Below, piece by piece: positions 1 to 64,000 of a stretch of 64,000 bases of DNA (positions are counted from its first letter, which is position 1; each line of letters opens with the position of its first letter). The stretch is from positions 7,845 through 71,844 of the IMG/VR virus record IMGVR_UViG_3300033121_000578; one strand, 5' to 3'. The notes beneath the pieces were generated by a model. The model was not told the DNA's origin and made no database searches. It worked only from the letters and a program-made list of their open reading frames with translations. The stretch comes from a virus. The position numbers were made by a program, and so were the translations under genes.

Positions 1-101
1 AATGATATACGCTGGACATCTCTCTTTATAAGATTTCCTACATACGTCTTCATTTACCTAATTTAACGAGGCTATACCTCTCTTCATATTACTATGAAGT
101 T

Positions 102-131
102 AAAAAAGGTAGGGAGATTGCTCCCCCTACC
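102..131 (-). terminator. hairpin plus T-run terminator downstream of ORF 143-904
   Basis: GGTAGGG(N)CCCTACC stem at 108-131; the complement of the A-run 102-107 gives a U-tract on the minus strand. Confidence 0.5.
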
Positions 132-142
132 GCTACTCAAAA

Positions 143-904
143 TCAGAACACATAATTCAGGAATTTCTTTCCCAAATCAGATTGCTCCACCTCGGCACCG
201 TTTGCCTCCTCCAGAGCTGCAATGATAGCCTTATACAGCTTATCATAACGCACCTCCATCTCAGCACGCTCACGGTTGGTGATAGCACCGGAGAAGTCTT
301 GGGTTGTGTAGGAACCCGTAACTACCGGAGTATCAATGTTTTGTGTTACAGGAGGACGATTGGGGCTGTCCTTGATATGAGGGTCCTCAACGATGACTGT
401 CCTCTTCAGGGTAGTCTTCGTTTCACCCTTCTCAATGGGTGCCTCATAAATCTCCCTGCCTGAGAATACAGGGTCCTGTGTCTTGTTCCAGATTACTGTC
501 TCAGGACGGATGGGCAGGTTTTGTACCATATCCCGGAGTTTGCCATCCATAATACCCTTCAGACGGAGCAATTCCAGTGTGGTATACTTACCCCAGCTTT
601 GTCCGTCAACGACCAGTTCTGCACATACATTCTGTGCATTGGTCTTTTCGATAGACAACACTGTGGTGAGATAATCCTCACTGTGCTTCGTGAGCCACTG
701 AATCTGCTCATCAACAGTAGAGGATACATTCTGGAACTGACGCTTTTCAGGCTGGTCAGGGTGGTCGGGCTTAGCTTCAAAGGTCTTCCTTACGCCCATA
801 AAGAGACCTTGTTTGTTTTTGAACTTGGCGGACATATCGTCTACCATGTTTTTGTGGGATTTCTCCAGTTTCTCACGGAGTCCCAGTGCGACGCTCAGTT
901 TCAT
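143..904 (-). CDS. hypothetical protein (253 aa)
   Basis: long ORF, co-directional with the minus-strand block, terminator just 3'. Confidence 0.6.
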   Translation of the reverse strand: MKLSVALGLREKLEKSHKNMVDDMSAKFKNKQGLFMGVRKTFEAKPDHPDQPEKRQFQNVSSTVDEQIQWLTKHSEDYLTTVLSIEKTNAQNVCAELVVDGQSWGKYTTLELLRLKGIMDGKLRDMVQNLPIRPETVIWNKTQDPVFSGREIYEAPIEKGETKTTLKRTVIVEDPHIKDSPNRPPVTQNIDTPVVTGSYTTQDFSGAITNRERAEMEVRYDKLYKAIIAALEEANGAEVEQSDLGKKFLNYVF

Positions 905-1179
905 GCTGATTCTTTTTGTGGTTTAAGGGACTGATTTTTCTGATAGATTTCATCCCAGTTATAGGATGTTTCATCTATGAACTTGGCTTCAGTCTTCTGG
1001 CCAAATTCTTTCTCCCATTCTGCGAGGCGTTCAGGACGATTATCGTGCAAATCACCTTTTGCATAGCCTGAGCTACTACAGAAATGACTTGCAAGACAAT
1101 CACCTGTTTCTGGGTCAAAGATGTAAAAGGGAGAATCTGTCTTTACATTTGAACCCGGATAAATTACAAGGGTTTTCAT
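901..1179 (-). CDS. hypothetical protein (92 aa)
   Basis: ORF with 4-nt overlap coupling to neighbours. Confidence 0.5.
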   Translation of the reverse strand: MKTLVIYPGSNVKTDSPFYIFDPETGDCLASHFCSSSGYAKGDLHDNRPERLAEWEKEFGQKTEAKFIDETSYNWDEIYQKNQSLKPQKESA

Positions 1180-1379
1180 TCTTCATCCTTTTTTGAGGAC
1201 GATTCTCTCACACATGTTACTGTGATTGTGATATCCTCGTTACTGATTATGATATCCTCGTCCTTAAGATTTGCAGTATCTATTCCCATCTGGCGTGCTG
1301 CAAATGTCTTAGCCCAGCTAAGGATATCTGTCTTATCGTATACCACCCGTTGGGTAGTGGTTTCAGTATATGATGCCAT
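1176..1379 (-). CDS. hypothetical protein (67 aa)
   Basis: small ORF overlapping neighbour by 4 nt. Confidence 0.4.
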   Translation of the reverse strand: MASYTETTTQRVVYDKTDILSWAKTFAARQMGIDTANLKDEDIIISNEDITITVTCVRESSSKKDEE

Positions 1380-1569
1380 TTATTTCTTTTTTATTTTGAG
1401 ACGGGTTACCTCAACCTTCGAGGGACTCCACTTATCACATGACGTAATAAAGATATCCTTCATTAGTTCATCTGTAAGTTTACCTTGAAGTTTACCCTTC
1501 TTTTTCCTTACTTTTTCCCAAGCGTTCATAAAATTGTTTTAAAGGAGGGGTGGTTTCCCACCCTTCCTG

Positions 1570-2439
1570 TTAATAATCGTCTTCGTTGCTCCAGTTATCC
1601 TGCTTGGAGTACTCTTTCACTGTTTTGATGGCCTTATCAACAGGCACGCAATCAATACAGTGGTCAATTACTGCGTGCTTGAGTTCATCAATAGTGAGAG
1701 CGTTCTCTTCAGCCAGATAAGCAAACTTGCTCAGTTCCCTGTCCGTGATATGGGGCATCTTTGAGTGGATATAGTCCTTATATACCTCAATAGGCAGGGC
1801 CTTGATTTCAATGGTTAGTTTGATACGACTTCTTCTTTCCCGTATACGCTTGGGAATTTTGTTGAAGAAGTTGGTGCATCCAATGAAAATGCTCCTTTCA
1901 ATGGATTCAGTGCCGTCCAGAAAGGCCAGAAACTTTTCCTCATTACCACGAAAAGAGTTCTCAGCCTCATCCAGAAAGATAACAATCGGGTTATCCTGAA
2001 CGTCCCGGATTTTGTGACATACCAGCCTTATCCAGTCAGCATTATCGCCTGTGAAATCAATACACACAGCATTGAAATCACGTACAAGTTCACTCATAAT
2101 GAGCTGAACTGTGCAGGTTTTACCCGTGCCCGGAGGGCCATACATCAGAATACCCATCTTATGTGCCACACCCATCTGCTTATACATAGCAGTAACATTG
2201 GGTGAGAAAAAGTGGGTACACTTATCAATGACAGTACTAATAGCACCCGTCTTGAATTTGATGAGGTCTTCCTTTAATGTGACAGGAGATAACGATATTG
2301 CAGTAGGCTGGAAGGGGACACTTATATCATACGAGCTGTAAATTCCCGGAGGAAGTTTCTCATACTGTGTCTCGATGAGGTCCAGTCTCTGCATGATGAT
2401 ATCATGTCTGTCCCTGTGTTTAATGAAATTCGTTGCCAT
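1570..2439 (-). CDS. AAA+ family ATPase
   Basis: Walker A GPPGTGKT and Walker B IVIFLDEAE in a 289-aa ORF. Confidence 0.8.
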   Translation of the reverse strand: MATNFIKHRDRHDIIMQRLDLIETQYEKLPPGIYSSYDISVPFQPTAISLSPVTLKEDLIKFKTGAISTVIDKCTHFFSPNVTAMYKQMGVAHKMGILMYGPPGTGKTCTVQLIMSELVRDFNAVCIDFTGDNADWIRLVCHKIRDVQDNPIVIFLDEAENSFRGNEEKFLAFLDGTESIERSIFIGCTNFFNKIPKRIRERRSRIKLTIEIKALPIEVYKDYIHSKMPHITDRELSKFAYLAEENALTIDELKHAVIDHCIDCVPVDKAIKTVKEYSKQDNWSNEDDY

Positions 2440-2452
2440 GTGATTGGGGGTT

Positions 2453-2698
2453 TTAGTGATTATCTAGTAATTGTTCTAGTTCTTCGTATTCTTTCTTAGG
2501 ATATTGCAGATGTAACATATCCAAATGCCAAGCGTCTGTTCCTATATCACCCACGTACTCTGTTACTCTCTCAGACCATTGGTTATGATATATACCCTTG
2601 TATGGGCACAACTTCCATCTGCAGGTATGTGCATCCTTTCTGTCATATATAATTATACAGATAAGGAACACAAGCAGTATTTCGAGTATCTTTTTCAT
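2453..2698 (-). CDS. small protein with N-terminal hydrophobic segment (81 aa)
   Basis: ORF; N-terminal segment LEILLVFLICIII looks like a signal peptide or TM helix. Confidence 0.4.
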   Translation of the reverse strand: MKKILEILLVFLICIIIYDRKDAHTCRWKLCPYKGIYHNQWSERVTEYVGDIGTDAWHLDMLHLQYPKKEYEELEQLLDNH

Positions 2699-2741
2699 TG
2701 CAGTTAATTAAAAGGATACCCCATTTCTGAGGTATCCTTGG

Positions 2742-2978
2742 TTAAACTTTTGGCAGGTGAAGGAGAATCCTTTCTCCCTCCATAAGAACCAGCTCATCAC
2801 TATATGCCCTTACGGACATACCTAATTGATTCTCAAACACATAATCTGCCTCTGCCTCTATCTCCTTAGGGAGGAGTGGGACTGAATACTTTACTGTTCT
2901 CTGTCTTCCATCTGCATGGATATACAGTACAGTAAAGGGATTATGTGAGATTACCCTGTAGGCTACTGCTCTGGGCAT
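2742..2978 (-). CDS. hypothetical protein (78 aa)
   Basis: ORF in minus-strand block. Confidence 0.4.
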   Translation of the reverse strand: MPRAVAYRVISHNPFTVLYIHADGRQRTVKYSVPLLPKEIEAEADYVFENQLGMSVRAYSDELVLMEGERILLHLPKV

Positions 2979-3310
2979 TAGCTAAGCATTGGGGTGAGCA
3001 AATTCTTGGCCTTATCTACTTTCTCCACTTCCTGCAGCATCTCAGTCATTTTCTTGATAGAACCTCCGTTTTCGAGGTTAATCATGAGCATGAAGGAGAA
3101 CATCTCCACGGCCCTTTTGTTTTCATCAGTAGGTGCTACCTTATACTCCTTCAGGGCATCTTCGAGTTTCTCGATAATGTCTTCAGTAGGCATAATTGTA
3201 GCAGCCATAAACAGCAACTGTTTCATGTGACTTATTTTGGGGTTAATGAATACATAGAAAAGGACTAGTAGAGGGCTTAACGGACCCTCCATGAGGACAA
3301 ATATGTCCAC
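2978..3310 (-). CDS. hypothetical protein (110 aa; an internal Met near 3226 may be the real start)
   Basis: ORF in minus-strand block. Confidence 0.45.
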   Translation of the reverse strand: MDIFVLMEGPLSPLLVLFYVFINPKISHMKQLLFMAATIMPTEDIIEKLEDALKEYKVAPTDENKRAVEMFSFMLMINLENGGSIKKMTEMLQEVEKVDKAKNLLTPMLS

Positions 3311-3405
3311 CTCACCAAACTCACCTGTTTAGGGCATATTGTTCGGGAAACTAGTCCTACTCACTAACCCTCCATCATCACTGCTTTATAGTAATGAACG
3401 AGGGA

Positions 3406-3663
3406 TTAGCCACCCAGCTTTGCCATCAGCTCGGCAAGAGGGTTTTTGGCCTGTGAAATCAGGTCACCCAGCATAAAGCAGGATAACATCAGGCGTGTAG
3501 GGTCATCTTTGTACTTGTTGTACAGATGTTCCAGAGCCTTGGATTTGTTACCTGTTTCTGCAGCTTCAAAGACTTCAGGCTTGATTTCTTTGACGGCATC
3601 ATCGGGGAGAGACAGGCTCGCTGTGAGCGTCTTTTCTTCGTGTTTAAACTGTACTTGTTCCAT
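3406..3663 (-). CDS. hypothetical protein (85 aa)
   Basis: ORF. Confidence 0.5.
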   Translation of the reverse strand: MEQVQFKHEEKTLTASLSLPDDAVKEIKPEVFEAAETGNKSKALEHLYNKYKDDPTRLMLSCFMLGDLISQAKNPLAELMAKLGG

Positions 3664-4034
3664 ATATATGGGGTTTTAGTGAACACAAATAAAGAGAGCC
3701 AACCCACAAAGGCCAGCTCCCACTATCATCAGAGGTCGTTCAACACACAATCATATAACACAACCTCCGGGAATTATCCCATAGTCTCGGAGGACCATAC
3801 CACATTTCATAGGTTAGCTAAACCTATTTGTTGTGGGTTTAAGGCAGTCCTCATGCAGCTCGCACTAATCCCTTGATAGTCAAGGAGATAAGCCCAATAT
3901 AGTAGCACAATTACACCCTGCTTCTCAGATGTATTCCCTATACTTCGCACCCTTCGATACGTAATCTCAGGTGTATAAGGAGTGCTACTATTCTCTATGT
4001 CACTGATTCTCACAGTGATAGCAAAGGACTATTG

Positions 4035-4325
4035 CTAGTCCTGTTCAACCATTACTTCTTCAAGGATTTCCTCCAGTTTAACTTCACCCGGAGGCAATAT
4101 CTCTCTCAACTGGGATAATGGTACTCCCAGTTCAGTGCCTGTCAATAAGTTATGGCCTATTACACCTTCTTCAAATACAGCGTAACGACTCATACTTGCA
4201 AAGCAGAATCCGATATCCCGTATCATGTACGGGGTTTTCTCATCCATGACAGGTAACCACTTAACCTCAGGTCTTACATGGCCTTCTTTCATGGGAAGAA
4301 CGACAACAATGCTTCCTATCTTCAT
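4035..4325 (-). CDS. hypothetical protein (96 aa)
   Basis: ORF; followed upstream by a ~950-bp noncoding region. Confidence 0.5.
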   Translation of the reverse strand: MKIGSIVVVLPMKEGHVRPEVKWLPVMDEKTPYMIRDIGFCFASMSRYAVFEEGVIGHNLLTGTELGVPLSQLREILPPGEVKLEEILEEVMVEQD

Positions 4326-4657
4326 ATAGTGGAGTTTTAGTTTACATTATTGAAAATCTTATGTGAATAGTGAAACAGTCACGATAGGTAAGCTGTATAG
4401 ATGGGGCAGGATTTCATTTAAGGAGAGCTTATCCTCCAGCCCTGCTTTACTTGTTACCCTTCAGTTGGTCCTTCCAACCTATTGGTGCCCATTCAGCATC
4501 TCCATCTACCGTTGCTACAGGTGATTTGCTGTCCTGTAGGGGTGAATCTAACTACTCACATAAGATTTGTATCACTAGTCAGCCTCTAATTCATAGACAT
4601 GTACCAATGGCAGAATTTGCCGGGGTATGGCCTACTATAACTTGGCTGATATACCAC

Positions 4658-4730
4658 ATTCTCTTATATATGGTATATGATAGTTCTCACAAAATTTTCT
4701 CAGCTCCTAACCCTACTAGTATAAGAGAAT
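4658..4730. repeat. inverted repeat ATTCTCTTATA / TATAAGAGAAT within the large noncoding region
   Basis: arms at 4658-4670 and 4720-4730, about 11 bp perfect; flanking GATATACCA and ATATACCAG modules. Confidence 0.5.
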
Positions 4731-5066
4731 ATACCAGTATTACGGTTGCTCTGGCTAAGTAATAGGTTTTATAACAGTGCTTACTGAAGGCACCTATACC
4801 TACCTCTCTGATATGCTCCTCACGAGAGATTCTCCAAAAAACGTATTCCTACGTATTAAGAACTACTAACCTTAGTAGATACAATACTACCTATCCCCAT
4901 GTTTCAGTTGATTACAGATATAGAGGTAATTAAACATGGTTTGCCCTTATACAGGAAAAGGGCTGCTTTTAGTTAAAATTGTAATATACTGCACCAAATC
5001 TGACTTGGCAGATGGTATACTTCCACGAATCTTTCTCACATTTGGGGAAGGGTTTTAGAACACTAT

Positions 5067-5095
5067 TTTCCCACTTTTCCCCACTTTTTACCACA
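5067..5095. repeat. three tandem ~10-bp repeats TTTTCCCCAC-like
   Basis: ttttcccac, ttttccccac and tttttaccac follow one another directly; more CCCAC copies at 5111 and 5152. Confidence 0.5.
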
Positions 5096-5215
5096 TTTTG
5101 GCACAAAAAATCCCACCTTCGTACTCCACGGAGGCACTTTCCGCATCATATCTCCCACTTATTGCTTAAATCATAAATGAAAACGGTATACCTATCTGAG
5201 AGCTTTCAGTGGGGA

Positions 5216-5263
5216 CTTTTTTAAAAAACATAACCTACTACCAGTATTTCACCGATAGTAGGT
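5216..5263 (-). terminator. hairpin terminator downstream of ORF 5281-5886
   Basis: AACCTACTA(N15)TAGTAGGTT perfect 9-bp stem flanked by an A/T run; a U-tract on the minus strand. Confidence 0.55.
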
Positions 5264-5280
5264 TATATGATTTGCTGGGC

Positions 5281-5886
5281 TTAGTTCTTCTTACCAGCAC
5301 CTGCTGTAGCAGTAGGCTCAGGTGTTGCAGTAGGCTCAGGAGCCACGGCTGCTTTCTGCTGCTTTTCGTACTCTTCCATCCACTTCACCATATCTACAGG
5401 GCCTTCACCCTCATAGAGTTGTTTGATGGATGTTTGTACTTTAGCCCTGTTATCAGCAGCCAGCCTTCTGCCCTTACGACGGAAGGATTCACTGGTCAGC
5501 CAGATACGGGCAGGAGCAGTCAGGACAGCACGACCTCTTACCATCTGGTACTTGGGCTTGGATACATCCATTTTCAGGGTACCCTGATACCGCAGGCCAT
5601 CTGCAGTTTTGGTGAGACCCAGAGCCAGTTGGTTTACATCATCACCAGCCACATACACCTTGATATCCCGGATAGTGGGAAGTTTACCCTTGTCATTGGG
5701 GATACTGCCTTCAGCTACAAGCGGCTGCTTGAGCGTCAGTATCTTCAGGGTAACGCCTTCTTCACCATCAGGACCTGCAGCAGAGGAATCATCGTCAACC
5801 TTGACGATTTCCATTTCTACCTTAGGTTCGAGGCTGTTCAACAGTTCCAGACCGTGTAACAGTTTCTTTGTTTGTTCTTCGTTCAT
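5281..5886 (-). CDS. hypothetical protein with PEPTAT low-complexity C-terminus (201 aa)
   Basis: long ORF; C-terminal PEPTATPEPTATAGAGKKN. Confidence 0.6.
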   Translation of the reverse strand: MNEEQTKKLLHGLELLNSLEPKVEMEIVKVDDDSSAAGPDGEEGVTLKILTLKQPLVAEGSIPNDKGKLPTIRDIKVYVAGDDVNQLALGLTKTADGLRYQGTLKMDVSKPKYQMVRGRAVLTAPARIWLTSESFRRKGRRLAADNRAKVQTSIKQLYEGEGPVDMVKWMEEYEKQQKAAVAPEPTATPEPTATAGAGKKN

Positions 5887-6073
5887 AATTTTCAGATTTA
5901 GAAATTATTGTTAACAATAAATGAAAGACAACCACCGCCTACTCGCCCTGCTTGGTGGATTCATCATTTAAAAAAATAGGGCACCACAGATAAAAATATG
6001 ATGCATTTAATGATAAAAACAATCTGCAGCTCATGTTGCAGAACTGCAGATTGTTGTGTATCAGGCAGTTGTA

Positions 6074-6739
6074 TTATGCAATGTCCTTCAGGTCAAAGCC
6101 GTACATCCGTGCAGCATCAACCCTTTCCCTTGCAGAGATGCGTCCAAGCACCTGCATAGAGTGAAGACTGATGAGTGTGCACATAGCACGCTTGGGCAGA
6201 ACTTCCTCCTGTTTGCCATTCCATGTGGTGAGGCGAGGAGGAAAGATATCAACCATGCCCTTCTCCAGCTTAATCTTGAGGACAGGATACTCCTTATTCG
6301 TAGCAGGGTCCAGCCACTTCTTGGGCTTATTGCCATCCTTCACCTCATCAGCCTTAGCAGCCTTGACCTGCATGAAGAAATCAGTCATCCAGATTTCGTT
6401 CACATCCATGCTAAGCGTACCCATCTTATTGCCAAACTTACGCTTGAGCGTGCTGTTGACACCAACCATAGGCTTCAACAGCTTGAAGATGAAGAACTTA
6501 GTAACGTCCGGCATGGTATTGAGCTTCTCCTCAAGCTCCGTGTACTTCTTAGTATCACGCTTGAGCATGGCCTCATTAAGCTCAGCTTCAAGGGCCTTAC
6601 GCTCCTTATCATAACCCAGTTGGGTACGATAGAGAACGCATTCGAATTCTAAACCGTCTGTGCCATTGCTGGCATCGGAGTTGGTGATAACCTTCTCCAT
6701 GGCATCCTTAATGATGCCAATTTGCATGATGTCTTTCAT
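6074..6739 (-). CDS. hypothetical protein (221 aa)
   Basis: long ORF; the plus-strand ORFs 6056-6652 and 6171-6614 are antisense shadows. Confidence 0.6.
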   Translation of the reverse strand: MKDIMQIGIIKDAMEKVITNSDASNGTDGLEFECVLYRTQLGYDKERKALEAELNEAMLKRDTKKYTELEEKLNTMPDVTKFFIFKLLKPMVGVNSTLKRKFGNKMGTLSMDVNEIWMTDFFMQVKAAKADEVKDGNKPKKWLDPATNKEYPVLKIKLEKGMVDIFPPRLTTWNGKQEEVLPKRAMCTLISLHSMQVLGRISARERVDAARMYGFDLKDIA

Positions 6740-6830
6740 TTGTTAACAATTTGTGCTTACTCTCTTTTTTATAACAGGTTTGTTCAGCGTCTTCCCTGTT
6801 TCCACATTTTTAGCCTAATAGTGGTAACTG

Positions 6831-7097
6831 TCAGCTTTTGGCAGGTTGCTGACTACCTTCTTTAATTGTGAATTGCTCAGTTGCTTTATATGTGAATACT
6901 ATGATTTTCAAAGCTCCCCATGTCATAATCCCATCAAAATCAGGGGCATTTACCAGAAGTTTGCAGATTTCAGGACTAATCTTTTCCCTGAAACATTTCA
7001 CAATATGATATGACCCAATAATAAACTCAGAAACCTCATGTGGATAACCACTCACAGTGAGTGCATCCGACAACTGACTCAATTGATAAATTGTCAT
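6831..7097 (-). CDS. hypothetical protein (88 aa)
   Basis: ORF. Confidence 0.45.
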   Translation of the reverse strand: MTIYQLSQLSDALTVSGYPHEVSEFIIGSYHIVKCFREKISPEICKLLVNAPDFDGIMTWGALKIIVFTYKATEQFTIKEGSQQPAKS

Positions 7098-7157
7098 AAT
7101 TTACCTCCTTGATTTGTAGCCAATTAGGTTGTTAAGACCAGTTGGCTGGGTTAATAA

Positions 7158-7544
7158 TTAAGATTTCTTCCAGTTTTCGTCAACAGTGGGTTCAGGTGTA
7201 GGTTTGTTGGGCCTAACATAAGCAGGTTTAACATCACCTACATATTCTTTGATGATGTTAATAGACTCATGGAATTCCAACTCGGCCCGAAGAATGTCAA
7301 CGAATTCTTCAATTGTTGCTCCCTCCTTGTACTTGAGGCTATTACAGTTGCCAACGTGTGACATGATAATGTCCCTGACACTTGCTTTGGGCAACAATTT
7401 GGTCAGGTAGCTCAGCACATTCTTGCTGACAATTACCAAATCAATACCCTCATTAAGATTAGCAACCAATACAGGTGCCTCTTTACCATTCGGTAAAGCC
7501 ACCATTTCGTGCTGATTCACAGCTTCTTGTGCATTCTTGTTCAT
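7158..7544 (-). CDS. hypothetical protein (128 aa)
   Basis: ORF. Confidence 0.55.
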   Translation of the reverse strand: MNKNAQEAVNQHEMVALPNGKEAPVLVANLNEGIDLVIVSKNVLSYLTKLLPKASVRDIIMSHVGNCNSLKYKEGATIEEFVDILRAELEFHESINIIKEYVGDVKPAYVRPNKPTPEPTVDENWKKS

Positions 7545-7576
7545 ATCTGTAATCGTGGTGTTTTGTCACCACTTGA

Positions 7577-7620
7577 GCCAGAGTGGGACTCGAACCCACT
7601 CCATCCTCCAAGTCTGGCTT
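7577..7620 (-). pseudogene. tRNA-derived minihelix / 3' fragment (acceptor plus T-arm only)
   Basis: minus strand reads AGCCAGA-(13 nt)-GTGGG TTCGAGT CCCAC-TCTGGCT-C; perfect 7-bp acceptor and 5-bp T-stem but no D or anticodon arm. Confidence 0.4.
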
Positions 7621-7622
7621 AA

Positions 7623-7922
7623 CTAACGCAATGAAAGCCTGAGTTTATACTCGGATAACTTATCAATAATCTCTTTTATGCTCTTTTCACCACAGTTCCT
7701 GATTTTGGATAAATCCTCAATAGTATAGGTTGAGGTAAAATGCTCCAACGTATCATCAAGTACTCTTCCATCTAATTGGTAAAGAATATTGATGATTCTT
7801 GCGTTATATCCAAATACATCACGCATAGTTGGCTCAATATCAGGTTTTTGTAACTCTTCAGCTATCTCCTTAAGACTGTCTGCAATACCATGCAAAATTC
7901 TTGAGATTTTACTTTTGTTCAT
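7623..7922 (-). CDS. RNA polymerase alpha-subunit C-terminal-domain-like HhH DNA-binding protein
   Basis: C-terminal LSKIRNCGEKSIKEIIDKLSEYKLRLS closely matches the alpha-CTD motif [22 protein letters not shown] (recalled from memory). Confidence 0.55.
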   Translation of the reverse strand: MNKSKISRILHGIADSLKEIAEELQKPDIEPTMRDVFGYNARIINILYQLDGRVLDDTLEHFTSTYTIEDLSKIRNCGEKSIKEIIDKLSEYKLRLSLR

Positions 7923-7935
7923 AGTTTAGCCCTCC

Positions 7936-8175
7936 TTAGGCTACATTTTGTTTTATACGTGGATAAAGTGCAGTATCCAACTCCTTAACCATGCCCTCAT
8001 CCTCGAACTCTTCGAGCAGTTCAAAGGAATGTGTCTGCTTTAGTTCTGCTAAAGAGTTGGCATAGACTATATTGCCAGTTACGGCATTATGGCCAATGGC
8101 AAACCTCTTGTCTGATTCGTGTGCCACAACCACTCCCTCAGACCAGATGGTTGTATAGGCAATAAACTTGTTCAT
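7936..8175 (-). CDS. hypothetical protein (79 aa)
   Basis: ORF; its start lies inside the 19-bp repeat TCATGTTGTCTAGTTTTAA. Confidence 0.5.
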   Translation of the reverse strand: MNKFIAYTTIWSEGVVVAHESDKRFAIGHNAVTGNIVYANSLAELKQTHSFELLEEFEDEGMVKELDTALYPRIKQNVA

Positions 8176-8190
8176 GTTGTCTAGTTTTAA
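8172..8190. repeat. 19-bp exact direct repeat, copy 1 (copy 2 at 8330-8348)
   Basis: tcatgttgtctagttttaa occurs twice; on the minus strand it spans the stop of one gene, AACTAGACAAC and the ATG of the next. Confidence 0.6.
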
Positions 8191-8333
8191 TCCTTACTAA
8201 GTGCAGCTGCACCAGCAAGGCATGTAATTGTTAACAATACAAATATCCAGTGTGTTTCGACAGCACACATGAATATCGTTGCAGCTACGATTAGGAACAC
8301 CGTCAGCCCCTTCTCAAATTGTTGTTTTGTCAT
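8187..8333 (-). CDS. small membrane protein (48 aa)
   Basis: unlisted minus-strand ORF MTKQQFEKGLTVFLIVAATIFMCAVETHWIFVLLTITCLAGAAALSKD, bounded by the two repeat copies. Confidence 0.35.
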   Translation of the reverse strand: MTKQQFEKGLTVFLIVAATIFMCAVETHWIFVLLTITCLAGAAALSKD

Positions 8334-8344
8334 GTTGTCTAGTT

Positions 8345-8659
8345 TTAAGATTTATAATAATTATCAATATCAGTGTCCTTACACATGGCATCGAGAATAG
8401 GATAGTTATTGACCACTAAATCATTGAATGACAAGCATTTATTTGCCATTACAACGATATAATAATTCTTATCCTTTTTATGATGGATATGCATCACACG
8501 ACATACACAGCCATTGTGTTTGATACGAATACCATCACCCTCAATGATAAGAGGACGCTTGACAGGCAATCTGTCACGAATGACCTCAATACCATATTTG
8601 ATAAGGAAGCCCCGATAAGACATCTCATCCTTCGGGACCTTAAACATAATTGTACTCAT
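8345..8659 (-). CDS. hypothetical protein (104 aa)
   Basis: ORF. Confidence 0.5.
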   Translation of the reverse strand: MSTIMFKVPKDEMSYRGFLIKYGIEVIRDRLPVKRPLIIEGDGIRIKHNGCVCRVMHIHHKKDKNYYIVVMANKCLSFNDLVVNNYPILDAMCKDTDIDNYYKS

Positions 8660-8958
8660 GACTTTTGAGTTGATTGTTTGATATAATAGATGTCAATCAT
8701 TATTCCATTCAAATCACGAATACATTCATGAACGAAATGAATGGATGTCCAAAGTCTGTCTCGTTCTTTAAAGAACTCATCTCTTGTAAAGAAACGAACA
8801 GGTGTGTGCATCAGCCTTTGGGACAATACAACATTTCGGCCATTAATGTTGTACATGTGTCCTACGATAGTAATCATAATAATAAATGACAGTAGGATGT
8901 CAGCCTTTAATTTGTTGCCGTAATTTAATGTCATACTCAGTAATAACACCAATGTCAC
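8656..8958 (-). CDS. small membrane protein (start may be the Met at ~8877)
   Basis: hydrophobic ORF; the conserved 30-bp element lies immediately 5' of the internal Met MITIVGH. Confidence 0.45.
   Translation of the reverse strand: MTLVLLLSMTLNYGNKLKADILLSFIIMITIVGHMYNINGRNVVLSQRLMHTPVRFFTRDEFFKERDRLWTSIHFVHECIRDLNGIMIDIYYIKQSTQKS
8886..8915. repeat. 30-bp direct repeat containing palindrome TGACA-N6-TGTCA, copy 1 (copy 2 at 9197-9228)
   Basis: near-identical ATGACAGTAGGATGTCAGCCTTTAATTTGTT at both sites; on the minus strand each copy sits immediately 5' of an ATGATTA start. Confidence 0.6.
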
Positions 8959-9187
8959 TGATAATCAATTGCTTACTGTATGTGAGAAGCAGGATAAATG
9001 GTACAACCATTGTCCAATATACTATCTCATCAGCTCCCTCAATCGAGTGGATTAATATACCACATACTGTAATGCAGATGATAACAAATGCCCACAAGCA
9101 CCTGATAATCCGCCTGTTGCGTTTCTTCATCTTGTTGTTGTGAATTATCAACTGTAACTCACTGGAGATTGTCTGTTTCATAATCAT
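8900..9187 (-). CDS. small membrane protein (95 aa)
   Basis: hydrophobic ORF; conserved 30-bp element immediately upstream. Confidence 0.45.
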   Translation of the reverse strand: MIMKQTISSELQLIIHNNKMKKRNRRIIRCLWAFVIICITVCGILIHSIEGADEIVYWTMVVPFILLLTYSKQLIISDIGVITEYDIKLRQQIKG

Positions 9188-9380
9188 AATTATTAAGTGA
9201 CAGTAGGATGTCAGCCTTTTAATTTGTTTATCAATCTGGAATTCTTTGATATTGCACTAAATGTGGTAGTTCTTCTACCACAGTTTAGCTTCAGAACCCT
9301 GTTTCGTTCTTTAGAACTCATCAGCAGAACCACACAGTTCTGGACAGGAAGCAGTTTAACGAGATGCTCAGCTCAGGTGA

Positions 9381-9581
9381 TTAATGATTAACCCAAATTG
9401 ACCTCTCTCTTTTAGAGGAAATCAATTTAGCTGATGCACAATCTCTAATCCCCTTATAAAGAAGTCTTTTAGCTTCTCCAAAAGATATTTGTTTCGAATG
9501 TGTCATCCTCTCACCTAAATACCACCAATTAATAACTAAAGTGATGGTACGTGTTTGTTCCTGCCTTTCGGCTGTCATCAT
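9381..9581 (-). CDS. hypothetical protein (66 aa)
   Basis: ORF; last gene before the divergent region. Confidence 0.3.
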   Translation of the reverse strand: MMTAERQEQTRTITLVINWWYLGERMTHSKQISFGEAKRLLYKGIRDCASAKLISSKRERSIWVNH

Positions 9582-9654
9582 ATTTTATTGTTTTAGTTGT
9601 AAAATAATTTTGATTTGATTTTTCTGGAGTTTTTTAGAGTTTGCTGCCATTTAG

Positions 9655-9794
9655 GTAGGGGGTACAGGCAGCTTCATCTTTCACCCCGGTACCTTTTATA
9701 CATCTGTTCCCCAACTCTCTGCACACAAAAAATTTTGAAACCAAAGGGTAGGGGGTATCTATAGGAGGGGTACCTTTAAGGGGAGGGGGTACTC
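9655..9794. repeat. GGGGTAC iteron-like repeats (4-5 copies) in the divergent intergenic region
   Basis: GGTAGGGGGTAC 9655-9666, GGGTAGGGGGTATC 9746-9759, GGAGGGGTACC 9764-9774, GGGAGGGGGTACTC 9781-9794, CCCCGGTACC 9684-9693. Confidence 0.6.
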
Positions 9795-9874
9795 TGTAGG
9801 AAAGTACCTATTCTTCTCTGCCCTCCCCGTATTTTGGCTAATACGTTAATGTCTTGTTAACATTCCCCTATATT

Positions 9875-9907
9875 TTTGGATTTGCCCTTATAATTAGTGT
9901 ATATTTG
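9875..9907 (+). promoter_or_regulatory. Bacteroidetes-type promoter (-33 TTTG, -7 TATATTTG) for the plus-strand block
   Basis: TATATTTG at 9900-9907, TTTG at 9875-9884; the ATG at 9912 is only a few nt downstream. Confidence 0.5.
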
Positions 9908-9911
9908 TTGT

Positions 9912-10112
9912 ATGGAATTGAAATTCAAACATTTAGTAAATGAGATGATTGAGAAGGGATGGAGGGTATACTATTTTGGTACATTCCCGCCCTCTGGGAT
10001 ATTAGATAATATGTGTCATGCACGCAACTTGGAGATGCTTACCTACGAGGGTAAGCCTTTTTTATTTGTAAGAGATAAGTATAAGAAGGAGGTAAAGAAT
10101 GAGAAGAAATGA
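9912..10112 (+). CDS. hypothetical protein (66 aa from ATG 9912; the listed ORF starts at GTG 9897)
   Basis: first ORF after the divergent promoter. Confidence 0.4.
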   Translation: MELKFKHLVNEMIEKGWRVYYFGTFPPSGILDNMCHARNLEMLTYEGKPFLFVRDKYKKEVKNEKK

Positions 10113-10338
10113 TTACTCACGTATTATAGAGTTAATACGTAATATGTTTCCGCACTCTACAGATGTGCGTATAGAGGTAGATACTAATAGGAAGGATATT
10201 GAACACTTTTCGAAAATTATTTATGAACACTCTGAGAATCAATTTGTTAAACCGGGAGAAAATCCTGAGGATAGGATATACTCTCGTTTTAGGACACCAT
10301 TTGGGATGATATCATTAAATAATAAAGATGGAAAATAA
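10099..10338 (+). CDS. hypothetical protein (79 aa)
   Basis: ORF. Confidence 0.45.
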   Translation: MRRNDYSRIIELIRNMFPHSTDVRIEVDTNRKDIEHFSKIIYEHSENQFVKPGENPEDRIYSRFRTPFGMISLNNKDGK

Positions 10339-10507
10339 CTACGAACTTATTGGTGAAGATAAACATAGGTCACCAATCTATTTTGTTCCTGATATAGAGG
10401 ATATAAGAGTAGGATATGAATGTGAAACAGCTAAAGCTAGAGTTAAAAGATTGGGGAGCAACTTAGATAACTATAATAGACATAAACACATTCAGATATA
10501 TTTGTAA
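10328..10507 (+). CDS. hypothetical small protein (59 aa)
   Basis: unlisted ORF MENNYELIGEDKHRSPIYFVPDIEDIRVGYECETAKARVKRLGSNLDNYNRHKHIQIYL that fills the gap. Confidence 0.3.
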   Translation: MENNYELIGEDKHRSPIYFVPDIEDIRVGYECETAKARVKRLGSNLDNYNRHKHIQIYL

Positions 10508-10525
10508 ACTTTTAAATATAAAATA

Positions 10526-10756
10526 ATGACAAACGGAGAAAAATTAGTAGGATTGCAATTTAACCCTTCTGGATTAACAGAAGTAGATGAAGTAAAACAG
10601 ACATTTGCAAAAATGATTGATAAACTTGAAGATAAATTTGCAAACTCTGTCCAGCACGGAACAGCTACTGCAAACAGGGAATTTTTGTTTAATTATGCAA
10701 AACAGGAACTAATCAGAGCACAAATGGCAATGGTTAAATATTTAACATTTGATTAA
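10526..10756 (+). CDS. hypothetical protein (76 aa)
   Basis: ORF. Confidence 0.45.
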   Translation: MTNGEKLVGLQFNPSGLTEVDEVKQTFAKMIDKLEDKFANSVQHGTATANREFLFNYAKQELIRAQMAMVKYLTFD

Positions 10757-10764
10757 TAATTTTT

Positions 10765-11484
10765 ATGAAAATAACAGTAGAAAGACTAATTATTCTTATA
10801 TTAGTAGTATCTCTATTCCTTTTATATAAATGCTCCTCCTCAAGATTGCGTGAAAAGGATGATATAATTACTCAGGCAGAGCTGGATAAACAGACATTAC
10901 AGACCCTTCTGAATAAGAAGGGAGATACCATCTATTCACAACAGTCTATTATAACATCCTCACAATCAGCTATTAAGAATCTGACAGACTCTATCTTCGA
11001 CCTAAAGAAGAAGGATAAGAAGAACAGAGAAGTAATAGCCTACTATAGAGGACGTACAACTACACGTATTGATACCTTGGAGATTAGTTGGGTAGATACG
11101 GCCCGTATGAAGAGATTTGAGGACTCTGTAGAACAGGTATGCAAGGATGTCATAGCATTCTATAGAGACTCTGCTATAGAGACACCACATACAGATTCCT
11201 TTACAACGAAGGATATTGATGTAAACTTTACATTGAAGAAGACCAACCGCACACCATCCCTTGTAATAAACAGGTTGGCAATAGTAGATACCCTTGATTT
11301 ACAGTTTGTTGAGCATAGACGCTTCTTACGAAAGCCAACAATTGAGGTACAATTTAAGCACTCTAATCCCTATATAAAGGTAGATGGGTCAAACTCAGTA
11401 TTTTATAAACCACAGAAGAAACCTAAATGGTTTCAAAAAGCCCTACTAATAGGTGTAGGGGTATTTTTAGGAACAAAACTATGA
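10765..11484 (+). CDS. bitopic envelope protein with an N-terminal signal/lipoprotein-like segment and a C-terminal TM helix
   Basis: N-terminal LIILILVVSLFLLYKCSSS and C-terminal ALLIGVGVFLG hydrophobic segments around a hydrophilic middle. Confidence 0.55.
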   Translation: MKITVERLIILILVVSLFLLYKCSSSRLREKDDIITQAELDKQTLQTLLNKKGDTIYSQQSIITSSQSAIKNLTDSIFDLKKKDKKNREVIAYYRGRTTTRIDTLEISWVDTARMKRFEDSVEQVCKDVIAFYRDSAIETPHTDSFTTKDIDVNFTLKKTNRTPSLVINRLAIVDTLDLQFVEHRRFLRKPTIEVQFKHSNPYIKVDGSNSVFYKPQKKPKWFQKALLIGVGVFLGTKL

Positions 11485-11711
11485 CAACAACTAACATACT
11501 CCCAGACAAGAAAGAAATAATCCAGAGGTTATTTACAGCAGGACACATCACATTTGATGAGATGTGGGTCCTCCTACAGGATAATGAGGGAACAAAGTTT
11601 ATCCCTTTACCTTATCAGGTACCATATTACCCATGGCCCTATTACTATCAGCAACCTCCTGTTATTACTGAACCATATTATACAACATCAACTCAGATAA
11701 AGCATGAATGA
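11481..11711 (+). CDS. Pro/Tyr-rich small protein (76 aa)
   Basis: ORF from ATG 11481; YQVPYYPWPYYYQQPPVITEPYY. Confidence 0.4.
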   Translation: MTTTNILPDKKEIIQRLFTAGHITFDEMWVLLQDNEGTKFIPLPYQVPYYPWPYYYQQPPVITEPYYTTSTQIKHE

Positions 11712-12306
11712 TACGTATCAGGACTTAGAGGGATACAATATAAATATGCCAGAGTGGTTATCTCCCATCCATGAGCATAATTTTATACATCCCACGGCCA
11801 TAATTGGCCCAAATGTTAAAATGGGAAAGGGTAACTACGTTGGACCATTCTGTGTAATTGGTTATCCTGCAGAGCATAAGAAGTACTGGATAACCAACGA
11901 GAAAGCCTCAAATATGCTGATGCCTACATTTGATGGAGCAGGGGTAGGAGAGGTAGAGATTGGAGATAATAATATTTTTACAGGAATGGTTACAATAGAT
12001 GCATCTACGGAGCAGAAGACAGTTATAATGAATAGATGCTGGTTCCTAAAGCACTCACATGTTGGACATGATGCAGTTATTGGGAATGGAGTTACGGTAT
12101 CCTGTGGAGCAAAGGTAGGAGGTCACTGCATAATTAATGATAACTGTAACCTAGGATTAAATGCCACTATACATCAGTGGGTAGAGATACCTTCACAATG
12201 TATGATAGGTATGGGAGCAGTAGTAACAAAGAAAACAGAATTATCACCAAATAGAAAATATGCTGGGGTTCCAGCTAAAGATATAGGAGAGAATATAAAG
12301 AAATGA
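11704..12306 (+). CDS. LpxA-like hexapeptide-repeat acyltransferase (truncated, lacks the C-terminal helical domain)
   Basis: FIHPTAIIGPNVKMGKGNYVGPFCVIG, VEIGDNNIFTGMVTI and HVGHDAVIGNGVTVSCGAKVGGHCIINDNC align with E. coli LpxA motifs, including the catalytic-His HxxHD region (recalled from memory). Confidence 0.75.
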   Translation: MNDTYQDLEGYNINMPEWLSPIHEHNFIHPTAIIGPNVKMGKGNYVGPFCVIGYPAEHKKYWITNEKASNMLMPTFDGAGVGEVEIGDNNIFTGMVTIDASTEQKTVIMNRCWFLKHSHVGHDAVIGNGVTVSCGAKVGGHCIINDNCNLGLNATIHQWVEIPSQCMIGMGAVVTKKTELSPNRKYAGVPAKDIGENIKK

Positions 12307-12932
12307 GAGTAACAATATCATTACCTTGTTTTGGGAGACCTCAACGTACAAGAAGAGCCATTCAATGTATCCTTAATCAGGATTTAAAGGGATGGGAAGC
12401 ATTTATAATGGGAGATAACTGTCCCCACTTTCAGAAGATGATAGATAGTGGAGAGATGGAGTGGCTACAATGGGGTGCCAATCTACATGGAAACAAACTA
12501 CATTACTTTAATGCTAAGGAGAATGGCGGAGGTCACGGTTATAAATTAACCAACCATGCCATCCAGAATGCCACAGGAAAGTATTTGGTATTCTTTGCTA
12601 ATGATGATGTAATTCTCCCAAATCACCTATCTAACTATATGGAGATAGAAAAATATCCAGATATAGATATGATGTACTTTGATAGCTATCTTGAGCCATC
12701 AAAGAGTCCACGTATCTCACGTTTGGGATTTTGTCAGATAGGACATAGTGAAATAATTGTTAAAACAGATATAGCAAAGAAATGTCGTCCACATACAGAA
12801 AAGTATGGACATGACTGGGATTTTATATCAGATATAATGGGAATGGGGAAGTGTATTAAATCTACGTCTACACTACAGACATATAGAGTTATGCATATTC
12901 CCTCTATAGGATGTGTTGATACAATAGATTGA
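12303..12932 (+). CDS. family 2 glycosyltransferase (GT-A fold)
   Basis: ISLPCFGRPQ...ILNQ...EAFIMGDNC N-terminal pattern and a DxD-like FFANDDVILPN. Confidence 0.7.
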   Translation: MRVTISLPCFGRPQRTRRAIQCILNQDLKGWEAFIMGDNCPHFQKMIDSGEMEWLQWGANLHGNKLHYFNAKENGGGHGYKLTNHAIQNATGKYLVFFANDDVILPNHLSNYMEIEKYPDIDMMYFDSYLEPSKSPRISRLGFCQIGHSEIIVKTDIAKKCRPHTEKYGHDWDFISDIMGMGKCIKSTSTLQTYRVMHIPSIGCVDTID

Positions 12933-12952
12933 TAGTAAATTATTTGGATAAT

Positions 12953-12976
12953 ATAAACTAAACTTGTACTTTTGTT
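12953..12976 (+). promoter_or_regulatory. Bacteroidetes-type promoter (-33 TTTG / -7 TACTTTTG) upstream of 12980
   Basis: tatTTGGataatataaactaaacttgTActTTTGttaaaATG. Confidence 0.45.
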
Positions 12977-12979
12977 AAA

Positions 12980-13426
12980 ATGAAAAATATGATGAACGAA
13001 TTATTTAATTTTCCAATTGTCATGATAGATGGTGATAACGAGGAAAGAAAGTCAGCAGAAGATAGACTACTTGGAAGGGTATCAAATGATGAGCCTACAG
13101 AATATGATATGATATTTGGAGAGGCTGAGTACCCATATTTTGATTTTGTTGGAATAGAAGACAGATGGCTACCATCAAAGGAATCAGTAGAAAAGGCAAT
13201 AGATGGAAAGTTTGATGCATGTATTGTAAGATTTGCAAGTGTTGGACAACTTCTTGTACCTTGGTCAAGAAAGAAATTTAAGGCAGAAATTGCAAAATTT
13301 GCAGAACAATATGAAGCAGAAAAAGCTGCAAAAGAATCTGAAAAAAGAGAAATCAGAGTAATAACTTTAACTCCTCAACAACTTGAGGGAATTATGCAAA
13401 CACAAAAACCAGATGAAAATGAGTAA
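12980..13426 (+). CDS. hypothetical protein (148 aa)
   Basis: ORF. Confidence 0.55.
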   Translation: MKNMMNELFNFPIVMIDGDNEERKSAEDRLLGRVSNDEPTEYDMIFGEAEYPYFDFVGIEDRWLPSKESVEKAIDGKFDACIVRFASVGQLLVPWSRKKFKAEIAKFAEQYEAEKAAKESEKREIRVITLTPQQLEGIMQTQKPDENE

Positions 13427-13718
13427 AGTAAACGGAAACAAGAACATGGATACTCCCCAAATGGAGGCAATGAGACAAACAGTTATTGAGCAGGAATTGT
13501 CTGCTCGTTCATGGAAGGCTTATTATGAGAAAATGTACTACTCCCTTGAGGCAGAGAAACTGGAACCCCTATATAAGGAGTATCAGGAGAGAGCTGCTGA
13601 AAGACTGAAGAAGGAGAGGGAAGCAATGGAGCAATTCATGAAGAACCTCAATGAGGAAATTGAGAAGAAGAATCAGGAAGATTCTGTAGGAGAAATTAAA
13701 CTAGAGGAGGCTAACTAA
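13383..13718 (+). CDS. hypothetical coiled-coil protein (111 aa)
   Basis: ORF, E/K-rich. Confidence 0.5.
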   Translation: MRELCKHKNQMKMSKVNGNKNMDTPQMEAMRQTVIEQELSARSWKAYYEKMYYSLEAEKLEPLYKEYQERAAERLKKEREAMEQFMKNLNEEIEKKNQEDSVGEIKLEEAN

Positions 13719-14077
13719 TGGCAACAGACAGAAAAGCTGATTATATTGGGAACCACGGTGGAACATACACAGACCTTAATGGCATGAGTAAACAGTTCAC
13801 CGTGGTTGACCACGATAAGAAAACAACCATTCACTTTAATTCTGAGAAAATATCATTTAATATGTCAGAATATAGGTATCAACTAATTGACAGAATACTG
13901 GAATTACCAGCATCAATTTGTCCAGAAATATTCCGTGACTATACTGTAAGAGGAGATACTCCTGTTATTACATGGAATGAGACAATGCTACGTAATGATG
14001 GTGTTCCTATCTCTCAGTTGAGAGACCTTTGTGTGCTCTGTGAGAACAAGGCAGAACTGATGAGATTAATCCCATAG
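13718..14077 (+). CDS. hypothetical protein (119 aa)
   Basis: ORF. Confidence 0.55.
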   Translation: MATDRKADYIGNHGGTYTDLNGMSKQFTVVDHDKKTTIHFNSEKISFNMSEYRYQLIDRILELPASICPEIFRDYTVRGDTPVITWNETMLRNDGVPISQLRDLCVLCENKAELMRLIP

Positions 14078-14134
14078 GTTAATTTCACCTAATAGATTTA
14101 TTTTCAAAATAAATTTGGTAGTGAATTAAAAATT

Positions 14135-14692
14135 TTGTATATTAATCATATGACAGGAAGTAGAGTCGTAAAAGTATTCGAAGCAGACAAAGAAATAAAG
14201 TTACAAAATGTAGAGAAAAAAACTTACAACTACTTAAAAACTAATAGTTTAAACGATATAGTAGTTATAATAGATGATGACTTACAAAAGATTGCAAATA
14301 TTGCTAAGTGTGTAACGTCTACTGTATATTCCTCTTTGTTCCAACTTTCTAAAAAAGGACTGATTAAGATTATAGAAAGAAGAATAGAGAGAAAGAAAAC
14401 CAAACATGGAGATTTGAACCCCGGAGAGAGTGGGTATAATTACTTCACTGTAGCAAAGATGAAGTATGGTATAGGTAAAAATGAAATAGAAGAAATTTGG
14501 AAAAAGCAAGGATATTCGTGTGCTATTTGTGGAAAGAAAAAGGAGTCATCGGGGAAAAGATTTCATATAGACCACTGTCATATTAGCGGAAAAATAAGAG
14601 GTCTATTGTGCAGCAAATGTAATATGGGGATAGGAATATTTGACGAAAGTATAGATAGACTTAATTCTGCAATTTTATATTTGAAAAGTTAA
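14135..14692 (+). CDS. Endonuclease VII (T4 gp49)-family HNH-type nuclease with N-terminal HTH-like region
   Basis: HIDHCHISGKIRGLLCSKCNMGIG matches the Endo VII motif HLDHDH...G.VRGLLC..CN..G. Confidence 0.75.
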   Translation: MYINHMTGSRVVKVFEADKEIKLQNVEKKTYNYLKTNSLNDIVVIIDDDLQKIANIAKCVTSTVYSSLFQLSKKGLIKIIERRIERKKTKHGDLNPGESGYNYFTVAKMKYGIGKNEIEEIWKKQGYSCAICGKKKESSGKRFHIDHCHISGKIRGLLCSKCNMGIGIFDESIDRLNSAILYLKS

Positions 14693-14728
14693 TTTATTTT
14701 TAGTATATTATCTCTATAAAAAACCAAC

Positions 14729-15097
14729 ATGGTCATTAAGTCATTTCTAGATAAGGTTCTACTCCCTGACAAAAGGGATGTCCTGAGGGTGCATTTGTAT
14801 TTGAAATTTCTTCAATATAACATACAACCCTATGAAAATGACATCAATATAATAATTGAGTTATACTGTTTTGGAGGATACTCAAATTCCGAGAAACAGG
14901 AACAGTTCTTTGATACATGTTTGGAGAAGAAGTATAAGAAAAGTAAGCAATCTATCAGGAATACACTTTCTAAGTATACTAATCTTGGGGTTCTGGAAAA
15001 GCCCAGAAATACCTCATTATCAGTATCTTCTAAGTATATTCCACAGATTGACTTTGATAAATTGCTACTTCAACATACTATAACCCATGCAAACTAA
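14729..15097 (+). CDS. hypothetical protein (122 aa)
   Basis: ORF. Confidence 0.5.
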   Translation: MVIKSFLDKVLLPDKRDVLRVHLYLKFLQYNIQPYENDINIIIELYCFGGYSNSEKQEQFFDTCLEKKYKKSKQSIRNTLSKYTNLGVLEKPRNTSLSVSSKYIPQIDFDKLLLQHTITHAN

Positions 15098-15503
15098 TCA
15101 CCTTGATATATATAAGATGGTAGCCGAGGAGACCGGGGAAAGTGAGCAGCTATACAAGGATATAGGCTCATTTGTCTTCAAGGAAACCGCAAGTATGATT
15201 AAGGACCCTGAATCTCTTATTCTTAAGCTGAAGGGGATTGGTTCATGGCACCTCAGGAAAAAGAGGATGGAGATAGTTGTAAATGAGTGGACAGACCGTG
15301 CTAAAGTAAAGACAAGAGAAGATTTTTCGTCAGAAGCCTCCTACCTCTCCTATTTAGAGAAGCATACTCAGTATATGAACTTTAAGGAGAGGTTGGAGGA
15401 ATATGACAGATATCTTCAACTTAAACAAGAAATTAGACAAAAAAGACATGAAACTCAAATACTTCTAGAGCCAAATGATGAAGAAAAATTTAAATCTGAA
15501 TGA
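15087..15503 (+). CDS. hypothetical protein (138 aa)
   Basis: ORF. Confidence 0.5.
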   Translation: MQTNHLDIYKMVAEETGESEQLYKDIGSFVFKETASMIKDPESLILKLKGIGSWHLRKKRMEIVVNEWTDRAKVKTREDFSSEASYLSYLEKHTQYMNFKERLEEYDRYLQLKQEIRQKRHETQILLEPNDEEKFKSE

Positions 15504-15847
15504 AGATAATATATTATTGGAAACTCCTGAGAGGGAAAACTAGTGCACTGAATCCAGCTAAACTAGATTTGAGGCATATATGGGCAGTTATGCAGAGCTG
15601 GATTAGGGGAATTCTCCCAACTCCAAAACACATAAAAGAACAGATTATCTGGAGAAGGGGTGAAGTAGCCCTTAAATCTCCAGAATGCTGGAAACAGGGA
15701 CACTGCATTCAGTGTGGATGTGAGATTGTCCCAAAAACCACAGCTGATATGGGATGTGAGAATGAACCATTCTGCTACCCTGAGATGATGGGTAAAAAGA
15801 AATGGAAAGAATTTAAGAAAACCAATGACATAAAACTATTCTTATAA
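15500..15847 (+). CDS. hypothetical Cys-containing protein (115 aa)
   Basis: ORF; CIQCGC...CENEPFC, possible metal site. Confidence 0.5.
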   Translation: MKIIYYWKLLRGKTSALNPAKLDLRHIWAVMQSWIRGILPTPKHIKEQIIWRRGEVALKSPECWKQGHCIQCGCEIVPKTTADMGCENEPFCYPEMMGKKKWKEFKKTNDIKLFL

Positions 15848-15854
15848 TCCAACT

Positions 15855-16157
15855 ATGTTAGTAGCAGTCGATACAGTAAAAGATTTAGGGAAGGTAAAGA
15901 AGGGAAGTCCTTACTCCTTCCAGTTTGCATTAAGAAACAACGGACAGAACGAAGTTATAATTGACAGAATATCAGTAGGTTGTGGGTCCTGTACAAAGGC
16001 ATCCACCTCTAAGGTAAAGCTTGGTCCGGGAGATACATCAAATATAGATGTAATCTTTACTCCGGGTTCTACTGGTACCCAACAAAAATTCGTGAATGTG
16101 CAGTGGAATAGGGATAATCTCTTGAAGCTGACATTTACAGCAGATTCATATGAGTAA
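15855..16157 (+). CDS. DUF1573-like small protein (a Bacteroidetes-type domain)
   Basis: about 100 aa with NNGQNEVIIDRISVGCGSC, resembling the DUF1573 CGC signature (from memory). Confidence 0.45.
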   Translation: MLVAVDTVKDLGKVKKGSPYSFQFALRNNGQNEVIIDRISVGCGSCTKASTSKVKLGPGDTSNIDVIFTPGSTGTQQKFVNVQWNRDNLLKLTFTADSYE

Positions 16158-17925
16158 AGTTAAATTCATAGAAGATACACACCAGTATTTGACAGAAGAT
16201 GGAAGAGAGTTAATCTCAGTGTCAGCATTTACAGAAAGATTTAAACCAAAAGTTGATTGGAAAGCAGTTGCCAAAAAGGTAGCAGCAAAAAAGACAAAAG
16301 CCGGAGAACCAACTACCACCGAGGAAATCCTTAAGAAGTGGGAGGAGAAGAGGGATTTATCTGCCAAAATAGGAACAATTTTTCACTCTATTAAGGAAGA
16401 AGAGTTGTTGGGGCAGGAAAATCCCATCTTTTATAATACACCATGTTCTACTAAGGAGTGCCTCTATACAGGAACAGACAAGTGGTCAATTCCCATTAAT
16501 AAGCTGGAGAATAATACCGTATATCCAGAATTAATGATATATGACATAGAGCATATGATTTGTGGACAATCAGATAAAGTAATTGTTGCCAACAATAAAA
16601 TAAATATCTGGGACTATAAAGGTTTGGCTCTTGATACAATAATACCTACAGAGACAGGATTTAAACTAATGGCTGATATTCAGGTTGGTGATAGGATTTT
16701 TGACGGAGAAGGTATATTAACATCAGTCAAGCATATTTCTGAAATACATTATAATCCATGTTACAGGGTATTTTTTGATACAGGTGATAGTATAGTATGT
16801 GACCATGAACATAAATGGGAGATTTCACACAGACTCTCAAAAGGTAAATATAAAGATTTAGAGAAAAGAACTGATGAATTATTCTCATATTTTGGTAAAG
16901 GTAAACCTATAAGAATAAAATGCAACCCTTTGGTTTTACCTAAAATTGAACTTCCTATAGACCCTTATATTTTAGGAGTGTGGTTAGGAGATGGTAACTC
17001 ACATGCTGGTAGAATTACAAATATGAATCCGAATTTATGGATAGAAATAGAGAAAAGAGGATATACTCTTGGGAAAGATATTTCAGGAGGTAGTTCTGGC
17101 AAAGCTCAGGATAAAACAATATTTGGATTAGAAACTCAATTAACAAAACTTGGATTACTTAAAAATAAACATATTCCTGATATATATCTTAGAGGGTCTT
17201 ATGAACAAAGATTAGATTTACTTCGTGGTCTTATGGATACAGATGGTAGTTGGAATAAAAAGAGAAAAAGATGTGTGATGGTTACAACAAAAGAATGGCA
17301 AGCTAATGGAATATCTGAAATAGTTTCGTCTCTTGGTTGGAAACCAACTATTATTAAAGCCAAAACATCAGGTTTTGGTAAAGATAATATATCTTGTTTT
17401 CATGTTAATTTTGATGCTAAGGAAAATCCATTTCTAACAAAGAATGAAGATTATAAACCTAATAATAAGGAGAAATCTAATTATAGATATATAAAAGAAA
17501 TAAGGAAGATAGATAGTATACCGACAAAATGTATATCTGTAGATAGTCCTGCTCATACATATCTTGTCACCAGAAATTACATAAAAACTCATAATACTGA
17601 CGCAGAGATAAAGTTTAAGGCTTTTTCTAGTCAGTGGGTAAAACCACAGAAGCTACTTGGACCATTGGCACACCTAGATGACTGTAATGCTAATATCTAT
17701 TCTATTAAGATGTCATTGTACATGTATCTTTTATGGAGAGCAAACAGGGGAACACTTAGGACGGGTGATATTATGATTGAGCATGTACATCTTGAGAGAG
17801 ATGAAGATGGACTTCCGATTCTTGAAGATGGCAAACCAATTGTAAAAAAGATTGAGCAAATCCAATTACCCTATCGAAAGAAGGAAGTTATGGATATGCT
17901 AGCAACCCTAAAAGTAAAAGCATGA
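16150..17925 (+). CDS. PD-(D/E)XK (RecB/Cas4/YqaJ-like) nuclease interrupted by an intein-like Hint plus LAGLIDADG homing-endonuclease insertion
   Basis: extein GQSDKV...IWDYKG|...|TDAEIKF gives D...DYK nuclease motifs. The insertion (about residues 158-482, nt ~16621-17595) starts with LALDTIIPTETG...VGDRIF (block A-like), has two LAGLIDADG motifs (ILGVWLGDGNSHA, LLRGLMDTDGSW) and ends with YLVTRNYIKTHN|T (block G HN plus Thr +1). Confidence 0.8.
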   Translation: MSKVKFIEDTHQYLTEDGRELISVSAFTERFKPKVDWKAVAKKVAAKKTKAGEPTTTEEILKKWEEKRDLSAKIGTIFHSIKEEELLGQENPIFYNTPCSTKECLYTGTDKWSIPINKLENNTVYPELMIYDIEHMICGQSDKVIVANNKINIWDYKGLALDTIIPTETGFKLMADIQVGDRIFDGEGILTSVKHISEIHYNPCYRVFFDTGDSIVCDHEHKWEISHRLSKGKYKDLEKRTDELFSYFGKGKPIRIKCNPLVLPKIELPIDPYILGVWLGDGNSHAGRITNMNPNLWIEIEKRGYTLGKDISGGSSGKAQDKTIFGLETQLTKLGLLKNKHIPDIYLRGSYEQRLDLLRGLMDTDGSWNKKRKRCVMVTTKEWQANGISEIVSSLGWKPTIIKAKTSGFGKDNISCFHVNFDAKENPFLTKNEDYKPNNKEKSNYRYIKEIRKIDSIPTKCISVDSPAHTYLVTRNYIKTHNTDAEIKFKAFSSQWVKPQKLLGPLAHLDDCNANIYSIKMSLYMYLLWRANRGTLRTGDIMIEHVHLERDEDGLPILEDGKPIVKKIEQIQLPYRKKEVMDMLATLKVKA

Positions 17926-18182
17926 GTACTATTGTTTTTGTAAGTCAGGACGTTCCAGATAAGAAGCTTCAGAGAGAAACTAAATATAAGTATGTTCCTG
18001 ACAAAGAAATGAGGTCCAAAGTAATAGATGATTTAAAAAAGAACGCAAAAGTCGATATTCCATACGATATGATAGTGGAATTTGACTTCAGAATTTCTCT
18101 TAAAGAGTACGATTTCACTTATAAACCAACAGATAAAAACAAATGCTACCAAGAATACTCGAATACGAAGACGGCAGAGTAA
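17922..18182 (+). CDS. hypothetical protein (86 aa)
   Basis: ORF. Confidence 0.5.
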   Translation: MSTIVFVSQDVPDKKLQRETKYKYVPDKEMRSKVIDDLKKNAKVDIPYDMIVEFDFRISLKEYDFTYKPTDKNKCYQEYSNTKTAE

Positions 18183-18655
18183 AGGTTACACCGGAAGCAT
18201 ATACGATTCCTGAGATAAAAAGGATTCTAGATAAGCATGATGATATGGCTGAACCATACTTAGCGTATGTATCAGCATTAAGTTATCCTGATTCACCATA
18301 TAAAAATATCCCAAAAGAGGAGAGAGCAGAAGCTGCCCTATTTGATATAAAGGATACAATGGGTGATTTTGACGAGGAAGATGAATTGATAGCTCCTGCA
18401 ATAGAAAGACTAAAGTCTTTATGGGAATCTCCACAAACACTTCTGGCAGATGAAATGGAGGAGGAGTTACATAGATGGAGAAAGTACCTAAAGGATACAC
18501 CTCTGATAGGTGGAATGGATGGGAATATGAAGGACCGTCTCGCCTTTATAGACAAAGTAGAAAAGATATCTGCGGCTGCTGCTAATATTAGAAAGATTGC
18601 AGATGATGAGATAAGTCCTAAAATGAAGGGCGGAAATGAATTAGGAGAATACTAA
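18143..18655 (+). CDS. hypothetical acidic protein (170 aa), possibly small terminase by position
   Basis: lies immediately upstream of the putative large terminase; no motif support. Confidence 0.5.
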   Translation: MLPRILEYEDGRVKVTPEAYTIPEIKRILDKHDDMAEPYLAYVSALSYPDSPYKNIPKEERAEAALFDIKDTMGDFDEEDELIAPAIERLKSLWESPQTLLADEMEEELHRWRKYLKDTPLIGGMDGNMKDRLAFIDKVEKISAAAANIRKIADDEISPKMKGGNELGEY

Positions 18656-18658
18656 TAA

Positions 18659-20941
18659 ATGTTTTGGCAATATCCATTAAAAATACAAAGATACGACTCG
18701 GAGAACCAACAATGGGGTCACGTAGAATTTGCAGACCATGCAGAGTTTGTTGCATTTGTTAAAGACCAATTTAAGGAGTCACCTGACAAATATAAACTCA
18801 GAAATGTTAAGAACTTCCAAATGGAGGGACTTAAGTATGCAGAGGAAGCAAAGAAGAGTGGAAAACCCAACTTTGAGGGAGGTGTGTATACCAAAGCTAT
18901 AAAGGGAACACACGCTTGGAAGAAATACTGGAGAAACGAGAAAGATAAAGTACTAAATGGAGTTATAATAGATGACTGGTATCTACCTCCCTTCTATTAC
19001 TGGTACTTGAACTTCTGTCCAATATATGTGGACATAGAGAAGAAGAAAAGACTTCCCAGTGTTTGGGACGGAGACCTGTGGTATATGCATTATGTAATGC
19101 TTGCTTTATTAACAGGTAAACACGTTGGGGGAGTAAAGGGTAGACAGAAAGGTTACTCATACAAGCATATGGCCATCTTATATTGGTGCTACTGCTGGTT
19201 TGAGAACAGTGTAAATACTGTAGGAGCCTTTGCTGAGGATTTGGTAAAGAAGAGCTGGAGATTCTTAGAGGGATATAGGAAGCATATCAATTCTAATACA
19301 GCTTGGAAGAGAGGTCCAACTCTCCCCAAATCTCTTGAGTGGCATGAGGTAACAGTTGGTAAGGATAATAATCCATATGGTTTATCCTCTAAGCTGGCAG
19401 GTGTTACCTTCAAGCAGTCACCCTCAAATGACGTAGGTGGTGCCCAGACATTCTTCAACTACGAAGAACCGGGTGTAGCTCCTACTCTTTTAGAGACGAT
19501 AGAATTTATTCGTCCTGCCTTGGAGAAAGGTTCTGAGACTACAGGTACTATTATAGCCTGTGGTTCAGTTGGTGAACTGGAGGATGCAGAGGGATTGAAG
19601 GCAATCTTCTACAACCCAGAAGACTATAACTTCCTAGGTGTTAAGAATATCTGGGATAAGGTTATAACACCAGAAAATGAGACATGTTGTATCTTCATAT
19701 CTGAGGCATATAACATGCTTGGTAAGGATGATGTAACTAGTAAACCATTCATGGATGAAAATGGTAACTCAGATGTAGAGTTGGCTATGGAGTGGATAGC
19801 TCGTCAGGAGGAAAAGATTCGTTCCTCTACGAAGAAAGCTGAATTAAAACAGCTACAGTTATCCCAGAAGTGTACATCTCCTCAACAGGCATTTGACCAG
19901 AGAACATTATCAGAATTCCCAATCCAGCTACTGAAGAAGCAGCAGGAGAGAATTAAGCTAAAGGAACAAACCAATAGTTGGGAATTCAAACCTCAAAAGG
20001 GATTATTCGAGGAAACAGATGGTAAGGTAGTTCTTAATACAAGAAATCTTCCACCAGAACACGGATATCCTGTTAACCCTGAATGGGAAGATAAAAGAGG
20101 TGTTTGGACTCTATATGAGTTACCAGACGAAAACGCAGAGTTCTTTACATATTTTGCATGTGTGGATGCTATCGAAGTTGATGATACATCTACCTCTTCA
20201 TCTATAGCTTCTGTTGATATCTTTAAGACGGCTGTAGAAGTCAGTTATAAAGATAAAGATGGTAAGATAAAGACAAGAATAGAGGGAGATAAGTTAGTAG
20301 CAACGTATAGAGGTCGTTTCAAAACAGCAAAGGAAACAAATCATCAGATTTGGTTAGGACTAAAATTATATAATGCCTTTACCTACGCTGAACGAAATAA
20401 GCCAAACTTTATCAATTATATGAGAGAAATTGGTAAAGCTGAGAAGTATCTGGCAAAAGAGAGTGATGTTCCTATGTTTAAGGACCTCAACATAAAGTCA
20501 GGTAATGTTGCTAATAACTCTAAATTCGGATTCCATAAAGGTGATAATACTGAGATATGGAAATACTTTAAGGCATATGCAAAAGAGTACTTCCATACAG
20601 AATTTGGAAGGAGTACCTTTACAAAGAACGGACAAGAAGAGGTTCTAAAGATATTCACAGGCATAGATAGAATAGATGACTACTGGCTCCTTGAGGAATT
20701 TATAAGATATGTAGAGGTTAAGGGAAGAGCTAAAGGAAACTATGACCGTCTTGTATCATTTATGGGAGCACTCTTCATATGTAAAATATATCAACAAAAC
20801 AGGTTTATAAAAAGAAAATCTGAAGTAGTTGATGAACAACCAAAACAACAATATAAACAACCAAGAAGAACAAATATGCTTGGAGGAGGTTTTAAAACCT
20901 TCGTCTCCAACAAGCCTAGAAAACCCTTCTCAATGCTTTAA
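18659..20941 (+). CDS. probable terminase large subunit
   Basis: 760 aa immediately before the portal-like gene; P-loop-like GVKGRQKGYS (compare T4 gp17 SRQLGKT); C-terminal Asp-rich segment ACVDAIEVDDTS...SVDIFK resembles a terminase nuclease motif. Confidence 0.55.
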   Translation: MFWQYPLKIQRYDSENQQWGHVEFADHAEFVAFVKDQFKESPDKYKLRNVKNFQMEGLKYAEEAKKSGKPNFEGGVYTKAIKGTHAWKKYWRNEKDKVLNGVIIDDWYLPPFYYWYLNFCPIYVDIEKKKRLPSVWDGDLWYMHYVMLALLTGKHVGGVKGRQKGYSYKHMAILYWCYCWFENSVNTVGAFAEDLVKKSWRFLEGYRKHINSNTAWKRGPTLPKSLEWHEVTVGKDNNPYGLSSKLAGVTFKQSPSNDVGGAQTFFNYEEPGVAPTLLETIEFIRPALEKGSETTGTIIACGSVGELEDAEGLKAIFYNPEDYNFLGVKNIWDKVITPENETCCIFISEAYNMLGKDDVTSKPFMDENGNSDVELAMEWIARQEEKIRSSTKKAELKQLQLSQKCTSPQQAFDQRTLSEFPIQLLKKQQERIKLKEQTNSWEFKPQKGLFEETDGKVVLNTRNLPPEHGYPVNPEWEDKRGVWTLYELPDENAEFFTYFACVDAIEVDDTSTSSSIASVDIFKTAVEVSYKDKDGKIKTRIEGDKLVATYRGRFKTAKETNHQIWLGLKLYNAFTYAERNKPNFINYMREIGKAEKYLAKESDVPMFKDLNIKSGNVANNSKFGFHKGDNTEIWKYFKAYAKEYFHTEFGRSTFTKNGQEEVLKIFTGIDRIDDYWLLEEFIRYVEVKGRAKGNYDRLVSFMGALFICKIYQQNRFIKRKSEVVDEQPKQQYKQPRRTNMLGGGFKTFVSNKPRKPFSML

Positions 20942-20943
20942 AT

Positions 20944-23739
20944 ATGGCACAAAAATTAATCTGGGGGTCAGACCTCTATAAAGGCTTTAAGTTAGATAAG
21001 AATACTCTTCTAAACGGAGCTATCGACGACATTCTTCCATTTCAGATGCTCACTCTTGAGCAGAAGACAGAGGATTGGATAAAGGCTGTTGCAGACTATT
21101 ACGAAACTGCAGGATGGAATAATGTTGAGAGAAAGGCTGGTAAAATCCAGCGTAACTATTGGATGAGATATGGTAAGCTAAACCCATCTGATTATATCAT
21201 TAATCCTACTGCTAACGAGTACTATCAGGCAGTTGGTTGGGTAATGCCACCAGAATCACAGTCCCCTCTTGAGCAATTCTATCCACTTGCTCCAAACTTT
21301 GTAGATATCCTAAGAGGAGAATTTATAAAGAGAAATAATAGCTGGACTGTTGAGGCAGTTGACCCACAATCTACAGCTGAAGTATTTAACTTCAAGAAGC
21401 AGCAATTTGAGGAAGTTATAATGGCACAGGCTGCTATGGAGAAGCAAATGGCACTGGCTGAGATGGGAATTACTGAAGAAGTAAATCCTGAAGAATTCCA
21501 AGCACAGATGATGGAGGCTATGAATCGTCTCAAGACAATTGAGATGGAGAGTAGAAATTTCCGTACAACTGGTGTAAAGTGGGCAGAGAAGGTACTAAAG
21601 ATACAAGAAAATAGATATAACCTATACGAAATAGAACCAGATGCGTTTGAGAGCGGACTGATATGTGATAGAGAATTCTGGCATTTAGATTTAATGGATG
21701 ATGATTTTCGTGTAGAATTACTTAATCCTAAATGGTGTGACTACCACAAAGGTCCAAATATAAAGTATGTCAGTGATGGAGATTATTTTCTATGGTTTGA
21801 TTTCATGTCTGCTGGGGATATTGTTAATAAATTTGGCAGAAGAATGAAGGAAGAGGATATCCTGAAGCTGAAGGATATTTATGTTAAAACACAAAACATC
21901 ATTGTTCCTGACTACCTTAAGAGTCGTCAGGGTGAATACTATGATTTATCCAAGCCTTGGTTAGCAGCAACCGAGCTAGACCCTAAAATGAACGATGCCC
22001 TATTGGGTAAGGAGTTGGCATATAACTTTATGCGTTCTCCAAACTTTGACCATAATATGGAGGTAGATATCCTCAATCCTGTATGGGGAAGAAGGGTTAC
22101 TGGTCATCCGCAGATGTTCCGTGTAATGCGTCTATATTGGAGGTCACTTAAAAGAATAGGCTGGTTAACTAAAATAAATAAGGATGGAACAATAGAACAA
22201 CCAGACTGGGTAGATGAGAACTATAAAGTTACCATGGAGCCCGTATATGATAAGTCTGTTGTTAAGGAAGAAACGAAAGACAATCTTTTATATGGTGAGC
22301 ACATAGACTGGACATGGGTTCCAGAATGGAGACATGTAATGAAGATTTCTCCTAACCAGAAACATACCTTCTGGTTACAGGATAGGAATTCCCTACAATC
22401 TATCTATATAGATGGTGGTCCAGTTCGTTTCCAGTTTAAGGGAAGAAATAATCCATTTGATAGCTTACCTCCTGTAGAGGGATGTGAGTACTCCTATTTA
22501 AATACAGATACGCACTCATTTATTGATAGAGTTAAACCTCTGCAGATTATCTACAATATCTGTATGAATAAGGTTCCCAAGAAGTTCCTTAAAGATTATG
22601 GTAATAAGATTGCTATAGATAGACGTATAGCATCCCCAAATAATCTATCAAATAATATGTCATCCATCGACCCAATGGATGCATATGAGGAATCACTAAG
22701 AGAATCTGATATTCTTGCATATAATGTATCCAGAGATGCGTTAGAGGGTGCTGGACAACCTGCTCTTCCTCAAGTTTTACAGTTATCTACAGTCCAAGAG
22801 GCTCAATTATACTTCAGATTAGGTCAGGAGATTAAGTGGGAAGCTGGTGAATTAATTGGTATTACTCGTCAAAGATTGGGTCAGAATAAGGCATCTGAGA
22901 CAGCTACAGGTATTAATCAGGCTATTGAGTATTCTGAATCTCAGACAGAGAAGTATTTTGACCAGCATGCTAACTTGATGCAGAGAGTAAGACAGAGAAT
23001 GCTGGATGCTGCTCAGTATTACACAACATTCCAAGAATCTTCCCGTGCTGTATATATGAACGAGAGAGATGAGAATGTATTTCTTGAGATAGAGGGAATG
23101 GAGAATTTACTTCCTCACTATAATATCAACCTAAAGAGTAAGGCAAACGTAAGAGCTGCCCTACAAACTATTGCTCAGTTCCTACAGAACAACAATACTC
23201 TAGATATCAAATCTTCCGCACAGATAACTGCACTAGTAGAACAATCTGTTCCAAAGCTGCTTAACTTAATCCGTCAGGGTGAACTGGAGGCAGAGGAAAG
23301 AGAGAAGGCACAAATGGAGCATGAACAAGCTCTACAACAACAACAGATTGCTGCTAATCAAGAAATGGAAGCTGCTAAATTGGAGTTTGAGGCTGCACAA
23401 AATGATGCTGATAGACAAACTCAGGTTGATGTTGCGTATATCAGAGCACTTGGTGGATTACAATCTGATAACAATGCCAACGCTATTCCAGATGCTCAGG
23501 AGAACCTAAAGAGTCAGATAATGGCCCAAGAAGTAGAGAATAACAGAAAGCTTGGAGAGGATATTCTTAATCAGAAACGTCAGGCAGATAGAGATAAGCT
23601 ATTGGTACAAAGAGAGAAGAATCTGGTTGAGTTACAAAAAGCTAAAATTCAAGCAGATGCAGCTCTGGCTGTAGCAAAAGAGAATAAGACTGCAGCCGAA
23701 TTAAAGAAAAAGGCAGCAGCTAAAAAGAAGAAAAAATAA
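20944..23739 (+). CDS. probable portal protein
   Basis: 931 aa following TerL; long C-terminal coiled coil plus a Lys-rich KKKAAAKKKKK tail; canonical TerL-portal-scaffold-MCP order. Confidence 0.55.
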   Translation: MAQKLIWGSDLYKGFKLDKNTLLNGAIDDILPFQMLTLEQKTEDWIKAVADYYETAGWNNVERKAGKIQRNYWMRYGKLNPSDYIINPTANEYYQAVGWVMPPESQSPLEQFYPLAPNFVDILRGEFIKRNNSWTVEAVDPQSTAEVFNFKKQQFEEVIMAQAAMEKQMALAEMGITEEVNPEEFQAQMMEAMNRLKTIEMESRNFRTTGVKWAEKVLKIQENRYNLYEIEPDAFESGLICDREFWHLDLMDDDFRVELLNPKWCDYHKGPNIKYVSDGDYFLWFDFMSAGDIVNKFGRRMKEEDILKLKDIYVKTQNIIVPDYLKSRQGEYYDLSKPWLAATELDPKMNDALLGKELAYNFMRSPNFDHNMEVDILNPVWGRRVTGHPQMFRVMRLYWRSLKRIGWLTKINKDGTIEQPDWVDENYKVTMEPVYDKSVVKEETKDNLLYGEHIDWTWVPEWRHVMKISPNQKHTFWLQDRNSLQSIYIDGGPVRFQFKGRNNPFDSLPPVEGCEYSYLNTDTHSFIDRVKPLQIIYNICMNKVPKKFLKDYGNKIAIDRRIASPNNLSNNMSSIDPMDAYEESLRESDILAYNVSRDALEGAGQPALPQVLQLSTVQEAQLYFRLGQEIKWEAGELIGITRQRLGQNKASETATGINQAIEYSESQTEKYFDQHANLMQRVRQRMLDAAQYYTTFQESSRAVYMNERDENVFLEIEGMENLLPHYNINLKSKANVRAALQTIAQFLQNNNTLDIKSSAQITALVEQSVPKLLNLIRQGELEAEEREKAQMEHEQALQQQQIAANQEMEAAKLEFEAAQNDADRQTQVDVAYIRALGGLQSDNNANAIPDAQENLKSQIMAQEVENNRKLGEDILNQKRQADRDKLLVQREKNLVELQKAKIQADAALAVAKENKTAAELKKKAAAKKKKK

Positions 23740-23844
23740 AATTAGTCAGATATTAGCTAGTTACATTTAGCTATATTGACAATTATTTGGAAAATTAACT
23801 TAAAATGTTTATTATCAATTTATAGAAGTCTAAAAACCAACAAC

Positions 23845-25044
23845 ATGGACACAAACGTACAAAGCGTAGACCAGAATATGCTGGTCGATATGTTCCCAGA
23901 ACTAGGAAATACCAATGTTCAAAATCAAGTAAAACCCGGATTTGGGATGCATGTTCAGGATGTAGATATCCTAAAAACACCACAATCATCTACTACAGAG
24001 GAAACTACACAAACTCCTGATAATCAGGACGATAAGAAGGATGACAAAGTTGACGATAAAGTTGACGACAAATCTGAAGTAGATATTCTGGGAGAAAATA
24101 AAGCTCCTGCAACAACTGAGATAAAAGACCTCACATCCTACTTTGAGGATAGAGTAAAGTCTGGAAAATTTGTAGCAGTAGAGGAAGAGGACGAAAAGGG
24201 AAATAAAACACTCTTTATTCCAAAAACAGCAGAAGAATACGATGAAGTACTTGAACTGCAGATTAACTACAGACTAGAGCAAGCCAAGAAGGATTTAGAA
24301 AAATCTTGGTACGAGAGTAAGTCTCCAGCTTGGAAGGTAGTTAGCCAATATGCAGAACTGGTAGATGACCCATCTCAGTTGATTCCATTTATACAGGGTG
24401 TTCAGACAATCCAGTCTGTAGCTAATATAGATGAGAACGAGATAGACGGAGCAGAACAAATAGTTAGAGCACGTCTTGCACAGAGAGGAGACCCAGATGA
24501 GGTAATTGACCAGCAGATTGAGGCTCTTAAAACAACAGATAAGCTGGTATCTACAGCTAAGCAATACAAGCCAATCATCATGCAGCAGGAGCAGCAGTTC
24601 CTTGCAAGACAGATGGCTGAAAAACAAGAAGAAGATAAGAGATATATGCAGATGGTCTCTGAGTTAAGAGAGGCTGCTATACAGGAACTTGAGAAGCCTA
24701 TATTTGGAAAGACCAAATTAAAGCAAGAAGAAAAGGCAGTAATCTATGATTTGATAGGTGAACCTTCTCAGGATACTCAAGGATACGCAATATACTCTGC
24801 AATAGATGGATTGTTTGAGAAGAAAGACTTCAAAACCCTGAAAGAGATTGCACTACTTCTCTCAAAAAGTGATTCCTTCTATAATTATCTTGGTGCAAAT
24901 GTAGCTAATCAAACAGCTGCATCTCTTGAGAAAAAACTAAGAATAGCTGGAGAATCAAGAACAACTTCTGGAAAGGATTACGATGAAGAAAATCGACCAA
25001 TTCAGAGAAATCAATACAAAACAAAACCTACATTCGGTAGGTAA
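23845..25044 (+). CDS. probable scaffolding protein (acidic, coiled-coil)
   Basis: D/E/K-rich (DDKKDDKVDDKVDDKSEVD) and helical; between portal and capsid; likely ATG at 23845 (the listed ORF starts at 23776). Confidence 0.45.
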   Translation: MDTNVQSVDQNMLVDMFPELGNTNVQNQVKPGFGMHVQDVDILKTPQSSTTEETTQTPDNQDDKKDDKVDDKVDDKSEVDILGENKAPATTEIKDLTSYFEDRVKSGKFVAVEEEDEKGNKTLFIPKTAEEYDEVLELQINYRLEQAKKDLEKSWYESKSPAWKVVSQYAELVDDPSQLIPFIQGVQTIQSVANIDENEIDGAEQIVRARLAQRGDPDEVIDQQIEALKTTDKLVSTAKQYKPIIMQQEQQFLARQMAEKQEEDKRYMQMVSELREAAIQELEKPIFGKTKLKQEEKAVIYDLIGEPSQDTQGYAIYSAIDGLFEKKDFKTLKEIALLLSKSDSFYNYLGANVANQTAASLEKKLRIAGESRTTSGKDYDEENRPIQRNQYKTKPTFGR

Positions 25045-25071
25045 AAATAAAATAAAATTAAATTTACACAT

Positions 25072-26775
25072 ATGTTTATCCCCGGAACAGATAACAGACA
25101 AGGATTAGGGACCTTAGGTCACCCCGGTATATTTATCGGCCAATCCCGCTCATTGGGTATCAAAAATCATATTGATATCCCTTACGTAACAGCTCTTGCT
25201 CCAGAAAAGCCACTAGATTTTGGTGTACTGGACCTATGGGCTCTTAGACAGAGAACTGATTCTCCATTACTAACCCTTGCTATAGATAACGCCCAAGTTA
25301 TTTATACAGATGCTGACTACTACACATTTGAGTTACCATCTGCTGCAGATTCGACAATGCGTCTTATTTCTGCCGGATTGGATAAGGACAAGCAAGGTAT
25401 GGACGATGAAGAAATTCCTTTTGTAGTATCCTGCAGAGGTTTGGCTCCCGGCTCTATCTTCAAGTTTGACCTGACTTCCCGTATCTCATTTACCGTAGTT
25501 GACCGTCCTATCGAGCAACTTGGTGAGCACTACAAGGTATGGGCAGTTCTTAACACTAACTCTCAAGTTAAGTGGGTTACTAAAGCAGAATTCCAACCTC
25601 AGCGTCAGATTATAAAGCTGGCCGACATCAGAGGTCTTGATTTCTCCTCAAACAAATCAACTTGGTCAATCAGTGGAGTTCCTTCACTTGCTAAGTATAA
25701 GAACTATCTGTCAAATGTAATGCTTCAGCAGTCTTACCGTGTTACTTCTGGTGCTGTAGAGTATCTGAATACACACACTCGTATTGACGCTAGACAAATC
25801 CAAATGATGGAACAAACTGTTCTTCAGTTCTATCAAGTTAAAGGTATTGCTGACAACAAGGTTATCGACCTTAGAAATCCTGAGAGCTATAAGATGTATT
25901 TCGAAAGACTTATGGAAGAAAAGGCCAAAGGTAACGGTGAAGCAGCTATGGTTAACCTTCTTGATAGTGTTGCCATCAACATGATGCAGAAGCAGAACAA
26001 TGACCTGATGATTTGGAGTGACCAAATCGATATCCTGAGAGATGGTTATGACACTCAGCGTCTTGTTCCCGGTGTATGGTTCCAGCTTGATTTGGCAGGT
26101 TATAAGCACAGCTACTCAATTGATACCTTTACTCTGGATACTCTTACCGATGCCATTAAGGACTTCGAGTTCGGTAAAGTACCTCTGAGAGAGTCTATCT
26201 CTGACAATATGTATGTAATCCGTACAGGTCGTGGTGGTAGTGAGCTTATCTACAAAGCCTTTATGAAGAGTGGATTCCAAATCCCTGCACAACTTCAGAA
26301 CGCAGAATTCGGATTCATTACTGGTTCTAACGCAGCTAACCTTACTTACAATGCAGCACGCTTTGTTAAGTATCAGATTCCTAACATTGGTTATCTGTCG
26401 GTTGAGTGGGAACCCGGTTTTGACCCAGTGAAGGCTGACGAGTTTGTTAACCCAATTCTTCCCGGTGGTTATCGTCTTTCTTCTTACACAATGTTGATTG
26501 AAGATTACAACACTTCTCGTGATAACATCGCAATCATCCGTAAGAATGGCCATAAGATGAGAATGATTGTGGAAGCTGGTGACCAAACACACCCACTTCT
26601 CCGTTCTACTACAAACGTGAATGGTATGAATATCTCTGTTTCTCAGGCTTCTGATGAACTGAGTGGATATCAGGTTAAGTTTGTGAGCAAGGCTGACACA
26701 GCAATTGTAAAAGACCCAACTAAGTTGCTGAAACTTGTTCCAAAGAACCCACGTACAGGAATTGCTGCATTGTAA
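25072..26775 (+). CDS. probable major capsid protein
   Basis: 567-aa ORF after the scaffold-like gene; stem-loop 26790-26810 downstream. Confidence 0.5.
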   Translation: MFIPGTDNRQGLGTLGHPGIFIGQSRSLGIKNHIDIPYVTALAPEKPLDFGVLDLWALRQRTDSPLLTLAIDNAQVIYTDADYYTFELPSAADSTMRLISAGLDKDKQGMDDEEIPFVVSCRGLAPGSIFKFDLTSRISFTVVDRPIEQLGEHYKVWAVLNTNSQVKWVTKAEFQPQRQIIKLADIRGLDFSSNKSTWSISGVPSLAKYKNYLSNVMLQQSYRVTSGAVEYLNTHTRIDARQIQMMEQTVLQFYQVKGIADNKVIDLRNPESYKMYFERLMEEKAKGNGEAAMVNLLDSVAINMMQKQNNDLMIWSDQIDILRDGYDTQRLVPGVWFQLDLAGYKHSYSIDTFTLDTLTDAIKDFEFGKVPLRESISDNMYVIRTGRGGSELIYKAFMKSGFQIPAQLQNAEFGFITGSNAANLTYNAARFVKYQIPNIGYLSVEWEPGFDPVKADEFVNPILPGGYRLSSYTMLIEDYNTSRDNIAIIRKNGHKMRMIVEAGDQTHPLLRSTTNVNGMNISVSQASDELSGYQVKFVSKADTAIVKDPTKLLKLVPKNPRTGIAAL

Positions 26776-26880
26776 TTCTTAAAATAAATGAGGGTCCCGT
26801 AAGACCCTCTGGCACCAAGAAGAAGCCTCCACGATGGCGGTGCTGGATATCCAACCAATTCTTCATTAAAACCAACATAT

Positions 26881-27876
26881 ATGTCTATACGTTTTGCTAT
26901 CAAAAACACAGCTGGTAAAGCTACCAAAGAAGGTGACTCTTTTATAAGATATACGGGTACTGGAGAGCCCTTCTCAAGAAATTGTGAAAGAACAGCCCGT
27001 GCAGTTGAAACTGACGCACTTGGAAATCCAACAAAGTGGACATTTACTACAGGATTGGATGAAGGACAAGTAGAATTTTACAAATGGTTCTCTGATGAAG
27101 AGAAAGCTGTTGTAAAAGAGACAATCAAGAACATGCGTCCAACTATTGAGAGGTTCTATGGAGGAGAGGCAGTTATTAATCCCCAAAACTTCTCATTCTG
27201 GAAGAGAACAAGAGATGTAAACAAACTGTATGTAACCAATGAAAACATTGATACATACTATGATACAGAGAACCCTGCTCACGCACTTCTGTATCTTTCT
27301 ATAATAGGTGGTGCTTTTAGTGACCTAGTTGCACCTACCAGAGAGTGGGCAGAAAGATACCAAATTCCTCATTATCTTGTATTGGAAATAGAGAATGTCT
27401 CTATGGATGATGAAGAGGATATCACACGTTCCGATGCTCATATGGCACTCGGTGAACTGAGAAAGGAATTTGGAAAAGACGCTCTTTATATACTTGCTTG
27501 GTGTCTGCAGTACGATACAAATGCATTTGGTGCATATAATAACTCTACATCTGAAAAAGACCTTATCAATTACCATATTAAGTATATTGATGGTAAACTT
27601 CAGACTAAGAAGAAGAAAAACTGTCCAAAGACATTTATTGAGTACGCAAATAAGTGGAAGTCACCTCAAACAAGAAAACTTCTTTATACAGAAGCTTATT
27701 TAAAGGCAGGTGAGTACTTCAACTATATTAACCAGAGAGAGAAGAAGTACGTTACATCAGATGGTACAATTCTTGGAAACACCATTCAAGAAGCTGTTAC
27801 AAATCTAATGAAACCTAAATTCAACGTGGATTATGAGAAGCTCAGAGACCTCGTTGAAGCTAAATGGAAAGAATAA
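26881..27876 (+). CDS. hypothetical structural protein (331 aa)
   Basis: ORF in head/neck block. Confidence 0.55.
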   Translation: MSIRFAIKNTAGKATKEGDSFIRYTGTGEPFSRNCERTARAVETDALGNPTKWTFTTGLDEGQVEFYKWFSDEEKAVVKETIKNMRPTIERFYGGEAVINPQNFSFWKRTRDVNKLYVTNENIDTYYDTENPAHALLYLSIIGGAFSDLVAPTREWAERYQIPHYLVLEIENVSMDDEEDITRSDAHMALGELRKEFGKDALYILAWCLQYDTNAFGAYNNSTSEKDLINYHIKYIDGKLQTKKKKNCPKTFIEYANKWKSPQTRKLLYTEAYLKAGEYFNYINQREKKYVTSDGTILGNTIQEAVTNLMKPKFNVDYEKLRDLVEAKWKE

Positions 27877-28535
27877 TGACACTTCTTCAAATATCTGCTA
27901 AAATTGACTTACGCCTAAATAAAAGTGCCTCCGATGACTATGACAACCTTTGGCCATATGTCAAGCAGGAAGCATTTAATAAGGCAGTGAACGAGTGGGT
28001 AAGAAGACAGTACCATGGTAATAATATAAAGCAGGAAGGTGACGAAGAGACTGTAATGAGAGTCGATGACCTGCAAGTTCTTTTAAAAACGGATAATCTG
28101 GTAATTAGGGATAAGGGAGTTTATGTAGAAACTAACAAACTTCCATCTGACTATCTCTACTTCAAAAGACTAACCCCATATGTATCAAAGGGTGTATGTC
28201 AGGGAGTAGCAATCAAATCTAACCTCAAAGAAGAGGCAAATGTAGATAGTCTGGTAAATGAATTGCCCTCATTTGAATTTGAGGAAACATTTCATACCCT
28301 AATTGGAAATAGGGTCCATGTATATCACAACAAAGACTTTACAATAGATAAGGTCGAGTTAACATACTACAGAAAACCTATTTTCTATGACTTCAAGAAA
28401 TTATCTACTATTGTAGAGTTCAAAGATGATGTATGTGAACTTCTGGTAGATGAGGCTTGTAAAATCATAGCATCAGATATTGAATCATTGAATGCAAAGG
28501 CTCTAACGGAGTCAAGAGTTGAATCTAATAATTAA
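27864..28535 (+). CDS. hypothetical structural protein (223 aa)
   Basis: ORF in head/neck block. Confidence 0.55.
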   Translation: MERIMTLLQISAKIDLRLNKSASDDYDNLWPYVKQEAFNKAVNEWVRRQYHGNNIKQEGDEETVMRVDDLQVLLKTDNLVIRDKGVYVETNKLPSDYLYFKRLTPYVSKGVCQGVAIKSNLKEEANVDSLVNELPSFEFEETFHTLIGNRVHVYHNKDFTIDKVELTYYRKPIFYDFKKLSTIVEFKDDVCELLVDEACKIIASDIESLNAKALTESRVESNN

Positions 28536-28558
28536 ATAACAATTAACAACAAAGTTTT

Positions 28559-30601
28559 ATGGAAAATTTTAGCTATCATGTACCCTTTTATGTGGTAAAT
28601 GGAGGAATAGCAACTTCTGGTCATTCTGCAGACCTTACCCCCGGAAAGGTTGGTCTGTTTGACCGTAACACCTTCTCTGTAGCAACAGCTATTGGAAATG
28701 GTAAAGAACTCTTCTTTGCTCAAGGAGCAAACGGTGGTCTTGATTGGTATGGTGCGGAAGTACGCAACAGCCACAAGTCTCCTTTCTTCTTCGCAAAGGA
28801 CGTAGAGGGTATGTACCTTTCTAAGCCTCAGAGACTTCAGAACGAAGAGTGGGTAATTGGATACAACGGTTCTCCGTCTTCCAAGGGCCTGAAATTTAAT
28901 ACTGGAGAAGCTCTCCGTATTAAGTTCTACTTCCACGGTCAACCCGTATATCGTTTCTTTAACGGTCCTAAGGAGTATGTAGTATCCTACACTCCAAAGG
29001 AAGATTGTACTGAACCATGTGCAGGAGGTGACTGTCCTGACCCAATCGTGGACTGTGAAGTTCATACAAAGTCACTTATCGACCTTATTAATAACCACAC
29101 AGAACTTCGTAAGTTTGGTGTAACTGCAAAGTATGTAAGCAGCACTTACAGCACTGGTACTCCAAACATGACAAAGTATTGTCTGACTCTTTGTGACAAT
29201 GGTGATGCACAAGCTCTTAACGCTGTTAAGGCTCAAGCTCCTGTTGGCGTAAATGTAGTAAGAACAAGCCGTGTAGGTAGCCAGTCTACTTACCAGTTCT
29301 GCCAAGCTGATGGTGCTACTGCTCCTTCTGCTTTCCAGCAAAGCGGTTCTGTTCTACAGGCAGTGTGTGAAGATTGTCCAGCAGACAGCTACCTTGTACC
29401 TGCTAAGGATGTATTCCTTATCAAGCGTCCAATCGTAGGTGGTGAGAATTTCTCAACTGCTGCAACAAGAGATGCATATGCCAACACCGTATGGCAAGAT
29501 TATGCAACTCAGGAGTCTATAACTACTTCTACATCAACTACTTCTACAACTACAGCTGCTGGTACAGCTAACCCTGATGCAGTATTTATTGCTCAGGATG
29601 GTGCCGTAGCACTTGTGAAAGTTAAGTTTGTTGCTGGAACAGTTCTTGACCCCGCAATTGGAACCGATATCATCGAGTTCTCTCATACAGAACCTGCAGT
29701 TTGTGTGTTCGACACACCTGTAGCTGTAGCTTGGGAAACTTGTGGTACTGGTATCAGTTCAACTAGAAAACTTCGTATCAAGAATATCAGCCGTCCTGAT
29801 TGTGATGCTGATGGTGATAGACTTACAGATATTGAAGCAGCTCTTGCTGGAGTAGTTGGTATCAAACTGAATACCCTTACTCTTGAAGCTGGTAGTGCAT
29901 GTAAAGATGACTACACAGTTGAACAAGATTCTGTAGACTGTCTTGACGAAGGATGTCTGACAAGCAACGTAACATTCACTTATGACGATTTACCTGCATT
30001 CGAGAACGAAAGCTGGGTAGTTGTACCTCCTACACACGTAGACGAGCCAACAAGAAAGTGTGGTATCCGTGTAACAGCTGGTTACATTGACCCTAAATTT
30101 GGTGAGTGCTCATTCAATCCTATGGATTACTATGAGACCGAGCCAATTAAGATGGAAGTTTCTCTTCTTGGTGAGGATGATGACAGATGTGATGTTGCAC
30201 TGTGGCCAACCGTGTCTCAAACAAGAATTGGTAGAGTTTCACGTCAAAGCGGAGAGTACGTGGTAAGAGAGCTTATCATGAAGACTGATGCTTACCTGAA
30301 GCATGTACGCCAGTTCAGCCTTGAGCCAAGAATGAGAGAAGCATTTGATATGAACCTTCTTGGAAGTGTTGATAAGAATGCCTTCTACAACCTGTACTAT
30401 GTACGCTTTAAGGCTTCATATGGACATTCATTCAGAAAGAACGAGCAAGAAACATTCACAGCAGTATTTGCCTTCAAGGAAGGAGACCCTGCAGCAGCTC
30501 AATTTGAGAGCAATGTACTGGATGTTCTTACCGCTAAATCTGGTGTTCATCTTCATGTGAACGAAGCAAATATAGGTGGTAGCAGCGGAATGCAATCCTA
30601 A
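28559..30601 (+). CDS. hypothetical Cys-rich structural protein with Thr/Ser linker (680 aa)
   Basis: long ORF; TTSTSTTSTTTAAGT linker and several CxxC. Confidence 0.55.
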   Translation: MENFSYHVPFYVVNGGIATSGHSADLTPGKVGLFDRNTFSVATAIGNGKELFFAQGANGGLDWYGAEVRNSHKSPFFFAKDVEGMYLSKPQRLQNEEWVIGYNGSPSSKGLKFNTGEALRIKFYFHGQPVYRFFNGPKEYVVSYTPKEDCTEPCAGGDCPDPIVDCEVHTKSLIDLINNHTELRKFGVTAKYVSSTYSTGTPNMTKYCLTLCDNGDAQALNAVKAQAPVGVNVVRTSRVGSQSTYQFCQADGATAPSAFQQSGSVLQAVCEDCPADSYLVPAKDVFLIKRPIVGGENFSTAATRDAYANTVWQDYATQESITTSTSTTSTTTAAGTANPDAVFIAQDGAVALVKVKFVAGTVLDPAIGTDIIEFSHTEPAVCVFDTPVAVAWETCGTGISSTRKLRIKNISRPDCDADGDRLTDIEAALAGVVGIKLNTLTLEAGSACKDDYTVEQDSVDCLDEGCLTSNVTFTYDDLPAFENESWVVVPPTHVDEPTRKCGIRVTAGYIDPKFGECSFNPMDYYETEPIKMEVSLLGEDDDRCDVALWPTVSQTRIGRVSRQSGEYVVRELIMKTDAYLKHVRQFSLEPRMREAFDMNLLGSVDKNAFYNLYYVRFKASYGHSFRKNEQETFTAVFAFKEGDPAAAQFESNVLDVLTAKSGVHLHVNEANIGGSSGMQS

Positions 30602-30625
30602 GCACTCCTAATATAAATCACAAAA

Positions 30626-30659
30626 GGTGAGTAGGGCAGAGTCTCTGCTCACCTTTTTG
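30626..30659 (+). terminator. rho-independent terminator
   Basis: GGTGAGTAG(N10)CTGCTCACC then TTTTT. Confidence 0.6.
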
Positions 30660-30713
30660 ATTTTAACCTATAAAATTATTTTAATTTCTCGCATTTTTTA
30701 ATTATATTGTACT

Positions 30714-31265
30714 GTGAATAGAACTGAATTATCCTTAGAAGTATCAAAAACTCATAACCTAAAAACTATGAGGCTTTTTGATACTTCAAAGTTTTGTGAT
30801 GAAGATACAATTGAGAATTATCTTATTCAGATACTTCCGGTTAATAAATCTTCTTGGGTTACTTTTCATGTACAAAAGAATTTTTCTTTAACCTTAAATT
30901 CATCAGGTTTAGGTTATAAGAAGGTAAATGATACATCTGAGTTAGTGGATATTCCAGATGGTATATATGAGATAAAACAATCTTATAAACCTAATATTCA
31001 TACTTTAGCCCATTATTACCATCTTAGAACAACTGCTTTAACATATAAATATTTACAACTTTTATGTGAGCATTTTGCAAACGAATGCAAAAAAGATGAT
31101 GATGTGTATATAAAAGAAATTCAAGAACTCATTAAAATAAAACAGTATATAGAAGCTGCAGAGTTTATAGTTTCAGAAAAACACGATAAACAATGTGGTC
31201 TAAATTACTATAATCAAGCTGTAGAGCTTATAAACAGATTTGAAAATGAGTGTGGATGTAGATAA
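30714..31265 (+). CDS. hypothetical protein (183 aa, GTG start)
   Basis: ORF, very AT-rich. Confidence 0.5.
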   Translation: MNRTELSLEVSKTHNLKTMRLFDTSKFCDEDTIENYLIQILPVNKSSWVTFHVQKNFSLTLNSSGLGYKKVNDTSELVDIPDGIYEIKQSYKPNIHTLAHYYHLRTTALTYKYLQLLCEHFANECKKDDDVYIKEIQELIKIKQYIEAAEFIVSEKHDKQCGLNYYNQAVELINRFENECGCR

Positions 31266-31569
31266 GATAAAGGATAAGTTTCTAAATAGGATAAATGATA
31301 AATTCAATAGTGAGGTATATTTTCTAGATACATGTAGAAAGTTTCCTGAAAAATATCCACTTCATGTGTATGTATCTGATTTATCCCTTAGAATATTCTT
31401 TGAAGAAAACAATAAAATTTCTCTTTGTGGAACATTTATGAAGTTTTGTGAAAAGGATGCTAAAAAAACAGTAAAACTTGCAGCACTTACTAATGATATA
31501 AGTTCCAGTGATGTAACAACAATTAATAATTATATTGTTGAAGATAAATGGAATCAAATTGACTGGTAA
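31240..31569 (+). CDS. hypothetical protein (109 aa)
   Basis: ORF. Confidence 0.45.
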   Translation: MKMSVDVDKIKDKFLNRINDKFNSEVYFLDTCRKFPEKYPLHVYVSDLSLRIFFEENNKISLCGTFMKFCEKDAKKTVKLAALTNDISSSDVTTINNYIVEDKWNQIDW

Positions 31570-32081
31570 TGCAATGTGTAATAAAAGACTTTAAAGTTGA
31601 TACTTTACCTCCAAAAGGTGAACCAAATGCAAGATATTATGTACCAAATGGTAATGGTACAGATATCGATGAGTATATTACTGACAAAAGAGGTGAGTTT
31701 AGAAAGGTAAATCCTATTAGTTCGACAGGTACTGTTAAAAGAAACTTTATTGCAGGTGTGATTATTAATGGTGGGAAAGCTGTTGTGATGGATACGGATG
31801 GGAAAATCTATCCATTCAATATAGCAAATGATTCTCACTACGATAAATACGTAGGAGTAGCTGAAACAGCAGCATTACAAGATGATATTTGTACTGTTGT
31901 AATAAATGGAGAGGTAAAAACTTTAGGAAGTGGGTGGATAGTAGGTGTACCTTATTACATAGCATCTACTTCATTTTTAACAGATACGCCTCCTAGTATC
32001 GGAATAGTTAAACAAATTGGTGTTGGTGTAGCTACAGATACTATATTAATAACAAATGGTACAGAATTAATAGCAATTTAA
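31569..32081 (+). CDS. fibre/tip-like protein (170 aa), paralogous to 32091-32606
   Basis: shared pattern VV.D...G..Y...IAN.S...YVGVAETAA...V.I.GEV..LG..W..G..YY vs the next ORF. Confidence 0.5.
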   Translation: MQCVIKDFKVDTLPPKGEPNARYYVPNGNGTDIDEYITDKRGEFRKVNPISSTGTVKRNFIAGVIINGGKAVVMDTDGKIYPFNIANDSHYDKYVGVAETAALQDDICTVVINGEVKTLGSGWIVGVPYYIASTSFLTDTPPSIGIVKQIGVGVATDTILITNGTELIAI

Positions 32082-32090
32082 ACATAAAAA

Positions 32091-32606
32091 ATGGCAGGAA
32101 ACAAATATATTGCAAACAACGCAGGTAAACTAAAAGAAGTTGCTGCTGCTCAAACGTCATCAGGTGTTGGTGATGCTAACAAAATTGTAGCTTTGGATTC
32201 ATCAGGATTACTTGATGTGTCGCTAATGCCAGCAGGTGTTGGTGCAGAGGTTGTTGTAAAACCAGCTTCTGAAAACTTACTAGCTGGTGATTTTGTGAAT
32301 TTTCATAATAATGCAGGTACATTAAATGTACGTAAGGCTGATGCTTCAACTAATGCAAAACCAGCAGATGGATTTGTTTTAGCCAACGTAACATCTCCTG
32401 CTAATGCTACAGTATATCTTATCTCTGGACAAAATACAGCCCTATCTGGTTTAACAGTTGGTGCTGATTATTGGTTATCAACTACTCCCGGAGTTATAAC
32501 AGCTACTGCTCCTTCAGCAGCAGGAAATATTGTACAAAGATTAGGTAAAGCTAAGTCTGCAACTGAATTTGTATTCGAGAACCAAGAATATTTTGAATTA
32601 GTATAA
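32091..32606 (+). CDS. fibre/tip-like protein (171 aa)
   Basis: Gly/Ala/Thr-rich; similar length and pattern to the previous ORF. Confidence 0.5.
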   Translation: MAGNKYIANNAGKLKEVAAAQTSSGVGDANKIVALDSSGLLDVSLMPAGVGAEVVVKPASENLLAGDFVNFHNNAGTLNVRKADASTNAKPADGFVLANVTSPANATVYLISGQNTALSGLTVGADYWLSTTPGVITATAPSAAGNIVQRLGKAKSATEFVFENQEYFELV

Positions 32607-32956
32607 TGGCAGTTAAAAACCCCATAGTAAACTATAATGGTTACTTGAAAGAACTTCAAGTAGGTGATACTTTACCTGCATCTGGAGGATTTACATTAAC
32701 TGAAGTAGAAATAGATTTTGGGACAAAACCTACCAGAAGTAAGAGATTTACTATTACAGATGCATTAGCAACTACATTAAGTAAAATAATGGTTGTTCCA
32801 TCTGGAAATGTAGCAACAGGTAGAGGACAGGATGATTGGGAGTGGGATACAATTCAATTTGCTGCAAAAGGTAATACTGGAAATTTTAGTTTATCTGCAT
32901 ACTCTAATACCAGAATTGGTGGAAAGAGAAAAATATTTTACACAATAAATAATTAA
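32606..32956 (+). CDS. hypothetical protein (116 aa)
   Basis: ORF. Confidence 0.5.
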   Translation: MAVKNPIVNYNGYLKELQVGDTLPASGGFTLTEVEIDFGTKPTRSKRFTITDALATTLSKIMVVPSGNVATGRGQDDWEWDTIQFAAKGNTGNFSLSAYSNTRIGGKRKIFYTINN

Positions 32957-32958
32957 TA

Positions 32959-34389
32959 ATGGCTTTTTTAGAAGATGGTAATGGTACAGCAGGTATAGCC
33001 AATGTAAATGATAACTTTCAATTAGAAGTTGTTACACCTACAGATATAACTCAAAGTGGGTATGTTACTGCTGTAGGAGAAGCACATGATGGACTTCATG
33101 GATATAATACACCAGTAAGAAGACCCTTAAGAGTTTCTACTGATGGAAGACTTAGAGCTGGTACAGATACTGTACAATGGTCTGATACATTTAATCATGC
33201 AATACAAGATACATCTGCATATCAGCACGTTACTGCAACTGCAACATTAGCTTTAACAGGGGGTTACCTTGTTTTTAACTCTGGTAACTCTGTAGCTTCT
33301 GTTGCTGTAGCTAGGGTTCAAACATACAGAACTTTTCAATTATTAGGTTCTTCAGCAATGGAAGTTGGTTTTAGAGTTCGTTTTGCTATTAACTCTCAAA
33401 CAAATAACGTAGCTGAACTCGGATTAGGATTTGCAGCAACAACTGTTACTCCTACTGATGGAGCATATTTTAAAATGGAAACATCTGGAGCAGTAGTCGG
33501 AGTAATGAACAGAAATGGTACAGAAATGACAACTCCTACATTATTTACTCCAGTAGCAAATACAGTTTACTATTTAAGAATGATAGTAGACCAAGATAGA
33601 TTAGAATTTTATGTAGATGCTGAATTACAAGGGGTTATAACAACTCCAACTACAGACCCTGCTATAACATTCTCAAGAGCTATGCCTCTTTTAATGAGAT
33701 TTTTCAATTCATCAGCTACTTCTTCAGCACAGAGAATGGAAGTAAGTGATGTAATCATAGTAACAAGAGATTTAGCTACAAATAGATTGTGGCCAACTAC
33801 TCAATCAGGACAGTTATTACATAGTATTTCTGTACCTAGAGGTACTACTGCTGGTCAAACAGCAAACTTTACAAACTCTGCTGCTCCTGCATCAGCAACA
33901 TTATCGAATACTGCTGCTGGTTATACAACATTAGGTGGTAAATTTCAATTTGCTGCTGTAGCTGGTGCTGCTACTGATTACGCTTTGTTTGGATATCAAG
34001 TTCCAGCTTCATCTGCTGCTGGTGGTAACAAAAACTTAATTATAAGAGGTATTAGAATTGATACTTATAATACAGGTGCTGCTGTTGCTACAACAGGAAC
34101 TGTTTTAGAGTGGGGTGTAGGGGTTGGTTCTACTGCTGTTTCTCTTGCAACAGCTGACTCTGCAACAGCAGGTACTAGAGCACCGAGAAGAATACCTTTA
34201 GGAGTTCAATCTTTTGCAGTAGGTTCAGCTATTGGAGCTGTGGCTAATGGAATAGATGTAAACTTAGATGCTCCACTATATGTTGAGGCAGGGACTTTTG
34301 TACATATTATTTTACAAATGCCTGTTGGAACAGCCACAGCCTCTCAAGTAATAAGAGGAACAGTATTTATTAACGGTTATTTTGAATAA
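32959..34389 (+). CDS. putative tail fibre protein (476 aa, Ala/Thr/Gly-rich)
   Basis: low-complexity composition typical of fibre shafts. Confidence 0.55.
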   Translation: MAFLEDGNGTAGIANVNDNFQLEVVTPTDITQSGYVTAVGEAHDGLHGYNTPVRRPLRVSTDGRLRAGTDTVQWSDTFNHAIQDTSAYQHVTATATLALTGGYLVFNSGNSVASVAVARVQTYRTFQLLGSSAMEVGFRVRFAINSQTNNVAELGLGFAATTVTPTDGAYFKMETSGAVVGVMNRNGTEMTTPTLFTPVANTVYYLRMIVDQDRLEFYVDAELQGVITTPTTDPAITFSRAMPLLMRFFNSSATSSAQRMEVSDVIIVTRDLATNRLWPTTQSGQLLHSISVPRGTTAGQTANFTNSAAPASATLSNTAAGYTTLGGKFQFAAVAGAATDYALFGYQVPASSAAGGNKNLIIRGIRIDTYNTGAAVATTGTVLEWGVGVGSTAVSLATADSATAGTRAPRRIPLGVQSFAVGSAIGAVANGIDVNLDAPLYVEAGTFVHIILQMPVGTATASQVIRGTVFINGYFE

Positions 34390-35677
34390 TATGAAGAAAT
34401 TACAAAATTGTGTAGTTGAAAACTGTATCCCAACACCAGTATCATGTTTAACATGGAACTGTGGAGATGTTGAGTACCTTGGTATCTGCGATGGTGACCC
34501 ATTATGTACAGTACTTTGGGAAGTAATTAACAAACTTAAAGATATAGCGGGTGAGGATTTAAGTCAATTTGATATTGATTCTCTGACTGAAATCTGTAAT
34601 CAGAAGGCACCAAATGAAGTAACACTACTATCAATCCTGAATCTAATAAAGGCAAACCAGATTTGCCTTAAAGACTTTATAGATACCCTAAGTGAGCAAT
34701 TAGCTAGCCTACTTTCTAATACAGGGGTAACTATAAACTTAAAGTGCTATGCAGACTTTGATAATCTTGGAAACGCACTTTCTATTACAAGAGAGCAGTT
34801 AGACCAGTTAGTTATTGATAATCTCTGCAATCACAAAGACAGAATTGAGACTCTTGAGGGAAAAGTGGTATCACTTCAATCTCAGATAGACAATATAGAT
34901 ATAAATCCAGCAGTAGATGAACCAGAGTTTGCTACATGTATAGATGCAGCTATTAAGCCAACTTCTGGACAAACAGTCTCTATTGCAAATGCTTTATGTG
35001 ACTTAAGAGATGCAACTGGTGATGAAACAGATATTACATCTGCTTTGGGCAGCACTCCTGCAGATATGAATGCAGAGTTTGGATTGCTTCCCGGTTGGAT
35101 AGTTAATCCTCAAAACTGGGCAGAAAACTATAATAATCTTCTTATAGCATTTGGTAATGTTTGGCAGAGAGTTAAGACAATAGAAATGACATGTTGTGCA
35201 CTTTCTTGTGAAGATATCAAGCTTGGATTCAGTGCTGTATACAACGAAGATGGAGATGGAATAATCATCAGCTTTACTTACGGTGCTGGTACAGTTATTC
35301 CTGCCGGATTTACTGACGGAGGAAGTTATGGTACAATAACTGATATAGACGGAAATGTTGTTGACTTTAACATAACTATAGGAAATAACTCACAGGAAGA
35401 GGTAATTATAGCTGGATTAAATACTACAGGAGAGCTTACTATCAGTATTACAGCAATTCTCGGAACAGGTTCACTTACTTGTCAGAAGTGTCTTTCTAAG
35501 AAAGTTAATAAAGCTTCTTGTAACTATTGTGAAATTTGTGCAACTGGTGCAGAAGGTTCTTCAGTTGTTATTGTGTATGAGTCATCTAAGACATCATCTA
35601 TAATAGAAAATGCAGCAGCACTTTCTACAACTACAACAACATCTTCTACAACAACTACAACAACAGCTGCACCATAA
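34382..35677 (+). CDS. putative tail fibre / receptor-binding protein (431 aa)
   Basis: Cys-containing, C-terminal TTTTSSTTTTTTAAP. Confidence 0.55.
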   Translation: MNNMKKLQNCVVENCIPTPVSCLTWNCGDVEYLGICDGDPLCTVLWEVINKLKDIAGEDLSQFDIDSLTEICNQKAPNEVTLLSILNLIKANQICLKDFIDTLSEQLASLLSNTGVTINLKCYADFDNLGNALSITREQLDQLVIDNLCNHKDRIETLEGKVVSLQSQIDNIDINPAVDEPEFATCIDAAIKPTSGQTVSIANALCDLRDATGDETDITSALGSTPADMNAEFGLLPGWIVNPQNWAENYNNLLIAFGNVWQRVKTIEMTCCALSCEDIKLGFSAVYNEDGDGIIISFTYGAGTVIPAGFTDGGSYGTITDIDGNVVDFNITIGNNSQEEVIIAGLNTTGELTISITAILGTGSLTCQKCLSKKVNKASCNYCEICATGAEGSSVVIVYESSKTSSIIENAAALSTTTTTSSTTTTTTAAP

Positions 35678-35687
35678 ATAAACTAAC

Positions 35688-36224
35688 ATGGCAACACCTA
35701 GTACATCGTCTTATAAAACAGCAGTATTAAAACCGGGAGAGTGTATAATTCTTCCAGAAGGGGCAACTATTTCATCTGTGATACTCGATGGAGCAGCATC
35801 TGTTACATCTACTTGCGGAGAACTTCCAACGCCATCTACATATAAATGTGGTTATTTCTTTATTATATTAGATGCAGATGATAATGCTGGACATTCTATG
35901 GATATGGATACAAAGTATGTATCAATTAAAGTCGGAGGAAATACATATCTTATAAATGAGCCAATTTTATATGGAGATGCAAATTCTCCAACTCCAACAT
36001 CTGTTGCTACCTTAAATGTTCATATTACAGACTTAGTATTATTTGAATTCAAAGCTGTAACAGAGAATGAGGTTACATCTAGAACTCATATTCATTTATA
36101 CTTTAAGGTACCGGAGATTCTATTTGATACAGTAGAATTGAAGATAGATAATAGAGGCGTTGGTAGCTATATGTATCTGAAACCACTAGTAGAAACATGT
36201 GATAATTATCCAACCCCTGCATAA
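35688..36224 (+). CDS. hypothetical protein (178 aa)
   Basis: ORF. Confidence 0.5.
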   Translation: MATPSTSSYKTAVLKPGECIILPEGATISSVILDGAASVTSTCGELPTPSTYKCGYFFIILDADDNAGHSMDMDTKYVSIKVGGNTYLINEPILYGDANSPTPTSVATLNVHITDLVLFEFKAVTENEVTSRTHIHLYFKVPEILFDTVELKIDNRGVGSYMYLKPLVETCDNYPTPA

Positions 36225-36249
36225 TTTTTAACGAATAAAATAAAATAAA

Positions 36250-37311
36250 ATGGCTTGTCCTGAAGTAAATCCTTGCGACCCTTGTAATGAATATGATAAC
36301 TGTGGTTGTCTTAATCCTACTACATTTGGGTGCGTAACAACAAATAAAGTAAGAGAGTGCCTTGGTACAGAATCAGGAGAGGATGGTGAAAGTGTCCTTG
36401 ATAAGATAGAGGAAAAGGTATGTAATATTGGAAAAGTTATCATTGATGATAATGATACTTGTCCTGAAGGTCTTTTTGATAAACTAGAAGCTGGTCTTAA
36501 TATATCTTTAACACAATCAGGTACTGGATGTGATAAAAAGATAAGAATTGATGCTACTGAAGGTGGTGTTCCAGTAGACGTAAATGTAAAAATATCTACA
36601 GATGACACAACAAGTGGATATCTATATGATAAAATACAAACAGGAACATATCTCACAAAATCAATAGTATCACCTGCGGGTAATGAAAAGCTAAGATTAG
36701 ATGTAGTACCATCTACTTTGATTTCATCTGATTTAGGAAATCAACTTGGTTTAGGTGGAGATGGAAAATTAGTTACCCTATATACTGCCCCTGATGGTAG
36801 TGAGACGCAGTTAATTGCTGGTACAGGTACCACTGTTAGTGGTTCTGGTACATTAGTTGACCCATATATAGTATCAACTAATGCATCTATTCAGGTAGCT
36901 CGTCCATGTTTTGATGGTATTTGGAGAAATATTACACTTGTAGCAACAGGTAATCCTAGTGTTACATACATGTCTGGTGCTCCTCAATATCGTTATCGTT
37001 TTGACGGAACTATTGAGTTCAGAGGCTCTGCTACATATCAAGTAGCTTTTGGTAATAATGTATCTGCATCCAGAAAGTTCACAATTACAGCTGGTAATAT
37101 ACCAACTACATGCTTAACTCTTGGTGAACAAGCTGGTACAATTGATTTAAAATCAATAACTTATATAGAAAGTGCAGGTCAGATGTACAACTATATCATA
37201 AGAAAAGCTACTCAAAATATAGTTCTGGAATTCCAGTCTTCATTTACTGCAGCTACAAATAAAACAATAGTTGTAAACTTTGAAGGAGCTGTGAGTCATC
37301 CCCTAATATAA
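36250..37311 (+). CDS. putative tail fibre protein with Cys-rich N-terminus (353 aa)
   Basis: MACPEVNPCDPCNEYDNCGC then Gly/Thr-rich repeats. Confidence 0.55.
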   Translation: MACPEVNPCDPCNEYDNCGCLNPTTFGCVTTNKVRECLGTESGEDGESVLDKIEEKVCNIGKVIIDDNDTCPEGLFDKLEAGLNISLTQSGTGCDKKIRIDATEGGVPVDVNVKISTDDTTSGYLYDKIQTGTYLTKSIVSPAGNEKLRLDVVPSTLISSDLGNQLGLGGDGKLVTLYTAPDGSETQLIAGTGTTVSGSGTLVDPYIVSTNASIQVARPCFDGIWRNITLVATGNPSVTYMSGAPQYRYRFDGTIEFRGSATYQVAFGNNVSASRKFTITAGNIPTTCLTLGEQAGTIDLKSITYIESAGQMYNYIIRKATQNIVLEFQSSFTAATNKTIVVNFEGAVSHPLI

Positions 37312-37361
37312 TTTGGACTTCAAATATAAAACCTCGGTTGTTGGTTCTCCGAGAAAGTTTG

Positions 37362-37394
37362 GGAGGGTATGTCTATACTCTCCTTTTATTTTTA
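37362..37394 (+). terminator. rho-independent terminator after the fibre cluster
   Basis: GGAGGGTAT(gtct)ATACTCTCC then TTTTATTTTT. Confidence 0.6.
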
Positions 37395-37413
37395 ACTCTT
37401 AAAACTTAATTAT

Positions 37414-37461
37414 ATGAAAAAGCTTTACGGTGGTGGTTGTGGATGTGGAGGTAAAAAATAA
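37414..37461 (+). CDS. tiny Gly/Cys peptide ORF (15 aa, MKKLYGGGCGCGGKK)
   Basis: ATG...TAA between a terminator and a promoter; speculative. Confidence 0.2.
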   Translation: MKKLYGGGCGCGGKK

Positions 37462-37482
37462 TTCCACATTTCTAAAGAAAAA

Positions 37483-37514
37483 TTTGGTTAGTAAAATAAT
37501 TTGTCATATATTTG
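37483..37514 (+). promoter_or_regulatory. Bacteroidetes-type promoter (-33 TTTG 37483-86, -7 TATATTTG 37507-14)
   Basis: consensus spacing of ~20; the ATG of the 29-aa ORF is 5 nt downstream. Confidence 0.55.
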
Positions 37515-37518
37515 CTAT

Positions 37519-37608
37519 ATGAAATTACAACGTACACATACACAATGGTTTACCTGCCCCCAGTGCCCATGCACAGGAGAGGGGTGTTGTGTATGTATAC
37601 TAAACTAA
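37519..37608 (+). CDS. 29-aa Cys-rich peptide (MKLQRTHTQWFTCPQCPCTGEGCCVCILN)
   Basis: its own promoter directly upstream and its own terminator 37634-37664 downstream; 7 Cys in 29 residues. Confidence 0.35.
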   Translation: MKLQRTHTQWFTCPQCPCTGEGCCVCILN

Positions 37609-37633
37609 AACAGTCAGAGGTATAAATATACAA

Positions 37634-37664
37634 CCCCATCCCAAAAAGGTGGGGTTTTCTTTTT
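37634..37664 (+). terminator. rho-independent terminator
   Basis: CCCCATCC(caaaaa)GGTGGGG then TTTTCTTTTT. Confidence 0.55.
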
Positions 37665-37702
37665 CGAGTGGTAGTTCAGTTGGTAGAATGCGTGCTTTAG
37701 AA
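37665..37702 (+). pseudogene. tRNA 5' half (acceptor CGAGTGG, D-arm GTTC-AGTTGGTA-GAAT, 5' anticodon stem CGTGC, loop TTTAGAA)
   Basis: canonical tRNA 5' structure that stops inside the anticodon loop; the matching 3' half is at 38299-38323. Confidence 0.55.
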
Positions 37703-37721
37703 AAGTAGTTGAGAAAATAAA

Positions 37722-37752
37722 TTTGGAAATCCAAAACTTTTTTCTTAACTTT
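37722..37752 (+). promoter_or_regulatory. Bacteroidetes-type promoter for the HNH gene (-33 TTTG, -7 TAACTTTG)
   Basis: aaataaaTTTGgaaatccaaaacttttttcTAacTTTGtgatATG. Confidence 0.5.
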
Positions 37753-37757
37753 GTGAT

Positions 37758-38240
37758 ATGAAAACCTTAATACTATGTAGCCATTGCGGAAATTCTTTTG
37801 AAGCAGAAAACAAATATATTAATTATAGTAAGAAAAAAGGATGGAATTTATATTGCTCGGAGAATTGTAAATTTGCAGGAAAGAAAAAATCTGAGGTATG
37901 TAATTGTCATACCTGTGGAAAATCTGTGATTAAAACACCATCCTCTAAAAAGAGGTCAATAAGTGGAAAGGTTTTCTGCAGTAGAAAATGTTCTACAATA
38001 TTTACTAATTCTGAATATAAAACAGGAGAAAGGCATCCTAATTATAATAATGGATTATCTTCTTATAGACAAAGAAAATTAAGAAGTGGCAATAACAAGT
38101 GCGAAGATTGTGGAAACTCTGATATAAGAGTATTAGAGGTTCACCATAGAGATGAAAATAGAAAGAATAACTCTCTTGAAAATTTAGCAATTCTTTGTGC
38201 TAATTGTCACAGAATAAGACATTTCGAGAATGTGGTGTAA
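37758..38240 (+). CDS. HNH homing endonuclease with N-terminal CxxC zinc-finger repeats
   Basis: C-terminal EVHHRDENRKNNSLENLAILCANCHRIRH is an HNH motif; multiple CxxC pairs. Confidence 0.75.
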   Translation: MKTLILCSHCGNSFEAENKYINYSKKKGWNLYCSENCKFAGKKKSEVCNCHTCGKSVIKTPSSKKRSISGKVFCSRKCSTIFTNSEYKTGERHPNYNNGLSSYRQRKLRSGNNKCEDCGNSDIRVLEVHHRDENRKNNSLENLAILCANCHRIRHFENVV

Positions 38241-38294
38241 TGGTAGCACTCTAAGTTTGGGACTTAGGAGAGCCGTTCGAATCGGACATTTTCG
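38226..38294 (+). tRNA. tRNA-Pro(TGG)-like with defective T-arm (possible pseudogene)
   Basis: acceptor GAGAATG/CATTTTC (7 bp, one GU), D-arm GTGT-AATGGTA-GCAC, anticodon arm CTAAG-TTTGGGA-CTTAG; the T-arm is only CCG-TTCGAAT-CGG; overlaps the HNH ORF 3' end. Confidence 0.4.
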
Positions 38295-38298
38295 ACTG

Positions 38299-38323
38299 AG
38301 TGGTTCGAGTCCAGTCCACTCGA
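38299..38323 (+). pseudogene. tRNA 3' part (T-arm AGTGG-TTCGAGT-CCAGT plus acceptor CCACTCG, discriminator A) matching the 5' half at 37665
   Basis: acceptor strand is the exact reverse complement of CGAGTGG at 37665-37671; the T-arm resembles bacterial tRNA-Asn. Confidence 0.55.
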
Positions 38324-38328
38324 CACAA

Positions 38329-38402
38329 GCCTGAGTAGCTTTAACTGGTAGAGCAGCTGCCTTGTAAGCAGACGGTTGCAGGTTCGAGTCCTGTCTTAGG
38401 CT
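38329..38402 (+). tRNA. tRNA-Thr(TGT)
   Basis: hand-folded cloverleaf: acceptor GCCTGAG/CTTAGGC, anticodon loop CTTGTAA, T-arm GCAGG-TTCGAGT-CCTGT. Confidence 0.8.
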
Positions 38403-38407
38403 CATAT

Positions 38408-38434
38408 GTCACCTTGGCTGAGTGGTCAAAGGCA
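38408..38434 (+). pseudogene. tRNA 5' fragment of class-II (Ser-like) type
   Basis: GTCACCT-TG-GCTGAGTGGTCAAAGGC resembles a tRNA-Ser acceptor plus D-arm, then breaks off into the HNH promoter. Confidence 0.4.
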
Positions 38435-38441
38435 AAATAAA

Positions 38442-38473
38442 TTTGGCAATTTGAACCTTTTGTTGTATATTTG
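38442..38473 (+). promoter_or_regulatory. Bacteroidetes-type promoter for the second HNH gene (-33 TTTG, -7 TATATTTG)
   Basis: aaataaaTTTGgcaatttgaaccttttgttgTAtaTTTGtat. Confidence 0.55.
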
Positions 38474-38490
38474 TATTATAATACAAAATT

Positions 38491-39084
38491 ATGAACAAGG
38501 GTTTAAAAAGTAAAGTTATTGAGTTATATTCACAAGGAAAATCATATAATCAAATTTCAGAGGAATTAGGTTGTAGTAAAGGAACAATATCTTTTCATGT
38601 TTCTTCTATGGCAGAAGAAAAGATACACAAGGTTCGAAGAGAAAAGAAAAAACAAATAGAAACCATAATTAATGAAGTTAAAGAGTCTAAAGGTTTAACT
38701 TTAAAAGACTTTGAAGACATCTACAGAATGACTCTTCCTTTAAAAGACTTCTTAAAACTGAGAAATGAGTTATTTGAGAAAAAATATATTACCAAGGAAC
38801 TAAGTGTTGCAGATTATCATAAAAATAGAAGAAGACAAATAAAAAAAGAATTGGTTGACATTAAAGGTGGAAAATGTCAAGTGTGTGGATATAATAAATG
38901 TCTTAGGTCATTAGAGTTTCATCATCTAGACCCTTTACAAAAAGATTTTACAATATCTGGAAATCTCAAAAGAATTAAGAGAGAAAAAGTAATAAAAGAG
39001 CTAGAAAAATGCATATTAGTATGTTCTAACTGTCATGGAGAAATACATGATGGATTAATAAGAGTAGATACCAGAGAGGATTAA
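38491..39084 (+). CDS. HNH homing endonuclease with N-terminal HTH
   Basis: CQVCGYNKCLRSLEFHHLDPLQKDFTISGNLKRI...CSNCHGEIH is an HNH motif; N-terminal YSQGKSYNQISEELGCSKGTISFHV is HTH-like. Confidence 0.75.
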   Translation: MNKGLKSKVIELYSQGKSYNQISEELGCSKGTISFHVSSMAEEKIHKVRREKKKQIETIINEVKESKGLTLKDFEDIYRMTLPLKDFLKLRNELFEKKYITKELSVADYHKNRRRQIKKELVDIKGGKCQVCGYNKCLRSLEFHHLDPLQKDFTISGNLKRIKREKVIKELEKCILVCSNCHGEIHDGLIRVDTRED

Positions 39085-39137
39085 TGGCTCAGACTGCAAA
39101 TCTGTTGATTTCGGGAGTTCGAATCTCCCTCTACTCT
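39062..39137 (+). tRNA. tRNA-Cys(GCA)
   Basis: acceptor GAGTAGA/TCTACTC perfect, anticodon loop CTGCAAA, T-arm GGGAG-TTCGAAT-CTCCC; atypical D-arm; the 5' 23 nt overlap the HNH ORF end. Confidence 0.6.
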
Positions 39138-39143
39138 CATAAT

Positions 39144-39216
39144 GGTAAGTTAGCAAAGATGGTCTATGCGGAGGACTGAAAATCCTTAGATAGTGGTTCG
39201 ATACCACTACTTACCA
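39144..39216 (+). tRNA. tRNA-Phe(GAA)
   Basis: acceptor GGTAAGT/ACTTACC, anticodon loop CTGAAAA, T-arm AGTGG-TTCGATA-CCACT. Confidence 0.8.
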
Positions 39217-39222
39217 CAACAT

Positions 39223-39295
39223 ACGGGTGCTCAAGGCTGGCGTGATAAACCGTCTCCAAAACGGTGACTTGGGGAATCGTTCTCTCCCACCCGTG
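39223..39295 (+). tRNA. tRNA-Trp(CCA)
   Basis: acceptor ACGGGTG/CACCCGT, anticodon arm ACCGT-CTCCAAA-ACGGT; weak D-stem and unusual T-loop ATCGTTC. Confidence 0.6.
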
Positions 39296-39300
39296 CATAT

Positions 39301-39372
39301 TTCCAAGTAGGATAATGGTATTCCGTCAGATTTTGGCTCTGAAAATTCTAGGTTCGACCCCTAGCTTGGAAA
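39301..39372 (+). tRNA. tRNA-Gln(TTG)
   Basis: acceptor TTCCAAG/CTTGGAA, anticodon arm TCAGA-TTTTGGC-TCTGA, T-arm CTAGG-TTCGACC-CCTAG. Confidence 0.8.
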
Positions 39373-39374
39373 CT

Positions 39375-39449
39375 GGTGTCTATAGCTTAACTGGATAGAG
39401 CCCCTGATTGTGGCTCAGGGTTGTGCCGATTCGAATTCGGTTAGACACC
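39375..39449 (+). tRNA. tRNA-His(GTG) with G-1:C73
   Basis: 8-bp acceptor GGTGTCTA/TAGACACC including the His-specific G-1; anticodon loop TTGTGGC. Confidence 0.85.
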
Positions 39450-39453
39450 CACT

Positions 39454-39527
39454 GCTCCCATAGCTTAACTGGATAAAGCACATGGCTACGGACCATGAGA
39501 CTGAGGGCTCGAATCCTTCTGGGAGTA
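39454..39527 (+). tRNA. tRNA-Arg(ACG)
   Basis: D-arm GCTT-AACTGGATA-AAGC, anticodon arm CATGG-CTACGGA-CCATG, T-arm GAGGG-CTCGAAT-CCTTC. Confidence 0.8.
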
Positions 39528-39562
39528 CATTAACAATTCATTAGGATATATATGTCGTATAT

Positions 39563-39835
39563 TTGTGTATGCAATTCAATCCAAACTCAAACGAATATCT
39601 TAGTAAATTTGAACCTAAGACATGGGATGAAATAAAAGAACAACCATCTCATGATAATATATGGGTGAAAGACCCAGAAAAGCTTCTTAAGCTTGAGAAT
39701 ATGACGGGAATATGGTCTCAACTTCAAGAGCCGTCTAGGCAGATAACCCTAATGACAGGTAGGGGTGGAATGGAGCTCTTTCAGAAAGCAATGAAAGAAA
39801 TGTTTGAAAAAGAGCAAGAAAAATTTGGAAATTAG
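39563..39835 (+). CDS. hypothetical protein (90 aa)
   Basis: ORF between tRNA clusters. Confidence 0.45.
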   Translation: MCMQFNPNSNEYLSKFEPKTWDEIKEQPSHDNIWVKDPEKLLKLENMTGIWSQLQEPSRQITLMTGRGGMELFQKAMKEMFEKEQEKFGN

Positions 39836-39855
39836 AAAATTAGTTCGTATATTTG
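39823..39855 (+). promoter_or_regulatory. Bacteroidetes-type promoter (-33 TTTG, -7 TATATTTG) with no ORF downstream
   Basis: aaaaaTTTGgaaattagaaaattagttcgTAtaTTTGtattcg. Confidence 0.5.
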
Positions 39856-39861
39856 TATTCG

Positions 39862-40036
39862 TAAAAACATTAAACAGCAGATGTACTTATTTTATATGAT
39901 AGCGGATAATGGAGATGTGAGAGGCATTGAGAAAAATGGCTCCGGGTTTCCTATGTCTGTTGTCTAAGTAGAAACAAATACCAACTGATTAGAAGCCTGG
40001 AGCCTAGCCACAAGCTACTCCGGGTTTTTTCGTTTT
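39862..40036 (+). ncRNA. candidate ~170-nt noncoding transcript (promoter to terminator, no significant ORF)
   Basis: bounded by the promoter at 39823-39855 and the hairpin CCTGGAG(N16)CTCCGGG plus TTTTTT at 39996-40036; contains direct repeat CTCCGGGTTT at 39940 and 40017. Confidence 0.35.
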
Positions 40037-40037
40037 A

Positions 40038-40111
40038 GCCCTTGTAGCTTGAAGGCCAAGCAATAGACTTTTAATCTATGGTTCTCAGTTCGATTCTGAG
40101 CAGGGGTACCA
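40038..40111 (+). tRNA. tRNA-Lys(TTT), CCA encoded
   Basis: anticodon arm ATAGA-CTTTTAA-TCTAT, T-arm CTCAG-TTCGATT-CTGAG, acceptor GCCCTTG/CAGGGGT then ACCA. Confidence 0.8.
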
Positions 40112-40115
40112 AAAT

Positions 40116-40145
40116 GCTTTTGTAGCTCATGTGGAAGCAGCTATC
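40116..40145 (+). pseudogene. tRNA 5'-half-like fragment (acceptor plus D-arm GCTC-ATGTGGAA-GC)
   Basis: GCTTTTG-TA-GCTCATGTGGAAGCAGC; no T-arm; overlaps the start of tRNA-Lys(CTT). Confidence 0.3.
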
Positions 40146-40220
40146 CCAGTCTTAGCAAAATTTGGTGTTGCTCCTGACTCTTAATCAGGTAAAAAGTGAG
40201 TTCGATTCTCACAGGCTGGA
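40146..40220 (+). tRNA. tRNA-Lys(CTT)
   Basis: D-arm GCAA-AATTTGGTG-TTGC, anticodon arm CCTGA-CTCTTAA-TCAGG, T-arm GTGAG-TTCGATT-CTCAC. Confidence 0.8.
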
Positions 40221-40235
40221 CATAATAAATTATAT

Positions 40236-40308
40236 TGAGGGATGCAGCAGTGGTAGCTGGCAGGTCTCATAAGCCTCGCAGTCGTGGGTTCGAGTCCCAC
40301 TCCCTCAA
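40236..40308 (+). tRNA. tRNA-Met(CAT), elongator or Ile2-type
   Basis: acceptor TGAGGGA/TCCCTCA, D-arm CAGC-AGTGGTA-GCTG, anticodon loop CTCATAA, T-arm GTGGG-TTCGAGT-CCCAC. Confidence 0.7.
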
Positions 40309-40313
40309 CAAAA

Positions 40314-40345
40314 TTTGGTCATTATTTATAATCTCCATACATTTG
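40314..40345 (+). promoter_or_regulatory. Bacteroidetes-type promoter (-33 TTTG, -7 TACATTTG) giving a near-leaderless start at 40349
   Basis: aaaaTTTGgtcattatttataatctccaTAcaTTTGtatATG. Confidence 0.5.
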
Positions 40346-40348
40346 TAT

Positions 40349-40813
40349 ATGGAAAGATATTTTCGGACAGAGGATGGTAAGATGGTAAATGTCATAGAAC
40401 ACACTTTGGAACAAATAGAAAAGTGGCCAAATCTTAAAATCTATATAGCAACTGATAGTCAGGATTCAGGAAAAGAATCAAAGTATGCTACAGTAGTTGT
40501 ATATAGATATGGAACAAGAGGGGCACACTATATTTACTTCAAGGATGCAGTTCCAAGAAGAGATATGTTTACTCGTCTTTATGATGAAGCTGTTCGTACA
40601 ATAGAGACTGCTCAAATGATTGATAGTGAGATACCTGTATCATTTGCAGCTCTTGAGTTTGACTATAATACTTTACCTAAGTGGGCAAGTAATAAGCTTG
40701 TATCATCAATAAGAGGATGGGTAAAGGGATTAAATTATAACTTTGTATTTAAGAATACAGGAAATGACATCATGATAGCTGCAAAGGCAGCAGACCATGT
40801 ATGTAGAAGGTAA
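40349..40813 (+). CDS. hypothetical protein, possibly RNase H-like fold nuclease (154 aa)
   Basis: start at ATG 40349 (the listed ORF's N-terminus is translated tRNA); KIYIATDSQDS and IMIAAKAADH are loosely RuvC/RNase H-like. Confidence 0.45.
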   Translation: MERYFRTEDGKMVNVIEHTLEQIEKWPNLKIYIATDSQDSGKESKYATVVVYRYGTRGAHYIYFKDAVPRRDMFTRLYDEAVRTIETAQMIDSEIPVSFAALEFDYNTLPKWASNKLVSSIRGWVKGLNYNFVFKNTGNDIMIAAKAADHVCRR

Positions 40814-40885
40814 GCAGTAGTAGTGCTAATGGTAACACGCCAGCCTTCCACGCTGGATTTGAGAGTTCGAGTCTCTTCTACTGCT
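40814..40885 (+). tRNA. tRNA-Gly(TCC)
   Basis: acceptor GCAGTAG/CTACTGC, anticodon arm CCAGC-CTTCCAC-GCTGG, T-arm GAGAG-TTCGAGT-CTCTT. Confidence 0.8.
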
Positions 40886-41003
40886 CATAAGCCCGAAGTA
40901 CAAGGGAACGAAGATAGAGTAACTCCTCTGGAAACATGAAACTCTCTAAATCGTAGGTTAGCACAGTTTGAAGGTCTGGGGATATTGTTTAAAACCTTCA
41001 ATT

Positions 41004-41076
41004 GCAGCAATAGCTCAATTGGTAGAGCGTGACCTTGCCAAGGTTAAGGTTGCAGGTTCGAGACCTGTTTGCTGCT
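41004..41076 (+). tRNA. tRNA-Gly(GCC)
   Basis: acceptor GCAGCAA/TTGCTGC, D-arm GCTC-AATTGGTA-GAGC, anticodon loop TTGCCAA. Confidence 0.8.
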
Positions 41077-41081
41077 CATAT

Positions 41082-41155
41082 GCTCCTGTGGACAAGTTGG
41101 TTAAGTCACTTGCCTTTCACGCAAGTCATCGTGGGTTCGAGCCCCATCAGGAGTA
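41082..41155 (+). tRNA. tRNA-Glu(TTC)
   Basis: anticodon arm CTTGC-CTTTCAC-GCAAG, T-arm GTGGG-TTCGAGC-CCCAT. Confidence 0.8.
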
Positions 41156-41160
41156 CATAA

Positions 41161-41235
41161 GGAACCATGGTCGAATTGGTTACGATTCCACCCTGTCACG
41201 GTGCGAGATTGCGGGTTCGAGTCCCGTTGGTTCCG
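41161..41235 (+). tRNA. tRNA-Asp(GTC)
   Basis: acceptor GGAACCA/TGGTTCC, anticodon loop CTGTCAC, T-arm GCGGG-TTCGAGT-CCCGT. Confidence 0.75.
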
Positions 41236-41290
41236 CTAGGAGAGCACGTTTTGTACGTCTGAGGCTGAAAGAAGCAATCCCTCTCCATCC

Positions 41291-41362
41291 ACTCTTATAG
41301 CTCAATGGTAGAGCACATGCCTTATACGCATTAGGTTTCCAGTTCGAATCTGGATGAGAGTA
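41291..41362 (+). tRNA. tRNA-Ile(TAT)
   Basis: D-arm GCTC-AATGGTA-GAGC, anticodon loop CTTATAC (U33, TAT, A37), T-arm TCCAG-TTCGAAT-CTGGA, acceptor ACTCTTA/TGAGAGT. Confidence 0.7.
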
Positions 41363-41424
41363 CAGGAGATAACCTCTGGTATACAAGTGGCCACCCTGTG
41401 TCTATGGGTCAAGTTATCTCAATT

Positions 41425-41497
41425 GCTCATATAACTCAATTGGTAGAGTACTACTCCGATACGGTAGAAGTTATAGGTTCGAGACCTATTATGAGCA
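41425..41497 (+). tRNA. tRNA-Ile(GAT)
   Basis: acceptor GCTCATA/TATGAGC perfect, D-arm ACTC-AATTGGTA-GAGT, anticodon loop CCGATAC (C33 atypical), T-arm ATAGG-TTCGAGA-CCTAT. Confidence 0.6.
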
Positions 41498-41498
41498 C

Positions 41499-41969
41499 AT
41501 GAAACCATTTAAAGAAGCATTAGAAGAGGCAACAATCTATGAAGATTTGATTGCAAACTGGTTAGAATCCAGAGGAAATAAGATACTTTTTCGTTCAAAA
41601 GAGAAGGAGTTTGACATACAATATCTAACAGTAGATGGTAAAACAAAAACTATTGAAGTAAAATATGACAAGCTATCTTCTGAAACAGGTAATGTAGCAA
41701 TTGAATTTAAAAGAAAAAACAAGAAATCTGAGGAATTTGAAGCAACTGGAATATCAGTTACAACTGCAAATTATTGGGTACACATAGTAGATAAATTTGA
41801 TGTCTATATTATAGATAGAGAGATACTACTAATGCAGATTCAAAGTAATGGATACCCACAGGTATTTGGTGGAGATGATATGAGAACTAAAATGCATCTT
41901 ATAGATAAACAGGAATTTGCAGAAATGTGCAAAGTATATAAGAATGCTTTATACGGGGGATTAGTATAG
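41499..41969 (+). CDS. hypothetical protein (156 aa)
   Basis: ORF starting 2 nt after tRNA-Ile; its 3' end overlaps tRNA-Ala. Confidence 0.5.
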   Translation: MKPFKEALEEATIYEDLIANWLESRGNKILFRSKEKEFDIQYLTVDGKTKTIEVKYDKLSSETGNVAIEFKRKNKKSEEFEATGISVTTANYWVHIVDKFDVYIIDREILLMQIQSNGYPQVFGGDDMRTKMHLIDKQEFAEMCKVYKNALYGGLV

Positions 41970-42027
41970 ATGGCAAAAATACCTGATTTGCATTCAGGAG
42001 TCACCAGTTCGATGCTGGTATCCTCCA
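41955..42027 (+). tRNA. tRNA-Ala(TGC) with G3:U70
   Basis: acceptor GGGGGAT/ATCCTCC carrying the Ala identity G3:U70 wobble; anticodon arm CCTGA-TTTGCAT-TCAGG, T-arm ACCAG-TTCGATG-CTGGT. Confidence 0.8.
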
Positions 42028-42083
42028 CATTTATTTGGTAATATGGAAATTTTGTAGTATATTGTACTATAAATAATACTACC

Positions 42084-42302
42084 ATGTTACAAGAAAAAGA
42101 TTTATATTGGCTTGCTGGTCTATTAGAAGGTGAAGGTTATTTCCAACCAAAGAGGAAATCAAGTCCTGTAATTGCACTTGAGATTACTGATGAAGATATA
42201 ATACAAAGAGTTTGCAAACTTATAGGTACAACTTATTGTAAACCAAAGATTAGGAAACAAACTCATAGACAATCCTTTAAAACTACTTTAAATTGTATTT
42301 AA
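42084..42302 (+). pseudogene. truncated LAGLIDADG homing endonuclease (72-aa N-terminal fragment)
   Basis: LYWLAGLLEGEGYF motif, but the ORF is too short for a functional single-motif enzyme. Confidence 0.5.
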
Positions 42303-42320
42303 TCCTTAATTAATAGTAAT

Positions 42321-43235
42321 ATGACACAAGAACAAATAGAAAAGGAATTTAAAAAAATTAAAAGATTAATTTGTTGCTCTGCTGCTACACCACTTAGATT
42401 TGGAGTATTAGGAGAAGATGATACTGGAATTGAAGCTAGAGCTTTTACTACTAACGATGATTTTCAGCTTTTACTTGATGGCGTAGATGGTACAAAAAAT
42501 ATTTTTTTAAGAAATAGTTATGGTGTAGGTAGTCAATTTTCTGAAGTATCGTTACAATCATCTTCATTTATAGCAAGAGGGCAAGAATCAGTAACAGGAA
42601 CAGGTCAGTTTAGTTTATCAAATTTGACTATGAGTATGAGTTCTGATAATCAAGCTTTTTATCAAGCTGAAAATGGTTATTTAATGTTGCAATTAGGTTG
42701 GCAAGATAAGCTTTTTCAAATTGGCGATGTTGATGCAAACTATAATGGAACAAAAATAACAATTGATGATGCTAATTCAATAGTAGCTGTAACTAATATT
42801 CCTTTAGAAATTCCATCATCAGATGCAGATAGGCTTTTATTTCAAAGTGATGGTGACACACAAATAAAAGCTACTACAATTTCTGATTTATTAGGATATA
42901 AAGTATATACAGCATTATTAACACAAAGAGGAACTGCTGCACCAACAGCAGTGATATTAAAAAATACACTAGGTGGTATTCCTACATGGACAAGAGAAGG
43001 ACTTGGAAAATATAGAGCAACACTAGCAAATACATTTAATGTAAGTAAAACAGCAGTGCTAATAACAGCATCAACAGAGAATTTACAGACTGATGAAGTG
43101 GCCATAGGAGTTGCGAGATTTGACAATGGTACAAATGACGACTATATAGAAATAGTCACAGGAGAACCGTCATTCTGGGGACAAGTGGATAATGCATTAT
43201 CAAAAACGACAATAGAAATAAGAGTATATAATTAA
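42321..43235 (+). CDS. hypothetical protein, possibly fibre/receptor-binding-like (304 aa)
   Basis: long ORF; terminator GGAGC(cttgt)GCTCC plus TTTTATTTTT at 43316-43342. Confidence 0.55.
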   Translation: MTQEQIEKEFKKIKRLICCSAATPLRFGVLGEDDTGIEARAFTTNDDFQLLLDGVDGTKNIFLRNSYGVGSQFSEVSLQSSSFIARGQESVTGTGQFSLSNLTMSMSSDNQAFYQAENGYLMLQLGWQDKLFQIGDVDANYNGTKITIDDANSIVAVTNIPLEIPSSDADRLLFQSDGDTQIKATTISDLLGYKVYTALLTQRGTAAPTAVILKNTLGGIPTWTREGLGKYRATLANTFNVSKTAVLITASTENLQTDEVAIGVARFDNGTNDDYIEIVTGEPSFWGQVDNALSKTTIEIRVYN

Positions 43236-43370
43236 AAATTAAAATAAAATCAAAATGAAAAAAGAAAGTTGGCGATTCCGACCTCCCCAACACATACTGT
43301 TGATTTTCAATTATTAGGAGCCTTGTGCTCCTTTTATTTTTCGCTGTTAACATAGTTTTAACTTTAATAA

Positions 43371-43403
43371 TTTGGAAAACCCTTCCCGGTAATAGTATAT
43401 TTG
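43371..43403 (+). promoter_or_regulatory. Bacteroidetes-type promoter (-33 TTTG, -7 TATATTTG)
   Basis: taaTTTGgaaaacccttcccggtaatagTAtaTTTGctat. Confidence 0.5.
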
Positions 43404-43432
43404 CTATATCAATAACAAATTAAAATTATTAC

Positions 43433-43591
43433 ATGAAACGTCAGATTGAACAACACCTTTTAGCTAATCCTTCATTTTTCAAATGGGGTGAAACAAGACT
43501 TGCAAATAAATATAATTGCTCAGTTAAGACAATTAGAAGTATTGTCAAAAAACTTGAGCCTCAAAGACAAAATTACTTGCGAAGCCTCTAA
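43433..43591 (+). CDS. small HTH-like protein (52 aa)
   Basis: unlisted ORF MKRQIEQHLLANPSFFKWGETRLANKYNCSVKTIRSIVKKLEPQRQNYLRSL with a promoter upstream and terminator GAAGGG(N12)CCCTTC-TTTTTT at 43607-43640. Confidence 0.3.
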   Translation: MKRQIEQHLLANPSFFKWGETRLANKYNCSVKTIRSIVKKLEPQRQNYLRSL

Positions 43592-43654
43592 TTTTGTTAT
43601 CTTTAAGAAGGGTAGGTAATACTGCCCTTCTTTTTTATTAACTAAAATCAAGGT

Positions 43655-44491
43655 ATGATAACAAGAGCAAAAGTAAAAAATTTTCTACTCTCTAAAAGAG
43701 GATATCTTAAAAAATCTCCACTTAAGGTTGCTGAGGCACTTTGGAAAAATGAACAATCATCTCACTCAAAAACTCACCAAGAATTAAAAAAAGAACTTGA
43801 CATCATTGCTGATGTACAGTATACTTTGCGTGAGGCAGAAAGATATATTATATCTAAAGAAGAACAAGATTTACTTGACACATTTAACGATATTCAGAAA
43901 AAGAACAATCAACCAAAACGTAAGTTATTCTTTGATATAGAAGTATCTCCAAATCTAGTATTCTCTTGGGGAGTAGGTAATAAAATAAACATATCTCATG
44001 AATCAATTGTACAAGAAAGAGCTATTATTTGTATATGTTGGAAATGGGCAGGAGAAGATAAAGTACATTCTCTAAGATGGAATAATGGTGATGATGGAGA
44101 TATGTTAACAAAATTTGCATCAATAATAGATTCAGCAGATGAAGTTATTGCCCAAAATGGAGATAATTTTGATATCAAATGGTTAAGAACCAGATGTTTA
44201 TATCACAATATCCCAATATCTTCCAAGTTTAATAGCATTGATACATTAAAAATGGCTCGTTCTAATTTTAGATTTAATGCTAATAGACTAGATTATATGG
44301 GTAGATTTTTAGGACATGGTGGTAAAATTCATACAGAATACGATATGTGGAAGAAAATTGTCCTCGAAAACGATAAAAAGTCAATGGAATTGATGATATC
44401 TTATTGTAAAGAGGACGTGAATTTACTTGAAAAAGTCTATAACTCATTACAAGAATATAGCCCTGTAAAAAGATTTAAATACAAACCTTGA
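43655..44491 (+). CDS. DEDDy 3'-5' exonuclease (family-B-polymerase-type Exo I/II/III motifs), stand-alone
   Basis: Exo I FFDIEVSP, Exo II IAQNGDNFDIKWL, Exo III YCKEDVNLLEKVY; no polymerase motifs in this or neighbouring ORFs. Confidence 0.7.
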   Translation: MITRAKVKNFLLSKRGYLKKSPLKVAEALWKNEQSSHSKTHQELKKELDIIADVQYTLREAERYIISKEEQDLLDTFNDIQKKNNQPKRKLFFDIEVSPNLVFSWGVGNKINISHESIVQERAIICICWKWAGEDKVHSLRWNNGDDGDMLTKFASIIDSADEVIAQNGDNFDIKWLRTRCLYHNIPISSKFNSIDTLKMARSNFRFNANRLDYMGRFLGHGGKIHTEYDMWKKIVLENDKKSMELMISYCKEDVNLLEKVYNSLQEYSPVKRFKYKP

Positions 44492-44510
44492 TTAAGCTCA
44501 ACATGTGAAC

Positions 44511-44540
44511 AGCCCCCTATATCTATAGGGGGCTTTTTTA
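44511..44540 (+). terminator. rho-independent terminator
   Basis: AGCCCCCTATA(tc)TATAGGGGGCT perfect 11-bp stem then TTTTTT. Confidence 0.7.
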
Positions 44541-44627
44541 ATTTATAAGGTTAATTTTTCTATGCCGTTAAAAATCTGTATATTGTAGTAAGAATAGTTA
44601 TAGTGTCCAATAAAATTAACTTGTAGA

Positions 44628-45194
44628 GTGAAACCAACCAAAGCAGGTATATATCTAATAATCAGCCCCTCAGGAGGTCATTATATAGGCCAAAGTTGGG
44701 ATTTAGATAAGAGAGTAAGGCACTACAGAAATGCAGATTGTAAGTGTCAAAGGAAACTGTACTATTCTATAAAGAAGTATGGATGGAATACTCATGAGTT
44801 CAAAGTTGTACATTCGTTACCAAATGATATATCACAAAATGTGATGAATGATTATGAAACTTTCTACTATAATTCTTATAAAGAGTTGAATTTCAATATG
44901 TTAAACCTTCGTGAGGCTGGAAGTAGGGGGAAGAATTCGGAGGAAACTTTAGAGAAGATGAGAAAGACTCACAAGGAGAATTATAGAACAGGGAAAAGAA
45001 AAGGTGCTGAGGAAAGAAAGATTATACAATTTGATTTGGAGGGAAATTTCATAAGAGAGTGGAACTCTCAGAAAGAAGCAGCAGAATACATTAACATTGA
45101 CAGAACCTGCATTCACTATGCAATAAAAGGGAAGACCAGTCATGCTGGAGGGTTTCTGTGGAAAAAGAAGAACCATGAAGCCTACATACAGTAA
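44628..45194 (+). CDS. GIY-YIG homing endonuclease with C-terminal NUMOD/HTH-like DNA-binding region
   Basis: GIYLIISPSGGHYIGQS...R..HY is a GIY-YIG motif; C-terminal IREWNSQKEAAEYINIDRTCIHYAIKG; GTG start. Confidence 0.8.
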   Translation: MKPTKAGIYLIISPSGGHYIGQSWDLDKRVRHYRNADCKCQRKLYYSIKKYGWNTHEFKVVHSLPNDISQNVMNDYETFYYNSYKELNFNMLNLREAGSRGKNSEETLEKMRKTHKENYRTGKRKGAEERKIIQFDLEGNFIREWNSQKEAAEYINIDRTCIHYAIKGKTSHAGGFLWKKKNHEAYIQ

Positions 45195-45708
45195 TGATAG
45201 AAGTGCACCAAGAATGAGGAAAGCCGAGTTCTCTAAGTCTGTGATAACCAATGAGTTATTTAAGAAATTCAAGAAAGAATTCCCTGAGTACAAAGATTTG
45301 ACTTGGAAGGAGTTCTATCAGTGTTGGTTGAATATTGCAAAGAAGATAAGAGAACAAGTTGTACAAAATCCACTTGGAGTTAAATTGGGCAGCTATCTAG
45401 GAGAGATAAAGCTTCAGTACATCCCCTATAAGTTTAAGGCTGTAAATCATTGGGAAAGTATTAAGGTTGGAGAAAAGATACCATATCTGAATATAGAGAC
45501 AAAGGGTAAGGTTCCCCGTATAAAATGGGAAAGAAGACAGGCAGTTAAGTTCAATAAGATTTTGCAGTTCTATGCATTTGACGAAACAAGAGAAGTTAAA
45601 AAGCTAGCTGCCGAATATATAAGGAACGATAATGCTGATAAAATAAGAACTGCCCGTGTTACTATAGGAGGACACAGTGTATGGAGACAAAAATTTAAAA
45701 AGCAATGA
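45175..45708 (+). CDS. hypothetical protein (178 aa from ATG 45175)
   Basis: ORF. Confidence 0.5.
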   Translation: MKPTYSNDRSAPRMRKAEFSKSVITNELFKKFKKEFPEYKDLTWKEFYQCWLNIAKKIREQVVQNPLGVKLGSYLGEIKLQYIPYKFKAVNHWESIKVGEKIPYLNIETKGKVPRIKWERRQAVKFNKILQFYAFDETREVKKLAAEYIRNDNADKIRTARVTIGGHSVWRQKFKKQ

Positions 45709-46382
45709 GCACTAAACGTCAAGTCATAGAATCCCTTAGAAATAAGCTAAGAGAGAGAAATGCTGATAGCAATTATAGTAATAAATTTCTCTATAATAGC
45801 CTAATGGAGCATGCCAAATGGTTAATAAAGAGAGAAATAAGTGCTGGAAGAATATACAGAAATGTATCTTTCTTCCAGACTCTCATGTGTCAGGATGTAA
45901 TTGAGACATCTATAATCGACCCATGCTGTCCCATAAAGACAAACTGTAAGATATATAGAACAAAGAATCCAATACCTGAAACTTGGATAGATGAAAGTGG
46001 ACCAATTATACGAGATATAACTTCGATTGACTACTCTACAAGTTTTGATTTGGTTTCATTTAGCACTTGGTCCAATAAAAAGAATGACCCATACGATAGA
46101 AAGGCTAAAGCTATATATGCATTTTATGCAAATGGATATATCTGGTTTCCAGAACATAATCCTCATAAAATTAATATAACAGCATTCTTTACAGATGATG
46201 TGTCTGACAAAAATGACTGTTCTGAGAAAAAGGAGTGTACTAGATATTTAGACACAAAGTTCCTCATTCCTGATTGGATTGAAGCAGAGATGTATGCAAA
46301 AGCTGTAGAACTGTTAGCAGGGGTTAGTAAGAGGATGCAGGAAGATGAGCAGATAGATAAGAATCCTACAAGAAAAAGTTAA
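45705..46382 (+). CDS. hypothetical protein (225 aa)
   Basis: ORF. Confidence 0.55.
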   Translation: MSTKRQVIESLRNKLRERNADSNYSNKFLYNSLMEHAKWLIKREISAGRIYRNVSFFQTLMCQDVIETSIIDPCCPIKTNCKIYRTKNPIPETWIDESGPIIRDITSIDYSTSFDLVSFSTWSNKKNDPYDRKAKAIYAFYANGYIWFPEHNPHKINITAFFTDDVSDKNDCSEKKECTRYLDTKFLIPDWIEAEMYAKAVELLAGVSKRMQEDEQIDKNPTRKS

Positions 46383-46386
46383 ATAA

Positions 46387-47229
46387 ATGGTAAATAATAA
46401 AACATTCGAACTACGACCTGTCTCTGAGCTATTTGCCATAGTGAAGAACGACTTGAAAAAGTTGGATGATGAAGGTCTAATTGACGAGGGAACGCTCATC
46501 AAAACCGTCATGTACTGTAATGATAGACTTGGTATATATGTAAGAGAAGTAAAAGAGGTTTGTATTCCTGTAGTAGAGTACAAGGCAAAGCTACCTCTTA
46601 ACTTCGAGAAGCTCTACTTTGCTTCTGCACTTCAGGCCACAAATACAGTTATTCATTCTCAACAAAATCCGTTCTCTAATAATTTCGATAGAGATATCAT
46701 ATATGAGGCAGAGTTAGATAGAGGAACACTAGGAAATGTAGATAGCTACAGTGTTACAGTTAAGAGAGAATCCAATACTACAATTCATCATTACGGAAAC
46801 TGGGTAACTTTATCTGTAGACAAGGCATCTGGTGTATACTGTCACTCAGGTTGTCCCAACATGAAGAACCTTGGAAAATATCAGATATCTATCGACGGAG
46901 ATACAATTAATACACCATTTAGAAGTGGGGAATTGTATTTAATGTACATAGGTACAATGGAGGATGAGTATGGTAACATTCTTTTTCCTTTCCATCCAAT
47001 GATTACTCCATATTACGAATGGTCTCTTAAGGAGAAGATAATGCTAGATGCATTATTTAATAGTGATGGAAATTATGGAGAGCTTCTTAAGTTGGCCCAG
47101 TTAGAGAAGGCAAAGGCTTGGTTAGATGCCTTTGGAATAACATCTGATAAGACATACGGAGAATATGTAGATTCTCAAAGAAAGAAAGAATTAGGTTGGT
47201 GGAACCAATACTTTAAATACTTTAAATAA
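46387..47229 (+). CDS. hypothetical protein (280 aa)
   Basis: ORF. Confidence 0.55.
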   Translation: MVNNKTFELRPVSELFAIVKNDLKKLDDEGLIDEGTLIKTVMYCNDRLGIYVREVKEVCIPVVEYKAKLPLNFEKLYFASALQATNTVIHSQQNPFSNNFDRDIIYEAELDRGTLGNVDSYSVTVKRESNTTIHHYGNWVTLSVDKASGVYCHSGCPNMKNLGKYQISIDGDTINTPFRSGELYLMYIGTMEDEYGNILFPFHPMITPYYEWSLKEKIMLDALFNSDGNYGELLKLAQLEKAKAWLDAFGITSDKTYGEYVDSQRKKELGWWNQYFKYFK

Positions 47230-47753
47230 TGTTTGATAAACTAATAGAGTTTCTCCTGAATATAATTGAGGATATTATGCCTGTATTCTTCGTGAAGCAG
47301 TATAATAATGGCATTCTATTAAGAATGGGAAAATTTGTTAGGGTTGTGAAACCGGGAGTGGTATTCAAGATACCTTTTCTGGATAAAATAGAAGTTGTAA
47401 CAATTGTGACAACAACTTTATCTGTACCTACACAATCGGTAATAACAAAGGACAAAAAACAGTTAGTTGTTAAAAGTGTTGTAAAATATAAGATAGCGGA
47501 TGTAGAATTATTTATGCTTAATGTATATGACTCTACAGATGCTATATCCGATATAACACAAGCTATCATAAAAGAGCAAATATCCCTTCGTACTTTTGAG
47601 GAGTGTACAGATAATGATTTTGATAATACTGTCACTAAGAAATTGAGGGTTGAAATGAAGAAGTGGGGAATTGAAGTAGATAGGGTTACATTAACTGATA
47701 TAGGACAAATTAAATCTTTAAGACTCTTTAACGAGGGTGCATTAATAGGCTAA
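47229..47753 (+). CDS. SPFH / band-7 (stomatin-prohibitin-HflKC-like) domain protein
   Basis: VKQYNNGILLRMGKFVRVVKPGVVFKIPFLDKIEVV...SVPTQSVITKD...DVELFMLNVYD...AIIKEQISLRT fits the SPFH pattern. Confidence 0.65.
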   Translation: MFDKLIEFLLNIIEDIMPVFFVKQYNNGILLRMGKFVRVVKPGVVFKIPFLDKIEVVTIVTTTLSVPTQSVITKDKKQLVVKSVVKYKIADVELFMLNVYDSTDAISDITQAIIKEQISLRTFEECTDNDFDNTVTKKLRVEMKKWGIEVDRVTLTDIGQIKSLRLFNEGALIG

Positions 47754-50700
47754 TGGCAGATTTACAAAATACATCAAGTGCGTCTACAAATATGGCAGGT
47801 AAGGCTGGTTTAGTTACTGACCTTAATCCGTCATTTGTATCTAATGAACAATACAGTCATGCCCGAAATGTTGTTAGAAATAGCAAAGAGGGAGACTTGG
47901 GTACTATAGGAAACGAGCCATCTAACGAATTTTGTTTTGAAGCTCCTTATAAAATAATAGGACACATATCTTTACCATCTGATGAGATTGTAATCTTCTC
48001 AACAAATGGAGCTAGCTCTGAGATAGGTATAGGAAATATACAAGACTGTTCCTATAGAAAGATATTGAATGACGACTGTCTTGCATTTAGTCAAGACCAT
48101 CCTATAACTGGTGTGGCAAAGCAGGATTTCCAAAAGGGGACAATTATTACTTTTACAGATAAGAAGAATCCAGTAAGAAGAATTGAGCTAAAGAATATAG
48201 ATAAAATCAAATCTTGTGATGATATTCTTTTATTTAGAAAGATAACTCACCCTTGCTATACTATAGAAAGAGGTCAAACTGGTAATATGCCAAACGGAAT
48301 GTATTCTGTAGCAATGGCATACGTTGTTGATAATCAGGTATTTACTGATTGGTTATCAGTTTCTAATAGAGTTCCTCTTTACTCTATATCTGGTTTAAAC
48401 TCTCTTGATATTAAGATTACAGATATAGACCAGCAGTTCTCTCACTTTGCATTGGTTGTTGTTGGTAATTATATTGACCCTACAACAAAGGGAGTTACTA
48501 AGTTGGCAAAGCAGGTTGGAATATACTCAACCAAGGTAAGAAATATATCAGTTTCTGACTTTGTTAATTCTACATATCTGGAGATTCCTTTAGGAAATCT
48601 AGTTGTGCAGAAGAAAAGCTGGCAGAAGGCTGGAATAATTGCATCTAATTCTAACTATTTAATGCTTGCTGATTTAGTATCTCGTCCAGAAGAAAACTAT
48701 CAGCTCAAAGCAATGAAGATAGAGGCTGAGTATGTTGTAGAGCAAGTTCCCTTTGATTACTATGAGAACCAAGGAGAAGACGTAGGATTCTATAGAGATG
48801 AGAACTATGACTTCTATATACAGGGTGTATATAATACTGGTGAATTAACAGAAAAGTGGCAAATCCCCGGAAGAAGAGGAGAGCCATCTGACTTCTCACC
48901 TGCATCTGGGCAAGATGTATATGAATTGGATGAGCAGTTTGTTGATTGTGAGAAGGATAAAAAGATACCTAGATGGAGAGTTGAGAATACTGCAGGAAAG
49001 ATGATTCCATACAATAATGAGTTTGTATGTAATAGAAGAGTATTAGGTAGAGGTAAGATGGGTTACTTCCAATCAACAGAATTGTACCCAGATAACCCAG
49101 ATATGTTTGGAGATAGTGCAAATAAGCCTATCAGATATCACAAAATGCCAGACGAATGTAAGGTACCACGCTACTCTATTGTCGATGGAAAGACTTATGT
49201 AAATATACTTGGTGTTCGTTTTAAGAATATAGAGAAGTTTGATAACCCAGATATAGTTGGGTATAAGATTACCCGTTCTGATAGAAAGGGAGGAAATGGT
49301 ACTGTTATAGCCAGAGGGCTGATGACAAATGTCCGCTCCTACTACGACCAGTCTTTCCAGCAAACAGTAATGTATGCAAACTATCCAGTAAATGACTTAT
49401 CTCCTGACCAATTCCTATCTTCTACACAGACTGTATATAAGAATGGCAAGGAGAATAACTTTACTCCTCTTAAGGATTATTATAAGGATAAATTTACCTT
49501 CTATTCTCCACACACGCTATTTGAACCAAGATATTCTCTTGGACAGGAAGTAAAGATTGAGACTGAAGAAATAGCTACAGTAACTGGAAAGTTTGAGAAA
49601 GTATACAATCATCCCCGCCAAAAGTTGATGAATCAGTTTGCTTTCTGGTTATCTGCAGCAGTTGGATTTATAGAGAGTGCACTTACAATAGCTGGTAAAT
49701 CTTCTCATAAATCTGAAAAAGAGTTCCAAATAAAACTAACTGGCGTAGATGCAGGTACTATTATTATAAATAGAGCAGGTCAAGATTTTGAAATAAAATC
49801 CGTAGAGGACTTAGTGAACTTAAATATAGTTGCCTTTATACAGAAAAAGATATTCGCACAAGATTTATCTGCTATTCAGATTATAACAAACATATTGGCT
49901 TTACTTGGTGCACTTGCTATAAAGATACCATATTCTGTATTCTCAGGAATAAGAGCAGCTGAACAGATTATGGATACTATCAGAAACTTTACTGGTTATA
50001 CAGATTATGTATATCAGTACAATGCTGAGGCAGTATTCAATCAATCCAAGTGTATAAGTGATGGTAATAAGAGAAGAAGATTACTTAAACAATTTACTTA
50101 TCTTCCATCAACAGTCGTTAGTGTAGATAGCAATGTATTCAACAATCTGCATAGAGAGAAGTCCGTACTCTTTGAATTAAATAAACCAATAATAGACCCA
50201 TCTACAAAGGATACATCTAGAAGAACCGCAAGTGGATTTGGAATATGTGGAAAGATGGATGATAAAACAGAGTCCGTAGGTTCTGCATTTTATGCTACAT
50301 CCAAGGCTATAAATCCTAATCAGTACGGAGCATTGGGTTCATCAGCACCTGTATCAATGCACAGTTGTCCTTTATCTTTTGGAGAAGAGCCAGTTGCTAC
50401 ATCACCAATTTTATATGGTGGAGACTGTATAATAGTTCGTTTCCAGTTCCAAAAGAGAATGCAGTTCTTCTCTCAGAATATAGCAAACACAAACTATCCA
50501 GATGGTACAGAGTATGACTATAGAAAATATAGAAACATAGCCTATCCTCGTTTCTGGATGGACTCTACAAAATATGATTTTTCTGAAATATTAGGTGGAA
50601 ATGTTATAAATTTTGCACGTTTTTCACGTACAACTACATCAAAACATAATCTTGATTGCAAAAAGAAGAATGACGGAAAGAATATAGCAAGAGTAGATGA

Positions 50701-52357
50701 TGCATATATGTATCTCTCAAACAATGCTGGATTAGACTTCTTTGTTGAGGCAGACTATAATGTTTCATTCAGGGAGAAGCAGTTGAATGATATGCCTTAC
50801 TACTCTAAAGAGAACAGAAATCTTTCTGATATCTTCCGTTCTGATAGATTGTTAGAATCAGAAGAGTTTAATATTTCCCGTGCTTTCTCTGACTTATATA
50901 CCACGGAGATATTTGCACCACAGCAGAGATATGACTTTAATCCTGCTGACCAAATTCCACAGGAGCAACCAAATTCAGTAATCTACTCACTACCCTCCTT
51001 CAATTTACAGAACGTAGATAACTGGCAATACTTCCTACCTGCAAACTACTTTGCATTTAGAGAAAGTGATTTTGGTCAGCTGACATCTATTCATAAACTT
51101 GACCAAGACCGCCTAATCTTCCTATTCTCAAAGTCTTCACCATATATCTCAATGGGTAGAGATTTCTTAGAGTTGGAACAGTCAGGTAGAAAGATAACAA
51201 TTGGGGATGGTGGATTGTTTGCACAAGACCCTCGTGAGATAATGCCCACAGATAATAACTATGGTGCATGTACCTCACGTTACGCATTTAGCAATACCCA
51301 TCTAGGTAGATTCTATCCCTCAACAAATCAGGGAAGAATACTGTCGTTCACAGAATCTCTGGACGATATTACAAGAAATGGAATGTCATACTGGTGCAAG
51401 AACTATATGCCAATCTTCTTGTATAAGTATTTCCCAAATTATCCAAAGGCAGAAAATCCAGTAAATGGAGTAGGTTACCTAACAGCTTTTGATTCTTTCT
51501 ATGAGACTATTTATATCTCAAAAAGAGACTTCTCACCAAAGAGAGAATATATCAAAGATATCACGTATGACGATAGGCTAGGAGTATTTAAGTACAGAGG
51601 AAATATAATAACACTTAGGGATAAGAGATACTTTAACGATATAAGCTGGACTCTATCATATTCTCCTCTTGAGAAAGGATTTGTTAGTTGGCACGATTGG
51701 CACCCAGACTGGATAGTACAAACAGATAACCACTTCCTTACTATAAAGGATAATGGAGTGTGGAAGCATAACGAGAGATTTGATAGCTTCTGTAACTTCT
51801 ATGGAGAAGATTTTCCATTCGAAATAGAGTTTGTATCAGCATCTGGACAAGAAGTTAATATCCCACGCTCTCTAGAGTATATCTTAGAAGTTTATAATTA
51901 TAAGAACTTCGGAAGAGACCGTTTCCATGTACATCATGAGAACTTCGATAGAATGATTGTACATAATACTGAGCAGATATCTCCTCTTCTAAATCTTATA
52001 TATAGAAGTGGTAATCCTGAGAATGATATTGTATACCCTAAGATAAACCCTTCAAACTCAATATCTTATGATGTATTGTTCTCTAAGGAGGAAAATAAGT
52101 ATCGTATAAATCAATTCTGGGATGCAGTAAAGGACAGAGGAGAGTTTTCTCTAGCAGATAACCATATCCTCCCAACAGACGAAAGTGGATATAAGCAGGT
52201 AGTAAATCCAGTAGCTATAGATATAAATAAACCAGAAGAACAAAGGAAGAAGTTCAGACACTACTGGACAAAATTCCGTCTTATCAAGAGTAAGTCGGGT
52301 AAAAATAAATTCATTACTAAGCTCTTTAATATTAAGAGGTTATTGTCTCAACATTAA
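47753..52357 (+). CDS. giant hypothetical virion protein (1534 aa)
   Basis: uninterrupted 4.6-kb ORF ahead of the lysin-domain proteins; no recognisable motif. Confidence 0.7.
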   Translation: MADLQNTSSASTNMAGKAGLVTDLNPSFVSNEQYSHARNVVRNSKEGDLGTIGNEPSNEFCFEAPYKIIGHISLPSDEIVIFSTNGASSEIGIGNIQDCSYRKILNDDCLAFSQDHPITGVAKQDFQKGTIITFTDKKNPVRRIELKNIDKIKSCDDILLFRKITHPCYTIERGQTGNMPNGMYSVAMAYVVDNQVFTDWLSVSNRVPLYSISGLNSLDIKITDIDQQFSHFALVVVGNYIDPTTKGVTKLAKQVGIYSTKVRNISVSDFVNSTYLEIPLGNLVVQKKSWQKAGIIASNSNYLMLADLVSRPEENYQLKAMKIEAEYVVEQVPFDYYENQGEDVGFYRDENYDFYIQGVYNTGELTEKWQIPGRRGEPSDFSPASGQDVYELDEQFVDCEKDKKIPRWRVENTAGKMIPYNNEFVCNRRVLGRGKMGYFQSTELYPDNPDMFGDSANKPIRYHKMPDECKVPRYSIVDGKTYVNILGVRFKNIEKFDNPDIVGYKITRSDRKGGNGTVIARGLMTNVRSYYDQSFQQTVMYANYPVNDLSPDQFLSSTQTVYKNGKENNFTPLKDYYKDKFTFYSPHTLFEPRYSLGQEVKIETEEIATVTGKFEKVYNHPRQKLMNQFAFWLSAAVGFIESALTIAGKSSHKSEKEFQIKLTGVDAGTIIINRAGQDFEIKSVEDLVNLNIVAFIQKKIFAQDLSAIQIITNILALLGALAIKIPYSVFSGIRAAEQIMDTIRNFTGYTDYVYQYNAEAVFNQSKCISDGNKRRRLLKQFTYLPSTVVSVDSNVFNNLHREKSVLFELNKPIIDPSTKDTSRRTASGFGICGKMDDKTESVGSAFYATSKAINPNQYGALGSSAPVSMHSCPLSFGEEPVATSPILYGGDCIIVRFQFQKRMQFFSQNIANTNYPDGTEYDYRKYRNIAYPRFWMDSTKYDFSEILGGNVINFARFSRTTTSKHNLDCKKKNDGKNIARVDDAYMYLSNNAGLDFFVEADYNVSFREKQLNDMPYYSKENRNLSDIFRSDRLLESEEFNISRAFSDLYTTEIFAPQQRYDFNPADQIPQEQPNSVIYSLPSFNLQNVDNWQYFLPANYFAFRESDFGQLTSIHKLDQDRLIFLFSKSSPYISMGRDFLELEQSGRKITIGDGGLFAQDPREIMPTDNNYGACTSRYAFSNTHLGRFYPSTNQGRILSFTESLDDITRNGMSYWCKNYMPIFLYKYFPNYPKAENPVNGVGYLTAFDSFYETIYISKRDFSPKREYIKDITYDDRLGVFKYRGNIITLRDKRYFNDISWTLSYSPLEKGFVSWHDWHPDWIVQTDNHFLTIKDNGVWKHNERFDSFCNFYGEDFPFEIEFVSASGQEVNIPRSLEYILEVYNYKNFGRDRFHVHHENFDRMIVHNTEQISPLLNLIYRSGNPENDIVYPKINPSNSISYDVLFSKEENKYRINQFWDAVKDRGEFSLADNHILPTDESGYKQVVNPVAIDINKPEEQRKKFRHYWTKFRLIKSKSGKNKFITKLFNIKRLLSQH

Positions 52358-52412
52358 CTATGAAAGCGGGAATAGAAAGGAAAACCTAAATCTGAAGAAG
52401 CAAAATCAAATA

Positions 52413-52547
52413 TGAGTAAAGCCAAGACAGGAAAAGTAGGACCCAATAAAGGTAAGAAGTTTTCAGAAGAACACAAGAAGAAACTATCTGAGGCAAAGAA
52501 GAAACAATATAAATCAAGAATTATTAATGTGTATAACTATGTTTAGA
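52413..52547 (+). pseudogene. NUMOD3-motif remnant ORF (~44 aa), a relic of a homing-endonuclease DNA-binding domain
   Basis: GKKFSEEHKKKLSEAKKK matches the NUMOD3 pattern G..H/S.EE.K.K.S.A; preceded by a stop-interrupted same-frame fragment. Confidence 0.3.
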
Positions 52548-54524
52548 CCTAAAAAATGCATGAAATGTGGTGGAAAGCCAAAGATGCAACTCGCAGGAGA
52601 AGTACAATGCCCTCCCGGATTTAAATCCGATGGATTTGGTAATTGTATACCAGATGAAGCTCAGAAGATTAATTTTACAGACTACACAAAACTTCCTAGT
52701 GAGAAGATAAATATACCACCTCAACCATTGATAAAAGAGGAAGATGTTGTGGGCCCACCCCCTATAAATGAACCTGTTAATCAACCAGTATATAAGGATA
52801 GAATAGATGAAGGTATTGCAAAAGGTATAATATCTGGTAAAAAAGATGAGGATGGAAATGAAGGAAATGCAAGAGACCAATACAATGCTATATATGAAAA
52901 AAAGGATAAAGAACCTCAACCAAAGTTAGACCCATACTGGTTATTCAGAGGTTTCAGAAACGGCATGTCATGGTTAAGCGGAATGGTCGAGAGAGGTAGA
53001 CAGAATAGATATGACTGGATGCAGCAGACGGCTTTGGGTCAGATGAATCCTATGCCAACTGATGATTTCCAACCAAATCCATATAACTTATATATGCAGA
53101 AAGGTGGAAATCTTAAACATATTGTTAAAGAGTATAACAAATATACTAATGCTGCTCAGATGGATATGGGAGATGGTATGGTAGATGACCAAGGTCTAAT
53201 GAAAAAAGGTGGACATGTATCTATTGTCGAACTGTTAGCAGAAAGAGGACAAGATGCATCTTTTGATGCTAGAAAGAAGATGTTTGATAAGTACTTTGAT
53301 GGTAAATATTCTGGTACTGCTGAACAGAATATTGCTATGATAAAGATGCTGGAAAATCCTGTAAAGGACTCTCCATTTGTTGGAGCTATAGCAAAAGCAC
53401 CTACAAAAAATGAACAAGCTCCTAGAAAACAAGTAGCTCCACCTCCTGCAAAGAAAGTAGAACAAGTTAAAAAAGATACTCCTAAATCAACAGCATTTGC
53501 AAATGCAATAGGTGCAGCTGTTGCTACAATTAGCGGAGATAGAAGAGGTACACTAGAATCTGGAGTAGTTGTAGATAAAGGAACAAATACAGAGTATGTA
53601 ATAAAAGGAAATAAGATTGTGAAGTCATTTCCTGTGCTAACTGGTCAGGCTGGAAAAAATTCAAAAACAGACTCCAATAGTAATCCATTTAGCGTGGCCT
53701 ATCTAGAGAATCATCCAGAAGATAGGTCAACTCCAACTGGGTCATATTTAATGAATCCTAATCCAAATATTTATGGGTGGCCGGGATATAATTTACAAGG
53801 AATTCCTGCATATGGAGAAAGCGCTCAAAAAACAACTGTGGCAATGCACATAACATATGGAAGTGACCCAAAGGCTGGATTAAAGGGACATCCAGACCCA
53901 CAAGAGTTCAAAAGAAGAAATGCAGCATATACTATGTCACCTCAAAGCAGGTTTATGAGCTATGGATGTACAAATATGCAAGGTGAGGCTATTGATTGTT
54001 TAACTAAGGAATTCCCAAAAGGAGATACCGCAGTATATATAGATTCTAGAATACCAAAAGATAAAGATTTAATTCGTTCATTTCAAAAAGAAGAAGGAGG
54101 AGAAATGAAGAAGGGAGGATATGAGATTGATAGAATGATAATAACAAGAAAAATCTTACCACAACTTCTTCAGCTCGGAAGACTTGGTACATCCAAATAC
54201 AGAAATATGAAGAAGGGCGGAATTCATATTAATCCAGAGAATAAGGGTAAATTTACTGCCTCTGCTAAAGAACATGGAATGGGTGTACAGGAATTTGCAG
54301 AACATGTATTATCTAATAAAGAGGAATATTCTCCAACTCAGGTAAAAAGAGCTAACTTTGCAAGAAATGCAAGCAAATGGAATAGAAAAGCAGGAGGTTT
54401 AACACCAAATAAGGCTCGTCAGATATTACATGACAAAGAAATTCATGGTAAACCACTAACTGATAAACAAAGACGTTATTTTGGAGCAATGTCTAAAGGA
54501 CATACTAATTTTAGAGGAAAATAA
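52527..54524 (+). CDS. virion protein with C-terminal L,D-transpeptidase (YkuD)-like catalytic domain
   Basis: NKIVKSFPVLTGQAG...TPTGSYLM...VAMHITYG...SYGCTNMQGEAIDCL...GDTAVYI matches the YkuD pattern including the catalytic Cys. Confidence 0.6.
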   Translation: MCITMFRPKKCMKCGGKPKMQLAGEVQCPPGFKSDGFGNCIPDEAQKINFTDYTKLPSEKINIPPQPLIKEEDVVGPPPINEPVNQPVYKDRIDEGIAKGIISGKKDEDGNEGNARDQYNAIYEKKDKEPQPKLDPYWLFRGFRNGMSWLSGMVERGRQNRYDWMQQTALGQMNPMPTDDFQPNPYNLYMQKGGNLKHIVKEYNKYTNAAQMDMGDGMVDDQGLMKKGGHVSIVELLAERGQDASFDARKKMFDKYFDGKYSGTAEQNIAMIKMLENPVKDSPFVGAIAKAPTKNEQAPRKQVAPPPAKKVEQVKKDTPKSTAFANAIGAAVATISGDRRGTLESGVVVDKGTNTEYVIKGNKIVKSFPVLTGQAGKNSKTDSNSNPFSVAYLENHPEDRSTPTGSYLMNPNPNIYGWPGYNLQGIPAYGESAQKTTVAMHITYGSDPKAGLKGHPDPQEFKRRNAAYTMSPQSRFMSYGCTNMQGEAIDCLTKEFPKGDTAVYIDSRIPKDKDLIRSFQKEEGGEMKKGGYEIDRMIITRKILPQLLQLGRLGTSKYRNMKKGGIHINPENKGKFTASAKEHGMGVQEFAEHVLSNKEEYSPTQVKRANFARNASKWNRKAGGLTPNKARQILHDKEIHGKPLTDKQRRYFGAMSKGHTNFRGK

Positions 54525-54544
54525 AAACAATATTTATTAAAGTT

Positions 54545-55828
54545 ATGATGGATTTTATTTCTATGCTTGGCTATTCGGACAAAAGCCCCTATAAGCATAA
54601 CCCCTATCTGGATATACATACTCCAAACGGGTTAATTGATATGTCCAATACTTATATGGATTTAATAGGTATAGATAATAAGGGAAACAAGAAGAAAATG
54701 AAGGCAGGGAGAAAGAATCCATATAAGTTTGAGGGAGACATTGTTAGAGAAGTGCCAATGCAAGTAGGTGGATTGCACTTTCTAGAACCAAATGATAAAA
54801 AGTTGCCTAAAGGAATTGGTCCATATTTATCAAATTCCTCAGAATTAGCTACATCTATTGGGGGAGAAAATGGAGAACCTGCTTATTTAATACCATCAAT
54901 GAAATATGGAAGACCTCTTGATAATCCCTATTTGGAGTTTCTTCGTACTGGTGACCATCTTGGAGGTCCATTTAAGACTTGGCAAGAGGCAGATGAGTGG
55001 GAAAAAAATGTAAGGCATCCATATGTTGAAAAGGGAGAGTCTATCCCAACTCCTATAAGAAGATGGTCTCTTAAAAAGGGAGGAAATCCCTATCAAGAAG
55101 GAGGGATAACACCAGAACAAGTATTTGGTTTTCTGTTTGATGGTGATGATGAAAGGAAACAACAGAAAGAAGAATTAAGATTGCTTCAGGAAAGAGAGTT
55201 AGCTGTTGAGGAAAATGAAATGAGACAGGCTGCTCAGTTAAGAGAAATTGGAAGACAGAGGAAAATGATGGAGGAAGAAGCTCAATATAATTTAGCAATG
55301 GGTCTTGCAATGGAGGACGGAAATCTTGATTTAAATTCACCACGTTTTACAAATACGACACCTATTGTACAATCCTCTAAACCATTTGTAGCAACAAATA
55401 CTGACTTATATGGTACGGCAAAGCAGTATGAAGGAACTCCATATAAATTTGCAGGAACTGGTAATGATGGAATAGATTGTTCTGGATATGTTTGTAGAGT
55501 AGTTGGCTTACCTCGTACATCATCTGAAGAAATAGTAAAGAATGCTCCAAACTTCCGTCAATTTACTGGAAACCCCTATGATTTCAAAGAAGGAACAGTT
55601 ATAGGATTTGATACAGGAATTGCTTCATTTGAGAAGAAAGAGGGAAATAAAAGAAAATATGGTATGGACCACGTTGGAGTAATAGTTAGAAAACCTGAAA
55701 CAGGAGAGTTGTTATATACACATTCTGCAGGAAGCACTGGAGTTAAAACAATGACAATTCCTGAAATGTTAAGAAAATATAAAAATTCCAGAATCTTCTT
55801 AGGAGATTACGGACAAAAAACTAAATAA
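54545..55828 (+). CDS. virion protein with C-terminal NlpC/P60 cysteine peptidase domain
   Basis: YKFAGTGNDGIDCSGYVCRVVGLP (catalytic Cys), MDHVGVIV (His), YTHSAGS. Confidence 0.75.
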   Translation: MMDFISMLGYSDKSPYKHNPYLDIHTPNGLIDMSNTYMDLIGIDNKGNKKKMKAGRKNPYKFEGDIVREVPMQVGGLHFLEPNDKKLPKGIGPYLSNSSELATSIGGENGEPAYLIPSMKYGRPLDNPYLEFLRTGDHLGGPFKTWQEADEWEKNVRHPYVEKGESIPTPIRRWSLKKGGNPYQEGGITPEQVFGFLFDGDDERKQQKEELRLLQERELAVEENEMRQAAQLREIGRQRKMMEEEAQYNLAMGLAMEDGNLDLNSPRFTNTTPIVQSSKPFVATNTDLYGTAKQYEGTPYKFAGTGNDGIDCSGYVCRVVGLPRTSSEEIVKNAPNFRQFTGNPYDFKEGTVIGFDTGIASFEKKEGNKRKYGMDHVGVIVRKPETGELLYTHSAGSTGVKTMTIPEMLRKYKNSRIFLGDYGQKTK

Positions 55829-55829
55829 A

Positions 55830-57746
55830 ATGGGAGTAGCAGATAACAGAACCTACAAAAATGAATATCACTTTACTGATGATAGCAAACCTACATCAGA
55901 GCAGCATCCTTCTATAGAGAAGGACCCTAAAGTGAATACAACTATAAAGAAGAACCCCTATCGTTCTAACGTAGAGATAGAGGGAGGTGAGGTTGTTTTA
56001 CAGCCTGACCTATCTGCTCTCTTTAAAGCAAAGGGAAAAAGACACGCACAGGGTGGTATGGATGTACTACTTAAGCCAGATTCATTTGTATTCTCTGACT
56101 ATAAAGAGTTGGAGATAGATGAGGATGAAGCTGAAGACTTCGAATTAAAAGAAGGAGGTACCCCTGCAAAAACGCTTAAGAAGAATATAGACATTAAGCA
56201 CTATAATACCCTTATACAGAATATAGATAACCCTTATAAGGATGATTTAGCTAAAAAGTCATCTGCAAGAATGTTGGAAAAATATATAAAAATGTTAGGA
56301 AACATTGCTTATTTGCAGGAAAATAAGAAAGGTTTCCCTCAAGGTTTACCAGATTTCTCTATTGGAACAGCTCCTATGGAAAATGAAGAATTAGAAGACC
56401 AAATGGATGAAAATAAACAATATATGAAAGCTGGAGGTATAACAAAAAATCCATATAAGGCTCAGAAAGGAGTAACTATCACAGATGATATTTTTAATAC
56501 TGCAAAGAAAAAGAAGCTAGATAATGCAGAAGGATGGACACTTATTGGAGAAAGAGATGGTGCAAAAATCTACCAAAAAACAACAACTGGTGAGGTAAAA
56601 GCAATTCCTGCTCCAAAAGTTGTTCAGAAATCTAATTTATCAGATGAGCAATATTTAAAGATGTTATCTGAAGGTAGTCTGTCACAAATGTCTGGAGACC
56701 AATTAGTTGCAGACAAAAGAATAAGTCCGTATTATAAAACTATATGGGATACAAAATATAGAAAGTCTCCAGATACTGTAGATTATGGGTATATGCAGGA
56801 TGCAGCAGGTACTTTTCCAACTGGTTGGTATAATGATAAAACAGGTCCTCATTTTAGAATTCCAGATAACATGAGAGGTGAGCTTGAACAAGAAGTCAAA
56901 CAAGAAGTCTCTGGACCAACCGTTGAAAAGCAAGAGTATACACCTCAGGGAGTAAAGAGAGCAGATTGGCAATTTACGCCTTGGCAGAAATTGTCCCAAG
57001 CTTATAACTGGGGACAATACGCTGGTGTTCAACGATATATGCCATTCCGTTCCCGTTATAATGCTACCTATGTGGACCCTGCTTTGGTAAACCCAGAACA
57101 GGCTATTGGAGATATGAAGGGTATGACAAATCAACAACTAGCATCCTTATCTACACTTTCTCCTATTCTTAGAAATGCTCAGGCTGCTGGAAGTTTTGGA
57201 CAACTTCTTGGACAAATTGGCTCAGTTAGAAGTCAGTATGATAACCAGAATGCTCAAATTCTTAATCAAACTCGTCAATATAATAATCAGGTTAAGAATA
57301 ACGAAAGCTTGGTTAATATGGGTAATGACCAGCAATACTATACTCAGGCAGTAGAGGGAAGGAAGAATTTTGAGAACATGAGAACATATACAGCTAACCA
57401 AGCTATGAACAATGTGATGAGAGATGTAGAAACTAACCAAAAGTTAGCATATAACCTTCTTACACAGAATAACCCAGCCTACAACTTTGCTTGGAAAACT
57501 GGTAGATTTACTCGTACAAATAAGAGTATTCTTGATGTACAGAATTCAGGAAAAGGTGATTATTTAGAAAATTTTGTTGGAGAAATAACAAAAGATTGGG
57601 ATAAAATGGATACAGACCAGAGATTAAACTTCCTAAAAATTCTCACAGCAAAAGGGTTTACTCCATCTGGAAACACATCTAATCCATTTGCTGGAATGAA
57701 TTTACCATCTAAGAAGGGTGGTAAAATAAAGAATCCCTATAAATAA
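55830..57746 (+). CDS. large hypothetical virion protein (638 aa)
   Basis: ORF in the large-protein module. Confidence 0.6.
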   Translation: MGVADNRTYKNEYHFTDDSKPTSEQHPSIEKDPKVNTTIKKNPYRSNVEIEGGEVVLQPDLSALFKAKGKRHAQGGMDVLLKPDSFVFSDYKELEIDEDEAEDFELKEGGTPAKTLKKNIDIKHYNTLIQNIDNPYKDDLAKKSSARMLEKYIKMLGNIAYLQENKKGFPQGLPDFSIGTAPMENEELEDQMDENKQYMKAGGITKNPYKAQKGVTITDDIFNTAKKKKLDNAEGWTLIGERDGAKIYQKTTTGEVKAIPAPKVVQKSNLSDEQYLKMLSEGSLSQMSGDQLVADKRISPYYKTIWDTKYRKSPDTVDYGYMQDAAGTFPTGWYNDKTGPHFRIPDNMRGELEQEVKQEVSGPTVEKQEYTPQGVKRADWQFTPWQKLSQAYNWGQYAGVQRYMPFRSRYNATYVDPALVNPEQAIGDMKGMTNQQLASLSTLSPILRNAQAAGSFGQLLGQIGSVRSQYDNQNAQILNQTRQYNNQVKNNESLVNMGNDQQYYTQAVEGRKNFENMRTYTANQAMNNVMRDVETNQKLAYNLLTQNNPAYNFAWKTGRFTRTNKSILDVQNSGKGDYLENFVGEITKDWDKMDTDQRLNFLKILTAKGFTPSGNTSNPFAGMNLPSKKGGKIKNPYK

Positions 57747-57798
57747 CTTCAAAAATTAATTTGCTAAGAATCAATTAATTATATAAATTTGTAAAAGA

Positions 57799-60378
57799 AT
57801 GCCAGCAACTTCACCATATTCAGGTAATGATTATCAAGCAGTTAGCAACTTTAGACCTTATGAGTTGCCTGTAAATGATATATTTAAGGCCATCAGTGCT
57901 CAGAACCAATTCTGGGATGCTGGTGCAGCCCGTGTAAAAAGCTACTATGATAAAGGTCTCAACCTTGATTTAACTTTAGAAGAGAACAGAAAAATCAGAG
58001 ACCAGTTCATGAAGGATGCTGAAAAGGAAATGATAAAGCTTTCTACCATGGATTTGGCAGACCCATCTGTCCAAAGAAAAGGAATGTCTATAATGTCTCC
58101 ATTATTTAAGGATAAGGCAATTCTGTATGATGACCAGCTTACAAGAGTAAAGAAACAAATCTTTTCTGAAGCAGATTCATATAGAACAAAGAAGCTTACT
58201 CCTAATGGAATAGAGGGAGAGGGATTTTCTCAAAAGAATCTAGCATATGCCCTAGATGGATTTGAAGAATTTAATGAAAAGACAGCTAGAGATGAAAATG
58301 TCCTAAAAGGACTTTATGGAAAGTTAGCAAATAAAAAGTATATTCCCCAGTACGATATGACTAGGGAATTTACAAAAATTATAAATAACTGTAAGGGTTC
58401 TTCTGAGTTTAAGCAAGATGTTGCTGATGGGAATTATTTATACTTTGATGTATCCTCTAAAGAGGGAGCAACATCTAGTGAGATGACTAACTGTTTTATG
58501 ATGGGAATGTCTCCTATGGCAAAACAACAGTTATCCATAGATGGTTGGGCCTATTATAAGTCTAGCAGTAATCCATATACAGATTTGGCCAACGACCACT
58601 ATAACATGAAGGTGGGACCATATAAGGAAAGAAAGGAAGCCATAGAAGCAACCATAAAAGGAATTGAAGATAAGGCTGTAAAGACAGACGAAGATAAGAA
58701 AAATATAGCAAATCTTAAAAAAGTCCTTGATGCGGCTGCTTCTGATTATAATGAGGCAGAAATTGAGTTTAAGAATATGACTTCTGATAATGGATTAGAG
58801 TATGCAAAGAGCAACTTCCAATCGTTAGCAGGTAGTATATACATGAATAGATTTCTCAAGAATGTAGGAGAAACCTATAAGAATGATAATGTTACACGTA
58901 AGTTAATTCCAAATGCTGCAGGAATTGCCCAATTTAATGCTCACGAAAGAGAGCGTCTAATGTATATTCAGGATAACCTTGAGACGAATAGAATTATGCT
59001 TAAGGCAAAACTTGACTATGAGTTAGAGGTAGCAAAGGGAAATGCTGGAATTACACCTCTTCCTTTAAACCCAAGAGTTGCTCCGGGAGAAGACAATGTT
59101 ACATTTACTCCAGAAATGCAAATGGAGGAAGAAGGATTAGCATGGAATGAATACTCTAAGGCTTATGAAACTATTAGGGAATATATAGCTCAAAAAATAG
59201 ACCCAACTAAACCTGTTACACATACTCAGATTCTTAACTATGCAAATAGTGTAGCAAAAGATAATCCAGAATTTAATCAACTTTTGGATGTATATAATAA
59301 GTCAAAAGAGGCTTACGAAGAAAAGGTCTTATTTAGAAAGGGCGTAGAAGAGAAAATAAAACTTTCAAATAAAGAAGCTTATCAAAAGCTTTCTAATGAA
59401 AAAATTACTTTAGCAGATGGGACTGTAGTTTCAGGAGCAGATATAGCAGATGGAATGAAAGAATATAAGGCAACTACGGCTTCTACTGCATTTGGAGGAA
59501 AAGAAACTAAAAGAGATAACCAAAAGGTATGGTATCACACATTCACCTTTGTTGCACCAAATGGTAAAAAATATAACATTTCATCTAATGTGCTATTATC
59601 CGGTGATAAAAGAAAAATATATGATTTATTTAGAAAGTACCAAGATTATGTTTCTGATAATAGAAAATCACTAAATGAAGCGTACTCAAAGAAATGGTAT
59701 GAGGCAAATAAGTTTTATACACCTAACTTTAATATCGAAAAGAATATAACTCTGAGAAACTATATAGCTTCCGTAACAGGATTAGGTGATGCTCCCGGAG
59801 GAAAAGACGGGTATAGGGTATTTGGTATGGATAAAAATGCAACTAGTATTTATGTAAATCCAACTGATTCAGAAGGAAGAGATATTAACAGCAAATCAGT
59901 AATAGAAAGTTTGGTAAAAAGAGCCCAAGGTAGAAGCGGAAGTGTAGATGTTGGTATACAGAGGATAGGTAGTGGTGAGTATGCAATAAGACTTACCCCT
60001 AGAGCACCCGGTGTTATTCCTGCACTACCGAATATGCCAACCCAGCAACAACAAAAAGACATAGAGAAGCTAAGAAACTTCCAAACTCATATGGAGGGAT
60101 TATTAAAAGGAAATTACGCATCATCTGAAGATTTAAAAGATGGTACAGGAAATCCTTACTCTATAAGAAATGTAGTACTTACAGCTCCGAACGGACTAAA
60201 GATTAAGGTACACGCACAGCTGGCAAACGGAAAAGTATCTCTTATTCCATCATATGAAAATAAAGAAGGAGGATGGACACCAAATAATCGTTCTCACTCT
60301 GACCCAGAGGAACTAATCCTAAGATTAGGAGACTTTTATGGACAACCTCAATCACAAAATCTATTCAATTTGAGATAA
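57799..60378 (+). CDS. large hypothetical virion protein (859 aa)
   Basis: ORF in the large-protein module. Confidence 0.6.
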   Translation: MPATSPYSGNDYQAVSNFRPYELPVNDIFKAISAQNQFWDAGAARVKSYYDKGLNLDLTLEENRKIRDQFMKDAEKEMIKLSTMDLADPSVQRKGMSIMSPLFKDKAILYDDQLTRVKKQIFSEADSYRTKKLTPNGIEGEGFSQKNLAYALDGFEEFNEKTARDENVLKGLYGKLANKKYIPQYDMTREFTKIINNCKGSSEFKQDVADGNYLYFDVSSKEGATSSEMTNCFMMGMSPMAKQQLSIDGWAYYKSSSNPYTDLANDHYNMKVGPYKERKEAIEATIKGIEDKAVKTDEDKKNIANLKKVLDAAASDYNEAEIEFKNMTSDNGLEYAKSNFQSLAGSIYMNRFLKNVGETYKNDNVTRKLIPNAAGIAQFNAHERERLMYIQDNLETNRIMLKAKLDYELEVAKGNAGITPLPLNPRVAPGEDNVTFTPEMQMEEEGLAWNEYSKAYETIREYIAQKIDPTKPVTHTQILNYANSVAKDNPEFNQLLDVYNKSKEAYEEKVLFRKGVEEKIKLSNKEAYQKLSNEKITLADGTVVSGADIADGMKEYKATTASTAFGGKETKRDNQKVWYHTFTFVAPNGKKYNISSNVLLSGDKRKIYDLFRKYQDYVSDNRKSLNEAYSKKWYEANKFYTPNFNIEKNITLRNYIASVTGLGDAPGGKDGYRVFGMDKNATSIYVNPTDSEGRDINSKSVIESLVKRAQGRSGSVDVGIQRIGSGEYAIRLTPRAPGVIPALPNMPTQQQQKDIEKLRNFQTHMEGLLKGNYASSEDLKDGTGNPYSIRNVVLTAPNGLKIKVHAQLANGKVSLIPSYENKEGGWTPNNRSHSDPEELILRLGDFYGQPQSQNLFNLR

Positions 60379-63300
60379 ATGGAAGAACCAATTCTAACAA
60401 ATACTCTATCGGAAGGAGCGGTTGGTATATTTGATGAGAATATACTTGCAGCAAGACTAGATACAATGGAGAGAAGAGAAGCACTCTTCTCTGATTTTAA
60501 TGTTCCAGCATTAGAGTTGGCACCTATACAACCTATTGTTCCAAAGGATTTGAGAACAGATGACCTAATTACATCTAAAAATCTTCCAAAAATACAGGAA
60601 TATCTTACATCTTCTGACCCAAAATTAAATAAACTAGCAAATGACTATCTTGACCAAAAGCTAGCAACCAATAAGGCATATACCCATGGATATGGTATGC
60701 CACGTATGGTAAGATACCAAGAGGGACAAGATAAATATACAGAGGACAAGTGGTTTAGAGAAAGTGTATATACAAGATATGGATTTGACCCAGATATAAG
60801 TTTGGCAGAAAATGAGGATTGGATACATAAGAATGTATGGGAAAACTTTAGCACTTTTGGAAAGTTGTGGAGAGGAGTTGGAACATTTGCTGGTAGAGTA
60901 TTGGTGAAAACAGCAACAGGATTAGTCTCTATGGTTGCAATACTCCCTCAGTTTGTAAAGAATCTAGGAGAAGAGGGAGTAGAATTATTTGGAGGTCCTA
61001 AGAATGAGTTCTTTGCAGATATGAGCGAGAACGTAATCGTTAGGGCTATGGAGAACGTAGATGACTACACAAAACAGTGGATTCTTCCTACCTATAAATC
61101 AATTACGTATGACGGAAAAGGAGCATTTGCTAAACTAGGTGACCCCTACTTCTGGATGAATGAGGGTGCTGATGGTATTGGATTTCTCCTTCAGTTTGCT
61201 GTTCCTGCTACAGCTTTTGGTAAGCTGACACAATTAGCAAGAGTTGGAAAAGCTTCTAAATTTTGGGCTGCAGGAATCGGTGAAACAGCTACAGCATCAA
61301 GAGCATCAAAAGTGGCTGGCACTGTAGTTGAAACACTTACAGGTTCTAGGAATGTAGGAGGTATAACTGCACACGTATTTAATACAACAATGGAATCTCT
61401 GATTGAAACAAATGAAGGTTTCAAGAAGAATGTGCAGGATTTAATGAAGAAGGGATATAGTGAAGAAGAGGCTAAGAAAATAGCTTCACAGTTTGCACCT
61501 TCTCAGTTTTGGTTGAATATGGGAATTCTTACTGCATCAAATGCATGGGAAAACAAATTCTTCCAGAAACTTGCTAAAAACAGGAGAGGTGTTGCAGGTT
61601 ATGCTGACGAAGCAGGTCTAATAAAAGAAGTAGCTAAGCAGAATAGAAGACTACCATATTACGGTAAGATGTGGACTAAGGCAGTTCTTATGGAAGCCTA
61701 CTGGGAAGAAAATGCCCAGTTAGCAGCACAGAGAGCAGCCGTTGGAGAATATGTAAGAATGGGAGATGATACCAAGTATGGTAAGACCGAGATGATAGAT
61801 AGAGCAACTGGTTTTGTAGGAAGCCTATCTGCATTTGGTAAACAATTAGTGAAGCAAACAGCTGATGCTTCTTGGTGGGGAAAGGGTGATAGAGAAGCAG
61901 CAGAATCTATAATGGCAGGTGCCATGATAGGTATATTAGGTTCGACTTCTTTCAGTAAGTTCACTCCATCTAATGAGCCAAGTAAAGCACCTGAAGAAAC
62001 AGATGTTAAGAGAAATAAGGATGGAAACTATGAGGCTGCTAATAAGAAATCAAATTGGCAAGCTGTAAGAGATGCAATACCATTTATTGGTAAGGGTGGT
62101 GAGAGAAAGAATCAAATCAGAGCTAATCAGAGATTGGTTGCTGATGTAATGAATGCAAGAGATGCATTCTTAAGTACATCTATAGGAGAGGGTATATTTG
62201 ATGACCAAGGAAATATAGATAAGGAAAAAGCTGCAGCAAAAGTAGCAGAGTTATCTGAAAAGCTACAGAAGATTGAATTATTTAAGAAAAGAGCTATTAC
62301 AATAGATGATATAACTGACCCCAATAAAAGAGCTGTTTTACAATATGAATTGTTTGCAGATTATTTAAAGGGTCATATTCTAAACGGAACAGGTAATGAT
62401 TTAGTCTCAAGAATAGAAAAGTGGGGAAATAAGACACCTGAGGAATTAGCACTATATGGAGTAACTGGAGAACTTGCAGAAGACCCACAGAGATGGGCAA
62501 ACATTGCAAAGGACTTAATAAAGGACTATGAAAAAATAGAAAGCATCCGTTTTGAGAATAATACAAAAGAATCGGTAGATGACTTCTTAGCAAAAGAAAG
62601 AGCTATAAAAAGTTATATCTATACATTTAATGCAAAGATTAAATCATACTCTGATGCACAAAGACAACTAGATGCTATATTAAGTGAGTTTTCTCCATTT
62701 AGAGAAAAGGGTGCTAATCAAAATCCTTTCATTGCTTCATACAATGAAAAGGTAATGTTAAGAAATGCTCTTGTTAAAACGAGTGATAACTTAGTTGCAG
62801 AGGATAGTAAATTTGCACAGCGTGATAAGTTTCTTAAAGATAAGATAGAGCAATTAAATAAAGAAATTGAGGAACTAGATGGTACCCTACCTGAGCATGA
62901 GAAAGTAGATGGAGGATTTGCTGTACAAGGTGAAATAGATAATACAGCATTGGAAAACGCACTTGAAGGATTTCCTGATTATCTTGATATAGCTCTTGAG
63001 AATCTCCAGTTAAAGGATGCTATTGCTGACTTGGAATCATATGTAGGTAAACTAAAAGACCCAAAAACAGCTATAGCTAGATTTAATGAATTGGTTGATG
63101 AGTCCTCTAAAATCTTAGAGAAAGAGAATGAGCTAAACGATAAACTCAGAGACGCAAAGTATACAGAAGAGAAGATTAGTGAAATGTCTACTGAGGAGAA
63201 GAAGGAGGCTATAAAGGCATTACCTGCCAAAGAGGAAGAGGAAAAGAAAGAGGAAGAAGAGAAAACAGTATCCGAACTTGAGAAGTGGGAAAACTTCTAT

Positions 63301-64000
63301 AATAAGCACGGTCTTGCTGCATTTGGTGCATATATCTCAATGCAAATTAAAAAAGATTTGGGAGTAACAGAAGATTTTCCAACAGTAGAAGAACTTGCTA
63401 TACATTTACTATCAATTATAAATGAAAAGCTTGATAAGGATGGTTACTCACCTGATTTAACAAATAAGAGAGACTATATTAATTTCTACTTAGAAAAAGC
63501 CAGACAGGAGGGTTTAAATAAAAAGACAGAGGTTACTCCTGAGGGTACTACATTTACAGAAGACCAACTTCTAGAGATGGCTTTGGGTGAAATTGAGGAA
63601 GCTGAACAAGAATATAACGAAGCAGTAGCAGCACTTCCTGAGGAAAACTTTGAGGAAGAAAAAGCAAAACTAGAGGCAGCAAGAGATGAGAAGATAAAGG
63701 AAATTAATAGCAAGTATGGTATTGCTGAAACTCCATCAATAGAAGCAGGTGGTGCCACAGAATCAGATATAGAATCAGAGAAACAAAAAATAACAACTGA
63801 TGAATTTAAAGAGCTTGTTAGATTAGCCAAGTTCTTTATTGAAAGTCCAAAGGAACCAACAGTTGCAGGAAGTGTAATAGGAAAGTATCCTTCTCTTTTT
63901 GATGCTATTAGTAAGATAGAAAGAAGAAGACAAGAAGATTTAGATAGACCTTATAACAAAAAGAAACAAGAACTTTCTGATATAACTGAAATAGCTTCTT
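60378..64000 (+). CDS. very large hypothetical virion/ejection protein, 3'-truncated by the window edge (at least 1207 aa)
   Basis: frame from ATG 60378 read codon by codon to 64000 without a stop; absent from the ORF track only because no stop lies in the window; hydrophobic stretches and long coiled coils. Confidence 0.6.

Follow-up and report, generated by a model that had tools for sequence, protein, structure and literature searches.

Where tRNA genes in a viral genome are interspersed with homing-endonuclease genes and broken tRNA copies, the question arises whether the array is a recombination hotspot that is being eroded and rebuilt, as an earlier note on this DNA had suggested, and what drives this turnover. 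The array considered here is carried by an uncultured crAss-like phage, whose host group is the Bacteroidota. Comparison of the window, i.e., the whole 64,000-nucleotide stretch that was analyzed, with related loci (L001−L007, all of which are metagenome assemblies) bore out the suggestion. What lies between about 37665 and 43291 is probably a tRNA array with Bacteroidota-type promoters that has turned into an island of free-standing homing endonucleases. The array has been invaded by selfish nuclease genes, and tRNA genes have been split, replaced and deleted.

Content of the array

The array holds 17 tRNA genes, all on the + strand between 38225 and 42028 (in array order in Table 1), on which ARAGORN and the Rfam tRNA model agree (44−68 bits, threshold 29). 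The finder thus accepts all but one of the 18 tRNAs previously folded by hand, rather than rejecting most of them. The exception, Trp(CCA), is called by ARAGORN in mitochondrial mode only and not in bacterial mode, even at -ps60; it has no Rfam match at E ≤ 10, and its fold energy is not better than that of shuffled sequences (z = −0.2). At this position L002, L003, L006 and L007 have genuine tRNA-Trp(CCA) genes, with which the element aligns in register. Acceptor stem and anticodon loop (CTCCAAA) are common to both, while the element has a degenerate D arm and a degenerate T loop (ATCGTTC, A53−T61). This element is a decayed tRNA copy, not a chance similarity.

Table 1. Features of the array and its surroundings (window coordinates)
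Feature	Coordinates	Strand	Basis
Intrinsic terminator, directly 5' of first (ancestral) tRNA; array left edge	37632..37656	+	terminator scan
Fragment f1, resident tRNA-Pro positions 1−38	37665..37702	+	aligns to 5' half of syntenic Pro, L002, L006, L007
HNH#1 cassette promoter, Bacteroidota-type (-33 TTTG / -7 TAnnTTTG)	37722..37753	+	pattern search
HNH#1, free-standing HNH endonuclease gene, 160 aa	37758..38240	+	Pfam HNH 1.3e-6; PHROG HNH families
tRNA-Pro(tgg), replacement copy carried with HNH#1	38225..38296	+	ARAGORN; Rfam 44.2 bits
Fragment f2, same resident tRNA-Pro as f1	38297..38323	+	aligns to 3' part of L006/L007 Pro
tRNA-Thr(tgt)	38329..38403	+	ARAGORN, Rfam
Fragment f3, resident tRNA-Cys positions 1−27	38408..38434	+	27/27 identity to L007 tRNA-Cys
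HNH#2 cassette promoter	38442..38473	+	pattern search
HNH#2, HTH + HNH free-standing endonuclease gene, 197 aa	38491..39084	+	Pfam GerE/HTH plus HNH; PHROG HNH 4.5e-25
tRNA-Cys(gca), replacement copy linked to HNH#2	39062..39138	+	ARAGORN; Rfam 50.0 bits
tRNA-Phe(gaa)	39144..39217	+	ARAGORN, Rfam
Decayed tRNA-Trp(CCA) relic	39223..39295	+	alignment with relatives' Trp genes
tRNA-Gln(ttg), His(gtg), Arg(acg)	39301..39528	+	ARAGORN, Rfam
Conserved resident ORF, 88−90 aa	39563..39835	+	95% identity in L001
Structured small RNA with terminator hairpin, own promoter 39824−39855	39862..40034	+	fold z = −5.3
tRNA-Lys(ttt)	40038..40111	+	ARAGORN, Rfam
Fragment f4, resident tRNA-Lys(ctt) positions 1 to about 30	40116..40145	+	similarity to L001, L007 Lys-ctt
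tRNA-Lys(ctt), divergent replacement copy, and tRNA-Met(cat)	40146..40309	+	ARAGORN, Rfam
Conserved resident RNaseH_like (PF04308) ORF, abuts tRNA-Gly(tcc)	40349..40813	+	Pfam 1.7e-11
tRNA-Gly(tcc), Gly(gcc), Glu(ttc), Asp(gtc), Ile(tat), Ile(gat)	40814..41498	+	ARAGORN, Rfam
PD-(D/E)XK nuclease ORF, 156 aa; candidate fourth endonuclease family	41499..41969	+	invariant residues, AlphaFold2 model, fold match
tRNA-Ala(tgc)	41955..42028	+	ARAGORN, Rfam 51.4 bits
Truncated LAGLIDADG endonuclease ORF, 72 aa	42084..42302	+	Pfam LAGLIDADG_3 1.5e-5
ORF304, unique to window, in place of relatives' Leu/Leu/Ser/Tyr	42321..43235	+	comparison with relatives
Fragment f5, T arm and acceptor 3' end of ancestral tRNA-Tyr	43271..43291	+	aligns to L007 tRNA-Tyr 3' end
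Terminator 3' of array	43316..43332	+	terminator scan
GIY-YIG + NUMOD1 free-standing endonuclease gene	44628..45194	+	GIY...YIG motif in translation; NUMOD1; PHROG

The two HNH genes reported among the tRNA genes are confirmed by Pfam (modest HNH scores, 21−29 bits) and PHROGs. The same holds for the truncated LAGLIDADG ORF (Pfam, PHROG), which covers positions 4−79 of 161, i.e., about half, of PHROG 5046 and among the relatives compared is found in the window only, and for the GIY-YIG gene (motif, NUMOD1, PHROG), which lies 2.6 kb beyond the last tRNA gene and whose PHROG matches are annotated "homing endonuclease with GIY-YIG motif"; here, 44639−45175 is lacking in L001, L002, L003 and L007. 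The ORF between tRNA-Ile(gat) and tRNA-Ala, previously left unclassified, is a further nuclease, of the PD-(D/E)XK type, and a candidate for a fourth endonuclease family. D39, E53, K55 and E69 are invariant among 50 homologues, and the best PDB fold match of its AlphaFold2 model (pLDDT 92) is the homing endonuclease I-Ssp6803I (E = 4.4e-4). The ORF starts 1 nt past tRNA-Ile and stops 15 nt into tRNA-Ala; it is 92% identical to the copy in L007, 29% identical to that in L001, and absent in L003. Three lineages carry it at a single conserved slot, and it may therefore be resident rather than mobile.

The conserved ORF at 39563 has no match in Pfam or PHROG. The RNaseH_like ORF is also present in L001, L003 and L007. 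ORF304 is without a match in Pfam or PHROG and without a relative in IMG/VR. The small RNA is conserved, with 4 compensatory pairs, and matches no Rfam family. The promoter motif TTTG-N15−23-TAnnTTTG is found 14 times in the window, a count that none of 100 shuffles reached, compared to 4.0 expected; six + strand copies are within 37483−43403. This motif is enriched, but its copies lie 5' of ORFs, of cassettes and, in one case, of a small RNA rather than of single tRNAs, and the earlier statement that almost every unit has its own promoter was therefore too strong. The hairpin and T-tract at the left edge also align 5' of the intact tRNA-Pro in L006 and L007.

Split and replaced tRNA genes

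Six related lineages display the same tRNA order, while their endonuclease genes occupy no fewer than 12 different slots, with a different endonuclease gene set in each lineage. The closest relative, L001 (as well as L004 and L005), is 96−99.9% identical in the aligned blocks, and the sole differences between the window and L001 are unalignable segments in or next to the array (38408−38873, 40115−40231, 41237−43272 and 44639−45175). The array is also mosaic: identity to L007 is 91% across the block composed of Ile(gat), the PD-(D/E)XK ORF and Ala, compared to 70−80% for its flanks (blastn).

The junctions within tRNA genes are marked by fragments. All four fragments listed earlier (at 37665, 38299, 38408 and 40116) are real by synteny, and a fifth (f5), previously overlooked, places the right edge of the array at about 43291 rather than at 42302. 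Judged by sequence, the fragments are scars of insertion and recombination, each adjoining an intact tRNA of the same anticodon.

At the Pro slot, f1 comprises the acceptor 5' strand CGAGTGG, the D arm, the 5' strand of the anticodon stem and the loop (24/29 matches to the Pro of L002), and f2 comprises the T arm, the acceptor 3' strand CCACTCG, which is perfectly complementary to that of f1, and the discriminator A. In alignments and blastn, the two map to opposite ends of one tRNA-Pro of L006/L007 with identical flanks, including the spacer CACAA 3' of f2. They are the opposite termini of a single resident tRNA-Pro, split by a cassette of promoter, HNH gene and new tRNA-Pro. HNH#1 is missing from L002, L003, L006 and L007, where Pro is intact. 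The replacement tRNA-Pro is non-canonical (8-bp acceptor stem, 4-bp T stem) and has the lowest Rfam score of the array.

At the Cys slot, the order is a resident stub (f3; 22/22 identical to the D arm of L002, z about 9.5 against shuffles) followed by promoter, HNH gene and new tRNA-Cys. The latter is identical to the resident-type Cys of L007 at 49 of 77 positions, with differences along the full length. Segment 38408−38873 is lacking in L001, L004 and L005; HNH#2 is intact in the window, and L001 keeps a 67-aa remnant. L006 harbors a similar scar, where Cys positions 1−23 are followed by a related HNH gene and an intact Cys. Of 15 unrelated viral contigs with an HNH#2 homologue, 14 have it inside a tRNA array, and the homologues mostly stop inside a tRNA or within a few nt of one; g371 and tRNA-Ser, annotated in Yersinia phage fHe-Yen9-04, form one such pair.

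Fragment f4 matches the Lys(ctt) D arm of L001 (19/20) and the Lys(ctt) 5' end of L007 (14/14; z about 8). The Val, Arg(tct) and Asn genes that relatives harbor between Lys(ctt) and Met are missing from the window, as are the Leu/Leu/Ser/Tyr genes that relatives keep; f5 is also found in L001, 3' of an intact Tyr. The lost tRNAs include those that decode the codons used most in the window for Arg (AGA, 65%) and Val (GTA, 49%), a loss more in line with collateral damage than with adaptation.

The endonuclease ORFs mostly have their 3' end within the following tRNA. Overlaps of ORFs with Cys (23 nt) and Ala (15 nt) had been noticed earlier; that with Pro (16 nt) had been missed. The final 5 codons and stop codon of HNH#1, and the final 7 codons and stop codon of HNH#2, lie within the tRNA. 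Among related arrays, 13 of 14 HNH ORFs directly 5' of a tRNA stop 15−53 nt within it.

A putative homing route and its alternatives

A model that accommodates these data is one where each endonuclease gene would form, together with its own promoter (-33/-7), a small cassette that directly abuts the 5' end of a tRNA gene, and where the ORF, having no stop codon of its own, would read on into the tRNA until it meets a stop in frame, as a rule within the D arm. The nucleases are presumably active, with tRNA genes as putative targets and homology patches, and homing upon co-infection would be the driver. The endonuclease-carrying genome would be the template for break repair, and because tRNA genes are the only good homology patches between diverged phages, the joints would fall within tRNAs. 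Imprecise joints would leave a resident stub beside an incoming intact tRNA of the same anticodon (Pro, Cys, Lys(ctt), Tyr). In other events neighboring tRNAs would be deleted (in the window Val, Arg(tct), Asn, Leu, Leu, Ser and Tyr) or endonuclease genes degraded (the LAGLIDADG stub in the window, the HNH#2 stub in L001). Stubs are not expected from clean homing, so the model has to invoke illegitimate or microhomology joining, and the junctions vary (tRNA positions 23, 27, about 30, 38 and the T loop), such that no single cleavage site is evident.

By analogy with phage T6, where SegB-driven amplification of tRNA-Tyr defeats the Septu defense system (PMC13096335, which also describes SegB homologues as enriched near tRNAs), the endonucleases might instead be domesticated helpers, retained by the phage because their breaks would amplify or reshuffle tRNA genes and so evade host tRNA-cleaving defenses, i.e., turnover would be adaptive diversification. 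The link of the HNH#2 family to tRNA arrays of very different phages agrees with such a role, as do the replacement tRNAs, which differ from the resident ones and could change the sensitivity to host nucleases. However, tandem amplification of tRNA segments was found neither in the window nor in the relatives, endonuclease genes are decaying (to 72 and 67 aa for LAGLIDADG and HNH#2, respectively), and tRNAs for the most-used Arg and Val codons were lost, which makes this role unlikely. It is compatible with the selfish-element model, but does not replace it.

There is still less to be said for ordinary slippage during replication, together with tandem duplications and deletions between tRNA genes of similar sequence, the endonucleases being bystanders that accumulate in a dispensable region, an explanation we consider improbable. 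The conserved D-loop and T-loop sequences of tRNA genes would favor misalignment, phage T4 can do without tRNA clusters (PMC2330249), and f4 and f5 are not directly beside an intact endonuclease gene; yet f1 and f3 abut cassette promoters, f2 is directly 3' of a cassette tRNA, and the sequences of the replacement Pro and Cys diverge from those of the stubs along their full length, such that these copies are not duplicates of the resident genes. Nor would slippage account for the related HNH gene at nearly the same tRNA-Cys point in L006, or for the specific link of the HNH#2 family with tRNA genes in unrelated phages. That the fragments, the Trp relic and the overlaps reflect chance similarity or assembly artefacts is barely credible: the Trp fold energy is that of shuffles and f1 and f2 alone score about 4−5 sd over shuffles, but shuffle scores, blastn and syntenic alignment contradict this explanation, since f3 matches its syntenic tRNA throughout, f1, f2 and f4 are in register with syntenic tRNAs and flanks, other intergenic spacers show no tRNA similarity over shuffles, and the same junctions recur in the independent assemblies L001, L004 and L005.

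The preferred reading, an island of selfish endonuclease genes, has precedents. In phage T4, SegB cleaves tRNA genes in the T-loop and drives inheritance of the tRNA region (PMC2330249), and the HNH genes of phage T5 are a precedent for an endonuclease-tRNA island. The phenomenon is already known from these phages, and the present locus is a well-resolved example of it rather than a new type of system.

Composition of the array

The array comprises 17 tRNA genes, all on the + strand, which are called by ARAGORN and also matched by Rfam RF00005 at 44.2-68.2 bits (gathering threshold, 29). Their isotypes and anticodons agree with an earlier note in which 18 genes had been folded by hand from the sequence; the eighteenth, tRNA-Trp, is a relic. 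The Trp stretch is not called by ARAGORN down to -ps60 (60% of the normal threshold), has no Rfam match at E<=10, displays an ordinary folding energy (z=-0.2) and is accepted solely in the mitochondrial mode of ARAGORN. It is in register with genuine tRNA-Trp(CCA) genes in the Phe-Gln slot of four related contigs, with which it has the acceptor stem and the anticodon loop CTCCAAA in common, while its D arm and T loop are scrambled. Given its synteny-based homology to real Trp genes, the stretch is judged to be a decayed gene, a chance match being excluded. At a different slot, tRNA-Ile(TAT) is the positional orthologue (80% DNA identity) of a CAT-anticodon tRNA in the related contig L007, which is probably of the lysidine-dependent Ile2 type; the two related phages thus differ by an anticodon switch. 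A TAT anticodon in tRNA-Ile is rare among bacteria, and ATA accounts for 44% of the Ile codons of the window.

In and near the array, nuclease domains from four recognised homing-endonuclease families are found, i.e., HNH, GIY-YIG, LAGLIDADG and PD-(D/E)XK. Pfam and PHROG matches bear out the two HNH genes and the truncated LAGLIDADG ORF proposed earlier; the latter encodes the N-terminal half of the enzyme. The GIY-YIG gene that had been placed a little further on displays a textbook GIY-(10)-YIG motif, a NUMOD1 domain and PHROG homing-endonuclease matches. It is a clean 537-nt insertion between a PolB-exonuclease-like gene and the next gene, and the segment is absent from all relatives; in L001, L002, L003, L005 and L007 the flanks join seamlessly. 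One ORF that the earlier note had left unclassified adds a further nuclease family, as seen from its fold and catalytic motif. It belongs to a large family of ~150-aa proteins (>2,000 cluster representatives) in which D39, E53, K55 and E69 are invariant. A sequence search against the PDB gave weak matches only. An AlphaFold2 model built with a 50-sequence alignment reached a pLDDT of 92 (48, unusable, with 3 sequences), and its top Foldseek match is I-Ssp6803I (E=4.4e-4, probability 1.00, TM 0.50-0.55), followed by Hjc resolvases and EcoRV; the model has the PD-(D/E)XK fold with the catalytic D...E-x-K (D39, E53, K55). A near-identity search of the array DNA against 50,697 phage records returned no match, and a distant DNA search returned only generic tRNA similarity and the C-terminal part of HNH#2. 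HNH#1 has no relatives in IMG/VR other than the L001 contig.

Features of the array and its surroundings (window positions unless another contig is named)
Feature	Position	Strand	Remark
Segment unalignable with L001	31718-34367		among large structural ORFs
Protein 5' of array	36250-37311
Cys/Gly-rich ORF, 15 aa	37414-37461	+	MKKLYGGGCGCGGKK
Cys/Gly-rich ORF, 29 aa	37519-37608	+	MKLQRTHTQWFTCPQCPCTGEGCCVCILN; perfect promoter at 37483-37514
5' terminator	37632-37656
Array, f1 to f5	37665-43291
f1	37665-37702		tRNA-Pro stub
HNH#1	37758-38240
tRNA genes (17)	38225-42028	+
f2	38297-38323		tRNA-Pro stub
f3	38408-38434		tRNA-Cys stub
HNH#2	38491-39084		HTH+HNH
Trp relic	39223-39295
Small RNA	39824-40034	+	promoter (-33/-7) at 39824-39855
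f4	40116-40145		tRNA-Lys(ctt) stub
RNaseH_like ORF	40349-40813	+	PF04308/DUF458
tRNA-Ile(TAT)	41291-41363	+
PD-(D/E)XK ORF	41499-41969
LAGLIDADG stub	42084-42302
ORF304	42321-43235	+
f5	43271-43291		tRNA-Tyr stub
3' terminator	43316-43332
PolB-exonuclease-like gene	43655-44491
GIY-YIG/NUMOD1 gene	44628-45194
Inserted GIY-YIG segment	44639-45175		537 nt
NUMOD4 stub, L001	13312-13470		52 aa
T-arm match, L001	17588-17605		18 nt
CAT-anticodon tRNA, L007	14944-15018
HNH#2 homologue, L014	3001-3647		full length

The array is bracketed by two terminators, and its limits, originally set at 37414-42302, are revised to the outermost tRNA fragments. The motif TTTG-N15-23-TAnnTTTG, the Bacteroidota promoter type, is found 14 times in the window (4.0 expected), while the sigma-70 consensus is not enriched (37 found, 30 expected). 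Within 37483-43403 there are six + strand copies; the units that follow them are both HNH genes, the RNaseH-like ORF, a micro-ORF, a small ORF of the HTH type and a structured RNA, i.e., there is a promoter per ORF or cassette (and for the structured RNA) rather than per tRNA, which narrows the earlier claim that almost every unit has its own. In four units (HNH#1, the RNaseH-like ORF, ORF88 and the micro-ORF) the -7 box ends 3-4 nt before the ATG (box/ATG positions 37514/37519, 37753/37758, 39565/39569 and 40345/40349), which implies leaderless or nearly leaderless mRNAs. The RNaseH_like ORF, which is a resident gene and not mobile, is flanked by tRNA-Met and tRNA-Gly(tcc) in the window as well as in L001, L003 and L007, and its stop codon directly abuts tRNA-Gly(tcc). 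Two tiny Cys/Gly-rich ORFs are found between two terminators just 5' of the array. Just 5' of tRNA-Lys(ttt) a small RNA of ~170 nt, with its own promoter and terminator hairpin, folds with an MFE of -54.5 kcal/mol (z=-5.3; none of 200 shuffles reaches this). Its conservation extends to L001, L006 and L007, 4 compensatory pairs being seen among 3 sequences. It matches no Rfam family; the stable RNAs "species I/II" encoded in the tRNA cluster of phage T4 are possible counterparts. The Pfam tail-ring domains CrAss_Ring_2 (1.7e-15) and CrAss_Ring_1 (2.3e-4, below its cut-off), together with a 760-aa protein showing 24-27% identity with terminase large subunits from crAss-like and Flavobacterium phages, tentatively place the phage as a distant crAss-like virus.

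Split tRNA genes and related arrays

Related contigs were recovered from IMG/VR and metagenomes via the protein encoded 5' of the array, for which the amino-acid identity is 99% in L001, L004 and L005, 93% in L006, 85% in L007, 65-66% in L002 and L003, and 61% in L009 (CXWK01028456.1). Not all members of this phage group possess the array, as L009 is devoid of tRNA genes over 10 kb in both directions. The conserved tRNA order is Pro Thr Cys Phe Trp Gln His Arg Lys Lys Val Arg Asn Met, followed by Gly Gly Glu Asp Ile Ile Ala Leu Leu Ser Tyr, and the fullest related arrays contain 24-27 genes. The window lacks Val, Arg-tct and Asn as well as Leu, Leu, Ser and Tyr; the most frequent codons of the window for Arg (AGA, 65%) and Val (GTA, 49%) are read by lost tRNAs, and the loss looks like damage rather than adaptation. 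In place of Leu/Leu/Ser/Tyr resides ORF304, a piece of cargo inside the array with no Pfam or PHROG match and no relative in IMG/VR.

Four tRNA fragments had been noted (at 37665, 38299, 38408 and 40116). Blastn and multiple alignment against the related contigs show that all four match syntenic tRNAs of the relatives, and f5 brings the number of such stubs to five. L006 and L007 each have a single tRNA-Pro, of which the 5' half aligns with f1 and the T arm and 3' acceptor strand with f2; the flanks of the two fragments are those of the same gene, with a terminator/T-tract on the 5' side and the spacer CACAA on the 3' side. The 5' strand of f1 (CGAGTGG) is perfectly complementary to the 3' strand of f2 (CCACTCG), which is followed by a discriminator A as in other Pro genes. 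This pairing, together with the shared flanks, implies that a 594-nt cassette, composed of a promoter, HNH#1 and a different, non-canonical tRNA-Pro, was inserted in the resident (ancestral) tRNA-Pro. An intron-split tRNA was rejected, as there is no anticodon-stem complement (GCACG) 5' of f2 and no Rfam intron, as was a suppressor tRNA at f1, where the loop TAG (Leu) fits two G-to-A changes from the Pro TGG.

The tRNA-Cys gene is interrupted in a similar way. Fragment f3 is identical (27/27) to positions 1-27 of the L007 tRNA-Cys, and directly 3' of it are found the HNH#2 promoter, HNH#2 and then a different tRNA-Cys (49/77 identical to the L007 gene). In L006, likewise, Cys positions 1-23 are followed by a gene for a 119-aa HNH protein (58% identity with the C-terminal part of HNH#2) and an intact Cys. 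A degenerate pattern search for a donor of the cassette tRNA-Cys matched only the L001 contig and thus yielded no donor. Fragment f4 matches the first 30 nt of the resident Lys-ctt (19/20 to L001, 14/14 to L007), with a divergent, intact Lys-ctt on its 3' side, and f5 is the T arm and 3' end of an ancestral tRNA-Tyr, found also in L001 right after the intact Tyr. Each stub adjoins an intact tRNA of the same anticodon and different sequence, and two of the junctions, i.e., the starts of f2 and f5, fall at the T arm. A strict blastn-short screen returned as perfect stubs only f3, the L006 Cys stub and an 18-nt T-arm match located between Leu-taa and Ser in L001. In the other spacers of the array tRNA similarity does not exceed that of shuffles; those at 40887-41003, 41237-41290 and 41364-41424 display no tRNA similarity and no unusual folding.

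Across lineages endonuclease genes are found in at least 12 different inter-tRNA slots, and at otherwise syntenic sites they are present in some related genomes and absent from others. HNH#1 is absent from L002, L003, L006 and L007; HNH#2 is missing from L002 and L007 and survives in truncated form in L001, L004 and L005; the LAGLIDADG stub is found only in the window among the contigs compared. L001 retains a 67-aa stub of HNH#2, having lost the other two thirds of the gene together with f3 and the promoter; its nuclease set further comprises HNH#1, a NUMOD4 stub and three further HNH genes. The NUMOD4 stub, located 5' of tRNA-Lys(ttt), derives from an HNH_3-type endonuclease. The window and L001 align in blocks of 96-99.9% identity, interrupted by unalignable segments (38408-38873, 40115-40231, 41237-43272 and 44639-45175) beside which blocks of 99.8-99.9% identity are found. 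Identity to L007 is 91% in the block composed of Ile-gat, the PD-(D/E)XK ORF and Ala, against 70-80% in its flanks, and the encoded PD-(D/E)XK protein is 92% identical to the L007 copy and 29% to that of L001. These mosaic blocks are compatible with co-conversion of flanking markers, which they do not prove. Cassette insertions, endonuclease polymorphism and mosaicism are seen directly in the comparison with relatives, in line with the earlier description of the array as a recombination hotspot that is eroded and rebuilt. Outside the array, one segment among the large structural ORFs is also unalignable with L001 (otherwise 95-96% identical) and could be a swapped tail-fibre or receptor-binding module.

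Proposed homing and expression of the nucleases

The best-supported account of the array is that of a homing-endonuclease island. Free-standing endonuclease cassettes, tight against tRNA 5' ends, would encode nucleases that cut endonuclease-free alleles in co-infection; the repair template would be a diverged co-infecting genome in which tRNA genes are the only good homology, and stubs, duplications and deletions would result from imprecise joints. The activity of the nucleases, their target sites and homing itself are here predicted by analogy. A partly adaptive role is conceivable, since the endonuclease SegB can amplify tRNA-Tyr, by which the Septu defence is evaded (PMC13096335).

Of 14 HNH ORFs located immediately 5' of a tRNA in the related arrays, 13 extend 15-53 nt into it; the stops of the overlapping ORFs are in the D arm, with one exception in the anticodon loop. 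The overlaps in the window had been counted as two, Cys (HNH#2, 23 nt) and Ala (PD-(D/E)XK ORF, 15 nt); both stand, and Pro (HNH#1, 16 nt) is a third. On the tRNA model, ORF-overlapped tRNAs have a median of 47 bits vs 58 for others (one-sided Mann-Whitney p ~0.001), a difference for which isotype and shared ancestry are confounders. Homologues of HNH#2 reside in tRNA arrays in 14 of 15 unrelated viral contigs, jumbo phages included, and most of them terminate inside a tRNA gene of either orientation or a few nt away from one. In one of these unrelated contigs, L014, a full-length homologue (46% aa identity) has a tRNA-Cys directly 3', with a D arm, CCA GAGTGGTTGAT TGG, that resembles that of the cassette-linked Cys of the window, CCA GAGAGGATTAA TGG, which hints that endonuclease and tRNA-Cys may travel together.

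It is conceivable, and in our judgment rather doubtful, that the HNH#2 family and its neighbours are specialised tRNA-gene parasites across very different phages, with self-compensating cassettes and an expression coupling based on the stop codon within the tRNA. A promoter-endonuclease-tRNA cassette may destroy the resident tRNA while supplying a sequence-divergent copy of the same anticodon, possibly immune to cleavage, and the insertion would therefore be self-compensating. The stop codon inside the tRNA may couple endonuclease expression to tRNA processing, i.e., RNase P cleavage may strip the mRNA of its stop codon, by which a toxic nuclease would be kept low.

Phage tRNA arrays are increasingly seen as a counter to host tRNA-cleaving defences and as a form of codon-usage matching; how their gene content changes so fast is less clear. 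Read as a homing-endonuclease island, the locus and six relatives constitute a clean natural series of cassette states, i.e., untouched tRNA-Pro/Thr/Cys (L007, L002), fresh cassettes in Pro and Cys (window) and decaying cassettes (L001), with joints inside tRNA genes that can be mapped to the nucleotide. The locus also supplies concrete substrates for asking whether such enzymes cut tRNA genes.

Comparison with known systems

The enzyme I-Ssp6803I is encoded in a group I intron and targets a tRNA gene (tRNA-fMet). The PD-(D/E)XK ORF has the D...ExK motif and a similar size (~150 aa) in common with it (PDB 2OST), at a sequence identity of only 16-18% and with Hjc Holliday-junction resolvases nearly as close. 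Unlike I-Ssp6803I, this ORF is free-standing between intact tRNA-Ile(gat) and tRNA-Ala genes, and no intron family (Rfam) was matched in 36500-44500.

In phage T4, as here, a free-standing homing endonuclease gene, segB, resides within a tRNA cluster and is present or absent between close relatives, with neighbouring tRNAs gained or lost (PMC2330249; PMC13096335). SegB targets conserved tRNA-gene sequence, cutting the T-loop region, and drives inheritance of the cluster; the end of its ORF falls at the processing site of the next tRNA, to be compared with the ORF-tRNA overlaps here, and loss of the segB stop codon in tRNA-Arg processing has been proposed as an expression brake (PMC2330249). 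The T-loop sequence recognised is GGTTCRANTCC; the tRNA targets of the present enzymes are putative, by analogy. SegB is a GIY-YIG enzyme, whereas the genes within the present array encode HNH proteins, a LAGLIDADG stub and a PD-(D/E)XK protein, and the GIY-YIG gene lies 2.6 kb past the last tRNA. T4 harbors one such gene, this lineage 2-7 per array. Unlike segB, the cassettes have their own promoters and sit in split resident tRNAs.

The overlap of nuclease gene and tRNA is also found in the Yersinia phage fHe-Yen9-04 (NC_042116.1), where g371, annotated as an HNH endonuclease, is homologous to the C-terminal portion of HNH#2 (62% aa and ~73% DNA identity) and overlaps a tRNA-Ser by 24 nt (RefSeq annotation). 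In contrast to the window phage, fHe-Yen9-04 is a jumbo phage that infects Enterobacteria, Ser takes the place of Cys as partner tRNA, and only one tRNA is found within the 6-kb stretch examined.

HNH-type ORFs among tRNA genes are also described for phage T5 (F-TflI/II/IV) and for mycobacteriophages, where they have been proposed to generate diversity of the tRNA repertoire; these are different phage groups with different hosts, likened to the window by description, and the excerpts of the two sources do not mention split-tRNA stubs or same-anticodon replacements (PMC2330249, PMC6409571). Barth et al. (2023) found nuclease genes at boundaries of genetic exchange between phages (PMC10448857). 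In these islands, as here, clusters of nuclease genes edge mosaic blocks and recombination proceeds via island-internal homology; there the genes are of the T5orf172 and IPA-HNH types with protein-coding cargo, whereas in the present array tRNA genes serve both as cargo and as patches of homology.

The locus is a well-resolved example of a known phenomenon and not a new kind of system. What is modestly new is the splitting of resident tRNAs with same-anticodon replacements and an HNH lineage that is widely tied to tRNA genes. With this locus the T4 SegB/T5 picture comes to include HNH and PD-(D/E)XK enzymes as well as probable crAss-like phages of Bacteroidota.

Follow-up and report, generated by a model that had tools for sequence, protein, structure and literature searches.

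A candidate leader peptide and transcription attenuator upstream of a tRNA block in a crAss-like phage

In the tRNA region of a crAss-like phage, a short ORF (ORF B, 29 codons) is found between a promoter and the first tRNA block. We propose that ORF B encodes the leader peptide of a trp-type, ribosome-mediated transcription attenuator placed before this block, a reading that was obtained by modelling of the RNA and comparison with relatives and to which we assign a probability of roughly 60%. The match between the composition of the peptide and the downstream tRNAs, together with the alternative hairpins in the transcript, points to a regulatory leader peptide. This reading was absent from the initial annotation of the window (the whole stretch of 64,000 nt that was analysed), of which the observation was confirmed in part and the interpretation partly supported; none of the roles that it had proposed for ORF B fits best. 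As expected for an attenuator, the ORF lies between a promoter and a tRNA block, contains reporting codons and is followed by a terminator, with no intervening promoter in the relatives. In silico, an antiterminator on the 5' arm of the terminator and an upstream hairpin (1:2) were predicted as well. The downstream genes, which are tRNA and HNH genes only, depart from the attenuator pattern in that they include no genes for amino-acid biosynthesis or aminoacylation.

ORF B and its transcription signals

ORF B is located on the + strand at 37519-37608 (ATG at 37519, TAA at 37606-37608), as initially described, and encodes the proposed leader peptide MKLQRTHTQWFTCPQCPCTGEGCCVCILN. It is preceded by a promoter of the Bacteroidetes sigma-A type at 37483-37514 (+), with the -33 box TTTG (37483-37486) and the -7 box TATATTTG (37507-37514) separated by a spacer of 20 nt. 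For the two-box pattern the published Bacteroidetes promoter consensus was used (PMC7366714). The pattern was found 12 times in the window compared to 3.3 +/- 2.0 times in shuffled sequences, which backs the promoter that had been assigned earlier; 10 of the 12 sites are on the gene (+) strand and 5 of these 10 are in the tRNA region. Moreover, the promoter upstream of B, or of A and B together, is kept in all relatives. The gap between the final G of the promoter motif and the ATG of ORF B is 4 bases, and the ATG is at, or at most 2 nt from, the expected transcription start, so that the mRNA of ORF B would be leaderless or nearly so. The HNH gene and all orthologues show the same spacing. Against the leader model, few Bacteroides mRNAs are leaderless: about 3.7% of their 5' UTRs have a length below 10 nt (PMC7366714).

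ORF B is followed by an intrinsic terminator at 37632-37664 (+), the proposed attenuator, in which a 9-bp hairpin (37632-37656) with the arms AACCCCATC (37632-37640) and GGTGGGGTT (37648-37656) is followed by TTTTCTTTTT up to 37664. This hairpin and T-run, already recognised in the initial annotation, are present at the same position in all relatives, and the scan for terminators yielded 11 such sites against 3.3 expected. The terminator of the previous gene (37361-37384) lies upstream of a second small ORF, ORF A, which had been placed between terminators. ORF A (37414-37461) is real and indeed lies downstream of the previous terminator, but between A and B there is a promoter alone and no terminator.

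The promoter, ORF B and hairpin had been taken for a self-contained unit. This view could not be maintained, as the 5' half of a tRNA-Pro starts at 37665 and the hairpin is part of the leader that precedes the tRNA block. In all relatives for which the sequence extends to this point (L009, L010, L011, L002, L003, L047 and L020/L024), the distance from the T-run to the 5' end of the intact tRNA is at most about 10 nt. No promoter motif was found between the T-run and the tRNA in these relatives, and with the T-run abutting the tRNA a further promoter would not fit. In line with the earlier proposal, deliberate expression of ORF B is suggested by the strong promoter, the ATG at the expected start, the mostly synonymous changes in the core and the in-frame fusions to ORF A in two lineages.

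Composition of the ORF B peptide

Codons 4-19 of ORF B (37528-37575, +) encode the proposed sensor run QRTHTQWFTCPQCPCT, in which 16 of 16 residues are from the set P, T, C, F, W, Q, H and R. The first tRNA block covers exactly these eight amino acids. The run is the sole maximum in the six-frame translation of 105,138 aa, where the next longest is 10 residues, and the maximum in the proteome is 7. Of the whole peptide, 19 of the 29 residues belong to the eight-letter set, compared to 7.5 of 28 expected (P = 7e-6), and 17 of the 29 codons are cognate to anticodons of the block, compared to 19% genome-wide (P = 2.5e-6). Cognate codons make up most, not all, of codons 4-19; ACC, CCC, CCT and ACT in the run lack a strict match to the UGU and UGG anticodons, which counts against a sensor. 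The Arg codons in the B orthologues are CGN in 9 of 9 cases, fitting the tRNA-Arg(ACG) of the block, compared to a genome in which 78% of the Arg codons are AGR. In the second leader of the window, described below, all Arg codons (6/6) are AGA or AGG, fitting the tRNA-Arg(tct) of its own block, and the difference from the CGN codons of B is significant (Fisher P = 2e-4).

In the orthologues the runs are 12-14 residues long and their order is permuted (RQHTWFTCTQCPF, RQWHTPTCTQCPF, QRTWHTCTQCPF and QRHTWPTFTQCTT). Judged from these sequences, it is the composition of the run that is conserved in ORF B, and not the position of its residues. L020 and L024 have tRNA-Cys alone downstream, and their leader, MIINKNIYEPCCAQCQIEGGCIICIKK, contains 5 Cys and zero R, T, H, W or F.

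Conservation of ORF B

Orthologues of ORF B were found in L001, L007, L008, L009, L010, L011, L002, L003, L015, L047, L020 and L024, and an open frame is present in 9 distinct sequences of varied length. Core substitutions are mostly synonymous, and synonymous changes were observed at Cys, Gln, Pro and Glu codons. Only Q15, C16 and G22 are invariant columns, and the number of Cys per orthologue ranges from 6 to 1. The peptide of the window contains 6 Cys and not 7 as first reported; the pattern given at the time, CxxCxCx4CCxC, also holds 6. In L002, the 3' third of B is frame-shifted and 5 of the 6 Cys are lost; the sensor run, the nucleotides of segment 2, segment 3 and the terminator (see below for these segments) are retained. 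As to the question raised initially, whether relatives conserve the amino acids or only the nucleotides, the amino-acid alphabet and the frame are conserved in the first two thirds, whereas the 3' third of L002 is kept as nucleotides only.

Database searches returned little beyond these relatives. No DNA similarity to GenBank phages was found for the micro-gene region, and its 8-kb surroundings matched through tRNAs and HNH genes only. A tblastn search with the fused peptide gave chance matches in mycobacteriophages only, and when IMG/VR was scanned for exact words from B or the terminator, no contigs came up beyond those already found. A profile search of 5.8 billion proteins returned A-like peptides only and zero B-like ones, and Pfam and PHROGs contained no family for A or B.

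An alternative explanation is that B is a functional Cys-rich micro-protein, for example a zinc- or metal-binding one that possibly acts with ORF A; it would merely share the transcript of the tRNAs, and the hairpin would be an ordinary leaky terminator. The six Cys in CxxC and CxC spacings, the invariant Q-C and the frequent C-x-C-I would fit such a protein, as would the mostly synonymous core changes. A and B are fused in frame in L003 and L015 and have a stop/start overlap (TAATG) in L011, and the CxC of A could complete a four-Cys site. The conserved positional motif T/C-x-Q-C-P ... C-x-C-I may reflect peptide function as well as RNA constraint. However, a single Cys column is invariant and L002 keeps the element with one Cys, which also speaks against the metal-binding or redox peptide suggested in the initial annotation. 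Neither at least four conserved ligands nor a family match, by which a zinc-ribbon or metallothionein-like peptide would be recognised, was found, and B of L002 has one Cys and one His. Furthermore, a folded peptide would not predict an N-terminal half that is permuted within the eight-letter alphabet of the tRNA block, and the choice of Arg codons follows the tRNA-Arg isoacceptor. B was never found without a tRNA directly downstream, in contrast to A, which usually lacks one, and the analogous leaders of other phages have quite different alphabets. As there is also no Pfam or PHROG match, we consider a functional micro-protein unlikely.

Cys-rich RiPP precursors (SCIFF, 'six cysteines in forty-five residues') and metallothionein-like peptides resemble B in being small and having six Cys, and the fused A-B is 46 residues long with six Cys. 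B differs from them in that no radical-SAM or other maturase is nearby, the Cys positions are variable (a single Cys remains in L002) and no known family matches. A RiPP precursor, another of the early suggestions, is not supported either, as no maturation enzyme was found within about 10 kb and the core Cys pattern is not conserved. Pfam scans of the 18 flanking ORFs gave structural, HNH, RNaseH-like, ring and muzzle proteins and zero radical-SAM, YcaO, Lan or protease genes.

RNA folding and proposed mechanism

The transcript from 37519 to 37664 was predicted to fold with -41.5 kcal/mol (z = -2.5). Three mutually exclusive pairings were found on this strand (+). Segment 1 (GTACACATACACAA, 37532-37545) pairs with segment 2 (GGGGTGTTGTGTATGTATACT, 37581-37601, codons G C C V C I L) in a long hairpin within ORF B (1:2). 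Segment 2 can also pair with segment 3 (GGTATAAATATACAACCCC, 37619-37637) to form the proposed antiterminator (2:3), which spans the stop codon and takes the 5' arm of the terminator. The third pairing is the terminator itself (3:4). The stop codon of ORF B is always within the alternative hairpin.

The 68-nt 2:3 region folds with -20.1 kcal/mol (z = -2.9), and in 8 of 8 orthologues the z-score of the 2:3 hairpin was between -1.6 and -4.3 (p <= 0.05 in 5, 0.052 in a sixth). Its base helix is 87% paired across 9 sequences and contains 3 compensatory pairs, GC to UA and UA to CG among them; the observed pairing was matched by only 1-2 of 500 shuffles. The 1:2 consensus helix is present in the alignment of 9 sequences, and the long hairpin within the ORF was found in the window, L009, L010, L011, L002 and L047 and is weak in L020. 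As read from the sequence, the changes of segment 1 in L009 and L010 preserve or improve pairing. The nucleotides of segment 2 are invariant in the window, L009 and L010, and the homologous stretch of L002 is in a different reading frame with the nucleotides retained. Against the model, the sequence of segment 3 is not conserved between the window, L009 and L010, which are closely related, and in L009 and L047 the segment has weaker complementarity.

In the truncated transcript, the 5' arm of the terminator was 80-90% paired. When the ribosome was simulated as a mask, this arm was sequestered with the A-site at codons 1-16 and released at codons 17-27. In simulations of the full-length transcript, the probability of the terminator was 0.9 without ribosome, 0-0.5 with the ribosome at codons 3-15 and 0.7-0.9 from codon 16. 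Equilibrium folding gave a clear switch in the window, L009 and L020 only (3 of 8 B orthologues); for the remaining five the terminator is thermodynamically dominant, and a kinetic argument is therefore needed. A model of the attenuator at equilibrium only was rejected, as it fits 3 of 8 orthologues, and we relied on the folding of the truncated transcript, z-scores and covariation instead. As a control, the upstream regions of ordinary terminators in the window were folded; some of these are also structured, with z down to -3.1, so that structural statistics alone are not decisive. Searches of Rfam gave nothing but tRNAs at gathering score, with no T-box or leader match. At a permissive threshold all matches were far below gathering, the best (21.6 bits, E = 0.045) being a microRNA precursor model on the opposite strand.

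Based on these predictions, the attenuator would function as follows. When one or more of the eight tRNAs is in short supply in its charged form, the ribosome would linger on codons 4-17, leaving segment 1 covered or unpaired. With segment 1 occupied, segments 2 and 3 would pair, no terminator would form and RNA polymerase would read into the tRNA genes. When the eight tRNAs are plentiful, the ribosome would quickly reach the 3' end of ORF B and cover segment 2, allowing the terminator to form and giving a terminated transcript of about 140 nt. Without a ribosome, segments 1 and 2 would pair and transcription would terminate by default. The net effect would be a negative feedback on the supply of phage tRNAs, and the attenuator could also respond to depletion of host tRNAs. 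Codon-usage mismatch or tRNA-cleaving defences of the host could be the source of a tRNA shortage.

Second leader and leaders of other phages

A second, analogous leader was found at 39824-40037 (+), with a promoter at 39824-39855, an ORF at 39881-39967 (MYLFYMIADNGDVRGIEKNGSGFPMSVV) and a hairpin with T-run at 39995-40031. It precedes the Lys-Lys-...-Met tRNA block, of which the tRNA-Lys begins at 40038. Within this ORF, GGCTCCGGG pairs with the 5' arm of the terminator over 9 bp, which are 97.8% paired in 5 sequences and include 2 compensatory pairs. In the simulation, the terminator probability dropped from 0.96 to 0.1-0.2 with the ribosome at codons 7-15. The enrichment of the second leader for the amino acids of its own block was not significant (P = 0.29).

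For comparison, unrelated phage arrays were fetched by a tRNA 18-mer, and the leaders adjoining their tRNA blocks reflect the composition of these blocks. The leader adjoining a Phe/Glu/Ala block contains ...EFIAVAAERIAEFAERVFA, that adjoining a Cys/Val/Leu block contains ...LSVLCLCLLVLV, and a Trp/Asn/Lys/Phe/His block is accompanied by a leader with NKHNNFKNWF. At an Asp/Gly/Lys/His block, 16 of the 32 leader residues are from the set of the block. When leaders were assigned to blocks, the matched pairing scored best of 720 permutations. We see an even chance that phage arrays carry an undescribed class of 'tRNA-mirror' leaders, i.e. ORFs spelled with the codons of the downstream tRNAs and combined with a terminator and antiterminator. 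Such leaders would turn the block on in shortage of those tRNAs and off once they are supplied; two units would be present in the window, and others, with different alphabets, in unrelated phages.

The element of ORF B can also be read as a constitutive leader that does not sense, in which the ORF and hairpins would serve transcript stability, precursor processing by RNase P or RNase III, or ribosome loading, read-through would be fixed, and the amino-acid match would be a by-product of codon preference. In agreement with this, a hairpin with T-run adjoins several tRNA blocks, the long imperfect duplex within the ORF resembles a processing substrate, and 5 of 8 orthologues lack the equilibrium switch. 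On the other hand, general codon preference does not produce the 16-residue run, as this is unique in the six-frame translation. Moreover, the alphabets differ between blocks, each tracking its own block, and the in-ORF copies of the 3' arm of the terminator covary with the 5' arm. The stop codon, too, is always within the alternative hairpin, and we regard a constitutive leader as quite improbable.

A small regulatory RNA of about 140 nt that ends at the terminator, with the ORF being incidental as the initial annotation had considered, is very unlikely: it would agree with the strong structure (z = -2.5) and with the 3' third of L002, which tolerates a change of frame with its nucleotides kept, but every orthologue has its ATG at the transcription start, the first two thirds stay in frame, the ORF is open in all 9 distinct sequences and fused in frame to A in two, changes at Cys, Gln, Pro and Glu codons are synonymous, no Rfam family matches, and the conserved amino-acid alphabet is readable by translation only. 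In favour of a small RNA, a function in trans has been described for terminated attenuator RNAs of other bacteria (rnTrpL, PMC6614838). Such a role of the terminated RNA could coexist with attenuation.

Organisation of the tRNA block

The first tRNA block (38225-39528, +), which contains the proposed regulated genes, consists of Pro(tgg), Thr(tgt), Cys(gca), Phe(gaa), Trp(cca)-like, Gln(ttg), His(gtg) and Arg(acg). The Trp(cca)-like gene (39221-39296) is degenerate, and a second HNH-family gene (38491-39084) interrupts the block. The order Pro-Thr-Cys-Phe-Trp-Gln-His-Arg is identical in L009, L010, L002, L003 and L047, and in L002 all eight tRNAs are packed into a compact unit, after which a new promoter follows.

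In the window, directly after the T-run comes the 5' half of a tRNA-Pro (37665-37698, +), the ancestral first tRNA, which is broken in the anticodon loop and was called by neither ARAGORN nor Rfam. An intact tRNA-Pro is present at the position of this remnant in L009, L010, L002 and L003. An HNH endonuclease cassette (37722-38240, +) with a promoter at 37722-37753 and an ORF at 37758-38240 (PF01844 HNH, 1.3e-6) separates the attenuator from the tRNA block as an insertion and overlaps a replacement tRNA-Pro at its 3' end. The cassette is missing from the homologous site in L009, L010, L002 and L003. As a result, the attenuator of the window leads into a broken tRNA and the tRNA block is fed by a downstream promoter, which counts against the attenuator model. 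Since the cassette cut the first tRNA and has its own promoter, control by the attenuator is probably partly bypassed in this phage.

Comparison with known systems

The proposed attenuator resembles trpL, hisL, pheL, thrL, leuL and ilvL in having a short ORF directly after the promoter that is enriched in 'regulatory' codons. As in trpL-type attenuators, there are alternative hairpins (1:2, the 2:3 antiterminator and the 3:4 intrinsic terminator), the ORF end and stop codon are within the antiterminator, and termination is the default without translation. In contrast to these systems, the candidate regulated genes are tRNA genes and not biosynthetic enzymes, and the regulatory codons form a mixed run for eight amino acids and eight tRNAs instead of one or two. 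The B mRNA also differs in being apparently leaderless, phage-encoded and transcribed from a Bacteroidetes-type promoter, and it matches no Rfam leader family.

In the pheM-pheST attenuator of E. coli, a leader peptide controls phenylalanyl-tRNA synthetase. Here, as in the model for B, a component of the translation apparatus is attenuated by the supply of charged tRNA; pheM-pheST differs in its target, a synthetase, in responding to one amino acid only and in being cellular, not viral. T-box riboswitches share with the model that tRNA status sets terminator read-through by a choice between antiterminator and terminator. In T-boxes, uncharged tRNA is bound directly, no translation is involved, and the genes controlled are those for synthetases or amino acids, whereas the B locus has an ORF and no T-box motif.

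Tiny ORFs also occur in tRNA operons, such as tyrT-tpr of E. coli, and small ORFs and homing endonucleases are found in the tRNA regions of T4 and T5. These resemble the B locus in that tiny ORFs are co-transcribed with tRNAs and HNH/Seg-type endonucleases lie among phage tRNAs. Unlike B, their ORFs are located downstream of or between the tRNAs, and to our knowledge none of them mirrors tRNA identity or overlaps a terminator or antiterminator.

In the literature searched, the coverage of which is incomplete and does not prove absence, control of tRNA genes by a leader peptide was not described. The regulation of phage tRNA arrays is, as far as we know, largely unknown. According to recent work, phage tRNAs are connected with mismatched codon usage and with evasion of host defences that target tRNAs. 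If the attenuator model is true, ORF B would belong to the first attenuator known to govern tRNA genes, would sense multiple amino acids instead of one, and would provide a built-in feedback loop on translational capacity in infection. It would also give an annotation rule for tiny ORFs before tRNA blocks, namely that the leader alphabet should equal the block alphabet, and such leaders could serve as compact synthetic sensors of tRNA availability.

ORF A

ORF A (MKKLYGGGCGCGGKK, 37414-37461, +) is a member of a YGCGCGKP micro-protein family with a basic, Pro-rich tail. The family was defined as ORFs of about 15-34 codons in which Y-G-C-G-C-G-(K/G) starts 5-8 codons after the ATG and the tail is basic and often Pro-rich. 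ORF A of the window falls within this definition, and the other members are 36 IMG/VR loci and P0001-P0007. Among the 41 pattern matches in IMG/VR, 36 are ORFs of 20-32 aa (28 and 46 aa where the ORF call took an upstream ATG), and in 35 of the 36 members the motif is exactly 7 codons after the ATG, i.e. at the 8th codon. In some relatives, ORF A is co-transcribed with B or fused to it. A role of ORF A itself as a tRNA leader was rejected, as a tRNA within 1.5 kb is lacking at 34 of the 36 A loci.

Near ORF A in L020-type phages a CPBP/Rce1-like protease is encoded. The RiPP reading was also dropped, since this protease is absent from the window and not linked to B, and no maturases are near B.

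From sequence conservation, ORF A appears to encode a conserved micro-protein of a separate, widespread and previously undescribed phage family. The entropy within the family is 1.0 at the third codon position compared to 0.4-0.5 at positions 1-2, and between the window and L009, ORF A differs by 4 synonymous and 0 non-synonymous changes.

Organization of the locus

The window is from a crAss-like phage with its genes on the + strand; the encoded proteins include tail ring proteins and the Crassvirus muzzle protein. Two tiny ORFs, A (37414-37461) and the Cys-rich B (37519-37608), lie between the terminator (37361-37384) of a 353-aa structural-type gene (36250-37311, + strand) and an array of 17 tRNA genes (38225-42028, + strand) interspersed with HNH endonuclease genes. 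ORF A was found where the initial annotation had placed it, as were the promoter boxes of B (TTTG at 37483 and TATATTTG at 37507), its ATG at 37519, its stop codon (TAA, 37606-37608) and a terminator consisting of a hairpin (37632-37656) and a T-run up to 37664. The peptide contains six Cys rather than the seven reported. The unit can also not be regarded as self-contained: in every relative with sequence reaching that far, the T-run is followed within ~10 nt by the 5′ end of a tRNA, with no promoter motif in between. The sole visible promoter for the first tRNA is therefore that of B (or A-B). Directly after the stop codon of the 353-aa gene, ahead of its terminator, we also noted a hairpin (CTCGG/CCGAG, loop TTGTTGGTTCT; 37328-37353). 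This hairpin is single-copy in the window and conserved in all relatives; the distant locus L020 has a compensatorily changed stem (CTGTAG/CTGCAG) and an identical loop.

The two-box motif corresponds to the sigma-A promoter of Bacteroidetes, whose elements are centred at -33 and -7 (PMC7366714). It was found 12 times in the window (3.3 ± 2.0 expected), 10 times on the gene strand and five times inside the tRNA region. The ATG of B begins five bases past the last G of the motif, at most two bases from the expected transcription start, so the mRNA would be leaderless or nearly so. This spacing recurs at the adjacent HNH gene and in all B orthologues. Leaderless mRNAs are uncommon in Bacteroides hosts (PMC7366714). 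Among the 10 promoter matches on the + strand, three have an ATG exactly five bases past the -7 box (9875-9913, 37483-37521 and 37722-37760), suggesting that this phage may use leaderless mRNAs repeatedly.

Conservation of ORF B and the downstream tRNA block

Relatives were gathered with the neighbouring 353-aa protein (loci at 99%, 93%, 85%, 74%, 68%, 66%, 65% and 61% identity), and the more distant phages L020/L024 and L047 were added by peptide and pattern searches. Across these loci B occurs in nine distinct versions: alone with its own promoter (window, L009, L010), directly after A (L002, L011 with the overlap TAATG, and L047) or fused in frame to A (L003, L015). In L020/L024, B is upstream of A with one tRNA between them. 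Changes in the core of B are mostly synonymous (Cys, Gln, Pro, Glu and Thr codons) and the start codon is fixed, which argues that B is translated.

The block following B has the clade-conserved order Pro(tgg)-Thr(tgt)-Cys(gca)-Phe(gaa)-Trp(cca)-Gln(ttg)-His(gtg)-Arg(acg). In L002 it is compact, with spacers of 2-5 nt, and a new promoter lies after the block. In the window, the T-run directly precedes the 5′ half of an ancestral tRNA-Pro (37665-37698, + strand), broken at the anticodon loop. It is followed by an HNH cassette (promoter 37722-37753, ORF 37758-38240, + strand), the 3′ end of which overlaps a different, complete tRNA-Pro. The ancestral arrangement is intact in the close relatives L009 and L010, and the situation at 37665-37698 and 37722-38296 looks like a replacement driven by the homing endonuclease. 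A 591-aa ORF (16150-17925) has a weak LAGLIDADG-like domain match under the Pfam cut-off; along with the several HNH genes among the tRNAs of the array, it points to a heavy homing-endonuclease load. A degenerate tRNA-Trp(CCA)-like gene (39221-39296), which was called neither by ARAGORN nor by Rfam at gathering score, occupies the place between tRNA-Phe and tRNA-Gln that is held by a normal tRNA-Trp in relatives.

The ORF B peptide mirrors the tRNA block

The stretch from codon 4 to codon 19 of B encodes QRTHTQWFTCPQCPCT, an unbroken run of 16 residues that are all P, T, C, F, W, Q, H or R. All eight are used, and they coincide exactly with the amino acids of the eight tRNAs in the block. The longest run in the same alphabet among the window proteins (13,660 residues) is 7, and in the six-frame translation (105,138 residues) the run of B is the unique maximum, the next being 10. 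Orthologues have runs of 12-14 (RQHTWFTCTQCPF, RQWHTPTCTQCPF, QRTWHTCTQCPF, QRHTWPTFTQCTT and HTQWFTFCPQCPCT). In L020/L024, where only tRNA-Cys is downstream, the leader MIINKNIYEPCCAQCQIEGGCIICIKK has five Cys and no R, T, H, W or F.

The main rival explanation is that B encodes a functional Cys-rich micro-protein that is merely co-transcribed with the tRNAs. Between orthologues, the residue order of the run is permuted while the alphabet is retained, as expected from selection on codon content and not from selection on a fold, and this weakens the micro-protein explanation. Codons read by the anticodons of the downstream block make up 17 of the 29 codons of B, compared to 19% genome-wide (P = 2.5e-6). 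Arg is encoded by CGT, CGC or CGA in 9 of 9 cases in B and its orthologues, whereas AGR accounts for 78% of Arg codons phage-wide; the isoacceptor in the block is tRNA-Arg(acg). This isoacceptor-specific use of Arg codons likewise weakens the micro-protein explanation.

Alternative pairings in the B transcript

The B transcript contains four segments that can form three mutually exclusive pairings (all + strand). Pairing 1:2 (37532-37545 with 37587-37600) is a long hairpin within the ORF, pairing 2:3 (37582-37601 with 37619-37637) extends across the stop codon and takes up the CCCC of the terminator 5′ arm, and pairing 3:4 (37632-37640 with 37648-37656) is the terminator. In each of the eight orthologues the 2:3 hairpin was more stable than its dinucleotide-shuffled controls (z = -1.6 to -4.3); five reached p ≤ 0.05 and a sixth had p = 0.052. 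Its spacer sequences are unalignable between lineages. Over nine sequences, its base helix, formed by the G-run of the ORF and the C-run of the arm, showed 87% pairing and three compensatory pairs, values that were reached by one or two of 500 shuffles. A switch at equilibrium was clear in only three of the eight orthologues, and in the control, structured upstream regions were also found at some ordinary terminators.

A ribosome was simulated by masking a 30-nt stretch of the leader. The terminator 5′ arm was sequestered with the A-site at codons 1-16 and free at codons 17-27. For the full leader of the window, the simulated terminator probability was 0.9 without a ribosome; it dropped to 0-0.5 at codons 3-15 and was back at 0.7-0.9 from codon 16 onward. 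A ribosome stalled on the putative sensor run (codons 4-19) would therefore be in exactly the position that favours read-through. L002 has the 3′ third of the ORF in a shifted frame and lacks five of the Cys, but it keeps the nucleotides of segment 2, segment 3 and the terminator. This indicates that the 3′ third of B is constrained as RNA and again weakens the micro-protein explanation.

A second leader and leaders in unrelated phages

A second candidate attenuator (39824-40037) lies ahead of the following tRNA block, Lys-Lys-[Val-Arg(tct)-Asn]-Met. It consists of a two-box promoter motif (39824-39855), a 28-codon ORF (39881-39967; MYLFYMIADNGDVRGIEKNGSGFPMSVV) conserved in L009, L010, L003 and L047, and a hairpin with T-run (39995-40031) that ends seven bases before tRNA-Lys, all on the + strand. 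The terminator 3′ arm is copied within the ORF (GGCTCCGGG, 39938-39946) and this copy pairs with the 5′ arm. The pairing covaries in relatives (two compensatory changes), and L003 reads the copy in a different frame. The simulated terminator probability fell from 0.96 to 0.1-0.2 when a ribosome was placed on codons 7-15. The Arg codons of this leader are AGA/AGG, matching tRNA-Arg(tct), in contrast to those of B (Fisher P = 2e-4). Amino-acid enrichment for its own block was not significant.

Arrays of unrelated phages were gathered solely by a tRNA 18-mer. A hairpin and T-run abutted the first tRNA in 16 of 172 tRNA blocks, and the leader ORFs before such blocks mirror the block amino acids. 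The leader MNKNFNIEFIAVAAERIAEFAERVFAIDNSVHRFK precedes a block of Phe/Glu/Ala x11, MKTINNILSVLCLCLLVLVSVSGCGIN precedes Cys-Val-Leu, MITINKHNNFKNWFSKRKLSRNTIM precedes Trp-Asn-Asn-Lys-Phe-His and MKTFNNIFDFAIEAAEADFSLGRSSIDKS precedes Ala followed by Phe/Glu/Val/Asp. Before a block of Asp-Asp followed by Gly/Lys/His, 16 of 32 leader residues belong to the set (P = 6e-4). These leaders, with the alphabets FEA, CVL, WNKFH, AFEVD and DGKH, are located in L094 (3411 and 9483, tRNA strand), L106 (6488 and 8566), L119 (892) and L120 (5622), and in each the hairpin and T-run abut the first tRNA. P values for enrichment in single leaders ranged from 4e-2 to 2e-5. When six independent leaders were scored against the blocks, the true pairing had the top score among 720 permutations. 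Several of the unrelated leaders hold an in-ORF copy of the terminator 3′ arm, such as GTGCACAGG versus CCTGTGCAC in L106.

A putative attenuator of tRNA genes

We consider it probable (roughly 0.6) that the B element is a trp-type, ribosome-mediated attenuator regulating tRNA genes. This best-supported reading builds on the observed anatomy, the match in composition and codons, the covarying alternative pairings and the recurrence in other phages, and it presumes that B is translated in step with transcription. If the mixed sensor run were decoded slowly, the antiterminator would form and the tRNA block would be transcribed. During fast decoding the ribosome would cover segment 2, so that the terminator forms and transcription ends. 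Candidate triggers are a codon-usage mismatch or depletion of host tRNAs through defence nucleases. B may also have a dual role as attenuator leader and micro-protein.

In silico, the B element has the structural features of classical leader-peptide attenuators. In contrast to these, the genes it would regulate are tRNA genes, its proposed sensor is multi-amino-acid and the element is viral. It matched no Rfam leader family, and a full-text literature search found no description of leader-peptide control of tRNA genes.

ORF A belongs to a separate micro-protein family

A degenerate YGCGCGKP pattern retrieved 41 IMG/VR loci, of which 36 are ORFs of 20-32 aa (28 and 46 aa where an upstream ATG was picked). 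In 35 of these 36 the motif is exactly seven codons past an ATG. Members of the family (window 37414-37461; L023-L063) are roughly 15-34 aa long, typically with an N-terminal M[IVT]KN... followed by YGCGCGKP and a tail with many Lys, Arg and Pro residues. Entropy at third codon positions is double that at the first two. Neither Pfam nor PHROG gave a match. Most copies are flanked by an M15-peptidase-like (endolysin-type) gene, as read by eye from its sequence, on one side and by tail-fibre-like genes on the other, and no tRNA is close by. ORF A represents a real, unannotated micro-protein family, separate from B and sharing its locus.

In more distant crAss-like phages (L020 2296-3234, and the ORF A contexts P0002 and P0006), three ORFs come after A: one of 81 aa, one of 45 aa with a lipoprotein-like signal sequence, and one for a CPBP/Rce1-like intramembrane protease of 139-143 aa. 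The window lacks this module. Some ORF A tails (RPRPTRPRP, RPRPTTLPRPKK) resemble proline-rich antimicrobial peptides.

Follow-up and report, generated by a model that had tools for sequence, protein, structure and literature searches.

The locus considered here raises a simple question: are the two tRNA-like segments that flank an HNH endonuclease gene between positions 37665 and 38323 of the window (the whole stretch of 64,000 nucleotides of viral DNA that was analyzed) the halves of a gene that still functions, or what is left of one that has been destroyed? The earlier note on this DNA had described them as two halves of a single tRNA disrupted by insertion of the HNH gene, and the sequence features that it listed were all found where it had placed them. 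Both segments are parts of one former tRNA gene, a tRNA-Pro(UGG), interrupted by the insertion of an HNH homing endonuclease. The 600 bp that separate them (37699-38298) contain a promoter, the HNH ORF and a complete tRNA-Pro(UGG), and quite likely represent a mobile cassette in which a free-standing homing endonuclease has a promoter of its own and is joined by the whole tRNA-Pro(UGG) gene; the cassette is sited inside the former tRNA-Pro(UGG) gene of the phage. The resident gene has been reduced to two non-functional remnants, a scar and not a spliceable gene, and the cassette copy now appears to supply tRNA-Pro in its place. The features of the region are the following.

37632-37664, + strand: intrinsic terminator hairpin and T-run that ends an upstream small-peptide gene, left flank of the tRNA array
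37665-37698, + strand: 5' remnant of the resident tRNA-Pro(UGG), positions 1-34 (truncated Rfam tRNA match; alignment to L003 and L004)
37701-37757, + strand: leftmost part of the cassette, including a Bacteroidetes-type promoter (identified by its motif; block nearly identical in L006)
37758-38240, + strand: HNH-1, free-standing HNH (His-Me finger) endonuclease, 160 aa (Pfam and PHROG matches)
38225-38296, + strand: replacement tRNA-Pro(UGG) of the cassette, overlapping the HNH-1 ORF by 16 nt (ARAGORN and Rfam)
38299-38323, + strand: 3' remnant of the resident tRNA-Pro, positions ~49-73 (T-arm, acceptor 3' strand, discriminator A)
38329-38403, + strand: tRNA-Thr(UGU), second gene of the array and conserved right flank
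38408-38433, + strand: 5' fragment of the resident tRNA-Cys, positions 1-26 (matches the 5' part of the L003 tRNA-Cys, GGCTGAGTGGTCAAAGGC)
38442-38473, + strand: promoter of a second cassette (promoter motif)
38491-39084, + strand: HNH-2, HTH and HNH endonuclease, 197 aa, with its stop codon in the D-loop of the downstream tRNA-Cys
39062-39138, + strand: replacement tRNA-Cys(GCA) of the second cassette, overlapping the HNH-2 ORF by 23 nt

The 5' remnant begins immediately 3' of the terminator (37632-37656 plus the T-run) with the acceptor strand CGAGTGG (37665-37671) and TA, followed by the D-arm GTTC/AGTTGGTA/GAAT (37674-37689), a G, and the 5' strand of the anticodon stem, CGTGC (37691-37695), after which comes TTTAGAA. 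This loop corresponds to TTTGGGAG minus 3 nt when compared with L006 and L008; the remnant ends with its TTT, and the AG at 37699-37700 may represent positions 38-39 of the old tRNA. The 3' remnant consists of the T-arm AGTGG-TTCGAGT-CCAGT (38299-38315; four of the five stem pairs form) and the acceptor 3' strand CCACTCG (38316-38322), then A and CA, after which a spacer leads to the tRNA-Thr gene, as it does in L003 and L004. The acceptor strands of the two remnants are complementary at 7/7 positions, and a count over the two strands of the 64-kb window gives only four copies of CCACTCG, this pair making up two of them. The 3' strand of the anticodon stem, GCACG, was sought in the downstream remnant and is absent from it, as the earlier note had already reported, and positions ~35-48 of the old tRNA-Pro are missing from the remnants. 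Taken alone, the 5' remnant scores weakly (truncated Rfam tRNA match to model positions 1-35, 16.5 bits, E=0.37), and the 3' remnant, being too short, gave no tRNA match in truncated-mode Rfam.

The decisive support for identifying these segments as remnants comes from comparing sequences, since both align to an intact tRNA gene found at the same site in relatives. L003 and L004 lack the cassette; in both, an intact tRNA-Pro(UGG) follows the same terminator directly and is itself followed by tRNA-Thr, and they have a flank protein that is 65-66% identical to that of the window; the array order Pro-Thr-Cys-Phe-Trp-Gln-His-Arg is common to all three, and the position of the left-flank terminator is conserved in L003, L004, L006, L008, L011 and L117. 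The 5' remnant is about 77% identical to the L003 tRNA-Pro, and when the two remnants are joined, those of the window, of L008 and of L011 each align to the intact gene with one gap of ~12 nt corresponding to positions 39-52. It had been set out beforehand that the split-gene reading would fall if no intact tRNA were found in relatives or if the segments belonged to different families; what L003 and L004 have, without this HNH gene, is one intact tRNA matching both. An intact allele with the exact acceptor of the window (CGAGTGG...CCACTCG) did not appear in IMG/VR or in the JGI metagenome collection: an exact 31-mer search of IMG/VR retrieved the same lineage only, and a 24-mer search of JGI and ENA metagenomes two further contigs of the same lineage and an unrelated marine tRNA-Asp. 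The ancestral gene has therefore been reconstructed from positional homologues 68-77% identical, and the resident allele of the window so obtained reads CGAGTGG...TTTGGGAGCACG...ACTGGTTCGAGTCCAGTCCACTCGA.

The identity of the split gene was where the earlier note went astray. Its suggestion of a tRNA-Asn, drawn from the T-arm, had to be abandoned: a genuine tRNA-Asn(GUU) does exist elsewhere in the array of L001, a close relative, and its sequence is unrelated to that of the halves, and the TTCGAGTCCAGT T-arm is also present in the tRNA-Pro of L007.

Within the cassette, the promoter motif TTTG-N20-TAACTTTG occupies 37722-37753 (TTTG at 37722-37725, TAACTTTG at 37746-37753), and the ATG of HNH-1 lies 5 nt downstream of it. 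The HNH-1 ORF matches PF01844 with 28.9 bits (Pfam cut-off 21.4) and PHROG 1271, 'HNH endonuclease', with E=7e-18; comparison with solved structures gave nothing significant. Its N terminus has CxxC zinc-ribbon repeats. Ten residues (C115, C118, H129, H130, N138, N142, C147, C150, H151 and H155) are invariant among 15 homologues, and the ORF of the window is intact and keeps every family-invariant residue.

The stop codon of HNH-1 falls within the D-loop of the inner tRNA-Pro(UGG), the sole tRNA-Pro in the window, which scores 44.2 bits against RF00005 (gathering score 29) and is called identically by ARAGORN. The gene does not have the canonical 7-bp acceptor and 5-bp T stem; instead it pairs nine consecutive positions from its ends and has a T stem of 3 bp, a geometry kept with covariation in five members, and 10 of its 14 predicted stem pairs show double compensatory changes among 12 HNH-linked tRNA-Pro genes. 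It is a structural variant and not a standard cloverleaf and, judged from these substitutions, a real tRNA under selection. What had been called an aberrant tRNA-Pro-like gene does overlap the 3' end of the ORF and is unusual in its 9-bp acceptor and 3-bp T stem; it is not incidental, however, being a conserved and covarying replacement copy. The inner tRNA carries C1:G72, A73, G35 and G36, which are known identity elements for the ProRS of E. coli, and is predicted to be charged with proline. The break region of the old gene (positions 35-53), deleted in the remnants, differs in the cassette tRNA.

The HNH gene is present in the window, L006, L008, L011 and L117 and absent from L003 and L004. 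Between the window and L006 the HNH proteins are 72% identical, against 45% and 54% for the flank proteins, and the cassette tRNAs differ at 5 of 71 nt (93% identical). Similarity between the two starts at the anticodon loop, so that its boundary coincides with the break in the tRNA. The 5' remnants, in turn, are only about half identical, that of the window resembling the intact L003 allele and that of L006 resembling L004. That the cassette is so much better conserved than its flanks (HNH 72% versus 45%) shows that it moves horizontally between diverged phages.

The earlier note took the locus for a snapshot of remodelling driven by a homing endonuclease; the remodelling stands, and the event is not a one-off, as it recurs in many phage lineages. 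The same layout (a 5' remnant, then an HNH gene with another tRNA of matching identity, then a 3' remnant) was found in at least seven lineages for tRNA-Pro and in one for tRNA-Val, L062, in which a tRNA-Val(UAC) is split around a member of the HNH-1 family and a tRNA-Val. The acceptor pairs of the tRNA-Pro remnants are given below.

Window: CGAGTGG/CCACTCG
L008: CTAGATG/CATCTAG
L011: GGCGATG/CATTGCC
L013: CGGATAG/CTATCCG
L038: CGGGATG/TATCCCG
L080: CGGGAAT/ATTTCCG
L117: TGGGTAG/CTACCCA

Another three lineages (L006, L026 and L018) have the 5' remnant only. In all split lineages the left piece ends at positions 34-43 and the right one starts at 49-54, and the break is always in the region of the anticodon-stem 3' strand, variable loop or T-stem 5' strand. 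The junctions have no clear homology or target-site duplication across lineages, except for a 4-nt TGAG repeat in L013. D-stems are perfect and acceptor complementarity is kept in the remnants of every lineage, which we explain by the allele native to each genome having been captured recently; selection on the remnants could also be involved. More generally, 64 of 80 IMG/VR loci of the HNH-1 family have a tRNA within 1.5 kb, and at 15 loci the ORF stop lies between -25 and +10 nt from the tRNA start, the tRNA being most often tRNA-Pro. An automated loose search for orphan halves with complementary acceptors returned 39 matches versus 19-35 in shifted-register controls, many of them AT-rich chance pairs, and only matches with clear tRNA features have been used.

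A second, different HNH gene has disrupted tRNA-Cys in a like manner only 100 bp downstream (38408-39138). The acceptor of the complete tRNA-Cys(GCA) does not match the 5' fragment at 38408, and this fragment is deleted in L001, L094 and L095. Relatives of HNH-2 elsewhere show the same pattern, which in this family covers Cys and Ala.

Could the interrupted tRNA-Pro still be functional, with the insert acting as an intron (of group I or another type) or the halves being trans-spliced? Its acceptors pair at 7/7, its D-arm is perfect and its T-arm nearly intact, as such a gene would require, and group I introns with endonuclease ORFs do occur in the anticodon loop of bacterial tRNA genes. Against this, Rfam detected neither a group I intron (RF00028) nor any other intron family at E<=10 in 37600-38420, or at E<=1 in 37000-43000, so that the intron-like arrangement left open in the earlier note found no match. 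Between the remnants there is only the HNH ORF and the tRNA, with just 59 nt (the promoter) and 3 nt of the insert belonging to neither, and a complete tRNA-Pro would have to sit inside the 'intron'. Moreover, the anticodon-stem 3' strand and variable loop are missing in the window, L006, L008, L011 and L038, L006 lacks the 3' remnant and L008 the T-stem 5' strand. The lack of a detectable ribozyme, together with the loss of positions ~35-48, points to a scar rather than a spliceable gene, the disruption that the earlier note had also preferred, and we consider a functional interrupted tRNA highly improbable. Even less credible is a chance resemblance or an assembly chimera, which the 16.5 bits of the isolated 5' remnant could suggest, given the positional homology to intact genes and the fact that independent lineages show the same layout; moreover, four independent contigs, taken from different samples, are arranged identically, which shows that it is not an assembly artefact.

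Two other explanations accept the scar and differ in its origin. A single ancient insertion could have been inherited vertically, the remnants being selected for some RNA-level role of the long-range acceptor pairing, e.g., a minihelix directing RNase P/RNase Z processing or protecting the endonuclease transcript. The acceptors do differ among lineages and remain complementary in seven out of seven, with paired D-stems in the 5' remnants, as this would predict; yet the cassette is incongruent with the backbone (HNH 72% versus flank 45%), the closer relatives L003 and L004 are intact, and remnant alleles match different intact alleles of other phages. Nor does a selected role fit well with the loss of the 3' remnant in L006, L026 and L018, the varying truncation of the T-arm, or a window remnant that has lost three loop nucleotides and has a T-stem mismatch, all of which makes this origin quite unlikely. 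We also regard as unlikely, if to a lesser degree, that the HNH gene is a mere passenger whose enzyme does not target tRNA-Pro, the split having arisen by illegitimate recombination or by duplication and deletion between tandem tRNA-Pro copies, in an array prone to recombination. Tandem tRNA-Pro pairs exist (L022), many other fragments occur in tRNA arrays, and L015 and L020 have permuted fragments, 3' then 5'. A passenger, however, would hardly account for the way in which at least seven lineages have the same tRNA identity broken within one 15-nt stretch, each time around the HNH-1 family, for the tRNA-Val cargo of the family member that splits tRNA-Val, for the repetition of the pattern with Cys and Ala by a different HNH family, or for a boundary of similarity between the window and L006 that is the tRNA break itself.

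For the mobile cassette that we favor, the pattern of insertions suggests that the HNH enzyme would cut or nick cassette-free tRNA-Pro genes in the break region during co-infection and that the donor cassette would then be copied during repair. Beside the break, two conserved stretches, the anticodon loop (TTTGGGA) and the T-loop (GGTTCGANTCC), may serve as short homology, in which case each genome would retain its own matching acceptor strands. The divergent tRNA-Pro of the cassette would be immune to cutting and compensate for the destroyed gene, and the element could thus tolerate landing in its own target without an intron or intein. Because the stop codon of the ORF lies within the downstream tRNA, RNase P processing would probably cut the endonuclease mRNA before its stop and keep expression low, by analogy with T4 segB.

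The closest known system is indeed SegB, a free-standing GIY-YIG homing endonuclease in the tRNA gene cluster of T4, which recognizes tRNA gene sequence (a T-loop motif), cuts the tRNA genes of phages without SegB and is inherited with neighboring tRNA genes that replace those of the recipient, its mRNA being thought to be cut at the stop codon during processing of the adjacent tRNA (PMC2330249). Like the cassette, segB lies between tRNA genes and directly upstream of one, and HNH-1, too, has its place in a phage tRNA array, immediately next to a tRNA with which it is inherited. The fold is GIY-YIG in SegB versus HNH here, and the cassette would be a functional analogue of SegB and not a homologue. 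SegB homing is a clean replacement of a homologous block through long flanking homology that leaves no split target, whereas this cassette sits inside its target, has left both ends as remnants and carries the same isoacceptor as the gene destroyed. A 2004 study, cited in PMC2330249, reportedly described another free-standing HNH-type endonuclease in a phage tRNA cluster, which resembles HNH-1 in all these respects and whose expression was proposed to be limited by tRNA processing; we know of no account in which its target tRNA is split and accompanied by a replacement copy, and our search of a phage collection with HNH-1 gave no matches to T5-like phages.

Other systems share parts of the arrangement. 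In tRNA group I introns with homing-endonuclease ORFs a mobile nuclease gene also interrupts a tRNA near the anticodon loop, but both exons are complete and splicing restores the tRNA, whereas the present locus has no ribozyme and has lost part of the gene, whose function would be restored by a spare copy. Friedrich et al. in 2007 reportedly found that the mobE insertion of Aeromonas phage Aeh1 splits nrdA, again a free-standing HNH gene inside its own target gene, which is left in two pieces; those pieces function as two polypeptides, while here they are dead, the gene struck encodes an RNA and a replacement for it is carried along. Integrase-driven prophages and genomic islands insert in tRNA genes carrying a copy of the tRNA 3' end, and so also land in a tRNA gene with sequence that preserves its function. 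Their enzyme is a tyrosine or serine recombinase, and an att duplication restores the very gene that was hit, whereas the cassette supplies a whole divergent tRNA gene; between the remnants we found no integrase or att direct repeats, and the 3'-end repeat is absent. Separated tRNA halves are known from archaeal genomes, with mobile-element insertion proposed as their cause (PMC3218864, PMC3293823). In archaea nothing is missing from the halves, and the splicing endonuclease joins them at a bulge-helix-bulge motif; the phage remnants, by contrast, lack 6-15 nt, are incomplete in every lineage examined and cannot yield a full tRNA. Full-text literature searches that covered few subscription journals brought up no account of a cassette of endonuclease plus replacement tRNA splitting a tRNA gene, and we rate the locus as a new variety of free-standing homing-endonuclease mobility, one that carries a replacement copy of its own target.

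It is conceivable, although we hold this only tentatively, that such 'carry-your-own-copy' homing cassettes are a distinct and widespread class of mobile elements in phage tRNA arrays, in which an HNH gene is permanently linked with a copy, immune to the nuclease, of the tRNA gene that it cuts, and in which the unit lands inside that gene, not next to it, with the universally conserved anticodon loop and T-loop as short, portable homology arms. If so, no allele of that tRNA would be closed to a cassette, even in unrelated phages, and next to introns and inteins there would be a third means for a homing element to occupy a conserved target while leaving its function alive. Such elements would then also rank among the main drivers of the turnover of isoacceptors, of tRNA fragments and of mosaicism in the tRNA arrays of viruses. 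The unusual 9/3 geometry may, in addition, let the tRNA-Pro of the cassette evade host defences aimed at tRNAs; the tRNA arrays of phages are now viewed as modules of counter-defence and codon adaptation. T4 SegB has recently been shown to remodel phage tRNA arrays (PMC13096335), and this locus with its relatives offers a sequence-level footprint of such remodelling, indicating which tRNA gene was struck, roughly where (35-53), and that a structurally divergent tRNA of the same identity was brought in by a unit that crosses between phages with structural proteins only ~45% identical. The footprint also yields predictions: target sites for an uncharacterized HNH family, an immune tRNA variant and control of expression through tRNA processing. 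It would account for orphan tRNA halves, which annotation pipelines overlook or might take for split or intron-containing tRNAs, and its recurrence in many uncultured phages points to one route by which viral tRNA arrays are reshuffled.

As for the phage itself, a 7-kb megablast against 50,697 phage records and a tblastn search of cultured phages with the flank protein gave no match, and tblastn with HNH-1 against the phage collection gave only two distant ones, from which we conclude that it has no cultured relative. The promoter motif found upstream of HNH-1 is enriched in the window, with 11 sites versus ~2 expected, and from these Bacteroidetes-type promoters the host is judged to be bacterial.

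The split tRNA gene lies at the start of an array of 17 tRNA genes (38225-42028). The source phage appears, from its sequence, to be an uncultured one of Bacteroidetes type, since the promoter motif TTTG-N18-21-TAnnTTTG is enriched in the window (11 sites against ~2 expected); no relatives were found in the phage isolate collection. The earlier note had described a tRNA gene divided by an HNH ORF, and its account of the locus was accurate, all the listed features being found at their coordinates:

37632-37656, + strand: intrinsic terminator with T-run, first element of the locus
37665-37698, + strand: 5' part of tRNA-Pro (CGAGTGG / TA / GTTC-AGTTGGTA-GAAT / G / CGTGC / TTT)
37722-37753, + strand: cassette promoter, separated from the 5' remnant by ~20 nt
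37758-38240, + strand: HNH-1 ORF, 160 aa (Pfam, PHROG 1271)
38225-38296, + strand: inner tRNA-Pro(UGG), overlapping the end of the HNH-1 ORF by 16 nt and ending 2 nt before the 3' remnant
38299-38325, + strand: 3' part of tRNA-Pro and trailing bases (AGTGG-TTCGAGT-CCAGT-CCACTCG-A-CA)
38329-38403, + strand: tRNA-Thr, downstream of the 3' remnant

The HNH-1 ORF is an HNH endonuclease (Pfam score above the family cut-off, plus a PHROG 1271 match) with three CxxC...CxxxC zinc-ribbon-like units N-terminal to the catalytic motif. The motif CCACTCG of the 3' remnant is rare in the window and pairs exactly with the acceptor strand 650 nt upstream.

In order to identify the broken gene, we have used two cassette-free relatives, L003 and L004 (L numbers denote fetched IMG/VR or metagenome phage contigs or loci), whose upstream structural protein is 65-66% identical to that of the window and which share with it the array order Pro-Thr-Cys-Phe-Trp-Gln-His-Arg. 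In both, an intact tRNA-Pro(UGG) comes first after the same terminator, followed by 'ACAtaa' and tRNA-Thr. The 5' remnant of the window sits at the exact start of this gene, with ~77% identity to positions 1-35 of L003 (D-arm TAGTTCAGTtGGTAGAA in the window, TAGTTCAGTcaGGTAGAA in L003), and the 3' remnant (38299-38323) at its exact end, trailing A-CA included. When the joined remnants were aligned with the intact genes, a single gap of ~12 nt appeared, at positions 39-52. Position and alignment thus identify the remnants as one former tRNA-Pro(UGG), confirming that the two halves belong together and ruling out the tRNA-Asn to which the T-arm had been likened. The loop TTTAGAA is TTTGGGAG without three bases, as seen by comparison with contigs L006 and L008. 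When the sequence was ended at 37700, a 3'-truncated match to the Rfam tRNA model (model positions 1-35) was obtained, whose 16.5 bits are weak alone but consistent with the 5' remnant being part of a tRNA.

An intron, which the earlier note had kept as an alternative to disruption by a homing endonuclease, would also leave two tRNA halves around an ORF. No intron family, group I included, matched the insert region even at E<=10 (Rfam covariance models); apart from the promoter, the insert consists wholly of ORF and tRNA; the 3' strand of the anticodon stem and the variable loop of the resident gene are absent; and the inner gene is the sole tRNA-Pro within the 64 kb window. Taken together, these observations rule out an intron. 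The earlier interpretation holds in part: disruption by a homing endonuclease was right, the tRNA identity was not.

The inner tRNA-Pro had been regarded as aberrant. This is true only of its geometry, and its role as a replacement copy had been missed; by its sequence conservation it is a genuine, conserved tRNA. It scores 44.2 in Rfam (gathering score 29), and across 12 HNH-linked tRNA-Pro genes the D, anticodon and T stems are preserved through compensatory changes (window versus L006, G31:C39 to C31:G39 and G4·U69 to G4:C69). The geometry is 9/3 rather than 7/5, with nine consecutive base pairs from the termini, a 1-nt linker and a 3-bp T stem, and is kept with covariation in five phage lineages (window 38225-38295; L006 4468-4538; L026 1995-2065; L079 1971-2041; L020 1354-1424). 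The resident tRNA that is split in L080 is itself of the 9/3 type. To our knowledge, this geometry is otherwise found in 'allo-tRNAs' with long variable arms, not in tRNA-Pro. C1:G72, A73, G35 and G36, the identity elements of bacterial ProRS, are present.

The arrangement recurs in other phages. Through homologues of HNH-1, we retrieved 80 IMG/VR loci and several metagenome contigs. A tRNA lay within 1.5 kb in 64 of the 80 loci, and at 15 loci the ORF stop fell -25 to +10 nt from a tRNA start, most often that of tRNA-Pro. Seven lineages (window; L008/9; L011/12; L013; L038; L080; L117) contain a tRNA-Pro split around the HNH gene and a second, complete tRNA-Pro, with complementary acceptor strands on the remnants; the 5' part alone is retained in L006, L026 and L018. 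Left ends of the break fall at positions 34-43 and right starts at 49-54, the lost segment always being anticodon-stem 3' strand, variable loop (the only part missing in L117) or T-stem 5' strand. The insert of L013 is flanked by a 4-nt TGAG repeat. The order promoter-HNH-tRNA of the window's group varies, L013, L038 and L080 having tRNA-promoter-HNH or promoter-tRNA-HNH. Nor is the target always tRNA-Pro: in L062 a member of the HNH-1 family splits a tRNA-Val(UAC) (halves at 1175-1222 and 2160-2186, break in the variable-loop/T-stem region), and the cargo is a complete tRNA-Val(UAC) not called by ARAGORN.

Comparison with L006 shows a cassette that evidently spreads horizontally. By its flank proteins, which share 45% and 54% identity with those of the window (versus 65-66% for L003/L004), L006 is an outgroup, whereas the HNH proteins are 72% identical, the promoter block is nearly identical and the cargo tRNAs differ at 5 of 71 nt. 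This similarity begins within the 5' remnant, at its anticodon loop; ahead of the loop the two remnants are only about half identical, the D-stem of the window (GTTC/GAAT) resembling the intact L003 allele and that of L006 (GGCT/AGCC) the intact L004 allele. Around a shared mobile middle starting at the loop, each genome thus retains its own tRNA-Pro ends, which is why the acceptor strands are lineage-specific yet always paired.

These comparisons show that a promoter-HNH-tRNA unit has inserted within its cognate tRNA gene, that the target has lost 6-15 nt and that the unit spreads horizontally; the cargo tRNA would take over the function of the destroyed tRNA-Pro, since it is the only one in the window. 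We propose that the HNH protein cuts or nicks tRNA-Pro genes lacking the cassette in the 35-53 region and that the donor cassette is copied during repair, for which the conserved loops close to the junctions, TTTGGGA and GGTTCGANTCC, could supply short homology. The cargo tRNA would be immune through its different sequence in the 35-53 region and its 9/3 geometry. In each of the three HNH ORFs examined from the phage group, the stop codon falls within the D-loop of the tRNA that follows, so that an RNase P cut at the tRNA 5' end would strip this codon from the HNH mRNA. The same expression-limiting device, by tRNA processing, has been proposed for the T4 segB/tRNA-Arg and T5 F-Tfl genes (PMC2330249).

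The closest known system is T4 SegB, a free-standing endonuclease encoded within a tRNA cluster. It recognizes tRNA gene sequence, cuts such genes in related phages and is inherited together with neighboring tRNA genes (PMC2330249); tRNA gene amplification is also driven by SegB (PMC13096335). Unlike SegB, the present cassettes encode a nuclease of the HNH family, lie within the target gene, both ends of which are left as scars, and are strictly coupled to a replacement tRNA of the same identity. They resemble homing introns and inteins in their landing place, but without splicing, and tRNA-targeting islands in repairing their own damage, but without an integrase. We found no description of a split tRNA with endonuclease and replacement tRNA in the full-text literature, the coverage of which was incomplete, and for this reason do not call the arrangement categorically new. 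The locus is a real and general footprint of endonuclease-driven tRNA gene turnover, apparently undescribed and conceptually near to SegB-type homing.

A second insertion lies beyond tRNA-Thr, in tRNA-Cys:

38408-38433, + strand: 5' part of tRNA-Cys (positions 1-26), matching the 5' end of the L003 tRNA-Cys
38442-38473, + strand: second promoter (promoter motif)
38491-39084, + strand: HNH-2, an HTH-HNH ORF (family searches)
39062-39138, + strand: complete tRNA-Cys, unrelated to the 5' fragment, overlapping the end of the HNH-2 ORF

The HNH-2 gene is already decaying, because in three contigs nearly identical to the window (L001, L094, L095) a 469-bp deletion (38408-38876) has removed two thirds of the ORF along with the promoter and the tRNA-Cys fragment. 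Its relatives also adjoin tRNAs, downstream of 5' fragments of the same tRNA (e.g., tRNA-Ala in L109), and in L004 and L117 another HNH gene occupies the Thr/Cys position, again terminating within tRNA-Cys.

Other features of the array deserve mention. Where L003/L004 have tRNA-Trp, the window has a tRNA-Trp(CCA)-like gene (39223-39295) with the acceptor paired 7/7 and intact anticodon arm and T stem, a T loop ATCGTTC and a non-canonical D arm; neither ARAGORN nor Rfam called it. Either the gene is decaying or its tRNA is structurally deviant. Directly after tRNA-Ala, behind a promoter-like site, a 72-aa ORF (42084-42302; LAGLIDADG_3, E=1.5e-5) has the appearance of a third, truncated homing-endonuclease gene closing the array. 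Two small ORFs lie within the array (40346-40813 and 41499-41969), one RNase H-like (PF04308, E=1.7e-11), the other of 156 aa without family match. L001 differs from the window in having three additional tRNAs (Val, Arg-UCU, Asn), located between Lys-CUU and Met. Four array spacers (39840-40037, 40886-41003, 41237-41290, 41364-41424) show internal complementarity (e.g., ggagag...ctctcc; gagataac...gttatctc) or a promoter and then a terminator-like end; they may represent small RNAs or additional remains of tRNAs. Between structural and small-peptide genes, L003 (11160-11600) and L004 (11159-11599) have a different, endonuclease-like ORF of 146 aa with motifs that by eye resemble NUMOD4 and HNH_3; the window has no such ORF there.

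Further tRNA-related arrangements were seen in other fetched contigs. In L015 (~1262-1330) and L020 (~1268-1335), upstream of tRNA-Pro and HNH, the order is permuted, a 3' remnant (T-arm and acceptor 3' strand) being followed 2-7 nt on by a 5' fragment with exactly complementary acceptor (CTAACTG/CAGTTAG and TTATTAG/CTAATAA, respectively); these could be two broken tandem copies. Downstream of the tRNA-Pro case in L013, another tRNA is split by ~700 bp (2690-2720 and 3403-3433, acceptors CACCCCA/TGGGGTG). Finally, tRNA-like genes with matching acceptor strands, D-arm and T-arm have 35-100 nt replacing the anticodon arm (L115 ~1895-2040; L037 2656-2785 and 2798-2925; L035 253-430; L055 816-982). 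The one in L115 adjoins a TROVE (Ro60) gene and is for this reason probably a Y RNA of the YrlA type, carrying a tRNA-like module.
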